From IMG/VR virus record IMGVR_UViG_3300037423_001363, positions 1 to 41,695 of that record: a stretch of 41,695 nt of DNA. One strand, written 5' to 3'. This stretch comes from a virus. Taxonomy: Duplodnaviria > Caudoviricetes. The translations under genes were made by a program, and so were the position numbers. The notes below the pieces were generated by a model. It was not told where the DNA came from. It searched no databases and worked only from the letters and a program-made list of their open reading frames with translations. This document shows positions 1-41,695 of this stretch, piece after piece (positions within the stretch are counted from its first letter, which is position 1; the number at the start of each line of letters is the position of its first letter).

Positions 1-127
1 CTGGTCGGCGAGCCGATCGTCCCGCCGACCGCCTCGGTGTACGTGCTCGAAAAGGCCGACGGGGGGATGGAGTCCTGATGTCGGTCCAAGCCATCCCGGG
101 CGCCGACCTGAAGTCGATCGACGAGGC
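1..127. repeat. Terminal direct repeat (copy 1), circular-assembly overlap
   Basis: 1-127 is identical to 41569-41695. It falls inside coding sequence (exonuclease end and ERF start), and 127 is a common assembler k-mer. Confidence 0.95.
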
Positions 128-833
128 TCTCGCCGTGTTCCAGGCCGACATGCCGACCCTCGTCAAGAACAGGGACGGGCAGGCCGGCAACCAGAAGACG
201 AAGTACGCCGACCTGGAGCAGGCCAACGAGGTTGTGCTGTCACGGCTCAACGCGCTCGGCGTGATCTACGTCTGCACGCCGACGCTGCTCGATGACGGCA
301 AGTTCGTCCTCGCCTACGAACTCAAGCACGTCCCGTCCGACACGGCGAAGGTCGGCCGCTGGCCGCTGAAGTTGTCAGAGAATCCGCAGCACATGGGTAG
401 CGCGACATCCTATGGCCGGCGGTACGTGCTGCTCGCCGTCACGGGGGTCGCCGCCGAGAACGAGGACGACGACGGCGATGCCGCCAGCGGCCGTCAGACC
501 GCCCAGCGGCGGCAGCCACAGGCACGCACCGCCCCGGGTGGGCGGACGGCTCAGCGTGCCCCACGACCGGCGCGTGGCGCCCCGCCGCCGCTGCCCGGCG
601 AGGACCCCGACGGACCGGTGGGAGCGGATCAGCACGGCCACATGCGCGCCCTGTGGCGCGAGCTCGGCTACGACGGCGACGAGAACCGGGATCAGCGGCT
701 CGCGATCACCGCGAAGATCCTCGGCCTACCCGATCTGGAAAGCAGCGCCGACCTGACCCGCGCGCAAGCCGACACCGTGATCGACGCGTTGAAGGAACGC
801 AGGCGGCGCGTGACCTCGGACGCCGACGCATGA
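78..833 (+). CDS. erf: ERF-family ssDNA annealing protein
   Basis: KYADLE and PQHMGSATSYGRRYVLLAVTGVAAENEDDDG match the ERF signature (GSAxTYxRRY..L..G..DDDG). Directly follows the exonuclease. Confidence 0.9.
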   Translation: MSVQAIPGADLKSIDEALAVFQADMPTLVKNRDGQAGNQKTKYADLEQANEVVLSRLNALGVIYVCTPTLLDDGKFVLAYELKHVPSDTAKVGRWPLKLSENPQHMGSATSYGRRYVLLAVTGVAAENEDDDGDAASGRQTAQRRQPQARTAPGGRTAQRAPRPARGAPPPLPGEDPDGPVGADQHGHMRALWRELGYDGDENRDQRLAITAKILGLPDLESSADLTRAQADTVIDALKERRRRVTSDADA

Positions 834-1012
834 GTTGGACGTTGCCGGCGAAGGACGGCGCCACCGGGCAGATCCCGTACGAGCTGCTGCGCTGCACCTG
901 CCGCCACCTGTCCCCGGTCCACACGCTGACCACGAACGGGCGCCGCGGCGTGTGCACCGGCGCGGCGTGGTGCAAGTGCGAGGGATTCACCGAAGCCAAG
1001 GAGAGGTCATGA
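830..1012 (+). CDS. Small Cys/His-rich protein
   Basis: ATGA overlap with erf; CTCRH..H..C..CKCEGF. Confidence 0.65.
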   Translation: MSWTLPAKDGATGQIPYELLRCTCRHLSPVHTLTTNGRRGVCTGAAWCKCEGFTEAKERS

Positions 1013-1218
1013 ACCGGACCATGTTCACGCAACTCAGCTACGACGGCGACGAGCTGACCGGCGTGCTGTTTACCCAACTCGCCGAGGGCGAACTGCGCGA
1101 GAACCAGTTCTGGATCTCGCGCGAGGAGGCACAGGATGTCATCCGGATGCTCGCCGAGGCGTTCGACATGTACGAGGTCATGGCCGCCGTCGACAACTAT
1201 CCGATCGATGCCACATGA
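1009..1218 (+). CDS. Hypothetical protein
   Basis: ATGA overlap, AGGAGAGG RBS, MNRTMFTQ. Confidence 0.7.
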   Translation: MNRTMFTQLSYDGDELTGVLFTQLAEGELRENQFWISREEAQDVIRMLAEAFDMYEVMAAVDNYPIDAT

Positions 1219-1469
1219 GCCTGTTCAAAGGCCGCGCGCCGGTCGTGGTCGAGCACACCGTGCCACCCCCGGACATCGTCGACACCGACGAAGCCACCCA
1301 CCTCGAGCAGCAGGCCCGGCTGCGGCACGCCAACCGGCTCATCGACCGCACCCTGACCGCGCAGTCGCTGCTGTACCCGGAGGACCGCAACACCGAACTG
1401 GTCAACCTGTGCCTGGAGTTGCGGGCGACGTTGCGCCCGTCCGAGCCGGATATCCCGAGGCGGTCGTGA
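1215..1469 (+). CDS. Hypothetical protein
   Basis: ATGA coupling, high-GC3 codon usage. Confidence 0.7.
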   Translation: MSLFKGRAPVVVEHTVPPPDIVDTDEATHLEQQARLRHANRLIDRTLTAQSLLYPEDRNTELVNLCLELRATLRPSEPDIPRRS

Positions 1470-1879
1470 TGAGCTTCGACCTGCCGGGTGGCGAGTCCAT
1501 GGCGGCCGCGCTGCGCCGCGCCGAACAGGAACGCGACAGGGCGCTGGCCGAGGTGTCCGGCGTCCGTGCATCACTCGCCGAGCTCGCGGACGAAGTTGAA
1601 GACCTCAAGCGAACGCTCGCCATGCGCACCGGGCAACTGATGGCGGCGACCCGGGAACGCGACCTGGCCCGCGCCGAGTTGGAGTCCGCGCGGCAGGAGT
1701 TGGACGCGGTACGGGCCACGGCGGCCGAGCGGTCCACCGACAAACAGTGGGTTTGCGGACGCTGCGGCTACATGAACACCGGCGGCGGCATCTGCAGGCA
1801 CTGTGGACGAATCCACGTCCCACGCCGTCGCTTCTTCTCGGCGGCCGAGCCCGAACCCGAGACGGGAGACGGGACGTGA
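1469..1879 (+). CDS. Coiled-coil protein with C-terminal Zn ribbon
   Basis: TGATG coupling; heptad-rich region then WVCGRCGYMNTGGGICRHCG. Confidence 0.7.
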   Translation: MSFDLPGGESMAAALRRAEQERDRALAEVSGVRASLAELADEVEDLKRTLAMRTGQLMAATRERDLARAELESARQELDAVRATAAERSTDKQWVCGRCGYMNTGGGICRHCGRIHVPRRRFFSAAEPEPETGDGT

Positions 1880-2094
1880 CCTGCCCGACGACGCCGTACG
1901 GCCGGCCGTGGTGCGCCGAACTGCTCGTCGACTGGATGGCCGCGATGGGCACCGAGGTCACCGTCAGCACCGCGCCGCCGATCGTGGTCGGCCCGTACAC
2001 CGTCGACCCGTTCCGCTGCCCGCACGGTGTCACCTACTGGATCGAACCCACCGGCGAGCAGATCTGCGCCTGGGTCGAGGCGGGAGTGGAGTGA
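1876..2094 (+). CDS. Hypothetical protein
   Basis: GTGA coupling; CPTTPYGRPWC..CPHG. Confidence 0.65.
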   Translation: MTCPTTPYGRPWCAELLVDWMAAMGTEVTVSTAPPIVVGPYTVDPFRCPHGVTYWIEPTGEQICAWVEAGVE

Positions 2095-2390
2095 TGCGGC
2101 CGTCGCTTTGCCTGCCATGCCAGGAAGAGCGCCTGCGATGGCTCGACACCAAGCCGTCGCAGATGTTTCCCAGGTTCGGTTTCGCCCACGGCTCCGGCGC
2201 CCGGTACGACACCAGTGTGGCGGGAGTGCGCGACGCCTGGCGGGCACGGCACGAGAAGTGGCGGGCGCTGGTCCGCGAACAGATGGCCCTGATTGCTGGC
2301 CACTGCCGGGCGGCCGGTCATTCGACTCCCTTGGTTGCGCCCGCCGTGGTGCAGCTGGACCTGCTCGAGCTAATCGGAGGCCCGCCATGA
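2094..2390 (+). CDS. Hypothetical protein
   Basis: TGATG coupling; MRPSLCLPCQEE. Confidence 0.6.
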   Translation: MRPSLCLPCQEERLRWLDTKPSQMFPRFGFAHGSGARYDTSVAGVRDAWRARHEKWRALVREQMALIAGHCRAAGHSTPLVAPAVVQLDLLELIGGPP

Positions 2391-2533
2391 CGCAGCCGCA
2401 CCCGCCGCATCCGTTCGTCGCCGACCCGAACCTGCCCGCCGACCACCGCGGCCGCCGGGTGTGCGCCGCCTGCCACCTGCTCGGCCGGCCGTGTTGTCCA
2501 CAGCCACAGTCCACAGTTTGTGGGGTGTCGTGA
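2387..2533 (+). CDS. Small Cys/His protein, possibly truncated
   Basis: ATGA coupling, GGAGG RBS; HPF..VCAACHL; the 3' end runs into compositionally different DNA. Confidence 0.5.
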   Translation: MTQPHPPHPFVADPNLPADHRGRRVCAACHLLGRPCCPQPQSTVCGVS

Positions 2534-2679
2534 GTGAACCCCCGCCTCTATTCACTACCCAGCCCCCCGCCCGAGGGAACGCCATGGCCGCCGCCGGGAT
2601 GTCGCCTCGCGCGCGGTGATGGTCCCGCGAAGGCCGAGTACGAGAAGCACATGCAAAGCGCGAAAGCGATAGAGAGCGC

Positions 2680-3720
2680 GTGGCAGCAGCGGCCGAGAGG
2701 ACGAAAGAAGTGAATGAACTAGCGCGTCTGGCAGATGCGACGAAAGCGCTGGCCGAGGTATCGACAGCCAGGGATGCGTGGACATTGGTCCGCACGGCCG
2801 AGGCTGCGCGCCGGTACGCCGAGATGCAGGGGCTCGGCCACGAGGCGATCAACTACGCCACCGGCATCAAGGCGAAGGCGATGATCCTGCTCGCCGACTT
2901 CGTAGATGCCGGTCAGGCCGACGGGACAGTCCGGGAGCGTGGGCGGCCGGAAAATGTGGACGGCGACCACATTTTCTCACTGCCCGAGTTGCTTGGCACC
3001 GAGGATTCGCAACAGGCCCGCGACGCCGTACGGAACGCGCGCCGCCTGCGCGATGCGCTTGCTGGGGCTGATGTGGACGCGCTCATCAAGGCGGCCAACG
3101 CCGAGGGCGACGACCTCGGCCTGCGCGGCTTGCGTCGGGCCGCAGCGGTCCAGCGGGGACCAGCCCCTGTCGCTGAGCCCGTGCCGCCACCGCCGGGCCG
3201 GTATCGCTGCCTTGTCATCGACCCGCCGTGGCCGATGCCGAAAATCGACCGGGACGTGCGACCGAACCAGGGCCGCGCACTGGACTACGCCACGATGACG
3301 CCCGACCGGCTGGCCGACGAGGAGTGGCTTCCGGTCCGCACGTCCGCTGACGAAGACTGCCACATCTACCTCTGGGTCACGCACAAGTTCCTACCGCTCG
3401 GGCTCGAGCTGCTGGAGAAGTGGGGCTTCGGCTACCAGTGCGTCATGACGTGGCGCAAGAACGTCGGCATCACGCCCTACTCGTGGATGTACGACACCGA
3501 GCACGTGCTGTTCGGCCGCCGCGGCAACCTGCAACTCACGCAGCTGGGTCTGCGGCTGTCCTTCGACGCGCCCGTGACCGGGCACAGCGTCAAGCCTGAC
3601 GTGTTCTATGACCGGGTGCGTGAAGCAAGCCCCGGCCCGCGGCTCGACATGTTCCCCGGTGTCGCGCACGACGGATTCGAGCCATGGGGACTGGAGGCAA
3701 GTCACCGTGTCGACGTATGA
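2680..3720 (+). CDS. MT-A70 family (N6-adenine) DNA methyltransferase with phage N-terminal domain
   Basis: YRCLVIDPPW, Y.TM, HIYLWVT, WGF.Y..TW.K, TEHVLFGRRG, HSVKPD, RLDMF are all MT-A70 motifs. The start may be GTG 2710. Confidence 0.9.
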   Translation: MAAAAERTKEVNELARLADATKALAEVSTARDAWTLVRTAEAARRYAEMQGLGHEAINYATGIKAKAMILLADFVDAGQADGTVRERGRPENVDGDHIFSLPELLGTEDSQQARDAVRNARRLRDALAGADVDALIKAANAEGDDLGLRGLRRAAAVQRGPAPVAEPVPPPPGRYRCLVIDPPWPMPKIDRDVRPNQGRALDYATMTPDRLADEEWLPVRTSADEDCHIYLWVTHKFLPLGLELLEKWGFGYQCVMTWRKNVGITPYSWMYDTEHVLFGRRGNLQLTQLGLRLSFDAPVTGHSVKPDVFYDRVREASPGPRLDMFPGVAHDGFEPWGLEASHRVDV

Positions 3721-4438
3721 GGAAGACCGCGCGTGGGCGGATAAGTTCATCCCTCACCAGATGGAGATCGCGCGGAAGGTCGTCCGCCTTGATGTAGGCC
3801 CCATTGAGGAAGACCTTCGGCGCAACACCGACTTGACACTCCGCACCCTGATGGACCTGCCCAAACTCGGCAGGCCACTCAGGTTGTCGCTGAGGGTTCG
3901 GCGCCGAGAATATGCCAGCCGGTATGCCGATCAGTTCACGGTCCGCCTGAGCCGCCCGTCCGGTGTCACGACCGAAATGGGCAAGCTGCGTAGCGGATTC
4001 GGCGACCTCACGGTGTATGGCTTCGAATCCGAGCCAGGCAGCGATCGCATGCACCCGTGGTTCCTCGCCAACGCCGAGATGTTGCGCGACTACATCAACC
4101 GCGGCGGCTACTACGAGGTCAAGGACAACAAAGACGGTAGCAGTCAACTCGCGGCCGTCTACCTGGGTGACATGCCACTCGGATTCATCCTGGACTCTGC
4201 AGGCCTCCCCCTCTTGGACGCCAACCGCATCTGGGAACGATGCCGCAAGTGCTGGTGGTGGAAAGCTGATGGCGGTGTGGTCGTACCCACCGCAGACCTC
4301 GGTCATTCGCCGCTCGGCATGCATCTCACCGAGCCGCCCGACGCCATAGCCGGCGTAGGACGCTATTGCCTCGCCTGTGGTTTCTGGTGGCGATCCGGTT
4401 GGGTCATGTCGACAACTGCGCCACGGGTTCAGGTCTAG
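3707..4438 (+). CDS. Putative restriction-endonuclease-like (PD-(D/E)XK) protein with C-terminal Cys4 motif
   Basis: Overlaps the MTase stop; EED..NTDL..SLRVRR..FTVR..SG..TE..K motif; CRKC and CLAC at the C-terminus. Confidence 0.5.
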   Translation: MSTYEEDRAWADKFIPHQMEIARKVVRLDVGPIEEDLRRNTDLTLRTLMDLPKLGRPLRLSLRVRRREYASRYADQFTVRLSRPSGVTTEMGKLRSGFGDLTVYGFESEPGSDRMHPWFLANAEMLRDYINRGGYYEVKDNKDGSSQLAAVYLGDMPLGFILDSAGLPLLDANRIWERCRKCWWWKADGGVVVPTADLGHSPLGMHLTEPPDAIAGVGRYCLACGFWWRSGWVMSTTAPRVQV

Positions 4439-4442
4439 CCGC

Positions 4443-4976
4443 ATGTCTCCGTGGTTCAAGGTGGACGACTCGTTCCACGCACACCCCAAGGTGCTCGCGA
4501 CCGACGCAGACGCGCTCGGCCTGTGGGTAGTCGCTGGGGCCTGGTCCAGCTCGCACCTCACCGACGGGTTCGTGCCTGATCACGCCTTGCCGCGGCTACT
4601 CCCGGGCTCAGCAGATTTGCCTCGGAAGTTGGTGGCCGCGGGTTTGTGGCGCAAGGTGCGAGGCGGCTACCAGTTCCACGATTGGGCGGACTTCCAACCA
4701 AGCTCGAAAGAAGTCAGAGAGCTGCGGGAAAAACGGGCCGAAGCAGGCCGCAAAGGTGGCGTGACCAGCGCACGCAACCGAAGCAACCGCCGGAGCACTA
4801 GCTCAAGCAAACCCGAAGCACGTGCTTCGCCGCCGCTTGAACCCCCGACCCGGCCCCTTCCTTCTACGAAGGAAGGAAGGGGCGGCGGTGCGCAATGCAG
4901 ATTTCACCAAGGCCAACCCGCGCACAACTGCGCGCTGTGCCGATCCGAACAACTCGCCGACCAGGAGCCCACGTGA
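4443..4976 (+). CDS. Replication initiator-like protein
   Basis: PWFKVDDSFHAHPKV..LW..AGAWS..LTDGFVP..LV.AGLW..GYQFHDW.DFQP is typical of actinophage Rep-like proteins. C-terminal CxxH..CxxC; internal palindromes. Confidence 0.75.
   Translation: MSPWFKVDDSFHAHPKVLATDADALGLWVVAGAWSSSHLTDGFVPDHALPRLLPGSADLPRKLVAAGLWRKVRGGYQFHDWADFQPSSKEVRELREKRAEAGRKGGVTSARNRSNRRSTSSSKPEARASPPLEPPTRPLPSTKEGRGGGAQCRFHQGQPAHNCALCRSEQLADQEPT
4803..4882. other. Candidate replication origin inside rep
   Basis: TCAAGC-N5-CGAAGCACGTGCTTCG-N5-GCTTGA (4803-4840) and CCCCTTCCTTC/GAAGGAAGGGG (4854-4882). Confidence 0.45.
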
Positions 4977-5167
4977 CCCGGCATCGCACCGTCGACACCG
5001 ACCGCACCGCCCGCGAACGGCTAATCGACGACCTCATCCGCGAACGGTGGGCGCCGCTGCTGCCACCACCCAAGCCCCGCCCTCGGCGAGCCGACGTGGC
5101 GTTGATGCCGAAGCGGCATCCCGGCGCACGCCCCACCGGCACCGGCTGGCCCGAGGTGACTCGATGA
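4973..5167 (+). CDS. Hypothetical protein
   Basis: GTGA coupling, AGGAG RBS. Confidence 0.55.
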   Translation: MTRHRTVDTDRTARERLIDDLIRERWAPLLPPPKPRPRRADVALMPKRHPGARPTGTGWPEVTR

Positions 5168-5397
5168 GCAATGCCACAGCCCGACTACGGGACCTGATCA
5201 CGGCGGAACTCGACCGACAAGGTGTCACCCAGGTTGAGCTCGCGGCCCGCATCGGCCGCAGCCAGAAACATGTCTCCTGCACCTTGACCGGCGCATCCGG
5301 TCTCGGTTTGAACTTGGCCGAACGGATGCTTGACGCGCTCGGCATGGACTTGGTGCTGACCATCGAACCGCGCGAGACGAGGACGGACCCGAGGTGA
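5164..5397 (+). CDS. XRE-family HTH protein
   Basis: GVTQVELAARIGRSQKHVS..L..AERMLDALG. Confidence 0.85.
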   Translation: MSNATARLRDLITAELDRQGVTQVELAARIGRSQKHVSCTLTGASGLGLNLAERMLDALGMDLVLTIEPRETRTDPR

Positions 5398-5401
5398 CCG
5401 C

Positions 5402-5740
5402 GTGAAGTCGACCTACGAGCCCGTCGCACGCGCACGGCCGACCGCACCCCACGTCACGCGCCGGCAACTCGAGATCCTGCGGCTCATCGCCGACGGCCAC
5501 AACGACCACCAGATCGGTGAACGGCTGAACATCAGCCACCACACCGTCCGGCTGCACAACTCGGCGATGTACGCCGCACTCGAAGCGACCGGCCGCGCCC
5601 ACGCCGTGGCGATCGCCTACCGCACCGGCCTACTCAACACGGATGCCCGTTCCGCCCAGCGCCGCACCGACGGCACTAGCACGCACCCCGGACGTCCCAA
5701 CCCCGCAGAGACCGCCACAGCCCCACAGGAGACCCGATGA
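5402..5740 (+). CDS. LuxR/GerE-type HTH regulator
   Basis: VTRRQLEILRLIADGHNDHQIGERLNISHHTVRLH..L.ATGRAHAVAIAYRTGLL. Confidence 0.9.
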   Translation: MKSTYEPVARARPTAPHVTRRQLEILRLIADGHNDHQIGERLNISHHTVRLHNSAMYAALEATGRAHAVAIAYRTGLLNTDARSAQRRTDGTSTHPGRPNPAETATAPQETR

Positions 5741-6378
5741 GCGACACTCATGGACTCTCGTGGGAACAGGTCGACGGACTCATCTCGCAGACCCACCGCG
5801 AATACCCGCGCGATAGCACCGCCGCCAGCCTGGCAGAAGCCACCAGCCGCCTCCGTACCGAGCTGACCGGCGCGATTCGGCTTCTGCATCGGACCTACGG
5901 CCCTGGCCTGCCACTCGCGGACCTCGCCGACGAGATCGCCCGGCAGGACAGGTTCCACCCATCCGGCTACCCGGCAACCCGCGACGGCGTCTTCCTAGGA
6001 ATCACCACCGCCGTGCACGAACTGGACCGGGAAGCGATCGACGCCTGGCGCAGCGACCGCTGCCGCTGCGAAACCCCGCTCTGCGGGCATGCCGACTGGG
6101 GAACCACCCGCGGCGAGATGCTCCAAGCTGCCGCGATCATCATGCGAACGATCCGCTCGATCGATGACACGACCTCACGCCCAAGGACCGCTGAAAAGCC
6201 CGTGGACGACCAGCCGATAGTCAACACCGACCCGCCAAGCGTCCGATGCCGCATGTGTGGCCGCCGCGCCCGCTGGGATGGGCCTCGCTGGATCACCTGC
6301 CGCCGATGTTGCTGGTCGTCGAGCGACCCCCGCCGTACCGGCATCTGGTGGCACATTCGAGTCTGGATCGGCCGCTGA
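5737..6378 (+). CDS. Hypothetical protein; possible MazG-like helical segment and C-terminal Zn ribbon
   Basis: EMLQAAAIIMRTI resembles the MazG-like helix; CRMC..CRRC. Confidence 0.55.
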   Translation: MSDTHGLSWEQVDGLISQTHREYPRDSTAASLAEATSRLRTELTGAIRLLHRTYGPGLPLADLADEIARQDRFHPSGYPATRDGVFLGITTAVHELDREAIDAWRSDRCRCETPLCGHADWGTTRGEMLQAAAIIMRTIRSIDDTTSRPRTAEKPVDDQPIVNTDPPSVRCRMCGRRARWDGPRWITCRRCCWSSSDPRRTGIWWHIRVWIGR

Positions 6379-6560
6379 TGACCGGTGAGGGGCGTCGGGA
6401 CCTGCGCCGATACCGGCAAGGCGCAGGCAAAATCCCGAAAACCCACCGCGCCGCCGACTACAGCAACGGCCGCAAAGGCGGCTGCGCCATCACCGCGCTC
6501 GTCCTGGCGGCAATGCCCGCGGCCGGCGTGTGGGCCCTGATCGAACGGCTGGTGAGCTGA
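6378..6560 (+). CDS. Small protein with C-terminal hydrophobic helix
   Basis: TGATG coupling; CAITALVLAAMPAAGVWALI. Confidence 0.6.
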   Translation: MTGEGRRDLRRYRQGAGKIPKTHRAADYSNGRKGGCAITALVLAAMPAAGVWALIERLVS

Positions 6561-6561
6561 C

Positions 6562-7227
6562 GTGAGTGGAGCCGATCACCTCGACGACATCATCGACGAA
6601 CTCCTCGTCCTGTGGCCCGCACTACCCGCCGCACTCCCACGCGACGCCGGCACCTCATCCGGGGAACGCGTCACCCAATCCGAGAACGTCCACTCCATCC
6701 CCCTCAACCCAGACGTCGCCACCGTCATCACCGACCTACAACGCGAGATCCCCCACTGGGCCGCCTGGGCCGCTGAGACGGCCGGAGAAGCCCCAAACCC
6801 CGCCCGGGACATCCCAACCCACCTCGCACACCTACGACGCCTCCACGACCGTCTCAACCGGTCCGGCCGCACCCGCGACGCCGCACGCCTACACGACACG
6901 GCGCAACGGTGGCGCACCGACGCGCGACGCGCCCTCGGCCTCAACGAACCCGACCGGCCCATCGGCACCGACCACTACTGCCCCCGCCACGACGAACCAC
7001 TCACCCCGCTCGTCATGCCCGGCCGACACGGCAACCTCCGCTATACCCGCATCGACCCGGCCGGCCGGCCAGTGGACGCCACCGTCGAATGGTCCCGCCT
7101 CGAGGTGGTGCTCTGCCGCCACTGCGACGCCAAGTGGACACCCGAGCGGTACATGCTCCTCGGCCGGCTCATCCGCCAAGCCAACCGCGACCGCGCCGCA
7201 CGCGTCGAGGCCGGCGATGCAGCCTGA
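6562..7227 (+). CDS. Zn-finger protein, candidate late-gene regulator
   Basis: CPRH..CRHC..W; last large early gene before the putative late promoter. Confidence 0.65.
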   Translation: MSGADHLDDIIDELLVLWPALPAALPRDAGTSSGERVTQSENVHSIPLNPDVATVITDLQREIPHWAAWAAETAGEAPNPARDIPTHLAHLRRLHDRLNRSGRTRDAARLHDTAQRWRTDARRALGLNEPDRPIGTDHYCPRHDEPLTPLVMPGRHGNLRYTRIDPAGRPVDATVEWSRLEVVLCRHCDAKWTPERYMLLGRLIRQANRDRAARVEAGDAA

Positions 7228-7393
7228 CCGCCGCCTCATCCCCACCAACATCGCCGCCATCGCACTCGGCGTCACACCCGCCGCCGTCCGCCAACTCGCA
7301 CACCGCCGCCGACTCACCCGCTACGGCACCCGACGACGCGCCCTCTACGACCTCAACGAGCTGGAAACACTCCGACCGGACACTGAGAGTTGA
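7217..7393 (+). CDS. Small HTH DNA-binding protein
   Basis: IAAIALGVTPAAVRQLAHRRRLTRYG..LYDLNEL (excisionase/MerR-like HTH). Confidence 0.7.
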   Translation: MQPDRRLIPTNIAAIALGVTPAAVRQLAHRRRLTRYGTRRRALYDLNELETLRPDTES

Positions 7394-7470
7394 CCATCAC
7401 CCCGACCTGTGTCACGCTTCCCTGCAGGCGGGAGTCCGCCCAAAGCCCTGGCGTGACAGCCGGGGCTTCG
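7390..7470 (+). promoter_or_regulatory. Putative late promoter followed by leader hairpins/attenuator
   Basis: TTGACC(7390)-N17-CACGCT(7413); hairpins GGCGG-GAGT-CCGCC and AAGCCCTGGC/GCCGGGGCTT (7443-7468). Confidence 0.5.
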
Positions 7471-7490
7471 TCGTATCCGGGGAGGGTTCG

Positions 7491-7625
7491 ATGCTCCTCG
7501 TCCTACTCGCATTCATCGCGTTCGCCTGCGCCGCCATCCTCGCCGGCATCCAACGTGCGTGGGCTGTCGCGCTCATCGCGGTCGGCCTGGCCCTGGTCAC
7601 CCTGCCCGGCCTACACCTGGGGTGA
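7491..7625 (+). CDS. Small two-TM membrane protein
   Basis: GGGAGG RBS; MLLVLLAFIAFACAAILAGIQRAWAVALIAVGLALV. Confidence 0.7.
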   Translation: MLLVLLAFIAFACAAILAGIQRAWAVALIAVGLALVTLPGLHLG

Positions 7626-7628
7626 GCC

Positions 7629-7943
7629 ATGCCCAGCCGCCCATGCCTCGACTGCAGGCGGCTCACTACCCGGTCTGACTCCCGTTGCCCCACCTGCGCC
7701 AGCATCCGCAACAGGCAACGCGGCACACGGCAGCAGCGTGGACTCGGCCGCGACTACGACCGCGCGAGAGAACGGGCGCTGACGGGTGCCACGCACTGCG
7801 CCACCTGTGGCCAGCCGTTCACCCCCGATAACCCGGCCACCGGCGGCCACGTCAAGGCCCGCCGCCACGGCGGCACCACCGCTGACGGCATCAAGCCCGA
7901 GTGCCAACGGTGCAACTACGGCTGGGAGAAGACCGGCAGTTAA
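7629..7943 (+). CDS. HNH endonuclease (packaging-associated type)
   Basis: PCLDC..RCPTC; CATCG..GGHV..GG..ECQRCN; upstream of terS. Confidence 0.85.
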   Translation: MPSRPCLDCRRLTTRSDSRCPTCASIRNRQRGTRQQRGLGRDYDRARERALTGATHCATCGQPFTPDNPATGGHVKARRHGGTTADGIKPECQRCNYGWEKTGS

Positions 7944-8028
7944 AGTCCACACGCCTGCGGATTGATCCCCGCGGGTAGGAAGCCCTACGTCTCCCGGCGT
8001 GGGGCTTCCGCCATTCCGGGAGAATCCG

Positions 8029-8676
8029 ATGGACGAACGTCTCTGCGTGACTGAAGACTGCCAACGCCCGGCCCGCAAGAGGAACCTGCGCTGCGGTCGG
8101 TGCTGTCACGCGCTCTGGCCGGACGACCCCGAGCGGGCCAAGGCCAGGCAGCGGGCCAAGACCCACCGACGCAAGGCCGTCGGTCGGCAGAGCGACATCA
8201 CGCTGGAGTACGAGCAGGAGCTACGCCGCAAGGCCAAGCGATGCCCGCTCTGCCAAGTGCGCATGACCATTAAGCCCTACCTACCGACCAGCAAAGAGCT
8301 GGACCATATGGTTCCGCTCAACGTCGGGGGTACCCACACCGTCGGCAATGTGCGGATCATCTGCCGGGACTGCAACATCCACCGCCCCAGGGATGGCAGC
8401 GACTATCTAGGCCCGGTCACCCTGTGGGCCACCCATCCTGGGTTCGTGGTGGCCCCCAAGCGGCAGCCCAGGGCGATACCCCGCTGCCAGTGTGGCGCCG
8501 AGAAGCACAGCGGTAGGTGTTGGACGTGTGAGCCATCACGCATCAAGCCACGTGTGGCTGATGGTCACCGTGCTGCGAAGCCGACAGCCTTGGTGATAGC
8601 AGTCCCATGCGAATCCCTCGGCACGCATGGCCGCCAAGGCGTATGGCGATCCCGATGTAGTGGCTCAATGGCCTGA
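8029..8676 (+). CDS. Second HNH endonuclease, C-terminus possibly degenerate
   Basis: CPLC..ELDHMVPLNVGGTHTVGNVRIICRDCN; ATG 8029 after GGGAGA. Confidence 0.8.
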   Translation: MDERLCVTEDCQRPARKRNLRCGRCCHALWPDDPERAKARQRAKTHRRKAVGRQSDITLEYEQELRRKAKRCPLCQVRMTIKPYLPTSKELDHMVPLNVGGTHTVGNVRIICRDCNIHRPRDGSDYLGPVTLWATHPGFVVAPKRQPRAIPRCQCGAEKHSGRCWTCEPSRIKPRVADGHRAAKPTALVIAVPCESLGTHGRQGVWRSRCSGSMA

Positions 8677-8725
8677 GCCATACATGCGATGGAAAGGGCC
8701 TCGGCCCGAGAGTAACTGTGCGTAG

Positions 8726-8899
8726 TGTTGAAGCTCAAAGCGGACATGCCACTGAGTCACGAGTGACCGATATGCATGTCCGGTTTTTCTGATTTGACCG
8801 GGCCTCAGGACCCTGGGCCAGAAACGCATACAGAATCTCAGATTTCCGGCTAACTCTGCGTAATCGCCTTCTGAGACCCCTGAAAGGCGGTGACTCTGC
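8726..8899. other. Intergenic region likely containing the cos/packaging site
   Basis: Lower-GC noncoding gap between HNH and terS; position typical of HK97-like cos phages. Exact site not identified. Confidence 0.3.
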
Positions 8900-9370
8900 G
8901 TGACTTCCCGCGGAAGACCGCCGAAGCCCCTTGAGCAGAAGCGACTGCTCGGCCGAACCCCCACGACGGACTCCGGTGGCCGCCCACTGCCGAAACCAGC
9001 TGAGATCACCATCCTGCCGCAGGCTGATGGGATGCCCGACTTCCCGGCCGACCTTGACGAGCCCGGCCGGGATCTGTGGCGGCGGATGTGGCAGCAAGGG
9101 ATCACCTGGATCTCGCCGCAGACCGATTCGGCGGCCGCCGAGGAAGCATGCCGGGCGGCGGATGACGTGGCCATCGCGCGTACCCGCTACCGGGCGACCC
9201 GGGATCCGAAGGACGCCGCCGCGCTGGTGGCGCTCGGCAAGCGCCTCGATGACGCGCTGTCGCAGCTCGGGTTCAACCCCACCGCGCGTTCGCGGCTGGG
9301 TGTGGCGGAGGTGAAGCGTGTCTCCGCGATCGACAAGCTCCTCGAGAAGAGGCAACGCCGCGACGCCTGA
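8900..9370 (+). CDS. terS: Terminase small subunit (P27-like)
   Basis: GRPPKPLEQKRLLG..LPKP..W..LSQLGFNPTARSRLGV. Confidence 0.9.
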   Translation: MTSRGRPPKPLEQKRLLGRTPTTDSGGRPLPKPAEITILPQADGMPDFPADLDEPGRDLWRRMWQQGITWISPQTDSAAAEEACRAADDVAIARTRYRATRDPKDAAALVALGKRLDDALSQLGFNPTARSRLGVAEVKRVSAIDKLLEKRQRRDA

Positions 9371-10856
9371 CGGCTGGCCGCCGCGCTGGCTGACAGCGAT
9401 CCCACCCGACGAGGTCGCTGCCGGTGACGGGCCGGACTACATCGACTTCATCGAGGGACTGTGCCGGGTCACGAAGGACTCGGTAGCCTCGCCGGCGGGA
9501 AAGCTGATCGAGCTGCGGCCGTGGCAGCGCAACGCCATCTCGCACCTGCTCGCTCGGCGCGCGGACGGGCGTCTGCGGCACCGGCAGGCGCTGATCGGGA
9601 TCGCCCGCAAGAACGGCAAGTCCGGTTTGGGTGCCGGCCTGGCGCTGTCCGGGCTGGTCCTCGGACCGGTCGGCGGCGAGGTGTACTCGTGCGCTGCCGA
9701 CAAGGAGCAGGCCCGGATCGTGTTCGGCACCGCCCGGCGGATGGTGGAGCTCGACCCGGAGCTGACCGAGTTGCTGAAGCTGTACCGGGACGCGATCGAG
9801 TTCCGCAAGACCGGCTCCGTGTACAAGGTGCTCTCCGCCGAGGCGTACACCAAAGAGGGCCTGAACCCGCATCTGGTCCTGTTCGACGAGGTCCACGCCC
9901 AGCCCAGCCGTGACCTGTGGGACGTCATGTCCCTCGCGATGGGCGCCCGGGTCGAACCGCTGCTGGTGGGCATCACCACGGCCGGTGCCCGGTTCGACGC
10001 GTCCGGTCGGGACTCGCTGTGCTTCAAGCTGTACGAGCACGGCAAGCGGGTCGCGTCCGGCGAGGTCGAGGACCCGTCGTTCTTCATGGCGTGGTGGGAG
10101 CCGACCGACCCGAACGCCGACCACCGGCTACCCGAGACGTGGCTCGAGGGCAACCCCGGCTTCGGTGATCTCGTCGCCGCGGAGGACTTCGCCGCCTCGG
10201 TGGTGAAGACACCCGAGGCCGAATACCGGACGAAACGCTGCAACCAGTGGGTCACGTCGTCTGAGACGTGGCTGCCGCACGGCGCGTGGGACGCCATCAA
10301 GGACGTGCGCGACATCCCTGACGGCGCGAAGGTGGTCCTCGGCTTCGACGGGTCGTTCAACGGCGACTGCACGGCGCTCGTAGCGGTGTCGGTGGAGGAG
10401 ATCCCGCACATCCAGGTGGTGGAGGCGTGGGAGCGTCCGGCCGACGAGACGGACTGGCAGGTGCCGATCCTCGACGTCGAGGACATCATCCGGAACGCCT
10501 GTCGCCGCTGGCAGGTCGCCGAGATCGCCTGCGACCCGTTCCGCTGGGCGCGCACCTACCAGGTGCTCGAGGGTGAAGGTCTGCCGATCGTCGAGTTCCC
10601 GCAGTCGCCGGCCCGGATGACCCCGGCGACGACCCGCTTCTACGAGGCGGTCATGAATAAGTCGATCACCCAGTCGGGCGACAAGCGGCTGGCGCGGCAC
10701 GTCGACAACGCCGTCCTCAAGGCTGACTCCCGCGGCACGCGGATCTACAAGGAGCACAAGTACTCGACCCGGCGCATCGACCTCGCGGTCGCCGCGGTCA
10801 TGGCGCTGGACCGCGCCGCGGCACCGGCGGCCTCGCCGCCGATGATCTTCTTCTAG
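9318..10856 (+). CDS. terL: Terminase large subunit
   Basis: LRPWQ, ARKNGKS (Walker A), LVLFDEVH (Walker B), ITTAG, GFDGS..DCTA, RIDLAVA nuclease motifs. Confidence 0.97.
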   Translation: MSPRSTSSSRRGNAATPDGWPPRWLTAIPPDEVAAGDGPDYIDFIEGLCRVTKDSVASPAGKLIELRPWQRNAISHLLARRADGRLRHRQALIGIARKNGKSGLGAGLALSGLVLGPVGGEVYSCAADKEQARIVFGTARRMVELDPELTELLKLYRDAIEFRKTGSVYKVLSAEAYTKEGLNPHLVLFDEVHAQPSRDLWDVMSLAMGARVEPLLVGITTAGARFDASGRDSLCFKLYEHGKRVASGEVEDPSFFMAWWEPTDPNADHRLPETWLEGNPGFGDLVAAEDFAASVVKTPEAEYRTKRCNQWVTSSETWLPHGAWDAIKDVRDIPDGAKVVLGFDGSFNGDCTALVAVSVEEIPHIQVVEAWERPADETDWQVPILDVEDIIRNACRRWQVAEIACDPFRWARTYQVLEGEGLPIVEFPQSPARMTPATTRFYEAVMNKSITQSGDKRLARHVDNAVLKADSRGTRIYKEHKYSTRRIDLAVAAVMALDRAAAPAASPPMIFF

Positions 10857-10859
10857 GGG

Positions 10860-12149
10860 GTGGCTATGTCGTTCTGGTCCTGGTTGACCGGTGCTGGCGC
10901 CGTCCCCAACACCACGGTCGGCGATCCGGATTCGGTCGGCCCCGGCTACCGGCCGGGCGACCCGAACGGGGTCGAGCTCGAGCCGGCCCCTGGGCCCGTG
11001 CAGAACCGGATGGCGGCGATCGTGCCGTCGCCCTGGGACGGGTGGCCGGCGAACTGGGCTTCCCCGCTGTGGAGTCAGGGCGGGCTCGGGCAGAAGCTCG
11101 ACGAGTTGGTCGACGTCGCGTGGGCCGCGCTGGATCTGAACTCGTCGGTGTTGTCGGCGATGCCCGTCTACCGGACCCGGGGCGGTCGGGTGCTGCCGGC
11201 GACCGCGTGGATGGGCAACCCGGACCCGGACATCTACACCGATTGGTCCGAGTTCGCGAAGCAGCTGTTCTGGGACTTCCAGCTCGGTGAGGCGTTCGTC
11301 CTGCCGATGTCCCGGTCGGCGGACGGCTGGCCGTACAGCTTCCGGGTGATCCCGCCGCCGCTGGTGAACGTGGAGATGACCGGGGCGGGGCGCCGGTACA
11401 ACATCGGCAGCCTGGACGTCACTGGCGACATCCTGCATATCCGCTACAAGTCGACGGCGGACACCCCGCGCGGTGTGGGCCCGCTGGAATCCGGGCGTAC
11501 CAGGCTGGTCGCGGCGTCCGTGCTGTCCCGGTACGCGTCCGACTTCGCCGCGTCCGGCGCGGTACCCAAGTACACCCTGGACACCGACCAGCCGCTGACC
11601 CAGAAGCAGGCGACCGAGCTGCTCGACCGGTGGTGGGAGTCCCGGATCGGCAACTTCGGCGAGCCGTTCAAGCCGGCGGTGCTGTCCTCCGGGCTGAAGG
11701 CGAACCCGCTGCAGTTGTCTCCGCAGGAGATGGGGCTGACGGATCTGGCGCAGTACAACGAGGCGCGGATCTCGGTGCTGCTGGGTGTTCCCCCGTTCCT
11801 GCTGGGGTTGCCGACAGGTGAGTCGATGACCTACTCGAACGTGTCGCAGGTGTTCGACTTCCATGACCGCCGGTATCTGAAGACCGCGGCGGTGCGGGTG
11901 ATGTCGGCGCTGTCCGGGTGGGCGCTGCCCCGCGGCCAGTCGGTGGAGCTGAACCGGGACGAGTACTCGCGGCCGGCTCTGCTCGAGCGCGCGCAGGCGT
12001 ACGAGAAGTTGGCGGCGCTCGGGGCGTTGTCCGGGGCGGAGATCCGGGTGATGGAGCGGTTGGTGGACGCGGACGTGCCCGATGACACTCTCGACGATGG
12101 TGGGGATCTGGTGGCTGCGCAGGCGTTGACGGGTGGTGGCCGGTCGTGA
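10860..12149 (+). CDS. Portal protein (HK97-like)
   Basis: GEAFV, DILHIRY..RGVGPL, ISVLLGVPPFLLG..MTYSNV; follows terL. Confidence 0.92.
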   Translation: MAMSFWSWLTGAGAVPNTTVGDPDSVGPGYRPGDPNGVELEPAPGPVQNRMAAIVPSPWDGWPANWASPLWSQGGLGQKLDELVDVAWAALDLNSSVLSAMPVYRTRGGRVLPATAWMGNPDPDIYTDWSEFAKQLFWDFQLGEAFVLPMSRSADGWPYSFRVIPPPLVNVEMTGAGRRYNIGSLDVTGDILHIRYKSTADTPRGVGPLESGRTRLVAASVLSRYASDFAASGAVPKYTLDTDQPLTQKQATELLDRWWESRIGNFGEPFKPAVLSSGLKANPLQLSPQEMGLTDLAQYNEARISVLLGVPPFLLGLPTGESMTYSNVSQVFDFHDRRYLKTAAVRVMSALSGWALPRGQSVELNRDEYSRPALLERAQAYEKLAALGALSGAEIRVMERLVDADVPDDTLDDGGDLVAAQALTGGGRS

Positions 12150-13009
12150 GCGAGATGTCGTCCTCGGCAATCAACGATCTTCCGGATTCCGCCTTTGCGT
12201 ACATCGAGCCCGGCGGCAAGAAGGACGACCAGGGCAAGACCGTGCCGCGGTCGCTGCGGCACTTCCCGATCCACGACGCCGCGCACGTGCGCAACGCGCT
12301 GGCCCGCGCGCCGCAGTCACCGTTCGGGGACAAAGCCATGCCGAAGATCCGCGCCGCGGCGAAGAAGTTCGGCATCAAAGTTACCGAGGATCGGGCCGAC
12401 CTCGACGCCGCGGTCGATGACGAGACACCGCGGGCGCCGATCGAGTTCCGCAACTCCACCGTCGCCGGCGTGAACTTCGCGCAGCGCCTCATCGACGTGG
12501 TCGTCGTGCCGTACGAGGAGTCCGCGCTGGTCGAGTACCGCGGCGAACTCTGGAACGAATCATTTGAGCGCGGATCGTTCGACGGGATCGAGAAGCGGCC
12601 CAACCGGGTGCGCGCCAACCGGGACCACGACGACCGGCGCCTAGTCGGTAAGGCCGTGCGATTCCACCCGTCCCGCACCGAAGGTCTCGTGTCGGAGGTC
12701 CGCATCTCGCAGACCTCGCTGGGAGACGAGACGCTCGCGTTGGCGGACGACGAGGTGCTGAGCGTGTCGGTCGGGTTCGCCGCCCGCGGCAAGGACCAGG
12801 TATTCGACCGGCGCGCCATGACTCGTCGCATCAAGAGGGCGTTCGCCGACCACATCTCGTTCACGCCTGTGGGGCAGCAGGCGTACGCGGGCGCGGGAGT
12901 GCTCGCCGTGCGGCACAGCCTGCAGCCGGCCGGCGCGGAGGTCCTGCAGAAGCTGGACACGCCCAACCTGGACGAGCTGCGCGACTGGCTCAACACGCGC
13001 AAGCACTGA
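12146..13009 (+). CDS. HK97-family prohead protease with N-terminal DUF6582-like domain
   Basis: ESFERGSF..RDHD..VG..SVSVGF..AYAGAGVLAVR; N-terminal DLPDSAFAYIEPGG..FPIHDAAHVRNALAR. Confidence 0.85.
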   Translation: MSEMSSSAINDLPDSAFAYIEPGGKKDDQGKTVPRSLRHFPIHDAAHVRNALARAPQSPFGDKAMPKIRAAAKKFGIKVTEDRADLDAAVDDETPRAPIEFRNSTVAGVNFAQRLIDVVVVPYEESALVEYRGELWNESFERGSFDGIEKRPNRVRANRDHDDRRLVGKAVRFHPSRTEGLVSEVRISQTSLGDETLALADDEVLSVSVGFAARGKDQVFDRRAMTRRIKRAFADHISFTPVGQQAYAGAGVLAVRHSLQPAGAEVLQKLDTPNLDELRDWLNTRKH

Positions 13010-13141
13010 CCGACATCGTTTTAGCACTACCGACCCCCCGAAGAATGTGGGTCGCCTCGTCGAATGAGGCGGGTCGTAGCGGGTGCTGCCGCTGGCCGAG
13101 AGGGCCACAACCGTCAAGCACTCACTACGAGGAGCATCACT

Positions 13142-14389
13142 GTGGCCAGTACCCACACCGACGCCATGATCGGCCGTCTCGAGAAGGAGATCGAGGAGCG
13201 GTCCTCGTTCATCGAGGGCGTCATCGGCAACGTTCAGGACCAGGACCGGGACCTGACCGACAACGAGAAGGAACTCACCGTTCAGGCCCGCTCGCGCATC
13301 AAGGCGTGCGAGGAGCAGCTGAACCACCTGTACGAGTCGCGGGAACGCACCACCGCGGCGCGGCAGCGTGCGCAGCAGGTCCAGTTGGAGATGAACCGGC
13401 TGCGCAACCAGGTCGACAACGGCCCGGTCGAGTACCGGTCCACCGGCGCCTACCTGACCGACTACATCGCCGCGTCGACCGGCTCCCGGGATGCGATGGA
13501 GCGCCTCGAGGTCTACACCCGTGCCGCCGCGCACCAGAAGACCTCCGACAACCTCGGTGTCGTCCCGGACCCGATCGTCGGCGACGTCGTCAACTTCATC
13601 GACGCCTCCCGCCCGGCCGTGAACTTCCTCGGCCCACGGAGCCTGCCGTCGGCGACCTGGTACCGGCCGAAGGTCACCCAGCGGACTACCGTGGCCGTGC
13701 AGGGCACCGCCGGTGCGCCCGCGGATGAGAAGACCGAGCTGGTGTCGCAGAAGATGACGATCACCCGGCTCACCGGCACCGCAGTCACCTACGGCGGCTA
13801 CGTCAACGTGTCCCGGCAGGACATCGACTTCTCTCAGCCGTCCATGCTCGACGTCGTGGTCACCGACCTGGCGGCGCAGTACGCCGTCCAGACCGAGGCG
13901 GTGCTGGGCACGCTGATCCAGACCCAGGCGAACAACGTGGAAGTAGCCGGTGCCGCCGGAGCTGAGACGGCCGCCACCCTGACGGCAGCGCTGTGGACGG
14001 CGGTCGCGAACGTGTACGCGACGATGAAGGGTGTCGGCCGGGTCGCGCTGGTCGTGCCGCCGTCGCGGCTGGGCATCTGGGGCGCCCTGTTCGCGCCGAT
14101 CAACCCGCAGAACGCACAGTCGACTGGCTTCAACGCCGCCGACTTCGGCGCGGGGACGGTGGGGAACATCTCCGGCATCCCGGTGATCTGCTCGCCCGGC
14201 TACCCGACGGTCACGAACCACCTCGGTTCGGTGGTGTCCTCGGGGGCGATCGAGGTGTACGAGCAGCGCGTCGGCGCCCTGCAGGTGACGGAGCCCAGCG
14301 TGCTGGGCGTGCAGGTCGCCTACGCCGGGTACTTCACGCCGATGCTGATCGAGACGGCGGGCGTGCAGCGGATTGTGAACCTGGTCTGA
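13142..14389 (+). CDS. Major capsid protein (HK97 fold with N-terminal delta coiled coil)
   Basis: GAGGAG RBS then GTG; coiled-coil N-terminus (RDLTDNEKE); TYGGYVNVSRQDIDFS; GNISGIPVI. Confidence 0.92.
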   Translation: MASTHTDAMIGRLEKEIEERSSFIEGVIGNVQDQDRDLTDNEKELTVQARSRIKACEEQLNHLYESRERTTAARQRAQQVQLEMNRLRNQVDNGPVEYRSTGAYLTDYIAASTGSRDAMERLEVYTRAAAHQKTSDNLGVVPDPIVGDVVNFIDASRPAVNFLGPRSLPSATWYRPKVTQRTTVAVQGTAGAPADEKTELVSQKMTITRLTGTAVTYGGYVNVSRQDIDFSQPSMLDVVVTDLAAQYAVQTEAVLGTLIQTQANNVEVAGAAGAETAATLTAALWTAVANVYATMKGVGRVALVVPPSRLGIWGALFAPINPQNAQSTGFNAADFGAGTVGNISGIPVICSPGYPTVTNHLGSVVSSGAIEVYEQRVGALQVTEPSVLGVQVAYAGYFTPMLIETAGVQRIVNLV

Positions 14390-14421
14390 GTCGCGTTAGC
14401 CCCTGGAGAGGAAAGCAGATC

Positions 14422-14670
14422 ATGGAAGTAAGTGAAGACGGCACGATCACCGGTTCGATCGACGTGTCGAAGCTGGACGAGATCGACCCGAAGACCGACG
14501 AGGCCAAGGCGCAACTCGCCGCGCTGAAGGCTGAGGCGCAGGCCGGGCTGGAGCAGACCCAGCCGGTGGAGGAGTCTCCGAAGGAGACCACCACCCCGGC
14601 CGGTCCAGGCCCCGCCGACGGCGGCAAGGCTCCGGCGAAGAGGCCGGCGTCGGGCAGCGACAAAGGCTAG
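14422..14670 (+). CDS. Hypothetical head-associated protein
   Basis: GAGGA RBS, follows capsid. Confidence 0.7.
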   Translation: MEVSEDGTITGSIDVSKLDEIDPKTDEAKAQLAALKAEAQAGLEQTQPVEESPKETTTPAGPGPADGGKAPAKRPASGSDKG

Positions 14671-14673
14671 GCC

Positions 14674-14973
14674 ATGGCGACGACGAATTTCCGTGAGGAC
14701 TTCCTCGGCCGGGACCTGCAGGCGCCGACGGTCAATTCGCTCGACTCCCTCGGCCGGGCGACCACAGCCACGGCCGACTTCATGGGCCGGGCGTTGCGGC
14801 GGATTCTGCGGGCCAACACGACCGCGGTGACGTTGAACCAGGAGCTGCAGTTCGCGGGCGGCACGAAGTACATCGTGACCGTGGCGGGCACCACGGCGGC
14901 GTCAGAGCCGTCTCCGCCGGCGGTGGGTGCCACGGTCGCCGACGGCACCGCCACGCTGCTCCGTCAGAAGTAA
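14674..14973 (+). CDS. Virion protein with carbohydrate-binding-like C-terminal module
   Basis: DFLGRxL repeats; RANTTA..Y.VTVAGTT..P..VGATVADGT. Confidence 0.7.
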   Translation: MATTNFREDFLGRDLQAPTVNSLDSLGRATTATADFMGRALRRILRANTTAVTLNQELQFAGGTKYIVTVAGTTAASEPSPPAVGATVADGTATLLRQK

Positions 14974-15004
14974 CCGAGAACCGAACAGGTAGGGGGTCGC
15001 TGAC

Positions 15005-15538
15005 ATGGTGATGTACGCGACCCCCACCGAACTCGCCGGGTTCCTGCAGAAAGACCTCGACACCTACTCGGCCACGCAGGCGCTCACACTCGCCTCAGCC
15101 GACTTCTCCACCGCGGCATGCACCTGGTTCGCGTCGCAGACCGCCACATACACCCGGGCGGCGGAGGGCTGCTACAGCATCTACCTTCCCGCTCACCCGG
15201 TCACCGCTGTCACGCAGGTGCGGCTCAACGGGGTGGTGGTCACCTCCGCCTGGACTCTCATCGGCGACGTCGTCTACTCGTCGTCGGCGTTCGGGGCCAG
15301 TAACGGGTTCCCACCCGACAAGCTCGAAATCGACTACACGTTCGGCTACACCACCGTCCCCGACGACGTGAAGGGCGCCGTGCTGAAGATGGCCGGCCGG
15401 CAGTACCAGCAGCCGACCCCGGGCGTGTCCATGGAGCAGATCGATGATTATGTCGTCCGGTATGACGGGAAGCCGATCTACGTCAGCGAAGACCCGACGA
15501 CCGTGATCGCCCGCTACCGGCCCGTCGCCGTCGCCTGA
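15005..15538 (+). CDS. Head-tail adaptor
   Basis: YATPTELAGFL..PVTAVT.V..IDYTFGY..VPDDVKGAVL..EQIDDY.VRY. Confidence 0.85.
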   Translation: MVMYATPTELAGFLQKDLDTYSATQALTLASADFSTAACTWFASQTATYTRAAEGCYSIYLPAHPVTAVTQVRLNGVVVTSAWTLIGDVVYSSSAFGASNGFPPDKLEIDYTFGYTTVPDDVKGAVLKMAGRQYQQPTPGVSMEQIDDYVVRYDGKPIYVSEDPTTVIARYRPVAVA

Positions 15539-15605
15539 CGTCGCTGCGGGCTACCGCGGCCCGATCGCCGCCTGAACTGATTCCACCGACCAGAGGAGCT
15601 AGGCC

Positions 15606-16229
15606 GTGAAGTGGTATCGCCAGGCCCCGGCGAAGCTGCTCAACAAGGAGATCGACTACGACACGGATGCCCTGAAGTGGACGCTTCACACGTCCACGTA
15701 CACGCCGAATCAGGACACCCACGCCTACGTGTCCGACCTGACCAACGAGTTGTCCACGGCCGGCGGGTACACGGCCGGCGGGCTCGCGATCGCGTCACCC
15801 ACGATCACCGCGACGGCCGCGAACTCGTGGGGCACCTCGCGCGCCAACTCCACCGCCTACGCCGTCGACGACGTCGTGCGGCCCGCCTCAGCGAACGGGT
15901 TCCTGTACCGGTGCGCGGTCGCGGGCACCTCAGGCGGCGCCCCGCCCACCTACTCGACCGTTCTCGGCCGGGAGACCGCCGATAACACGGTCGTGTGGGA
16001 GACCGTAGGCTCCGGCATCGTCGTCATCGGCTGCACGGATCCCAACTGGACAACCGCGACGTTCGGGCCCTGCCGATACGCGGTCCTGTCCGACCGGACC
16101 CCGGGCACGGCGGCGACGCAGCCGCTGCTCGGCTACATCGACTTCGTCACGGACAAGACCGGCGGCGGCGGCAACTTCACCATCAACCTCCACTCGGTGC
16201 TGCGCGCCGGGCACTTCTTCATCCCGTAA
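15606..16229 (+). CDS. Virion structural protein with CBM-like insert
   Basis: IDYDTDALK..NELS..GYTAGG; RANSTAYAVDDVVRP..NGFLYRC..AGTSG..W. Confidence 0.8.
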   Translation: MKWYRQAPAKLLNKEIDYDTDALKWTLHTSTYTPNQDTHAYVSDLTNELSTAGGYTAGGLAIASPTITATAANSWGTSRANSTAYAVDDVVRPASANGFLYRCAVAGTSGGAPPTYSTVLGRETADNTVVWETVGSGIVVIGCTDPNWTTATFGPCRYAVLSDRTPGTAATQPLLGYIDFVTDKTGGGGNFTINLHSVLRAGHFFIP

Positions 16230-16241
16230 GGAGCCCCCGGC

Positions 16242-16796
16242 ATGGACATCTACTTGTGCGAACCGGTTGGCCCGTTCCAGAGCGTCGGCGGTTCGGCGTT
16301 CAACACGTTCACGACGAAACAGAACGTGACCTCACTGCCAGTGCCGGTGATCCCCGCCGGGAAGCTGCGGCAAGGATCGCGCATCCACATCAAGGCGTAC
16401 GGTGAATTCACCGATACCGCCACGGTGAACTTGACGATGGGCTTCTGGTTCGGACCACGCGCGGGAACGCCTATCACAGGCGATATCGCCCTGTCGTCGG
16501 TGATCTCGCTGACAACTTCGGCGGTGGCGTGGCCGTGGTGGATGGAGTGGGATGGCATCGTCAATTCCGCCCCGGGCACCGCCGCGACACTGCTCGGGCA
16601 GGGCCAGCTGCAGCTCGGCTCGGCGCTGACGACGTTCAGCGCCGAGGTGCCCATCCCGATCACCGCGGCCCTGCGTACGGTGTCCGGATTCGACACCACG
16701 ATCGAACGGGCCATCGGCGTCTCCGCGACGTGGGGTACTTCCGCTGCCGGCAACTCGATCACCGTCAACGGCATCCGCGTACTAATCCTGAACTGA
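16242..16796 (+). CDS. Virion structural protein
   Basis: AAGGAG RBS; beta-rich T/G/A composition. Confidence 0.8.
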   Translation: MDIYLCEPVGPFQSVGGSAFNTFTTKQNVTSLPVPVIPAGKLRQGSRIHIKAYGEFTDTATVNLTMGFWFGPRAGTPITGDIALSSVISLTTSAVAWPWWMEWDGIVNSAPGTAATLLGQGQLQLGSALTTFSAEVPIPITAALRTVSGFDTTIERAIGVSATWGTSAAGNSITVNGIRVLILN

Positions 16797-16813
16797 CGAA
16801 AGGCCACCTGGGC

Positions 16814-17185
16814 ATGACCGTCACGCCGATCCCGCAGTCCACCCTGCCCATCGGTACCACGTTCACCGGGCCGTTCGACATACCGCCCGGTACCACCGGC
16901 TTCTCGGTCGTGATCGACCGGACCCCGACCGGCGGCCTCAACGAACTGGACGACACCACCACGTTCGACATGACGATCCAGTCATCGCCGGATGGCGTGA
17001 CGTGGAACGACGAGGGCGGGGGCAGCACGACGGGCGGCATCTTCACCGACCACCACGGCCAGGTCAACACGTTCATGGTCGGAGTGGGCGGGATGAACCC
17101 TGATGCGACCGTGGTGGGTGCGCTCATCACCGTCGGCGGATCGGCGTCGGTCGTCATCGCGGGTTCCGTAACGACCGTCCCGTAA
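16814..17185 (+). CDS. Virion structural protein
   Basis: Beta-rich; IQSSPDGVTW motif. Confidence 0.7.
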   Translation: MTVTPIPQSTLPIGTTFTGPFDIPPGTTGFSVVIDRTPTGGLNELDDTTTFDMTIQSSPDGVTWNDEGGGSTTGGIFTDHHGQVNTFMVGVGGMNPDATVVGALITVGGSASVVIAGSVTTVP

Positions 17186-17204
17186 CCCGGAAGGCGGACC
17201 TGAC

Positions 17205-18878
17205 GTGGCGTGGGCGCGGGTCCAGTCGAAGAGCAACTCCTCCACCGCGTCAACCACCGTCGTTATCACCCTGACGGGCACCCCGGTCACCGGCAACAAG
17301 ATCGCCGTCTTCGTCTCGTGCGTCAACGGGACCACCGTATCGACTGTCAAGGACGGCAACCTCGTCTCGCTGACGCAGGGCGCGGCGGCGATCAACGCCA
17401 CCAACGAGGCCAGCTACCTCTACTTCTATGACGTGCCCGCCACGCCCTCGACGACGTTTACCGTCACCGCGAGCGGATCCAGCAACCTCGGCGCCGACGT
17501 CCTCGAAGTGTCCGGCCTGCTGGCTGGCAACACGACAGCCTGCATCGACGGCGCATGCGGGACCCTTTCGGGAACTACCACACCGGCCGCCCCAACCTAC
17601 TCGTCCACCCTTGCGGGCGAGTTCCTGTTCACGTACTTCGGGGACTGGGGCAACACCGCCACCTGCACCGTGCCGGCCGGCCTGACGCTAGACGCGAACT
17701 CGATCAACACCAGCGCCAACGCGAACGCCTGCGTGGGCTACGGCAACACCTCCGGCGGCAGCGACCCGACCTCGTGGTCGTACACGACCACCGGCAATCA
17801 GTGGGCCGCGTTCACCGGCGCGTTCAAGCTCGCCGCTGGCGGAGGTGCCGTACCAACGGCAAGCCTCCCGCCGCACCTGCTGCTGGAACTGGTCGCCCGC
17901 AACCAAGCTCAATGGCAGAACGCGGTCAGCGTCCTCGACGGCCTAGTCACGGACAGCCCGAACGGTGTCCGAGCGGCCGAAAGCCCCGCCACCGTCACCT
18001 TCGACCAGCTGGTCGCCGACACCCCGGCAGCGGTCAGGCTCGCCGAATCCCCGGCCACCGCCGGACCGGCCACAGCCATCGCGGACACAGCGGCCGGCAT
18101 ACGCGCGGCGGAGTCCCCGGCCACTACCACCATCACCGTCCTGGTCGCGGACACACCGTCCGCAGTCCGTGCGGGGCCCAGTCCCGCGGCTGCGGTGTTC
18201 GACGTCCTGACCGCAGACACACCCTCCGCCGTCCGGGTCGCCGAAAGTCCCGCCACGGCCGGACCGTCCACGGCCATAGCCGATACACCCGCTGGGATGC
18301 GGGCTGGCGCCAGCCCCGCCACGGTCGTCTTCGACATCGTCACGACCGATGCGCCTAACGGTGTCCGCGCCGCAGCGAGCCCCGCGGCCACCACGATCAC
18401 CGTCCTAGTCGCTGACGCCCCGAACGGGCTGCGGTTGTCGGAGAGCCCCGCCGCGGCCGGGTCGTCCACCTTCGCCGCCGACGTCGCATCTGGCGTACGG
18501 GCCGGATCATCCTCGGTGTCGGTCGTCTTCGACACGGTTGTCGCGGATGCACCCGCCGGTTTGCGGTTGGGCGCCTCGGCTGCGGTGGCGGTGTTCTCCA
18601 CATTCGCTGCGGACACGCCGGCGGGGATCCGGCTGGCCACCTCTCCGGCCGGGGTTTCCGCGTCGGCCGACTCGACGGTCCCAGACACGCCGTCAGGGCT
18701 GCGCGCCGGATCATCCCCGGCGTCGGTGCGGATCCGCTACGTCACCTTCCGCCCGAACAGCGGCACAACAGCCAGGCCGAATACCGGAACGACCGGACGG
18801 CCGAGTTCGGGTACCACGACACGACCGAGTTCGGGCACCACCGTCCGGCCGTTCACCGGGACGACGCTTCGGCCGTAG
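17205..18878 (+). CDS. Fiber-like virion protein with 22-aa and 8-aa tandem repeats
   Basis: N-terminal beta-rich domain, 12 x D-x-P-x-G-x-R-x-x-x-S-P repeats, 5 x RPxxGTTx. Confidence 0.8.
   Translation: MAWARVQSKSNSSTASTTVVITLTGTPVTGNKIAVFVSCVNGTTVSTVKDGNLVSLTQGAAAINATNEASYLYFYDVPATPSTTFTVTASGSSNLGADVLEVSGLLAGNTTACIDGACGTLSGTTTPAAPTYSSTLAGEFLFTYFGDWGNTATCTVPAGLTLDANSINTSANANACVGYGNTSGGSDPTSWSYTTTGNQWAAFTGAFKLAAGGGAVPTASLPPHLLLELVARNQAQWQNAVSVLDGLVTDSPNGVRAAESPATVTFDQLVADTPAAVRLAESPATAGPATAIADTAAGIRAAESPATTTITVLVADTPSAVRAGPSPAAAVFDVLTADTPSAVRVAESPATAGPSTAIADTPAGMRAGASPATVVFDIVTTDAPNGVRAAASPAATTITVLVADAPNGLRLSESPAAAGSSTFAADVASGVRAGSSSVSVVFDTVVADAPAGLRLGASAAVAVFSTFAADTPAGIRLATSPAGVSASADSTVPDTPSGLRAGSSPASVRIRYVTFRPNSGTTARPNTGTTGRPSSGTTTRPSSGTTVRPFTGTTLRP
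17952..18875 (+). repeat. Coding tandem repeats (12 x about 66 bp, then 5 x 24 bp)
   Basis: DSPNGVRAAESPATVTFDQLVA / DTPAAVRLAESPATAGPATAIA ...; RPNSGTTA RPNTGTTG RPSSGTTT RPSSGTTV RPFTGTTL. Confidence 0.85.
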
Positions 18879-18887
18879 GGAGGTGCG

Positions 18888-19277
18888 ATGTCGATCGAGA
18901 CCGCCCTCGCCCGCGGCCGGGCCGCCGCTGAGAGTCTTATGCAGGACACCTGCCAGATCCGGCGCAGGACCGGCGAGACCACCAGCGGCGGCGTCATCAC
19001 CCCCACCTGGTCGACGCTCTACACGGGCCCCTGCCGGATCCAGACGCGGCAGCTGGAGGGTCAGGGCCGCGATGTCGGCGAGGCGTACGTGGTGCTGGAA
19101 CGGCGCGAGCTGCAGGTGCCGATCACGGTGACTGGCCTGCAGGAAGGCGACCAGGTAACGCTGACGGCTTCCGCGCTCGATCCGGATCTGGTGGGCCGGG
19201 TATACGTGATCCGCTCGGTGACGTCGAAGACGCACTTGACCAGCCGCCGCGCCGAGATCATTGAGGTGACGTCGTGA
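18888..19277 (+). CDS. Head-closure protein (DUF6093-like)
   Basis: GRAAAESLMQDTC.IRR..LYTGPCRIQ..GDQV..DPDLVGR..KTH.T.RR. Confidence 0.85.
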   Translation: MSIETALARGRAAAESLMQDTCQIRRRTGETTSGGVITPTWSTLYTGPCRIQTRQLEGQGRDVGEAYVVLERRELQVPITVTGLQEGDQVTLTASALDPDLVGRVYVIRSVTSKTHLTSRRAEIIEVTS

Positions 19278-19666
19278 CGCTGCGATTCGAGAAGTTCGGC
19301 TTCGATGAGCTCCAGACGGACCTGCGCAACGCTGGCGTGAAGATCCGGCCCGAGGCGGCGAAGGTGACCGGTCGCGCGATGCTGAACATCAAGCGGGACG
19401 TGCAGCGGCGGTGGAAGGGGATGCCGCACCTGCGGCGCCTGCCCTACGCGGTCAACTACGACGTGCACCTGTTCGGCGGGCTGGTCGTGGGCGAGGTCGG
19501 CGCGGACCACGCCCGTCCGCAGGGGAAGCTCGCCTGGGTCGCCGAGTACGGTACTCCGACCTCGGCACCGCACCCGGGATTCCGGCCGGCTGGCGACAAG
19601 GAGATCCCGAGCTGGCAGAAGTTCCTGGACAAGGCCGCCGCTGACGTGCTCGGCGACAAGCCGTGA
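19274..19666 (+). CDS. HK97 gp10-like neck protein
   Basis: GEVG..QGKL...EYGT..APHP..RPA. Confidence 0.75.
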   Translation: MTLRFEKFGFDELQTDLRNAGVKIRPEAAKVTGRAMLNIKRDVQRRWKGMPHLRRLPYAVNYDVHLFGGLVVGEVGADHARPQGKLAWVAEYGTPTSAPHPGFRPAGDKEIPSWQKFLDKAAADVLGDKP

Positions 19667-20067
19667 TCGAGGAACACGCTGCCGCCGTGCTGGCGCTGCT
19701 GAACGCAGCGGTTACGACGCCGCGGAAGGTGTTCGACGGGAAGGTCCCCACCGGCACCGACCCGGACGTCAACCCGTATGTGCTGGTCTACTTCGATTCG
19801 AACGATCCGGAGTTCGACTTTCAGGCTCAGCCGTGGCAGTTCGAGATGACCGCCACCTGTCACAGCGTGGGCGGTAGCGCGCTCGCCGCCCGGCAGGTGG
19901 CCGATCTGGTGCGGACCGCACTGGTCGGCGTGGTGCCGGTCGTTTCGGGTCGGACGTGCATGCCGATCACGCGGGAGCCGGGTACGCCGCCGCAGCGCGA
20001 CGAGTCCACAGGCGTGCTGGTCATGGACCAGATCGATCAGTACACGATCCGGTCCATCCCAGGCTGA
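19663..20067 (+). CDS. Tail terminator
   Basis: VFDGKVP..PYVLVY..VGGS..A..VA..VR.AL..QRDE. Confidence 0.8.
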   Translation: MIEEHAAAVLALLNAAVTTPRKVFDGKVPTGTDPDVNPYVLVYFDSNDPEFDFQAQPWQFEMTATCHSVGGSALAARQVADLVRTALVGVVPVVSGRTCMPITREPGTPPQRDESTGVLVMDQIDQYTIRSIPG

Positions 20068-20130
20068 TCGCCACCCGCCCTCACTGTCCGCCATGCGGCG
20101 GATCTCCCGTCACCGAAAGGGGTGCGCCGC

Positions 20131-20463
20131 ATGGCGCTCCAAGCATCTCAGTCGGTCACCACGACCGCGGTCGCGCCGACGCCGATCACGCCGTCCGCGT
20201 CGGACACCATCGCGCAGAGCAGCTTCGGCTCCGAAGGCGTGTGGATCCGGGTCATCACCACCGGCACGATCTCCACCGTCGCCGTTCTTGATCCCGGCAC
20301 CACCGCGTCGGGCAACCCGGGCACCGTCACCGGGCAGGCCATGCCCGCGACCGGTAGCCGGCAATGGCTGATCCCGAATGCGGCGGTCAATCCGGCTACC
20401 GGCGTCGCAACCGTCACCTTCACGCCGACCACCGGCGTCACCTACGAGTTGTGGAGGGCCTAA
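20131..20463 (+). CDS. Small virion protein
   Basis: GAAAGGGG RBS; T/A/P-rich beta protein. Confidence 0.75.
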   Translation: MALQASQSVTTTAVAPTPITPSASDTIAQSSFGSEGVWIRVITTGTISTVAVLDPGTTASGNPGTVTGQAMPATGSRQWLIPNAAVNPATGVATVTFTPTTGVTYELWRA

Positions 20464-20468
20464 GCCGC

Positions 20469-20816
20469 ATGTCCAAGAACACGTACTGGATCGCCGACGT
20501 CGACGGCGTGAAGGCCCTTGTCGACGGTGCCGACGAGCGCGATTTCTGGGTCAGGGTTCACGGCTGGTCGGAGACCACCGAACCCGAGGGCCTCGAGTTC
20601 GTCTGGCTGCAGAACGAGGAGCACGGCGGCAAGGGCAAGTTCAACGCCCAGGCCGTGCCGCTGTGGACGGACCGCGGCTGGCAGCCATGCGCGCCGCCTG
20701 AGCCGGTGAATCTTGCGATCCCGCCGGAGCGTGCCGCTGCGCCGGAGCCGGCCAAGCCTGCCGAGACCCCGAAGTCCACCAGCAAGTCCGCCACCAGCGG
20801 CGACAAGAAGGAGTAG
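20469..20816 (+). CDS. Hypothetical tail-region protein
   Basis: MSKNTYWIAD..W..RGW. Confidence 0.7.
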   Translation: MSKNTYWIADVDGVKALVDGADERDFWVRVHGWSETTEPEGLEFVWLQNEEHGGKGKFNAQAVPLWTDRGWQPCAPPEPVNLAIPPERAAAPEPAKPAETPKSTSKSATSGDKKE

Positions 20817-20826
20817 GTGACCCAGC

Positions 20827-21306
20827 GTGGCTGACATCGCTGCGGACGGCAAGACCCGGGTCTACTGGGTTACCACCATCGCGAACATCGCCGCCCCGAC
20901 CGTGGCCGAGCTGAACGCCGGTATCGCGTTGCAGTCGACGCTGACCGCGGACGGCCTGAACGGCTTCAACCCGGACACCGCCGACGTCGACACGTCGGCC
21001 CTGGACTCGACGTTCAACACGACCGTGAACGGCCGGACCAGCTTCAGCAACACGATGCTGCGGCTGAAGAAGCAGTCCGGCACCGACACGATCTTCACGA
21101 CGCTGACCCGTGACACGGCCGGCTACGTGGTGATCCGCCGGTCGATCGCGTCGACCACGGCCTTCGCGTCGGCGCAGGGTGTCGAGGTGTATCCGGCGTT
21201 GTGTGGCGAGGTGTCCCGGATGGACCCGGCGCCGAACACGGTGGAGCGGTACGAGATCCCGCTGAAGATCACGTCGACGCCGAACCTGCGGGCCGCGGTC
21301 GCCTAG
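20827..21306 (+). CDS. Major tail (tube) protein
   Basis: DGKTRVYWV..IANIAAPTVAELNAGI.L..GYVVIRR..QGVEVYP is typical of actinophage tube proteins. Confidence 0.88.
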   Translation: MADIAADGKTRVYWVTTIANIAAPTVAELNAGIALQSTLTADGLNGFNPDTADVDTSALDSTFNTTVNGRTSFSNTMLRLKKQSGTDTIFTTLTRDTAGYVVIRRSIASTTAFASAQGVEVYPALCGEVSRMDPAPNTVERYEIPLKITSTPNLRAAVA

Positions 21307-21329
21307 TTCTGTCAACTTCCGTCAAAGTC

Positions 21330-21352
21330 AGCCGCCTACCGGGCGGTTTTTT
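21330..21352 (+). terminator. Intrinsic terminator after the major tail gene
   Basis: AGCCGCCT-ACC-GGGCGGTT followed by TTTT. Confidence 0.75.
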
Positions 21353-21423
21353 CGTGCCCGGCCGACGACCCGAACCGTCGGCCGGGCACTTCCGTTCGGG
21401 ACGTTCGGGAGCAGGAGTGAACC

Positions 21424-21966
21424 ATGACCGCCGACTTCGACGCCCTGCTCGACGGGGCGAAGCTGCCGGAGAAGACCGTTCCGGTGTGCCTGCGCGGCGA
21501 CCTGGTAGCCGAGTTCGAGGGCCTGGATCGCGAGCTGAAGGAGATCGAGCGCAAGAACTCCGACAGCCTGGACGGCTCCGGGATCGGCGCGCTACTTGAC
21601 CGGATGGAAGCCCTGCAGGCCGAGATGCGGGAGCACACGTACCTGTTCCGGTTGCGGGCGATGCCGAAGCCGAAGTTCCGGGCGCTGATCGCCGCGCACC
21701 CGCCGCGGCGTGGCGACGACGGTGAGCTGGTCGACGCGGACAAGTTCATGGGCATGAACGTCGAAACGTTCTGGGACTCATTGATTCGCGCCTGCCTGAT
21801 CGATCCGGTGCTCGACGATGAGAAGTGGCGGCGCACCGAGGCGGCGCTGACCGACAAGCAGTACGAGCAGTTGTCCGATGCGGCGTGGGGCCTCAACCGG
21901 GGTGAAGTCGACATCCCTTTCTCGCTCGCCGCATCGCGGATCAACCGGGTTTCCGCCGACGAGTAG
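21424..21966 (+). CDS. Tail assembly chaperone (G)
   Basis: Lies between tube and TMP; F.LRAM....R.LIAAHPPR..LN....IPFS. Confidence 0.88.
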   Translation: MTADFDALLDGAKLPEKTVPVCLRGDLVAEFEGLDRELKEIERKNSDSLDGSGIGALLDRMEALQAEMREHTYLFRLRAMPKPKFRALIAAHPPRRGDDGELVDADKFMGMNVETFWDSLIRACLIDPVLDDEKWRRTEAALTDKQYEQLSDAAWGLNRGEVDIPFSLAASRINRVSADE

Positions 21967-22334
21967 AGACCGCCGACCGGCTCCGCATCCCGGGTTCCAG
22001 GTTCGACGGCCGGGAGCCAGCCGAGATCACCGAGTACGAGTACGACGACGTTGGTCGGCTGGTGCGGTCGGTGACGACCCGGGAACCGGAATGGACGGAA
22101 CAGGACCGCGCCGAGCAGTTGGCGTTGTCGCTGTACCGGGAACGCCCCTGTCCGTGCGGGTGTGGTCAGCCTGCCGCGTTGACGCTGATCCCTGAGGCCG
22201 ATGGTCCCGGGTGGGAGATCACCGAGACGACGTGCACGGCGCGACTGGCGCTGCTCGAGGCGCAGGCGGGCGTGGCTGAGAAGCGCAAGTATCCACAGGC
22301 CAGCCTATGGAGCGTCAAGCCGAGGAAGCGTTAG
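21915..22334 (+). CDS. Tail assembly chaperone frameshift extension (GT, -1 PRF at CCCTTTC)
   Basis: C CCT TTC slippery heptamer at 21915-21921; the -1 frame is open to 22334 (PFLARRIAD..GREPAEITEYEYDDVGRLVRSVTTREPEWTEQDR..CPCGCG). Confidence 0.85.
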   Translation, partial: PFLARRIADQPGFRRRVETADRLRIPGSRFDGREPAEITEYEYDDVGRLVRSVTTREPEWTEQDRAEQLALSLYRERPCPCGCGQPAALTLIPEADGPGWEITETTCTARLALLEAQAGVAEKRKYPQASLWSVKPRKR

Positions 22335-22699
22335 TAGTTCTCGCTCATGCTGATGATGAACGAGAGGGCAAGGAAGGCGTATCCGAGGCCGAGCCCCCAG
22401 GTCGCCATTCTCAGGCCGCTGGCATTGCCGCGCTTGATTTCGTGTCGGGCGCTGTGCCCGAAGATGATCGCGAGTATGCCGAGGATGCCGAATGGGCTCT
22501 CTAGGGGCGTGGCCATGGCGATGATGCCGCAGACCAATGCCGCGATCGCCCAGACGCTGCGTGGCGGCTTCGACGTGTCGTCGTAGTCGGTGTCCTTGTC
22601 CGGCAAACGGCCGGTGCGGTTCATGTAGTCCAGCGCGCGGTCGTAGTCCACGTCTTCCGCGACGTCGTCGACTGCGTACTGCCTCTTGGGGCGTGCCAC
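22331..22699 (-). CDS. DUF4190-like two-TM membrane protein (antisense moron)
   Basis: AIAALVCGI..GILAIIFGH.A..EI.R...G..MA..GL.LGY is the DUF4190 pattern; GTG start 7 nt after a -10 box. Confidence 0.8.
   Translation of the reverse strand: MARPKRQYAVDDVAEDVDYDRALDYMNRTGRLPDKDTDYDDTSKPPRSVWAIAALVCGIIAMATPLESPFGILGILAIIFGHSARHEIKRGNASGLRMATWGLGLGYAFLALSFIISMSENY
22608..22638 (-). repeat. 31-bp inverted repeat, copy A (in DUF4190-like gene)
   Basis: Reverse complement GCGCGCTGGACTACATGAACCGCACCGGCCG is identical to 25373-25403. Confidence 0.95.
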
Positions 22700-22706
22700 A
22701 GCACCG

Positions 22707-22752
22707 AGTGTGACCGGCCGGTAGCGATCTAGCAATGTCTGTCGTTGATCTG
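22707..22752 (-). promoter_or_regulatory. Leftward promoter module, copy 1
   Basis: Minus strand CAGATCAACGACA..TTGCTA-N17-CACACT; shared with 32451-32497. Confidence 0.7.
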
Positions 22753-22776
22753 ACTGTTCAGTGGCTGGGGGTGACC

Positions 22777-25700
22777 GTGGCACTACGGACAGTGGGCGTG
22801 AGGTTGGTGGCAGATGTCTCTTCGTACATGACCAGTCTGAAGCGGGCCGGGGTCGCCACGAAGGACTTCGCGGGCGGTCTCGACCAGGCGGCCAAGGGCG
22901 GCAAGCTGGACAAGGTCTCCGACCAGGCGCTGCGCCTCGGTGTAGTCGGAGTCGGCGCATTCGCTCTGGTCGTGAAGTCGGCCGCGGACTTCGACAAGCA
23001 GATGTCGTCGGTCGCCGCGGCCACCCACGCCGGCGCGGCCGAGATGGGCCAACTGCGCGCGGCCGCGCTGCAAGCCGGCAAGGACACCCAGTTCTCCGCC
23101 ACGCAGGCCGCGAAGGGCATCGAGGAGCTGTCCAAAGCCGGTGTGTCGACGGCGAACATCCTCGGCGGCGGACTGAGGGGCGCTCTCGACCTCGCCGCAG
23201 CTGGCCAGCTCGATGTAGGTGAGGCGGCCGAGACCGCAGCCACCGCGATGACCCAGTTCGGCTTGTCCGGCGGCCAGGTCCCGCATATCGCCGACCTGCT
23301 CGCCGCGGCCGCTGGCAAGGCGCAGGGTTCCGTGCACGACATGGGCTTTGCGCTGAAGCAGAGCGGCCTGGTCGCATCCCAGTTCGGCCTGTCGGTCGAG
23401 GACACCACCGGCACGCTGGCCGCGTTCGCCTCCGCGGGCCTGATCGGCAGCGACGCCGGCACATCCTTCAAAACGATGTTGTTGCAGTTGGCGAACCCGG
23501 CCGAGAAGACCCAAAACCTGATGAAGCGGTTGGGCATCAACGCCTACGATGCGTCCGGTGCCTTTGTCGGCATTACCAACCTCGCCGGCCAGCTGCAGAC
23601 AAAGCTGGGCGGGCTGACCCAGGCGCAGCGCGATGCGGCGCTGGCGCAGATCTTCGGCACCGACGCGATCCGCGCCGCGAACGTGCTGTACAAGCAGGGC
23701 ACCGCCGGGATCCAGGGCTGGATCGACAAGACCAACGACGCTGGCTACGCCGCTGAGACGGCGCGGATCAAGACGGACAACCTGGCCGGTGACATCGAAC
23801 GCCTCAAGGGCTCGCTCGAGACGCTGGCCATCGAGTCCGGGTCCGGCGCCAATGGCGGCCTACGGGTGCTGACGAAGTCGCTCAACCAGTTGATCGACGG
23901 ATTCGGGCAACTACCGCCGGCCGTCGGCTCGTCGGTGACGGTGCTGGCCGGCGTCGGCGGCGCATCGTTGCTGGCGCTGGCTGGGTTCATCAAGGTCCGC
24001 AAAGGCATGGCTGAGGCCACCGCGCAGCTCAATGCGATGGGTCCGGCCGGCGAGAAGGCGGCCACCGGTTTGCAGAAGGGCGCGGCCGCCGCCGGCAAGT
24101 TGGCAGTGGCATTTGCCGCGCTGCAGGTGGCGGGGGCGATCGTCAGTTCGTTCCAGACCGAACTGAACCCGCAGATCGATGCGGCGACCAAGGGTATGGA
24201 GCGGTGGGCCGACGGCGCCCTGTTGTCGGGCGAGGCTGCGCGCCTATTCGGGGCCAACAGTACGGAGTTGGATCGTGCTCTTAACGGTCTGGCGGACCGC
24301 GGCTTTTCGCATGCTACCGATGCGCTCACGGACTGGATCTTCGGCCTCGGCGGGGTGAGCAGCCCGCTCGATGCCGCGAAGACCCAGGTCGACGCATTTG
24401 ACCAAGTCCTGTCCTCAATGGTCAAGGAGGGTCATGGCGCCCAGGCGCTGGTCTACGTCGAGGCTCGGGCCAAGGCGACGGGCCGCTCCGTCGACGACCT
24501 GAAGAAGCTGCTGCCCGCCTTCTCCGGCGCACTCGAGACGACCGGCACCTCGACGAAGAAGCTGTCCGACTCGCTGAACTGGGTCGGGCCGATGTCCGAC
24601 AAGGCGAAGGCCGCGCTGGACGGTGCGAAGGCCGGCGTCAAGGGCGTGGGCGGCGCGGCCGCGCAGTCGGCCGAGGACATCAAGAAGATGACCGATGCCG
24701 TCGAGGACCTGTTCAAGTCGCAGATGAGCCTCGACCGGGCCGACATCGCCATGCGCAACGGCATCGTCGACCTGTCCAAGGAGCTGAAGTCCGGCGCCCG
24801 GTCGCTGAGCCTGAACAGTGCCGAGGGCCGCAAGAACCGGTCCGCGGTGCTCGATCAACTTGCCGCGATCGACGACCTGCGGCAGGCCCGCATCAATCAC
24901 GGCATGACCCTGGACCAGGCGCAGGGCAAGTACACCAAGGACATCGCCGGCCTGCGTAAGAGCATGCTGCAGGCCGGATTCTCAAAGAAGGCCGTCGACC
25001 AGCTGCTCGGCTCCTACAAGGTGATCCCGCCAAAGGTTGATACGAAGATCAACCAACCGGGCATGAAGGACGCGAAGACCAACACCCAGACCTTGTGGGA
25101 CAAGCTCAAGGGCGTCGACGGGAACTGGACCGCGCACATCCATACCACCGGCTACGCCGACACCGCCACCAAGCTGCGACACCTGCTCGCCGCGCAGCAG
25201 GCCGCGAAGCAGGGCATCAGCGTCAACGAGGCGAACCGCGAGCTCGGCCACTTCTTCGCCGGCGGCGGTTGGACCGGGCCGGGCCCGAAGTACAAGCCCG
25301 CCGGCGTGGTGCACGCCGACGAGTTCGTGGTCCGCAAGGAGTCCCGGCAGCAGATCGAGGCCGCCAAGCCGGGCGCGCTGGACTACATGAACCGCACCGG
25401 CCGGTGGCCCGGCTACGCGGCCGGTGGTGTCGTGATGCCGTTCCCGTACACCACCAGCAAGACGAAGATGCCGGTGCCTGCGCTGCCGCCCGGCGGGCAG
25501 ACCCTGAATTTCATGGTGCAGGTTGTCCGGGCTGCGTTCCCGGGTCTGCATCTGATCTCCGGCTACCGGCCTGGTGCGCACACCCTGTCCGGGGCGCTGT
25601 CGTACCACGCGTTGAAGCGGGCCACGGACTGGCCGCCGTCGCGGCCGCTCGCCGAGTGGATCAACTACATGTACAAGTCGCGGACGAAGGAACTGATCAC

Positions 25701-26055
25701 CCCGTGGAACGAGCTGAACATCCACAACGGGGCCCGGCACTCCTATTCCGGGGCGGTGTTCCGGCAGCACAACTTCGCCGGCGGCAACGCGCACGACCAC
25801 TGGGCGATGGCCGGTGGCGGGGTGCTGCGGGAGCCGGTGTTCGGGGTCGGCGCGTCCGGTGACACGTACAGCTTCGCCGAGCGTGGCCCGGAGACGGTCA
25901 TCCCCGGGACCGCCGCGGGCGGCATGGGCGGCGGGAACACCTACCAGATCACGATCAACGCGACGCCGCTGTCGCACCCGCGGGAAATCGGCCGCGAGGC
26001 GGTGTACTTGATCCAGCAATATGAGGCGGCCAACGGCTCGGGCTGGCGCAAGTGA
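22777..26055 (+). CDS. Tape measure protein with C-terminal metallopeptidase-like domain
   Basis: AADFDKQMS.V.A, T.FSATQAA..IEEL.KAG and GSDAGTSFKTML (TP901-type core); FAGGGWTGPG.KY.PAGVVHADEFV; SGYRPG..H..RATD..HDH. Confidence 0.95.
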   Translation: MALRTVGVRLVADVSSYMTSLKRAGVATKDFAGGLDQAAKGGKLDKVSDQALRLGVVGVGAFALVVKSAADFDKQMSSVAAATHAGAAEMGQLRAAALQAGKDTQFSATQAAKGIEELSKAGVSTANILGGGLRGALDLAAAGQLDVGEAAETAATAMTQFGLSGGQVPHIADLLAAAAGKAQGSVHDMGFALKQSGLVASQFGLSVEDTTGTLAAFASAGLIGSDAGTSFKTMLLQLANPAEKTQNLMKRLGINAYDASGAFVGITNLAGQLQTKLGGLTQAQRDAALAQIFGTDAIRAANVLYKQGTAGIQGWIDKTNDAGYAAETARIKTDNLAGDIERLKGSLETLAIESGSGANGGLRVLTKSLNQLIDGFGQLPPAVGSSVTVLAGVGGASLLALAGFIKVRKGMAEATAQLNAMGPAGEKAATGLQKGAAAAGKLAVAFAALQVAGAIVSSFQTELNPQIDAATKGMERWADGALLSGEAARLFGANSTELDRALNGLADRGFSHATDALTDWIFGLGGVSSPLDAAKTQVDAFDQVLSSMVKEGHGAQALVYVEARAKATGRSVDDLKKLLPAFSGALETTGTSTKKLSDSLNWVGPMSDKAKAALDGAKAGVKGVGGAAAQSAEDIKKMTDAVEDLFKSQMSLDRADIAMRNGIVDLSKELKSGARSLSLNSAEGRKNRSAVLDQLAAIDDLRQARINHGMTLDQAQGKYTKDIAGLRKSMLQAGFSKKAVDQLLGSYKVIPPKVDTKINQPGMKDAKTNTQTLWDKLKGVDGNWTAHIHTTGYADTATKLRHLLAAQQAAKQGISVNEANRELGHFFAGGGWTGPGPKYKPAGVVHADEFVVRKESRQQIEAAKPGALDYMNRTGRWPGYAAGGVVMPFPYTTSKTKMPVPALPPGGQTLNFMVQVVRAAFPGLHLISGYRPGAHTLSGALSYHALKRATDWPPSRPLAEWINYMYKSRTKELITPWNELNIHNGARHSYSGAVFRQHNFAGGNAHDHWAMAGGGVLREPVFGVGASGDTYSFAERGPETVIPGTAAGGMGGGNTYQITINATPLSHPREIGREAVYLIQQYEAANGSGWRK
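25373..25403 (+). repeat. 31-bp inverted repeat, copy B (in TMP)
   Basis: GCGCGCTGGACTACATGAACCGCACCGGCCG encoding ALDYMNRTGR. Confidence 0.95.
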
Positions 26056-27335
26056 CGGGCTCGCCGTGGATCCCCGAATTCCGCCTTGAGGCCGGCCTGT
26101 CCGGCGCGCTGGTCGACCCGGCGGTGTGGCAGATCGGCTCGCCGACTTCGGGACAGGTCGGGGTCGCCGCGATCGGCGCCGATGACATCTGGGTGGACAT
26201 CACCTACGCCGTGCGGAACTGGTCGTTTCAGACCGGCATGACGCGGGTGTCGAACCCGGGCCCGATCCGCTACGACGCGGGCACGCTGACGGCTGAGCTG
26301 AACAACGGCGACGGCGCGTTCGACCCGACGAACCTGTCCGGCCCGTTCGTGGTGGCCGGCGTGTCGCAGCTGACGCCGATGGTGCGGGTCCGGGCGTCGG
26401 CGATCTGGGCTGGGGTGCGCTATCCACTGTGGTCCGGGTTTGCGGACCGATGGCTGCCGGACACCGACCAGCCGACGTGGTCGACGACGACACTGACCGC
26501 GACCGACGGATTCAAGGTCCTGAACATCGACCGGGCGGCTGTTGCGCCGGTCGGCGTCGGCGAGGCCGCCGGTGCGCGGGTCGGCCGGATCCTGACTTCG
26601 CTGAACTGGCCGACTGACCTGCGGTCGATCTCAACCGGGGACAGCACCCTGCAGGCGACGGACCTGTCCGGCGCCGGGCTGGCCGAGTTGTTCTCGGTGA
26701 CCGACTCGGAGCAGGGCGAGTTCTTCATCAACCCGTCCGGCATGGCGACGTTCCGGGAGCGGCACGACATCCTCGCCGGCCGGTCCGCCGTGTCGCAGGC
26801 GACATTCGGCGACGGCGGCGGCACGGAGATCCCGTACGCGGCCGCGCCGGTGGACACCAACGACGACACGATGACCAACTCGGTTACCGCGACGCGCGTG
26901 GGCGGCACGGCGCAGACCGCGACGGACGCGACCAACATTACCCGTTACCTCGCCAAGACGTATTCGCCTGGCGGTGACCTGCTGCTGCAGACCGACTCGG
27001 ACGTCCTGCAGTGGGTGCAGGCGGTGCTGTACCAGAACGCCACACCGGAGTTGCGGTTCCAGTCGATCGCGCTGAACGTGCCGCGGGCGCCGCTGGCGGC
27101 GACGGTGTGGCCGGTCGTGCTCGCGCTGGGACTCGCCGACCGGGTCACGGTGATCCGCCGGCCGCCCGGCGGTGGCACAAACCAGCGGGACGTGTTCATC
27201 CGCGGCGTGTCGATGTCCTCGAACGGCGCCGACTGGAAGGTCGGCTTCACGTTGCAGGCGGCCGACCGCTACAGCTTCTTCACGATCGGCGATCCGATTC
27301 TCGGGCGCATCGGGCTCAATGCCATTTCGTTCTAG
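26052..27335 (+). CDS. Minor tail (hub/baseplate) protein
   Basis: WVDIT..V..AGT....LNN.DG.FDP..D..SE.G.FF..G..TFR.R; follows TMP. Confidence 0.85.
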   Translation: MTGSPWIPEFRLEAGLSGALVDPAVWQIGSPTSGQVGVAAIGADDIWVDITYAVRNWSFQTGMTRVSNPGPIRYDAGTLTAELNNGDGAFDPTNLSGPFVVAGVSQLTPMVRVRASAIWAGVRYPLWSGFADRWLPDTDQPTWSTTTLTATDGFKVLNIDRAAVAPVGVGEAAGARVGRILTSLNWPTDLRSISTGDSTLQATDLSGAGLAELFSVTDSEQGEFFINPSGMATFRERHDILAGRSAVSQATFGDGGGTEIPYAAAPVDTNDDTMTNSVTATRVGGTAQTATDATNITRYLAKTYSPGGDLLLQTDSDVLQWVQAVLYQNATPELRFQSIALNVPRAPLAATVWPVVLALGLADRVTVIRRPPGGGTNQRDVFIRGVSMSSNGADWKVGFTLQAADRYSFFTIGDPILGRIGLNAISF

Positions 27336-27347
27336 GAAGGAGCCCGC

Positions 27348-27857
27348 ATGGCCGCGCCGGTCTATGTCACGGGGAACGTGCCCTCGGCCGCTGAGGTCAA
27401 CTCGTGGTTCGTCAACGTCCTGTTCGCGCGGAAGACCTCCGACGAGACGATCACCTCGAACGCGACGTTGCAGGACGACAATGACCTGTTCGTCACCGTG
27501 GAGGCGAACGCGATCTACCACACCATTGTCCTGCTCAGGTATGTGTCGCAGGCGACCGACGACTTCAAGACCGGCTGGACCGGCCCGGCCGGCTACAGCT
27601 TCTCCGGCGAGTCGCGGGGGCCACTCGGCAACGCTACCGATAACGTTGCAGGCGGCACATGGGAGATCGGCGCCGGCTCCCACGGCATCGTCCACAACGG
27701 CGTCCCCGGGATCAACATGCCCGTCCGCCTTGAAGGCATCCTCATCACCTCCGGCACGGCGGGCACATTCCGGCTGCAATGGTCGCAGGCCACCTCCGGT
27801 GCGAGTGGCACCACGGTCCGGGCGGGCGCGTACATGCTGCTGCGGCGAGTGTCCTGA
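27348..27857 (+). CDS. Minor tail/fiber protein
   Basis: G.V..AA..N..ARKTSDET..TLQDDNDL..G...T..TAGT..LQW.Q. Confidence 0.8.
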   Translation: MAAPVYVTGNVPSAAEVNSWFVNVLFARKTSDETITSNATLQDDNDLFVTVEANAIYHTIVLLRYVSQATDDFKTGWTGPAGYSFSGESRGPLGNATDNVAGGTWEIGAGSHGIVHNGVPGINMPVRLEGILITSGTAGTFRLQWSQATSGASGTTVRAGAYMLLRRVS

Positions 27858-28204
27858 TGCCGCTCACGCTCGGCGACGTGGTGCGCATGGAGTTGGTGGC
27901 CACGGTCACCGCGGCCGACGCGACCACCATCACGCTCACGTCGTTCGGCGGGAACGCGGTCGTGTTCCCGAAGGCGATCAACAACGACCCCGGGTTCACG
28001 TACCAGGTGATCCCAGCCTCCGAGCCGGCCTACACCGCCGGCGAGCTGTACCGGGACGCCGCCGGGAACGTCTACCAGCGGGTGGCGACCGATCAGCCCG
28101 GGGACCGGTGGCGGGTGCTGGTGCATCCGACGCGCCCGCCGGGCCAGTACGTGGGCGAGTTGGTGCCGGTCCGCCCGCTCGCGCACCTCATCCCCTCACC
28201 GTGA
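27857..28204 (+). CDS. Hypothetical protein
   Basis: TGATG coupling. Confidence 0.65.
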   Translation: MPLTLGDVVRMELVATVTAADATTITLTSFGGNAVVFPKAINNDPGFTYQVIPASEPAYTAGELYRDAAGNVYQRVATDQPGDRWRVLVHPTRPPGQYVGELVPVRPLAHLIPSP

Positions 28205-28216
28205 AGAGGTAAGCCT

Positions 28217-29119
28217 ATGGCCATCTCTCCTGAGTATCCGGACCTGCGGTGGATGCCGCCGGCGTCGTGGACGAACGCGAACCGGTCGAGTGTGCAGCTG
28301 GTCGTCATCCACACCACCGAGGGCAGCGAGGGCCCGATGTCGGCGGAGGACGGAGCCGCGTACGACCAGCGCCGCACCGACGGCACCAGCACGCACTTCT
28401 TCCACGACAGCGACAGCACCGTGCAGTGCGTGCGGACGGAGGACATCGCGCACGCCGCCCGGCATCAGGGCAACCTGCGCGGCATCCAGCACGAGCTGTG
28501 TGGCAGCGCCTACCAGGGCGCCGCCGGCTGGGCGGATGCGGTCAGTCAGGGCACGCTGCGGCAGGCGGCCCGGCAGTGCGCACGGGACGCGAAGAAGTGG
28601 GGTATCCCGGTCCGGAAGCTGACCGTGGGCCAGGTCGCCGACGGGGTGAAAGGCTTCTGCGGCCACGTCGAGATCACGTACGCGTTCCCGCAGGACAACG
28701 GCACGCATACTGATCCCGGTCCGACGTTCCCGTGGTCACAGTTCCTGGACCTGGTCCAGGCCGAAATGAAAGGTGACGTCAACATGCCCACCGTCGATGA
28801 GATCGTGACCGGTCTGCTGTCCGCCAAACTCGGCTCGTCCGGTCCGACGGTCGGGGTCGCCCTGCAGACCGCCATCAGCGACGCAGCCCGGGACAAGATC
28901 CTGTCCGCGAACCTCGGCAGCTCCGGCCCGAACGTAGCCGTCGCCCTGCAGACCGGCGCGTACCAGAACTCGGTGTCGCTGCTGGCCAAGGCGTCGGACC
29001 TGCTGGCCGCGGCCACCGAGCTGCTGGCCGGGCAGGCGGCGGAGAGCAACGCCATCGCGGAGTTGGCAGCCGCCATCGCGGACCTGCGCGCCAGCCTCGT
29101 TCCGCCCGTCACCGGTTAA
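28217..29119 (+). CDS. Endolysin, N-acetylmuramoyl-L-alanine amidase (Amidase_2/PGRP)
   Basis: VVIHTTEG..STHFF..VQCV...AHAA..GIQHELCG..GH..HTDPGP.FPW. Confidence 0.92.
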   Translation: MAISPEYPDLRWMPPASWTNANRSSVQLVVIHTTEGSEGPMSAEDGAAYDQRRTDGTSTHFFHDSDSTVQCVRTEDIAHAARHQGNLRGIQHELCGSAYQGAAGWADAVSQGTLRQAARQCARDAKKWGIPVRKLTVGQVADGVKGFCGHVEITYAFPQDNGTHTDPGPTFPWSQFLDLVQAEMKGDVNMPTVDEIVTGLLSAKLGSSGPTVGVALQTAISDAARDKILSANLGSSGPNVAVALQTGAYQNSVSLLAKASDLLAAATELLAGQAAESNAIAELAAAIADLRASLVPPVTG

Positions 29120-29121
29120 CC

Positions 29122-29526
29122 ATGCCGCTGCCAGGGCCGCCGCGGCGGGTCGCACGCTTCATCGGGTACGTGATGATGGCCGCCGGCGGTGGTGTCGCGT
29201 TCGCGATCCCGGTGCGCAGCATCGAGTCCCGCACCGGCTGGCTGGTGTACCTGTGGGCCGCGTTTCTGCTGATCGGTGGGCTGGCGTGCGCGTACGGGGC
29301 GGTCACCGACCAGTGGATCGGCGAGTTGGTTGGCCTGCCGCTGATCAGCTCCGCGTTCGGCGTGTACTTCGTGGTCCTCGGCTTGGCGTTCACGATCCCC
29401 GGCGCGGCCATCAGTCTGGTGTTCGGCGCCATCGCGTTGATCCTGCTGGCGCGGTGGCGGGATATCAGCCGAGTCAGGCAGGAGGCGGACCGGGCTAACC
29501 AACACCGCCCGCGGGAGGTCCAGTGA
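29122..29526 (+). CDS. Multi-TM membrane protein (lysis cassette)
   Basis: Four hydrophobic segments. Confidence 0.75.
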   Translation: MPLPGPPRRVARFIGYVMMAAGGGVAFAIPVRSIESRTGWLVYLWAAFLLIGGLACAYGAVTDQWIGELVGLPLISSAFGVYFVVLGLAFTIPGAAISLVFGAIALILLARWRDISRVRQEADRANQHRPREVQ

Positions 29527-29912
29527 AGGCCTCGGACCTGGTCGTCCCGCTGGTCACCGTGTTACTCGGTGGTGGCGGGTTGGCGTTCTTGCAGGCCATC
29601 TTCAAGGGCTACGGCAGCCTGCGCGGCGGTGCGCGAGCCCACGAGCGGGAGTCGATCGCCGACCTGGCCCGGGCCCGTGACGCCGCGGACGAGCGGGCCA
29701 ACTGGGCGGAAAGGGACCGGGACTTCTGGCACGCGGTGGCCGGGCGGTGGCGGTACCAACTGGTCAGCAACGGGATTGAGCCGGTGCTGCCGGATCCGAT
29801 ACCGCCGTCGGAGCGGCGCGGCAAGACCAGGCCGGGCAAGCGTGGCGGCTACCGCGGGGGCGGCGATGCATCTGACGTGCCACCACCGACCAGAGGGGAC
29901 GGCACGCGATGA
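29523..29912 (+). CDS. Membrane-anchored coiled-coil protein (lysis cassette)
   Basis: N-terminal TM (LLGGGGLAFL), then coiled coil. Confidence 0.7.
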   Translation: MKASDLVVPLVTVLLGGGGLAFLQAIFKGYGSLRGGARAHERESIADLARARDAADERANWAERDRDFWHAVAGRWRYQLVSNGIEPVLPDPIPPSERRGKTRPGKRGGYRGGGDASDVPPPTRGDGTR

Positions 29913-30190
29913 TGGGTCGCGACTGCTGGTGCCACGTTCACCGCGACGATGTGCCGCTCGAGGTGCATCACGTGTGGCCTCTGGGCGCCGGGGGCCCGGA
30001 CGTGAAAGCGAACCGGGTCACGATCTGCTCAAATGCCCATTCGAGCACTCACGACCTTTTGCTGAAGATGCTGAAGGCCGGGACGGTGGCGCTGCCGTGG
30101 CATGTGCGCTGGCGGTACGGGCGTAAGGTGCGCCGGCTCGCGGTGGCCGGCTTCGCCGCGATCCAGGCGAAGATGGTCATCGCGCCGTGA
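29909..30190 (+). CDS. Small HNH endonuclease
   Basis: CWC..EVHHVWPLGAGGPD...N...ICSNAH...H. Confidence 0.8.
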   Translation: MMGRDCWCHVHRDDVPLEVHHVWPLGAGGPDVKANRVTICSNAHSSTHDLLLKMLKAGTVALPWHVRWRYGRKVRRLAVAGFAAIQAKMVIAP

Positions 30191-30261
30191 AACTTGAATA
30201 GATCGACCCGGCATTCAACTTTAGGCCGGCTTCCTTGCATTCCAAGATCGGAGTGATCGTC

Positions 30262-30474
30262 ATGCTCGCTCGCGTACGGAAAGCGGTCATCGCCGGGCTC
30301 GGCGCTGGTATCGCCGCCGGTTTCGGCACGCTCGTGCAGTCCGGCGCGCCGACGAAGGACGAGGTCAGCAAGGCGATCGGTGTGGCCGTTGTCGCCGCGG
30401 TCACGGTCGGCTGGGCGACGTGGCGCGTACCCAACAAGCCGGCCTACAAGGTCGGCGGCGTCGTCAAGCCGTGA
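30262..30474 (+). CDS. Putative holin
   Basis: RKAVIA..two TMs..TWRVPN; typical actinophage holin ending. Confidence 0.7.
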   Translation: MLARVRKAVIAGLGAGIAAGFGTLVQSGAPTKDEVSKAIGVAVVAAVTVGWATWRVPNKPAYKVGGVVKP

Positions 30475-30707
30475 TCAAGCGCGTCTGGCCGTTCGCGTTC
30501 CTCGGCCTGACCGCAGTCCTCGTCGGCGCCGAGATCTGGGCGTCCGCCGACGGCAACTCGTCCACGGTACCGTGGACCGATTACTTGGTGCGGTACGTAC
30601 CGGAAGAGGTCGTGTACGCGCTGCTCGGCGCGCTGCTGCTGTGGGCTCCGTTCCACTTCTGGCGGCGGTATCGGAAACGGAAGACGCAGCGGGACACGAT
30701 CACGTAG
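30471..30707 (+). CDS. Two-TM membrane protein
   Basis: GTGA coupling; hydrophobic with basic C-terminus. Confidence 0.7.
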   Translation: MIKRVWPFAFLGLTAVLVGAEIWASADGNSSTVPWTDYLVRYVPEEVVYALLGALLLWAPFHFWRRYRKRKTQRDTIT

Positions 30708-30741
30708 GATCAGCCTCTGACGGAGAAGTCCCGGTACAGAA

Positions 30742-30783
30742 CGGCCCCGCATCGCCTTCCCGGCGAGCGGGGCCGCTTCTTTG
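30742..30783 (+). terminator. Terminator at end of late operon
   Basis: CGGCCCCGC(A)TCGCC-TTCCC-GGCGAGCGGGGCCG followed by CTTCTTTG. Confidence 0.65.
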
Positions 30784-30918
30784 CATCCTGCCGAGGTGCC
30801 GCTGCGCGGGAGCTACCCGCCGCCCGGTGACCGGTAGCGGTCCGGCTTCAGCGTGACGCAAGGAGCAAAATCCCCAAGGACGCGCACACCCCAGCAGGAG
30901 TCGATGAGAAGGATATGC

Positions 30919-31125
30919 TCAGTCCCCTTCGGGCTCCTCGGCGATCTCGGGCCGGTGTTCTCTGATCCACGCCTCAACATCATCTTGCAACCAGATCGAG
31001 CCCATGGCCAGCGTCTGGTACGGCTCGGGGAAGCCGCGCCGGCCGATGATGAGGTAGGCGCGTTGCCTGCTCACTCCAAGTCGATCTTGGATCTCCTTGG
31101 CGCCCATGAACCTGATCTTGTGCAC
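30919..31125 (-). CDS. AlpA-like HTH regulator
   Basis: MGAKEIQDRLGVSRQRAY....FPEP..L..G..W..DVEAWI. Confidence 0.85.
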   Translation of the reverse strand: MHKIRFMGAKEIQDRLGVSRQRAYLIIGRRGFPEPYQTLAMGSIWLQDDVEAWIREHRPEIAEEPEGD

Positions 31126-31317
31126 ATGCAGATACTAAGGACATGTAGCCGAACAGTTGGGGGACGGCAAGTAATCTAAGACGTCTTCCGCATGTGTATA
31201 GGCAGTTGTAACGTCGGGTGGTGGAGGCGGCGGTGAAGCTTGATCAGAAAGTGGCCGCGAGTTCACTTGCTGATCTGACCCGTCGCCTCCCCTAACCGAC
31301 TCGCGGCGGGAGGCCCG

Positions 31318-31470
31318 ATGCACCTGTTCCCCTGGACCCGGCGACGAGCCCGACGGCAGGCGATCGCCGAGGCCCAGGCCCGGCAGCGCGCCGACTACGA
31401 CCGAGCGGTCCGCCGCATCACCGCGCAGGACGAGGACCGGGATCCGGCCGATGAGCGGGAGCGGCCGTGA
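31318..31470 (+). CDS. Small basic protein (not in ORF track)
   Basis: GGGAGG RBS; MHLFPWTRRRARRQAIAE (50 aa); GTGA coupling to the next gene. Confidence 0.65.
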   Translation: MHLFPWTRRRARRQAIAEAQARQRADYDRAVRRITAQDEDRDPADERERP

Positions 31471-31685
31471 ACGCGCACCTGCCGCTGCGCCCGTCGTGGG
31501 ACTGCGCCGCCTGCGCCCGGCCGTGGCCGTGTGAGCCGGCGCGGGAGCGGATGGCCGCGGAGGCGGACACGTCGCTGCGGATCGCGGCCTGGTCGTGGCT
31601 TGAGGAGGCCATGCGAGACATGCCGGACGCGCCCGCGGGTCAGATGTACGACAGGTTCATCGCATGGACGCGGCAGGCAACCTAG
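31467..31685 (+). CDS. H-x-P-x-RP-x-W-x-CxxC-xx-WPC protein
   Basis: HLPLRPSWDCAACARPWPC..A..RF..W; family recalled as common in Micromonosporaceae. Confidence 0.8.
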   Translation: MNAHLPLRPSWDCAACARPWPCEPARERMAAEADTSLRIAAWSWLEEAMRDMPDAPAGQMYDRFIAWTRQAT

Positions 31686-31693
31686 GCCGCAAA

Positions 31694-31736
31694 ATCCCCC
31701 CACCTCACCCTCGCAAGGAAGGGAGATGGGGGGGAT
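31694..31736. terminator. Probable terminator between convergent genes
   Basis: ATCCCCCCA..TGGGGGGGAT stem. Confidence 0.55.
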
Positions 31737-31743
31737 GTTCGCG

Positions 31744-31798
31744 CCTGCCCAACCCCGCCACGCCACGCCCGGACTCGCCCAGACAGGCCTCGCCCCGA
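31744..31798. repeat. Degenerate 5-bp periodic repeat (11 units)
   Basis: cctgc ccaac cccgc cacgc cacgc ccgga ctcgc ccaga caggc ctcgc cccga. Confidence 0.55.
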
Positions 31799-31826
31799 CT
31801 GATGCGAGCTTAGCAAGCCCTGGATT

Positions 31827-32405
31827 TCACTGCCGGTGCCAGGTACCACATCTCTCGGACGTGAACCATTGGCCTTTCTTCAGGGTCACCTGGGGACGAC
31901 CGCCCTGCGGTAGGTCGTTGTCGATGATGTTGTTGCCCTCGCTGTCCGAGGCTTTCATCCAGTAGCAGTCCATACCGGCCACATTCGTGGTGACTCGGTA
32001 GACGCCGGCCGGGAAGTCCCGTCCGACTAGTCCGGGCGTGTCTTCGTCGCTGATCGCGATGACCTTGGGTGCGGCAGGCTTCGCCACGGCAGGTGTAGTG
32101 GGCTTGGCGGCGGTGACCGTCGGTGCGGCGGTGGTCGCCTCGGTGGTCGCGGCGGGTGTCGGGTCGCGGGTGGTGTCTGAGGTGACCGCGCCGGTGGTGG
32201 TGTCGTTGCCGCCGATGAGGGCGCCGATGCCGCCGATTCCGCAAACCGCGAGCACTACCGCTCCGACGGTGGCGAGCACCACGTTGCGTGCGGTGTGCTT
32301 CTTCTTGAGTGCGGGCGGCGGCTGCTCGCCCTGCGGCTGCGGCGGCCAGTAGGGCTGGGGCTGGGGTTGTCCGGAGGCGTCGGGCGTCCGGTTCTCGTAG
32401 GTCAT
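31827..32405 (-). CDS. Membrane-anchored surface protein (moron)
   Basis: AGGAAGG RBS; Pro/Gln-rich N-terminus, TM, T/A/P linker, VG.D.PAG.Y..CYW..II.N..CG.W domain. Confidence 0.8.
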   Translation of the reverse strand: MTYENRTPDASGQPQPQPYWPPQPQGEQPPPALKKKHTARNVVLATVGAVVLAVCGIGGIGALIGGNDTTTGAVTSDTTRDPTPAATTEATTAAPTVTAAKPTTPAVAKPAAPKVIAISDEDTPGLVGRDFPAGVYRVTTNVAGMDCYWMKASDSEGNNIIDNDLPQGGRPQVTLKKGQWFTSERCGTWHRQ

Positions 32406-32450
32406 GGTCGTGCCTTCCTGTGGTTGGGTGGGGGTCGGACGCTCGCCCGC

Positions 32451-32497
32451 AGTGTGAGCGAGCAGTGGTGATCTAGCAACTGTGTGTCGTTGATCTG
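32451..32497 (-). promoter_or_regulatory. Leftward promoter module, copy 2
   Basis: Minus strand CAGATCAACGACA..TTGCTA-N17-CACACT. Confidence 0.7.
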
Positions 32498-32567
32498 GCC
32501 TAGTCGGGTGATACGGAACTGACTGGCGGGTGAATGAACTGGACCCGGCGGCCTTCAACCAAGGCTC

Positions 32568-32606
32568 TTAACAGCGGGTTCACAGCACGGTTACAGGCGG
32601 GTTAAC
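32568..32606 (+). promoter_or_regulatory. Four 11-bp-phased half-sites (OmpR-family-like box)
   Basis: TTAACAG (32568), TTCACAG (32579), GTTACAG (32590), GTTAAC (32601). Confidence 0.5.
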
Positions 32607-32655
32607 TCGACGGTCTCGCGGCCACTTCTGATCACCGTCCAAGAAGGGGACCGAC

Positions 32656-32964
32656 ATGACCAGGGCCATCGTCTTCGTGCCACCCGTCGAACACATGTTC
32701 ATGTACGCCGACCAGTGCTACGAGCACGCCGGCCGCGAGGCATACGACGTCGACAGCTTCGTCATGGGCGACTGGCGGCAGGCAGCCGAGATCCTCAAGG
32801 CCGGCTACGCCGACGTCCTGCTCTACGCCCGCGAGGAGCACCTCGACCCGCACCGCAAGCCCCGCATCGAACGGGCCGCGCCGGACCTGCCGACGCTGCA
32901 GCCGGACGTGCAGGAGGTGTCCAGGTCGATGCTGCGCCGCCGCCGCCCCAACGAGATCTACTGA
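32656..32964 (+). CDS. Hypothetical protein resembling a degenerate resolvase N-terminal domain
   Basis: RAIVFV..QC..Y.V..W..A...L..G.ADVLL.A..EHL; lacks YxRVS. Confidence 0.6.
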   Translation: MTRAIVFVPPVEHMFMYADQCYEHAGREAYDVDSFVMGDWRQAAEILKAGYADVLLYAREEHLDPHRKPRIERAAPDLPTLQPDVQEVSRSMLRRRRPNEIY

Positions 32965-32966
32965 CA

Positions 32967-33773
32967 TCACGCCACCGCCTGGGAGCCGAGAACCGCGCGC
33001 CGCTTCGACGCCTCATTGACCGCCACGTAGATCGCCGTCGTCGCCGGCGACACGTGACCCATGAGCTCCTGCACGGCCACGAGATCCTTGACCTCGTCGT
33101 ACGCCGCAGTGGCGAATGTGTGCCGCAGCCGGTGCATCGACACCTCGGGATAGCCGAGTGTGGTCAGCCGGTAGTTGCCACGGTGCGACACCTGCTGCCG
33201 GGTAAGTCTGCTGCCGTCGGTGTCCCGGGCGACCGGGCCCGGCGGCAGCGACTGGGCCAACTCCCATACCAGGTCATGGGTCGGCACGTACCGGTCGTAG
33301 CCGCCCTTGCCGTGCAGCCGGACCTGCTCCCGGGTGATGTCCTCGCGGTCCATGGCAGCGATCTCAGTGCACCGGGCGCCGGCGCGCCGGGCCAGCAGGA
33401 ACCAGTCGCGGTACGGCGGCCGCGCCCGGGCGAAGATGTCGAGCAGCTGCGCTACCGGCACCGGCCGCGGCCTATACCTCGGCGGCGGCACCTTCGGCAG
33501 CCGGCGCGCCGGGTTGAAGTCCAGGCGCGGCTCGTCCGGGTCACACGCCCACGCGAAGAACCCGCAGACGACGGTGCGGTACCAGTTGCGGGTGGCCCGG
33601 CCGTGCCCGTCGGTGTTGATCCACTCCCGGAGCTCGTCCTCGCAAGCGCGGGTCAGGCCCTGCGGTAGCTCCCGGTCCATGCGAGTGAGCAGCTCGAGGT
33701 AGCCCTCGACGGTGGAGTCGGCGCGGCCGAGGTCCCGCAGGTGCCGCCGGTACGCGGCGAGGTGGCCGGTCAT
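32967..33773 (-). CDS. int: Tyrosine integrase/recombinase, short type without arm-binding domain
   Basis: GARCTEI (R), VRLHGKGG (K), HRLRHTFAT (HxxR), LMGH..TT.IY (H,Y); about 268 aa. Confidence 0.95.
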   Translation of the reverse strand: MTGHLAAYRRHLRDLGRADSTVEGYLELLTRMDRELPQGLTRACEDELREWINTDGHGRATRNWYRTVVCGFFAWACDPDEPRLDFNPARRLPKVPPPRYRPRPVPVAQLLDIFARARPPYRDWFLLARRAGARCTEIAAMDREDITREQVRLHGKGGYDRYVPTHDLVWELAQSLPPGPVARDTDGSRLTRQQVSHRGNYRLTTLGYPEVSMHRLRHTFATAAYDEVKDLVAVQELMGHVSPATTAIYVAVNEASKRRAVLGSQAVA

Positions 33774-34204
33774 CACGGCCGCCACCGTTCGTCGTAGCCG
33801 CTTCTCTCTGCGTACGGCAGGGCGAGTCGTCGCAGCACCCGCTCCGCCAGGATGGCGTCAAGCTCATCGCAGGATTCAACCGTGGTGTAGTGCGACGCAG
33901 TGCGCAGCACGTCCCACAACTCGTCCAAGATCCGCCGCTTGGCGTCGACCTCGGCCAGCACGCGGGCCGGATCCCAACGGGCGATGTGCTCGGCGTCCTC
34001 GTGACTCGGTCGGCCGATGTCGTGAGCACCGACGCTGGCGATGACGTACATGCCGAAGGACTCGCTCGACTTCGATGCACTCGGTCCGCTGTGGCGGATG
34101 CTGGCGTTCGCCTCATCGCGCAGCCACGGAGCCGTCGAGGCCGCCCGCGCCACCCGCTCGTCGTCGTCGAGCTGCGCGCGCAGCCACGTGATCAGGTCGT
34201 TCAT
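33773..34204 (-). CDS. DUF6221-like protein
   Basis: DLITWLRAQLDDDER.ARAA..HIARWDPARVLAEVDAKRRIL..LALPYA...Y...WRP. Confidence 0.85.
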   Translation of the reverse strand: MNDLITWLRAQLDDDERVARAASTAPWLRDEANASIRHSGPSASKSSESFGMYVIASVGAHDIGRPSHEDAEHIARWDPARVLAEVDAKRRILDELWDVLRTASHYTTVESCDELDAILAERVLRRLALPYAERSGYDERWRP

Positions 34205-34428
34205 CGGTCGGCCCGCCGGCGCTGCTCGGCCAGGTCCAGGCCGGCGAGCACATTGCGAATCTGCCGCCGCGCCTCGGCGTCGTCGAGGTAGCCGTCGTCG
34301 GCGATGACCCGGATCCGCTCGACCGCCCATGAGCGTTTCCGGTCGGCGGGGCGGATCATGATGTGTGCCGCTATCAGCTCGACCTCTTTGAGGGAGCGTT
34401 TCGCGTCGGCTGCGGTGGATATGGTCAT
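34201..34428 (-). CDS. Hypothetical protein
   Basis: AGGAGG RBS, ATGA coupling. Confidence 0.7.
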   Translation of the reverse strand: MTISTAADAKRSLKEVELIAAHIMIRPADRKRSWAVERIRVIADDGYLDDAEARRQIRNVLAGLDLAEQRRRADR

Positions 34429-34506
34429 TGCTGGGGTCGCCTCCTAGCTGGCGATTCAAGGCCCTCCGTTGGCGTTCACGCGCCGCGGGGGGCCGTCTTG
34501 TTATGT

Positions 34507-34683
34507 TCAGGTGTTTCCTGCGGCTTGCCGGGCGGCCTCGCGGCGGCCCGTGTGATAGTCGATTGCCCGGTGCGAGCGGCCGGAGTACGCGGACCCACGG
34601 CAACGCTCGCCAGCGGGCGCGCCGCACACCGGGCAGTCGACATCGCGGCTAGTTATGCGCTTCCGCGCGCTTGATGCGGTCAT
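34507..34683 (-). CDS. Small phage Zn-finger protein (not in ORF track)
   Basis: AGGAG RBS; MTASSARKRITSRDVDCPVCGAPAGERC..H..R (58 aa). Confidence 0.75.
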   Translation of the reverse strand: MTASSARKRITSRDVDCPVCGAPAGERCRGSAYSGRSHRAIDYHTGRREAARQAAGNT

Positions 34684-34725
34684 GGCAGATCTCCTGAACA
34701 GGATGCGGTCTGATGCTGGCGGGTG

Positions 34726-35175
34726 TCAGGATGCTACGGCCATCGGCCGCTTGACCGGCCTGGTGTCGCGGGGCCGGCGGCTGCTCAGCGGTGTGGCCGA
34801 TGGTGGCCCGTTGGGGTCACGCCGCGGCTGGCCGAACCGCCGAGGTGCGACGTGCCGGACGGGCTTCGGGTCATCCTTACGGCTGCTCGCTAAACTACGG
34901 TTGAGGTCACGGCTGACCGAACGGGTAGTGGCAGCTCCCCCGGACGGCGGAAATAGCTCGAGCACGTCGACGCCGAGCACGCGCGCAATGCGCTGAAGAT
35001 CGGCCACGGTCATCTGCTGCCGTCCACGGACGCGGCGCATGACCCACATCTCGTTCTCGCCGAGAGCTCGGCCTAGATCGGCTTGATTCATCTCTCGGCG
35101 TCCCATCCAGGCGCGGATTTCTCCTGCTACCTGGCTGTTGAGCGAGTTCTCATGCTCAACGGGCGTCGTCGTCAT
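34726..35175 (-). CDS. Immunity repressor (XRE HTH) with long disordered C-tail
   Basis: VAGEIRAWMGRREMNQADLGRALG..W..RR.RG....DL.RIA.VLGV; divergent from the cro-like gene. Confidence 0.85.
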   Translation of the reverse strand: MTTTPVEHENSLNSQVAGEIRAWMGRREMNQADLGRALGENEMWVMRRVRGRQQMTVADLQRIARVLGVDVLELFPPSGGAATTRSVSRDLNRSLASSRKDDPKPVRHVAPRRFGQPRRDPNGPPSATPLSSRRPRDTRPVKRPMAVAS

Positions 35176-35277
35176 GACGCAATAGTTACTCACTCACAGG
35201 GTGATAGTCAACAGTCCACGCATAGTTATCTACTCTGGGTGTTGTGCTCTAACGTCTGGCGTGAGACAGTTGCTGCC
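35176..35277. promoter_or_regulatory. Divergent leaderless promoters and operators (genetic switch)
   Basis: Right: TTGTGC-N17-GACAGT-N7-ATG. Left: TTGACT-N18-AACTAT-N6-ATG. Quasi-palindromes CTCAC-N7-GTGAT (35189) and CTAAC-N7-GTGAG (35249), one in each spacer. Confidence 0.6.
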
Positions 35278-35508
35278 ATGAGCGAGACACCAACGTATCA
35301 GGTGGCAATGGAGATCCGGGCCGTGATGGGGCGCAAACGCGTCACACAGACCGAACTCGCCACCTTGATCAACATGCCGGTTGCGACCCTGCGCCGCCGG
35401 CTATCCGGCGATATCGAGATCTCGGTCAACGACCTCGCCGTCATCGCCGCCGCGTTGGACGTGCCCGCCACCGACCTCATCCCCATCGCAGAGGAGCGCG
35501 CGTCATGA
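35278..35508 (+). CDS. Cro-like XRE HTH protein
   Basis: VAMEIRAVMGRKRVTQTELA..RRLSG..DL..IA.ALDV. Confidence 0.85.
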   Translation: MSETPTYQVAMEIRAVMGRKRVTQTELATLINMPVATLRRRLSGDIEISVNDLAVIAAALDVPATDLIPIAEERAS

Positions 35509-36254
35509 CGTACGAGTACAAGAGGACCGTCGCTGCGGCGGTGGCCGAGACCAAGAGCAAGTTCGCGCTGGCCGAGGCGCTCGCGACCGACATCCCCCCG
35601 AAGCGTCGGGGACCCGGCCCCGAGATGACCGTCACCGAGCACTTGATCCTCGCCGTGCTGGAGATCAAGCAGGCCGGTGGCGAACCGCGCTCGGTCGAGA
35701 CGCTCGCCGAGTACCGCGATGTCGCTCATTGGGTTTCCCGGGGAACCCCGGGAAACTATCGGTGGATTTCGGGCATCTCATTCACAACCCACCTTGAGGC
35801 AAACAAGGCCGGGCTCTCCTACGAGGAGTTCGCGAAGAACCCGAAGCGGCCCGCTCGCCGACCCGATACCGCCAAGAAGGCCGAGGCCGCGCGGAAGCTG
35901 CTCGACGACCCCGAGGTGGTCAAGCAGGTCATCAACGACCCGGCAACCCGCACCAGCGTGCGGAAGGCCCTCGACGAGGCGTACGCCGGCGCGCCCAAGC
36001 CGTACGCGGACCACACCGACAAGCAGCCGCACGACCACGAGGTCGAGGTGCTCGTCCGCCTCCGAGCGATCAGCGCAGCCATCAGGGCCGCCACCGACGT
36101 CATTCATTCCGGCCCATCGCTGGGTGCCACCACCGACGACCTTGCGGCCATCGTAGGCCGGCAGATCGAAGAGCTTCACGTCCTGCGCGAGGTCCTCGCC
36201 GGCCGCACCGACATGGACGCCGAACTCGCCAAGATCCTGGAGAACGGAGCATGA
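35505..36254 (+). CDS. Hypothetical helical protein (possibly DUF6192/RacO-like)
   Basis: ATGA coupling; SVETLAEYRDVA..SFTTH; ends DAELAKIL. Confidence 0.7.
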   Translation: MTYEYKRTVAAAVAETKSKFALAEALATDIPPKRRGPGPEMTVTEHLILAVLEIKQAGGEPRSVETLAEYRDVAHWVSRGTPGNYRWISGISFTTHLEANKAGLSYEEFAKNPKRPARRPDTAKKAEAARKLLDDPEVVKQVINDPATRTSVRKALDEAYAGAPKPYADHTDKQPHDHEVEVLVRLRAISAAIRAATDVIHSGPSLGATTDDLAAIVGRQIEELHVLREVLAGRTDMDAELAKILENGA

Positions 36255-36727
36255 GCCGCCACCGGGTCGAGAACCGGGCGCACCTCATCTACGACTACCT
36301 GTGCCAGCACCTCGGCGAAGGGTTCACCATCGACGAGCTGTGCCACGCGGTCGGGATCAACGACGGCGCCACGACCCGTAGCGCCATCCGCCGCGCCCGC
36401 GACCTGGCCACCGAGGCGGGACTGCACTTCCCACCCGCCGTACCCACGACCGGGTTCACGTACCTGGTGACCAGGCTGCCCGGCGACGCACTCGACCCGG
36501 CGCTGCACATGGCCCGCATCGAGGCAGGTGTCCGAGCCCGCAAGCAAGACGGCACCGAGTACATGCGCCGGCACCTGCGCGACGTACCCCCCGAGCTTCG
36601 ACCCCTCGCGCGGATGTTCGTCAACATGGAGCGGAAGACGGAACGCGCGCTGGCCGAGCTGCGGCGCGAAGCCGACGACATGATCGTTGAACTCGTCGCG
36701 CTGCGCCGCAGCGATCCGGAGCGGTAG
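36251..36727 (+). CDS. Winged-HTH-like protein (possibly RacP-like)
   Basis: IYDYL..GFTIDELCHAVG..SAIRRARD; coupled to the previous gene. Confidence 0.7.
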   Translation: MSRHRVENRAHLIYDYLCQHLGEGFTIDELCHAVGINDGATTRSAIRRARDLATEAGLHFPPAVPTTGFTYLVTRLPGDALDPALHMARIEAGVRARKQDGTEYMRRHLRDVPPELRPLARMFVNMERKTERALAELRREADDMIVELVALRRSDPER

Positions 36728-36730
36728 GCC

Positions 36731-37336
36731 ATGACCAGCCCCGGCGGACCCGGGCCGAAGCCGACCGGACCCACCCACCCGCAGCCGACCGGCCCCGGCC
36801 GCGGCAACGGCCACGCGCTGCCGCCCATCCTCGCCGCCATTGCGGCGTTGACCTTCGTCGGCCTGGTCGTCGCATCCAACTGGCTGACCGCCCGGTACGG
36901 CCTCGTGCTCGGCTTGGTCACCGCCGGCACGTTCACCGCCGGCCTGGTCCTGGCTGCCCGTGACGCCGTCCGCGAGGCCGCGGGCATCTGGGCGTCGCTC
37001 GGTTGCGTCGCCGTTGGCTGCGCCCTGTCCGTGGTCATGTCGACGCCGCAACTAGCGCTGGCATCCGGGGCCGCGTTCGCCCTGTCCGAGTTGGTTGACA
37101 CCGCGGTCTACGAGCCGCTACGCCGCCGCAGCCGGACCCGGGCGTTGGCCTGGTCCAACCTGGTCGGCTCCGTGGTCGACAGCGTCCTGTTCCTGACGCT
37201 GGCCGGGTTCCCGCTATGGCCGGCCGTCGCCGGTCAGGTCGCCGTGAAGTGGGCCGTCTGCGTCGCGCTGCCCCTGCTCGCTATCGGGGGTGCCCGTGCG
37301 GTACTTCGCGACCGCCTCCGGACCGAAGGTGCGTGA
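36731..37336 (+). CDS. VUT family (YhhQ-like, queuosine-precursor transporter) membrane protein
   Basis: ASNWLT..AGTFTAGL....RD.V.E..LALASGAAFALSELVD..VY..L..SN.VG..VDS.LFL.LAG. Confidence 0.88.
   Translation: MTSPGGPGPKPTGPTHPQPTGPGRGNGHALPPILAAIAALTFVGLVVASNWLTARYGLVLGLVTAGTFTAGLVLAARDAVREAAGIWASLGCVAVGCALSVVMSTPQLALASGAAFALSELVDTAVYEPLRRRSRTRALAWSNLVGSVVDSVLFLTLAGFPLWPAVAGQVAVKWAVCVALPLLAIGGARAVLRDRLRTEGA
36787..36822 (+). repeat. 36-bp direct repeat, left of VUT-TGT cassette
   Basis: GACCGGCCCcggCCGCGGCAACGGCCACgCGCTGCC; 32/36 identical to 37948-37983. Confidence 0.85.
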
Positions 37337-37949
37337 CGCGATGGCCGCCGGACTGCTCGACCAGATCATCACCCCGGCCGCCGGCAACGCCATCACACCT
37401 GGGGTGGCCTTCTGCGCGGATAACGGGGTGTTCGGTGGCACCTATCCCGGCGACGACGCCTACCTCGCATGGCTCACCGACCGGCAACACCACGCCGACG
37501 CCTGTCAGTTTGTCGTCGCGCCCGACGTCGTCCGCGGTCCCGCTGGTGAACTGCGGCCGGACGCCGCGGCGACGCTCGCCCGCAGCGCGCCGATGCTGCC
37601 GCGCATCCGGGCGCTCGGCTTCCCCGCCGCCCTGGTGGCGCAGAACGGCCTCGAACACCTTGACGTGCCGTGGGACAACTTCGACGTGCTGTTCATCGGC
37701 GGCGACGACGGGTGGAAGGAAGGCCCGCACGCCGCACGGTTGGCCGCCGAGGCGAAGGCGCGCGGCAAACCGGTGCACATGGGCCGGGTGAACAGCCTGC
37801 GCCGGCTACGGATCGCGCAGGCCATCGGCTGCGACTCGGTCGACGGCACCTTCCTCGCGTTTGGCCCCGACCTGAACCTGCCCACCCTGCTTGCGTGGCT
37901 ACGCGAGATCGCCTGGCCGACCCTCTTTGACCTGCGAGGTGTGGCATGA
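37296..37949 (+). CDS. TGT/DpdA-like base-exchange enzyme (putative)
   Basis: ADNG.F, APDVV..D..AT, VAQNG, LFIGG, VHMGRVNS, DSVDGT resemble TGT-fold motifs; overlaps the VUT gene. Confidence 0.65.
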   Translation: MRYFATASGPKVRDAMAAGLLDQIITPAAGNAITPGVAFCADNGVFGGTYPGDDAYLAWLTDRQHHADACQFVVAPDVVRGPAGELRPDAAATLARSAPMLPRIRALGFPAALVAQNGLEHLDVPWDNFDVLFIGGDDGWKEGPHAARLAAEAKARGKPVHMGRVNSLRRLRIAQAIGCDSVDGTFLAFGPDLNLPTLLAWLREIAWPTLFDLRGVA

Positions 37950-38269
37950 CCGGCCCGACCCGCGGCAACGGCCACACGCTGCCCGACCTGCCGCCGCTCG
38001 ACGAGGTCGTCCTGTCCGCCAGGATCCTCGGCGAGCAACTCATCAACGCCCTCGGCCGCGACTTCGACCCGCAGACCGCATCCATTGCGGAGGCGTACCC
38101 AGGCGAGCCGCTGGCCCACGTCAAGCTGGCGATGCTGCGCTCTGACGTCCTGCAGGTGCTGCGCGGGCTGACCGAAGTGAGTCGCCTCGCCGTCGGGAAT
38201 GCGGCCGACCGTGTGATGTTCCCAGACCGCCCGGCCCTTACGCCGGGTGAGACCCGGAGGACCGCATGA
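37946..38269 (+). CDS. Hypothetical protein
   Basis: ATGA coupling; MTGPTRGNGHTLP. Confidence 0.7.
   Translation: MTGPTRGNGHTLPDLPPLDEVVLSARILGEQLINALGRDFDPQTASIAEAYPGEPLAHVKLAMLRSDVLQVLRGLTEVSRLAVGNAADRVMFPDRPALTPGETRRTA
37948..37983 (+). repeat. 36-bp direct repeat, right of VUT-TGT cassette
   Basis: GACCGGCCCgacCCGCGGCAACGGCCACaCGCTGCC. Confidence 0.85.
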
Positions 38270-38814
38270 GCCGCGACCAGTCGCTCTCCATCGAGGACCT
38301 CGCCCAGCGTTACGCGGCCGGCGAAACCGTCCGCGGTCTCGCCGCCTCGATCAACCGGTCGTACGGATTCGTCCACAGCAAGCTCAGCGAGGTCATGCAG
38401 CTGCGGCCGGCAGGGCCGCCCCGCGTCCTAGACGAGGACACCCGCACGCGCAGGCGCAGCATCTATCCCACCGCCCAGAGCCGGGCACAGACCGCCCTGT
38501 GCCGTGAGCACCACGGCCGCTACCGCGAGCTTTATCAGGAGCAGCAGCAGACCCGGCCCGACGCGACACCCTCTGCCTGGCAAAGCGCGGCCAGAACCGC
38601 GCTGGGACACGAGTACTCCGCGCGATACCGGCAGCTGTACCTCGCCGCCGTAGCGGACCTACGGGCCGCGCGTTTCGAAGACCGCCCGGGTCCGGACGCC
38701 CGGGTGAAGGCGCTGACGCCCAGCGGTGCCGCCGGCTCGCCCCCGGCGCGCGAAAGCGACGACGCGCCCCAAGCCGTCCGAGCAGGGGCAAACGTGACAG
38801 CACCACCGACGTAG
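38266..38814 (+). CDS. HTH DNA-binding protein
   Basis: RYAAGETVRGLAASINRSYGFVH..L..LRP; duplicated A..AL..E....YR.LY motif. Confidence 0.75.
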   Translation: MSRDQSLSIEDLAQRYAAGETVRGLAASINRSYGFVHSKLSEVMQLRPAGPPRVLDEDTRTRRRSIYPTAQSRAQTALCREHHGRYRELYQEQQQTRPDATPSAWQSAARTALGHEYSARYRQLYLAAVADLRAARFEDRPGPDARVKALTPSGAAGSPPARESDDAPQAVRAGANVTAPPT

Positions 38815-38894
38815 TTGCGGCTCGCCCCGGTGTCTCGGGACGAGCCGCGGACAACCCCACCCAGCACGCCGAAAGGACAGAAAGGGGTCGACCA

Positions 38895-39224
38895 ATGGAA
38901 ACGGTAGCCGTGGTCGAACGAGAAGAGAAGCCGGCGCGGGAGCTTCGCCGCGGCGACTGGACGGCATTGTGGTTCATCGCCGAGGTGCGCTACGCCGAGG
39001 TGTACGTCGAACGCGGCAGGGAGGTCGTGCTGGTCGTCTCTCGGGATCCGCATTACAGCCATCCCGAGGTGGACCGACTGGACGCCGACCTGCGGGTGAC
39101 CCTCGCCAACCCGGATGAGATTCCGGAAGACCCGTTCGCGTCCGGCCGCGAGCTCGACGACGAGCCCGGCCTATTGCCTTCGTGGGTCGAGGGTCACCAC
39201 GAGACCGGCCGAACACCCTCCTGA
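38895..39224 (+). CDS. Hypothetical protein
   Basis: GAAAGGGG RBS; KPARELRRGDW. Confidence 0.7.
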   Translation: METVAVVEREEKPARELRRGDWTALWFIAEVRYAEVYVERGREVVLVVSRDPHYSHPEVDRLDADLRVTLANPDEIPEDPFASGRELDDEPGLLPSWVEGHHETGRTPS

Positions 39225-39386
39225 CTTCGGTGCTCGACGTCCGGCCCCCCCTGTCGTCGAGCACCGAGCGGCCGGGCCCGACCCCATCCAAGGCCCGGCA
39301 GGCCCGGGACGTCGGACTCGCACCCGACGTCCCGGGCCACACCCGAACCACCCGAACCGCGACACCCCGGAAGGCCACATACAGCT

Positions 39387-39731
39387 ATGACCGATCTGAT
39401 CCTGGAAAACAAGAACCAGCCCAACGAGACGGCCGTCTTCGGCGGCGGCGCGGTCATGATGACCCCGATGGTCGACGAGGACTACTGGACCTATCGCGTC
39501 CGGCTGTCGGAGAAGCAGGCCGTTCTCGGCTTCCCGAAGTTCCTGACCGTAAGCATCGGCTTCGCGCAGGAAGAGGACTGGAACACCAACTTCCCCTACA
39601 CCTGCGATACCGAGGAGATCTTCCAGCACATCAAGCACAACAAAGGCGACGACTCGATCGCCGACGACGACGTGCGCGTCGCGATCAAGCTCATCCAGGA
39701 CGCCGCGACGGCCGACCGGAGCGCGTCGTGA
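39387..39731 (+). CDS. Hypothetical protein
   Basis: Strong coding bias; DYWTYRV.L..FPKF..IGFAQE.DWNTN.PY. Confidence 0.8.
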   Translation: MTDLILENKNQPNETAVFGGGAVMMTPMVDEDYWTYRVRLSEKQAVLGFPKFLTVSIGFAQEEDWNTNFPYTCDTEEIFQHIKHNKGDDSIADDDVRVAIKLIQDAATADRSAS

Positions 39732-40039
39732 CCATCACCAGCATCTACGACACGGGCGAAATACCAGCCCCGGTCGGCGAGCGCACCGCCAACCTCGCCC
39801 CGTACGGTTTCCTGCCACCCGCCATGCGCCGACCCGACGCCACCGAGGAAATCCCAGTCGTCCGGCCGGACGAGACGGGTCTGAACATCCTGCGCCCTAC
39901 CATCCCCGCCGCGCCGTTCTACCGCCGTTACCGTGGCCGTCACCGCCGCGAGCCGAGCGTCCTGCCGGTGCTGCTGGTGCTGGTCGGCCTGTGGGTGTTC
40001 GGCTGCGGCGCCGCCATGCGCATGGTCGGTGCGTTTTGA
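39728..40039 (+). CDS. Protein with C-terminal TM
   Basis: GTGA coupling; YRGRHRR followed by a TM. Confidence 0.65.
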   Translation: MTITSIYDTGEIPAPVGERTANLAPYGFLPPAMRRPDATEEIPVVRPDETGLNILRPTIPAAPFYRRYRGRHRREPSVLPVLLVLVGLWVFGCGAAMRMVGAF

Positions 40040-40341
40040 GCGCCGACGTGAAGCCGAACGCTGAGCCGGACGCCGACGGGTCGCGGGTTATCACCCCGGC
40101 CGAGATTGATGCGCTGAACGGCCGTAGCCGATTGCTGCGCGGGGCCAGCCTGTGGCCGACCCAGCCGGTCCGGGTCCACCGCTTCTGGTGGCGGTGGACG
40201 GTCGCCGCGCACCCAACCGGGAAGGTCGTCGCCCAAGGTCACGCATTCTTCGAGCGGTGGGCTTGGCACGCGGCCGGCCGGGCCGCGGCGCAGATCTACA
40301 ACGCCAAGCACAAGCCGCAGAAAGCCGAGGCCGAGAAATGA
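40036..40341 (+). CDS. Hypothetical protein
   Basis: TTGA coupling; Trp-rich. Confidence 0.55.
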   Translation: MSADVKPNAEPDADGSRVITPAEIDALNGRSRLLRGASLWPTQPVRVHRFWWRWTVAAHPTGKVVAQGHAFFERWAWHAAGRAAAQIYNAKHKPQKAEAEK

Positions 40342-40568
40342 CCGCCTACTTCCGCGTCATCGTCGAAGACCTGGAGACCGGCGATGTCCGGTCCATGGAG
40401 ATCGCCGAGGGCGACTACACGCTCATCGCGCTCGAGCCGTGCCACCTGACGTACACCTCGCGGTCCGCCAACGGGACCGTGCAGCTGACGATCAAGGACC
40501 ACCACCCGGCAGGCCCGATGCGTAACGCCTACATGGAGAACGCCCAAGGACAGCGGGCCGAGACATGA
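40338..40568 (+). CDS. Hypothetical protein
   Basis: ATGA coupling; FRV.VEDLETGD. Confidence 0.7.
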   Translation: MTAYFRVIVEDLETGDVRSMEIAEGDYTLIALEPCHLTYTSRSANGTVQLTIKDHHPAGPMRNAYMENAQGQRAET

Positions 40569-40810
40569 ACCGGTACTTGATCTGGTCGAACGAACACGCG
40601 ATGTGGTGGCGGGAAAACGAGTCGGGTTACACGCAGCACATCGACGAAGCCGGCCGCTACGACCGGGCCGACGCCGAGCGCATCGTCGCGGACGCCACCG
40701 TCGGCGGGCAGCTGTCCACCCAGCGGGAGGACCCGCGCAACGGCTGCAAGTACCGGGAGTTCTCCGAGGTCATCGTCGCCGCACCCGAAACGCTGGAGGC
40801 AACCGAGTGA
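40565..40810 (+). CDS. Hypothetical protein
   Basis: YLIWSNEH.MWW....GYT....AGRY. Confidence 0.75.
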   Translation: MNRYLIWSNEHAMWWRENESGYTQHIDEAGRYDRADAERIVADATVGGQLSTQREDPRNGCKYREFSEVIVAAPETLEATE

Positions 40811-41646
40811 AGATCGCTCGCAGGGACAACGGCCGCGGCCACTGGTACATCGACCTCGACACCGGCGAACGTGTGCCCGGGGTCACCACCCTCGTCGGCG
40901 ACGGCATGCCCAAACCCGCCCTGCTCAACTGGGCCGGCGAAGCCACCGCCGAATACGCCGTGGACAACTGGGACGACCTCGCCAAACTGCCGCTGACCGA
41001 ACGGCTGAAGAAGATCAAAGGCGGCCGCTACGAGAAACGCGACGCCGCATCCAATAAAGGCACCCAGGTCCACAAGATGGCCGAGCGGCTCATCGCCGGC
41101 GAGAAGGTCACCGTCCCCGACGCGCTCACCGGCTACGTCGACTCCTGCGTGAAGTTCCTCGACGAGTTCGACGTCCGCGCCGTGCACGTCGAAGCGGTCG
41201 TCTACTCCGAGACCCGCCGACACGTCGGCACCATCGACCTGATCGCCGACGTTCTTCTCCCGGACATGCCCGAATACGACCACATCGACCGCGGCGAGGA
41301 CGGCTACTCCCGCGGCCTGCTGGATTGGAAGACATCCAAATCCGGGATCTTCGGCGACGTCGCCATGCAGCTGTCGCCGTACCGGTTCTCCGAATATCTG
41401 ATCACCGCCGACGGCGAGGTCATCGACATGCCGCCGGTGGACTTCTGCGCCGGGATCCACCTGCGGCCGGACGGCTACACGTTCGTGCCGCTGTTGTGCG
41501 GCGAGGAGCAGTACCGGGACTTCCTGTACATCAAGGAAGTGGCGCGGATCCAGGCGGGGCTGCGGGATCTGGTCGGCGAGCCGATCGTCCCGCCGACCGC
41601 CTCGGTGTACGTGCTCGAAAAGGCCGACGGGGGGATGGAGTCCTGA
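40807..41646 (+). CDS. PD-(D/E)XK (Cas4-like) recombination exonuclease
   Basis: PGVTT....KPAL..WA, GT.VH..AE, GTIDL, LLDWKTS, QL..Y; coupled to erf across the junction. Confidence 0.88.
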   Translation: MKIARRDNGRGHWYIDLDTGERVPGVTTLVGDGMPKPALLNWAGEATAEYAVDNWDDLAKLPLTERLKKIKGGRYEKRDAASNKGTQVHKMAERLIAGEKVTVPDALTGYVDSCVKFLDEFDVRAVHVEAVVYSETRRHVGTIDLIADVLLPDMPEYDHIDRGEDGYSRGLLDWKTSKSGIFGDVAMQLSPYRFSEYLITADGEVIDMPPVDFCAGIHLRPDGYTFVPLLCGEEQYRDFLYIKEVARIQAGLRDLVGEPIVPPTASVYVLEKADGGMES

Positions 41647-41695
41647 TGTCGGTCCAAGCCATCCCGGGCGCCGACCTGAAGTCGATCGACGAGGC
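41569..41695. repeat. Terminal direct repeat (copy 2)
   Basis: Identical to 1-127. Confidence 0.95.

What the first reader, a model, noticed from the sequence alone, without database searches (positions are those of the whole stretch)
22608..25403. Perfect 31-bp inverted repeat gives the tape measure and an antisense membrane protein the same in-frame peptide
Seen: 22608-22638 is the exact reverse complement of 25373-25403. Both copies are read in frame as ALDYMNRTGR, at residues 22-31 of the DUF4190-like protein and about 867-876 of the TMP, just before its C-terminal peptidase-like domain. Identity includes wobble positions and continues loosely (GRLP vs GRWP). A 31/31 match is far beyond chance in 42 kb. 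Inference, three models. (a) An invertible 2.8-kb segment: flipping would make in-frame chimeras (TMP body plus 2-TM anchor on the minus strand; short leader plus TMP peptidase domain on the plus strand), point the enclosed moron promoter at the tail and lysis genes, and silence normal TMP. (b) A lysogen membrane protein displaying a copied TMP motif as a decoy for superinfection exclusion. (c) A 31-bp duplex in the late mRNA enclosing the TMP start (RNase III-type processing). I know of no described system like this.
Basis: partly seen in the sequence, partly recalled or inferred. Interest (0 to 1): 0.85.

Follow-up and report, generated by a model that had tools for sequence, protein, structure and literature searches.

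The report
Tape-measure scrap inside phage add-on gene
A soil phage's swappable add-on gene for a small membrane protein carries an exact, in-frame 31-base copy of a piece of the neighbouring tail tape-measure gene; relatives lack the copy and a second such scrap sits elsewhere in the genome, so it is likely a harmless recombination scar rather than a genetic switch, although a newly born decoy peptide is not excluded.

Summary
The 31-bp inverted repeat is exact, in frame in both genes and present in a sequencing run's contigs. It lies in the acidic N-tail of a DUF4190 membrane moron in the HK97-gp15-type slot between tail chaperone and tape measure (TMP). The copy is private to this phage: the closest relative has another moron, a relative with a same-slot DUF4190 lacks it, and 0 of 149 homologues carry it. 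Wobble identity proves little: distant TMPs hold the same 31-mer. The genome has a second 31-nt in-frame scrap (endolysin motif in a LuxR tail, at a module junction), and a relative has an antisense, permuted one. There is no invertase or dyad site, and a flip would split TMP. Best reading: captured filler DNA tolerated in a flexible tail (0.65); nascent TMP decoy 0.2; RNA duplex 0.05; inversion switch 0.04. The scan has noted both kinds before on other DNA, filler scars of 31-50 nt and TMP-copying membrane morons (unchecked AI notes).

The parts
22331..22699 (-). DUF4190 membrane-protein moron, 122 aa, GTG start; acidic 48-aa N-tail, then three hydrophobic segments; its stop overlaps the stop of the upstream tail-chaperone ORF
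22608..22638 (-). Recipient copy of the 31-mer (codons 22-31, ALDYMNRTGR; loose extension to 22602)
22640..22648 (-). First copy of a 9-nt direct repeat (Asp-Tyr-Asp) upstream of the captured block; possible target duplication
   Evidence: 68 of 5000 random blocks have such flanks
22580..22588 (-). Second copy of the 9-nt direct repeat, 60 nt (20 codons) after the first
22707..22735 (-). Promoter-like site (TTG-hexamer, 17 nt, CACACT) 7 nt before the start codon, so likely leaderless; same layout before the slot morons of G001 and G002 and at window 32451-32479
   Evidence: the sigma-70 consensus scan found 0; function inferred
22777..26055 (+). Tape measure protein, 1092 aa (PF10145; one hydrophobic stretch near residue 387)
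25373..25403 (+). Donor-type copy of the 31-mer in TMP (codons 867-876)
25231..25446 (+). Conserved Gly-rich TMP motif that holds the 31-mer; its first part is homologous to lambda gpH 732-770; the copied residues are predicted to form one short helix
   Evidence: low-confidence model, mean pLDDT 50
21424..22334 (+). Two ORFs in the tail-assembly-chaperone position that bound the slot on the left
   Evidence: position between tail tube (PF25595) and TMP; synteny; name inferred
5656..5686 (+). Second captured scrap: 31 nt of the amidase gene, read in frame (QRRTDGTSTH) in the C-tail of a LuxR-type HTH ORF, at a module junction
28366..28396 (+). Donor-type site of the second scrap in the endolysin (Amidase_2) gene

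Best explanation
The moron's N-tail holds an exact 31-base in-frame copy of a conserved tape-measure motif that no relative's moron has, and it was likely pasted in once as filler DNA by illegitimate recombination or a double template switch and kept because a flexible tail would tolerate it. Shown: the repeat, the frames, the variable slot, the absence of the copy from relatives and homologues, a second scrap of the same size at a module junction, and a third in a close relative. Inferred: (1) the insertion event, about 20 codons with a 9-nt duplication; (2) the donor was this phage's ancestral TMP allele or a co-infecting or resident relative's, since the motif is shared base for base among distant TMPs; (3) the phage's Erf annealing protein or host repair could have done it; (4) the scrap is near neutral. 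The moron itself is likely a lysogen-expressed membrane protein, possibly for superinfection exclusion like HK97 gp15, but that would not depend on the scrap.
For: Private to this phage: G001 (L002; TMP C-terminal 284 aa 100% identical) has an unrelated short membrane ORF behind the same promoter and first codons. G002 (L004; TMP N-part 84% aa) has a DUF4190 in the same slot and strand (E 4.3e-12; 45% over 56 aa) with a 16-aa tail and no motif. 15 of the other 15 records where the slot could be located have no moron. Three more phage DUF4190 genes (G007, G023, G033) have acidic tails without it. 0 of 149 homologues (the best 150 of 230 hits, self removed) carry it; best 5 of 12 residues. A TMP self-match of 10 or more of 12 residues occurs in 1 of 20 records with a motif-bearing TMP, this one. 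Same process elsewhere: 5656-5686 copies the amidase 12 nt after homology to G003's LuxR ends (G003's gene stops at residue 83) and 1 nt before homology to G022 resumes; it is spanned by an X1 contig, and X2/X3 contigs leave the window at 5643. G003 has two 29-nt blocks copied antisense and in swapped order from a gene whose order is kept in G021 and G022. Donor need not be the present allele: the moron copy matches G012's TMP at 36 of 37 but its own TMP at 35 of 37; the LuxR scrap matches the amidases of G001, G002 and G003 at 31 of 31 but its own at 30 of 31. Template switches in direct and inverted orientation with 3-30 bp microhomology are documented in E. coli (PMC3161906, passages); illegitimate recombination contributes to phage mosaics (PMC2327257, passages).
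Against: Both scraps in this genome are read in the donor's frame, although 4 of 6 frames are open for each (1 in 16 by chance; the G003 case is antisense). Both come from conserved stretches (amidase window in the top 4.1% of 872), which can be ascertainment but is also what a functional peptide would show. Against GRLP-type TMPs the moron's differences in the Arg-Leu-Pro codons are synonymous (2 of 2 versus G012), a hint of peptide-level conservation. Such long exact repeats are rare: 29 nt or more, 1.5 kb or more apart and not terminal, in 1 of 37 other records. No clean microhomology at the moron junctions was found. No near-identical moron without the insert was found, so the insertion is inferred from distant homologues. 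The scan's notes list several membrane morons that copy TMP pieces (unchecked), so a TMP scrap in a membrane moron may not be coincidence.
Confidence: 0.65

Rival explanations
1. Nascent or working TMP decoy: the membrane-anchored tail shows the conserved TMP helix to the cytoplasm, where it would compete with a superinfecting phage's TMP for a partner during tail assembly or maturation (Tab-like outcome), or titrate a host sensor of that motif.
For: Slot and anatomy match HK97 gp15, whose exclusion depends on the tail (PMC3594210, part 1 of 3 read). T4 Imm binds TMP (bioRxiv 10.64898/2026.03.06.709160, abstract and section 9). Tab acts on the TMP C-terminus (PMC10884400, passages). The copy is in frame and matches one predicted helix with the invariant Leu and Asn; 11 of 12 residues match the own TMP and 12 of 12 match other phages' TMPs. 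Synonymous-only differences versus GRLP TMPs. Leads only: six other genomes noted with TMP-copying membrane morons.
Against: Singleton: no conservation or co-variation. Only 10-12 of about 55 motif residues are copied. The tail is predicted cytoplasmic (no signal peptide; 4 Lys/Arg in the loop after the second hydrophobic segment), whereas the motif lies in the part homologous to lambda's cleaved C-terminal fragment gpHC, which may be released outside the cytoplasm, so jamming of DNA entry is topologically unlikely. The endolysin scrap in a LuxR tail shows that in-frame copies arise here with no TMP or membrane logic. A decoy of its own TMP would need an antidote, and none is evident.
Confidence: 0.2
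2. A 31-37 bp long-range duplex in the late mRNA, enclosing the TMP start, would be cut by an RNase III-type enzyme and tune TMP levels.
For: The two arms pair at -77.4 kcal/mol; no terminator-like site was found in the slot on either strand, so read-through is plausible.
Against: One arm lies 2.6 kb inside a translated gene; relatives with the same operon lack the second arm; the other scrap in this genome is a direct repeat and cannot pair. At most a side effect.
Confidence: 0.05
3. Invertible 2.8-kb segment flipped by a recombinase, switching TMP off and making chimeras.
For: Arm length and spacing resemble invertible tail-fibre segments (recalled); the frames would join in register; an integrase and an Erf-like protein are encoded.
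Against: 0 matches to PF00239 (control rang in 12 of 14 genomes); best dyad in the 31-mer is 8 of 15 pairs; a flip separates 865 from 216 TMP codons, which would block tail assembly (inference); 0 of 27 other loci with the motif have an inverted partner of 26 of 30 or better; the record closes as one circle with 127-nt end repeats in one orientation. Rare accidental flips through 31-37 bp of homology remain possible.
Confidence: 0.04
4. Assembly artefact.
For: 31 is a common assembly word length; run X1 may be the source sample.
Against: A separate assembly of X1 covers both junctions of the moron copy and the whole LuxR scrap without a differing letter at depth about 15-16; the moron frame stays open.
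Confidence: 0.02

Closest known systems
HK97 gene 15 moron (PMC3594210, part 1 of 3 of the text read)
   Same: Small membrane protein inserted between tail assembly chaperone and tape measure genes, absent from most relatives, with its own promoter-like site.
   Different: Here the gene is antisense, a DUF4190, in a 68% GC phage; no terminator was found; exclusion is untested; the part read does not describe a TMP-derived peptide in gp15.
Templated or filler insertions at illegitimate-recombination junctions (template switching in E. coli, PMC3161906, passages; phage mosaicism, PMC2327257, passages)
   Same: Short near-exact copy of a distant stretch, direct or inverted, private to one lineage, at a module junction; one relative shows a two-block permuted copy.
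   Different: The E. coli events read are kilobase rearrangements with microhomology junctions, not 30-nt in-frame inserts; here two scraps are in frame with the donor and come from conserved motifs; the enzyme is unknown.
TMP-targeting exclusion and defence proteins: T4 Imm (10.64898/2026.03.06.709160, abstract and section 9) and Tab of JBD26 (PMC10884400, passages)
   Same: Small phage-encoded proteins that act on TMP; Imm is a membrane protein; Tab acts through the TMP C-terminus.
   Different: The passages read do not describe either as a sequence copy of TMP; no binding or phenotype is known here; no anti-Tab-like partner is evident.
Invertible tail-fibre segments of Mu and P1 (Gin/Cin; recalled, from no call)
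   Same: About 30-bp inverted repeats about 3 kb apart, with one site inside a tail gene.
   Different: No serine invertase, no dyad half-sites, no alternative functional cassette; a flip would break an essential gene.

Membership tests
DUF4190 (PF13828) | Score above the Pfam gathering cut-off | tested here: met
   56.9 bits versus 35, residues 51-114
Moron, HK97 gp15 type | Extra gene between tail chaperone and TMP, absent or swapped in relatives | tested here: met
   3 of 18 records have a gene in the slot, each a different one; 15 have none
Moron, HK97 gp15 type | Own promoter | tested here: inconclusive
   Conserved TTG-hexamer/17/CACACT site before all three slot genes; sigma-70 scan found 0; no expression data
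Moron, HK97 gp15 type | Own terminator | tested here: not met
   0 terminator-like sites in 22100-23000; the scan needs a T-run, which GC-rich hosts may lack
Moron, HK97 gp15 type | Base composition differs from neighbours | tested here: inconclusive
   63.9% GC versus 68.0% for the genome; GC3 0.88 versus 0.89 in TMP
Moron, HK97 gp15 type | Expressed from the prophage and blocks superinfection | not testable with these tools
   Needs a host and phage assays
Site-specific invertible segment (Gin/Cin type, features recalled) | Serine invertase encoded | tested here: not met
   0 PF00239 matches in the complete record
Site-specific invertible segment (Gin/Cin type, features recalled) | Recombination site with dyad half-sites | tested here: not met
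   Best 8 of 15 pairs
Site-specific invertible segment (Gin/Cin type, features recalled) | Both orientations present in the population | not testable with these tools
   Only contigs were available; they break at the repeat and fit either orientation
TMP-mimic membrane moron (class proposed in scan notes, not an established family) | Copied peptide kept in diverged moron versions or co-varying with the cognate TMP | tested here: not met
   0 of 149 homologues; absent from the same-slot DUF4190 of G002 and from G007, G023, G033; no close moron relative was found, so recent selection is not excluded
TMP-mimic membrane moron (class proposed in scan notes, not an established family) | Copy on the membrane side where TMP presents that segment | tested here: inconclusive
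   Tail predicted inside by charge and hydropathy; motif maps to the lambda gpHC side
Filler or templated insertion | Short near-exact copy of a distant sequence, private to one lineage | tested here: met
Filler or templated insertion | Sits at a rearrangement junction | tested here: inconclusive
   Met for the LuxR scrap; the moron copy lies 50 nt inside the swapped cassette (homology to G001 ends at 22689) between 9-nt repeats
Filler or templated insertion | Microhomology at both switch points | tested here: inconclusive
   No empty-site allele to compare; an 8-nt word is shared by the recipient flank and the donor (read) but does not mark the copy's edge

The most novel reading that the evidence does not exclude
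A snapshot of how a tape-measure mimic is born: short conserved pieces of virion and lysis genes are captured in frame into the flexible tails of lysogeny and regulatory proteins, and this DUF4190 moron already uses the captured TMP helix as a membrane-tethered decoy against related phages or against a host sensor of that motif.
Probability: 0.2. Interest if true: 0.7.

Novelty: new member of a known kind. Interest (0 to 1): 0.3.

Why it matters
As a scar it is ordinary, but it is a clean example of phage genes gaining 10-residue pieces of other genes by about 30-nt fragment capture, seen three times in two related genomes. It also warns that an exact in-frame repeat with identical wobble bases in GC-rich phages need not mean an inversion switch or an RNA duplex. 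If the peptide works, it would link such accidental capture to TMP-mimic exclusion proteins, which I did not find in print (searches; open-access library only, listings read by title and start of abstract), and it gives a minimal test: a motif-bearing DUF4190 beside a natural motif-less one from the same slot.

Tried and rejected
Complex prediction of the moron with the 72-aa TMP motif region gave no answer (score 0.00): no evidence either way. AlphaFold2 of the motif region was low confidence (mean pLDDT 50), so no fold search was run. No RNA holder listed; no expression evidence either way. Orientation could not be read from contigs. Close moron relatives: only itself among 70 candidates, none in viral contigs, none in annotated phages, none in the scan's notes by sequence. 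The promoter pattern found only G001 in viral contigs and 0 in metagenome contigs. ESM Atlas gave only DUF4190 look-alikes at 0.87-0.90 and no structure match over TM 0.5. The moron reference was one base out of frame, so '0 families' there is void; one search replaces it. The codon-usage estimate that all codons match given the same peptide (0.02) was set aside because real TMPs match far more often (31 of 31 in G001, G012, G015), though G012 and G015 were fetched because they hold the motif. For the same reason the TMP window's top-1.6% conservation rank is biased and not used. CRISPR-spacer reading: no repeat-like flanks shared by the two scraps by inspection; no Rfam or Cas search was run. 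The third near-repeat (36787/37948) was dropped from the scrap count: it is a duplication flanking an inserted cassette. One of 27 motif hits (L036) is in a non-TMP membrane protein at 26 of 37 identity and was judged chance; the 27 loci include duplicates of the same records. The G001 slot ORF was not scanned against Pfam. Literature searches with no or irrelevant hits. No supplements were read; those of the bioRxiv paper are closed and do not bear on the main claim.
Full report
Setting. The window is a complete 41.7-kb, 68% GC virus record with 127-nt end repeats. It encodes terminase, portal, capsid, tail tube, TMP, amidase, a tyrosine integrase and an Erf-like annealing protein, so it is most likely a temperate siphophage. 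Named genomes holding the same TMP motif are Streptomyces, Gordonia and Williamsia, which points to an actinobacterial host (inference).

Observation. The repeat is exact over 31 nt and 35 of 37 with flanks. The next exact inverted repeat is 18 nt and 0 of 40 simulations reached 31. Both copies read ALDYMNRTGR, at residues 22-31 of the minus-strand protein and 867-876 of TMP. In run X1, contigs end at 22637 and span 22609-25402 with no differing letter at depth 15-16, so both junctions of the moron copy are in the data. X1 may be the source sample, so this rules out an assembly error but is not a second isolate. Such contigs cannot tell the orientation of the middle segment.

The recipient gene. 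It is a 122-aa DUF4190 protein (the '0 families' came from a reference one base out of frame). A promoter-like site (TTG-hexamer, 17 nt, CACACT) lies 7 nt before its start. The same layout precedes the slot genes of G001 and G002 and a leftward gene near the integrase; that it is a lysogeny promoter is inferred. The slot between tail chaperone and TMP is swappable. Of 18 records in which it could be located, 3 hold a gene: this one, a short unrelated membrane ORF in G001, and a DUF4190 in G002. 14 have a gap of 8 nt or less and one has 135 nt without a hydrophobic ORF. A contig of run X3 also joins 22330 to 22689 through other sequence. This is the position of HK97 gene 15 (PMC3594210, part 1 of 3 read). 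Hydropathy and charge put the acidic 48-residue tail in the cytoplasm (prediction).

The donor motif. The 31-mer lies in a Gly-rich TMP motif whose first part aligns with lambda gpH 732-770 (E 5e-7). In lambda, residues from about 690-710 onward form the cleaved fragment gpHC, whose N-terminal region was not resolved (PMC12617516, passages). The copied residues are predicted to form one short helix, in a low-confidence model, with invariant Leu and Asn among 25 aligned TMPs. The motif is conserved at DNA level too. A 23-nt pattern found 27 loci (some duplicates), 26 in TMP context, none with an inverted partner of 26 of 30 or better. G012 and G015, whose TMPs are 1462 and 1455 aa and differ in the flanks, share 35 exact bases with this TMP at that place; they were fetched because they hold the motif, so they show that such identity can occur, not how often. 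Identity at wobble positions therefore does not call for an inversion site or a duplex.

Is the copy conserved? No. G001 has the identical TMP peptide and the same 31-mer but no copy in its moron. G002's same-slot DUF4190 has a 16-residue tail without it. G007, G023 and G033 have DUF4190 genes elsewhere with acidic tails and no motif. 0 of 149 homologues carry it (best 150 of 230 hits, self removed). Among 38 records, a self-match to the longest ORF of 10 or more of 12 residues occurs only here; 20 of those ORFs are motif-bearing TMPs and 2 records had no long ORF. The window's tail is 20-30 residues longer than those of 11 aligned homologues, and the captured block sits between two 9-nt repeats 60 nt apart, a layout seen in 68 of 5000 random blocks (the Asp-rich tail makes it likelier). 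No close relative of the moron itself was found, so the insertion is inferred from distant homologues and recent selection cannot be measured.

The same thing elsewhere. Only three pairs in the genome reach 26 of 30. The second is 31 nt of the amidase gene, read in frame in the C-tail of a LuxR-type ORF. G003's 89% identical LuxR stops at residue 83 and lacks it. The scrap starts 12 nt after homology to G003 ends and ends 1 nt before homology to G022 resumes: filler at a junction. It is spanned by an X1 contig. It matches three relatives' amidases at 31 of 31 but the own gene at 30 of 31; likewise the moron copy matches G012's TMP at 36 of 37 and its own at 35 of 37. The third pair is a duplication around an inserted cassette and is not counted. 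G003 carries two 29-nt blocks copied antisense and in swapped order from a gene whose order is kept in G021 and G022. Exact non-terminal repeats of 29 nt or more at 1.5 kb or more occur in 1 of 37 other records, so the feature is uncommon but recurs in this lineage, with and without frame keeping.

(a) Inversion: no PF00239 protein, a single integrase, no dyad, and a flip parts 865 from 216 TMP codons. (c) Duplex: stable on paper but absent from relatives and impossible for the direct-repeat scrap. (b) Decoy: known proteins act on TMP (T4 Imm, abstract and section 9 of 10.64898/2026.03.06.709160; Tab, passages of PMC10884400), and the scan's unchecked notes list six other genomes with TMP-copying membrane morons, several said to be conserved or co-varying, plus one case judged an old shared domain. 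That raised my odds from 15% (stated) to 20%. Points for it here: both scraps are in frame (1 in 16 given 4 open frames each), the copy matches a conserved helix, and the differences from G012's Arg-Leu-Pro codons are synonymous (2 of 2). Points against: singleton, 12 residues only, predicted wrong side for blocking entry, and the endolysin scrap as an internal control.

Mechanism. I commit to one-off capture of a 31-37 nt fragment as filler, by a double template switch or Erf- or host-assisted illegitimate joining, kept because it fell in frame in a flexible tail (0.65). Direct and inverted template switches are documented in E. coli (PMC3161906, passages; PMC1428787 and PMC2621351 seen as search listings only), and illegitimate recombination contributes to phage mosaicism (PMC2327257, passages). 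The enzyme and donor molecule are not shown. The scan's notes record similar 31-50 nt scars in other genomes (unchecked, not support).

Verdict. Real, ordinary in kind: a new member of the gp15-slot morons carrying a filler scrap. I found no paper on TMP-copying morons or on such scraps in phages in six searches of an open-access library that lacks most subscription journals. Interest 0.3; the decoy reading has probability 0.2 and would deserve 0.7.

Noticed in passing
window 5656-5686 and 28366-28396: 31-nt in-frame copy of an amidase motif in the C-tail of a LuxR-type ORF, as filler between two modules; matches relatives' amidases better than the own gene.
   Followed up: yes
G003:C1:3199-3253 versus 44445-44502 (L060, L062): Two 29-nt blocks copied antisense and in swapped order onto the end of a small ORF; donor order kept in G021 and G022.
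   Followed up: partly
window 36787-36822 and 37948-37983: 36-nt imperfect duplication flanking a 1.16-kb cassette (Vut_1-family transporter plus an unassigned 219-aa ORF) inserted into a gene that is continuous in G021 and G022.
   Followed up: partly
window 32451-32497 (minus strand): Second copy of the moron's promoter-like element before a predicted membrane-anchored protein gene left of the integrase (PHROG 17706 'membrane protein', E 5e-4); the same element is in G002, G003, G021, G022, and a related one precedes DUF4190 genes in G007 and G023.
   Followed up: partly
L002 3293-3480 (G001) and L004 3253-3513 (G002): Alternative morons in the same chaperone-TMP slot: a short one-helix membrane ORF and an 86-aa DUF4190.
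   Followed up: yes
window 2680-3720: MT-A70-family DNA methyltransferase (PF05063, E 1e-12).
   Followed up: no
window 25477-26052: TMP C-terminal domain with no Pfam match; residues recall an M15-type peptidase (recalled, untested); swapped as a module, since G003 and G017 match only from about 25491.
   Followed up: no
G001:C1:19243-19870: A 1.1-kb insert after the portal gene with duplicated gene-end and 24-nt repeats, another moron-like slot.
   Followed up: no
G032:C1:31223 and 36858: 25-nt exact inverted repeat 5.6 kb apart in a distant record.
   Followed up: no
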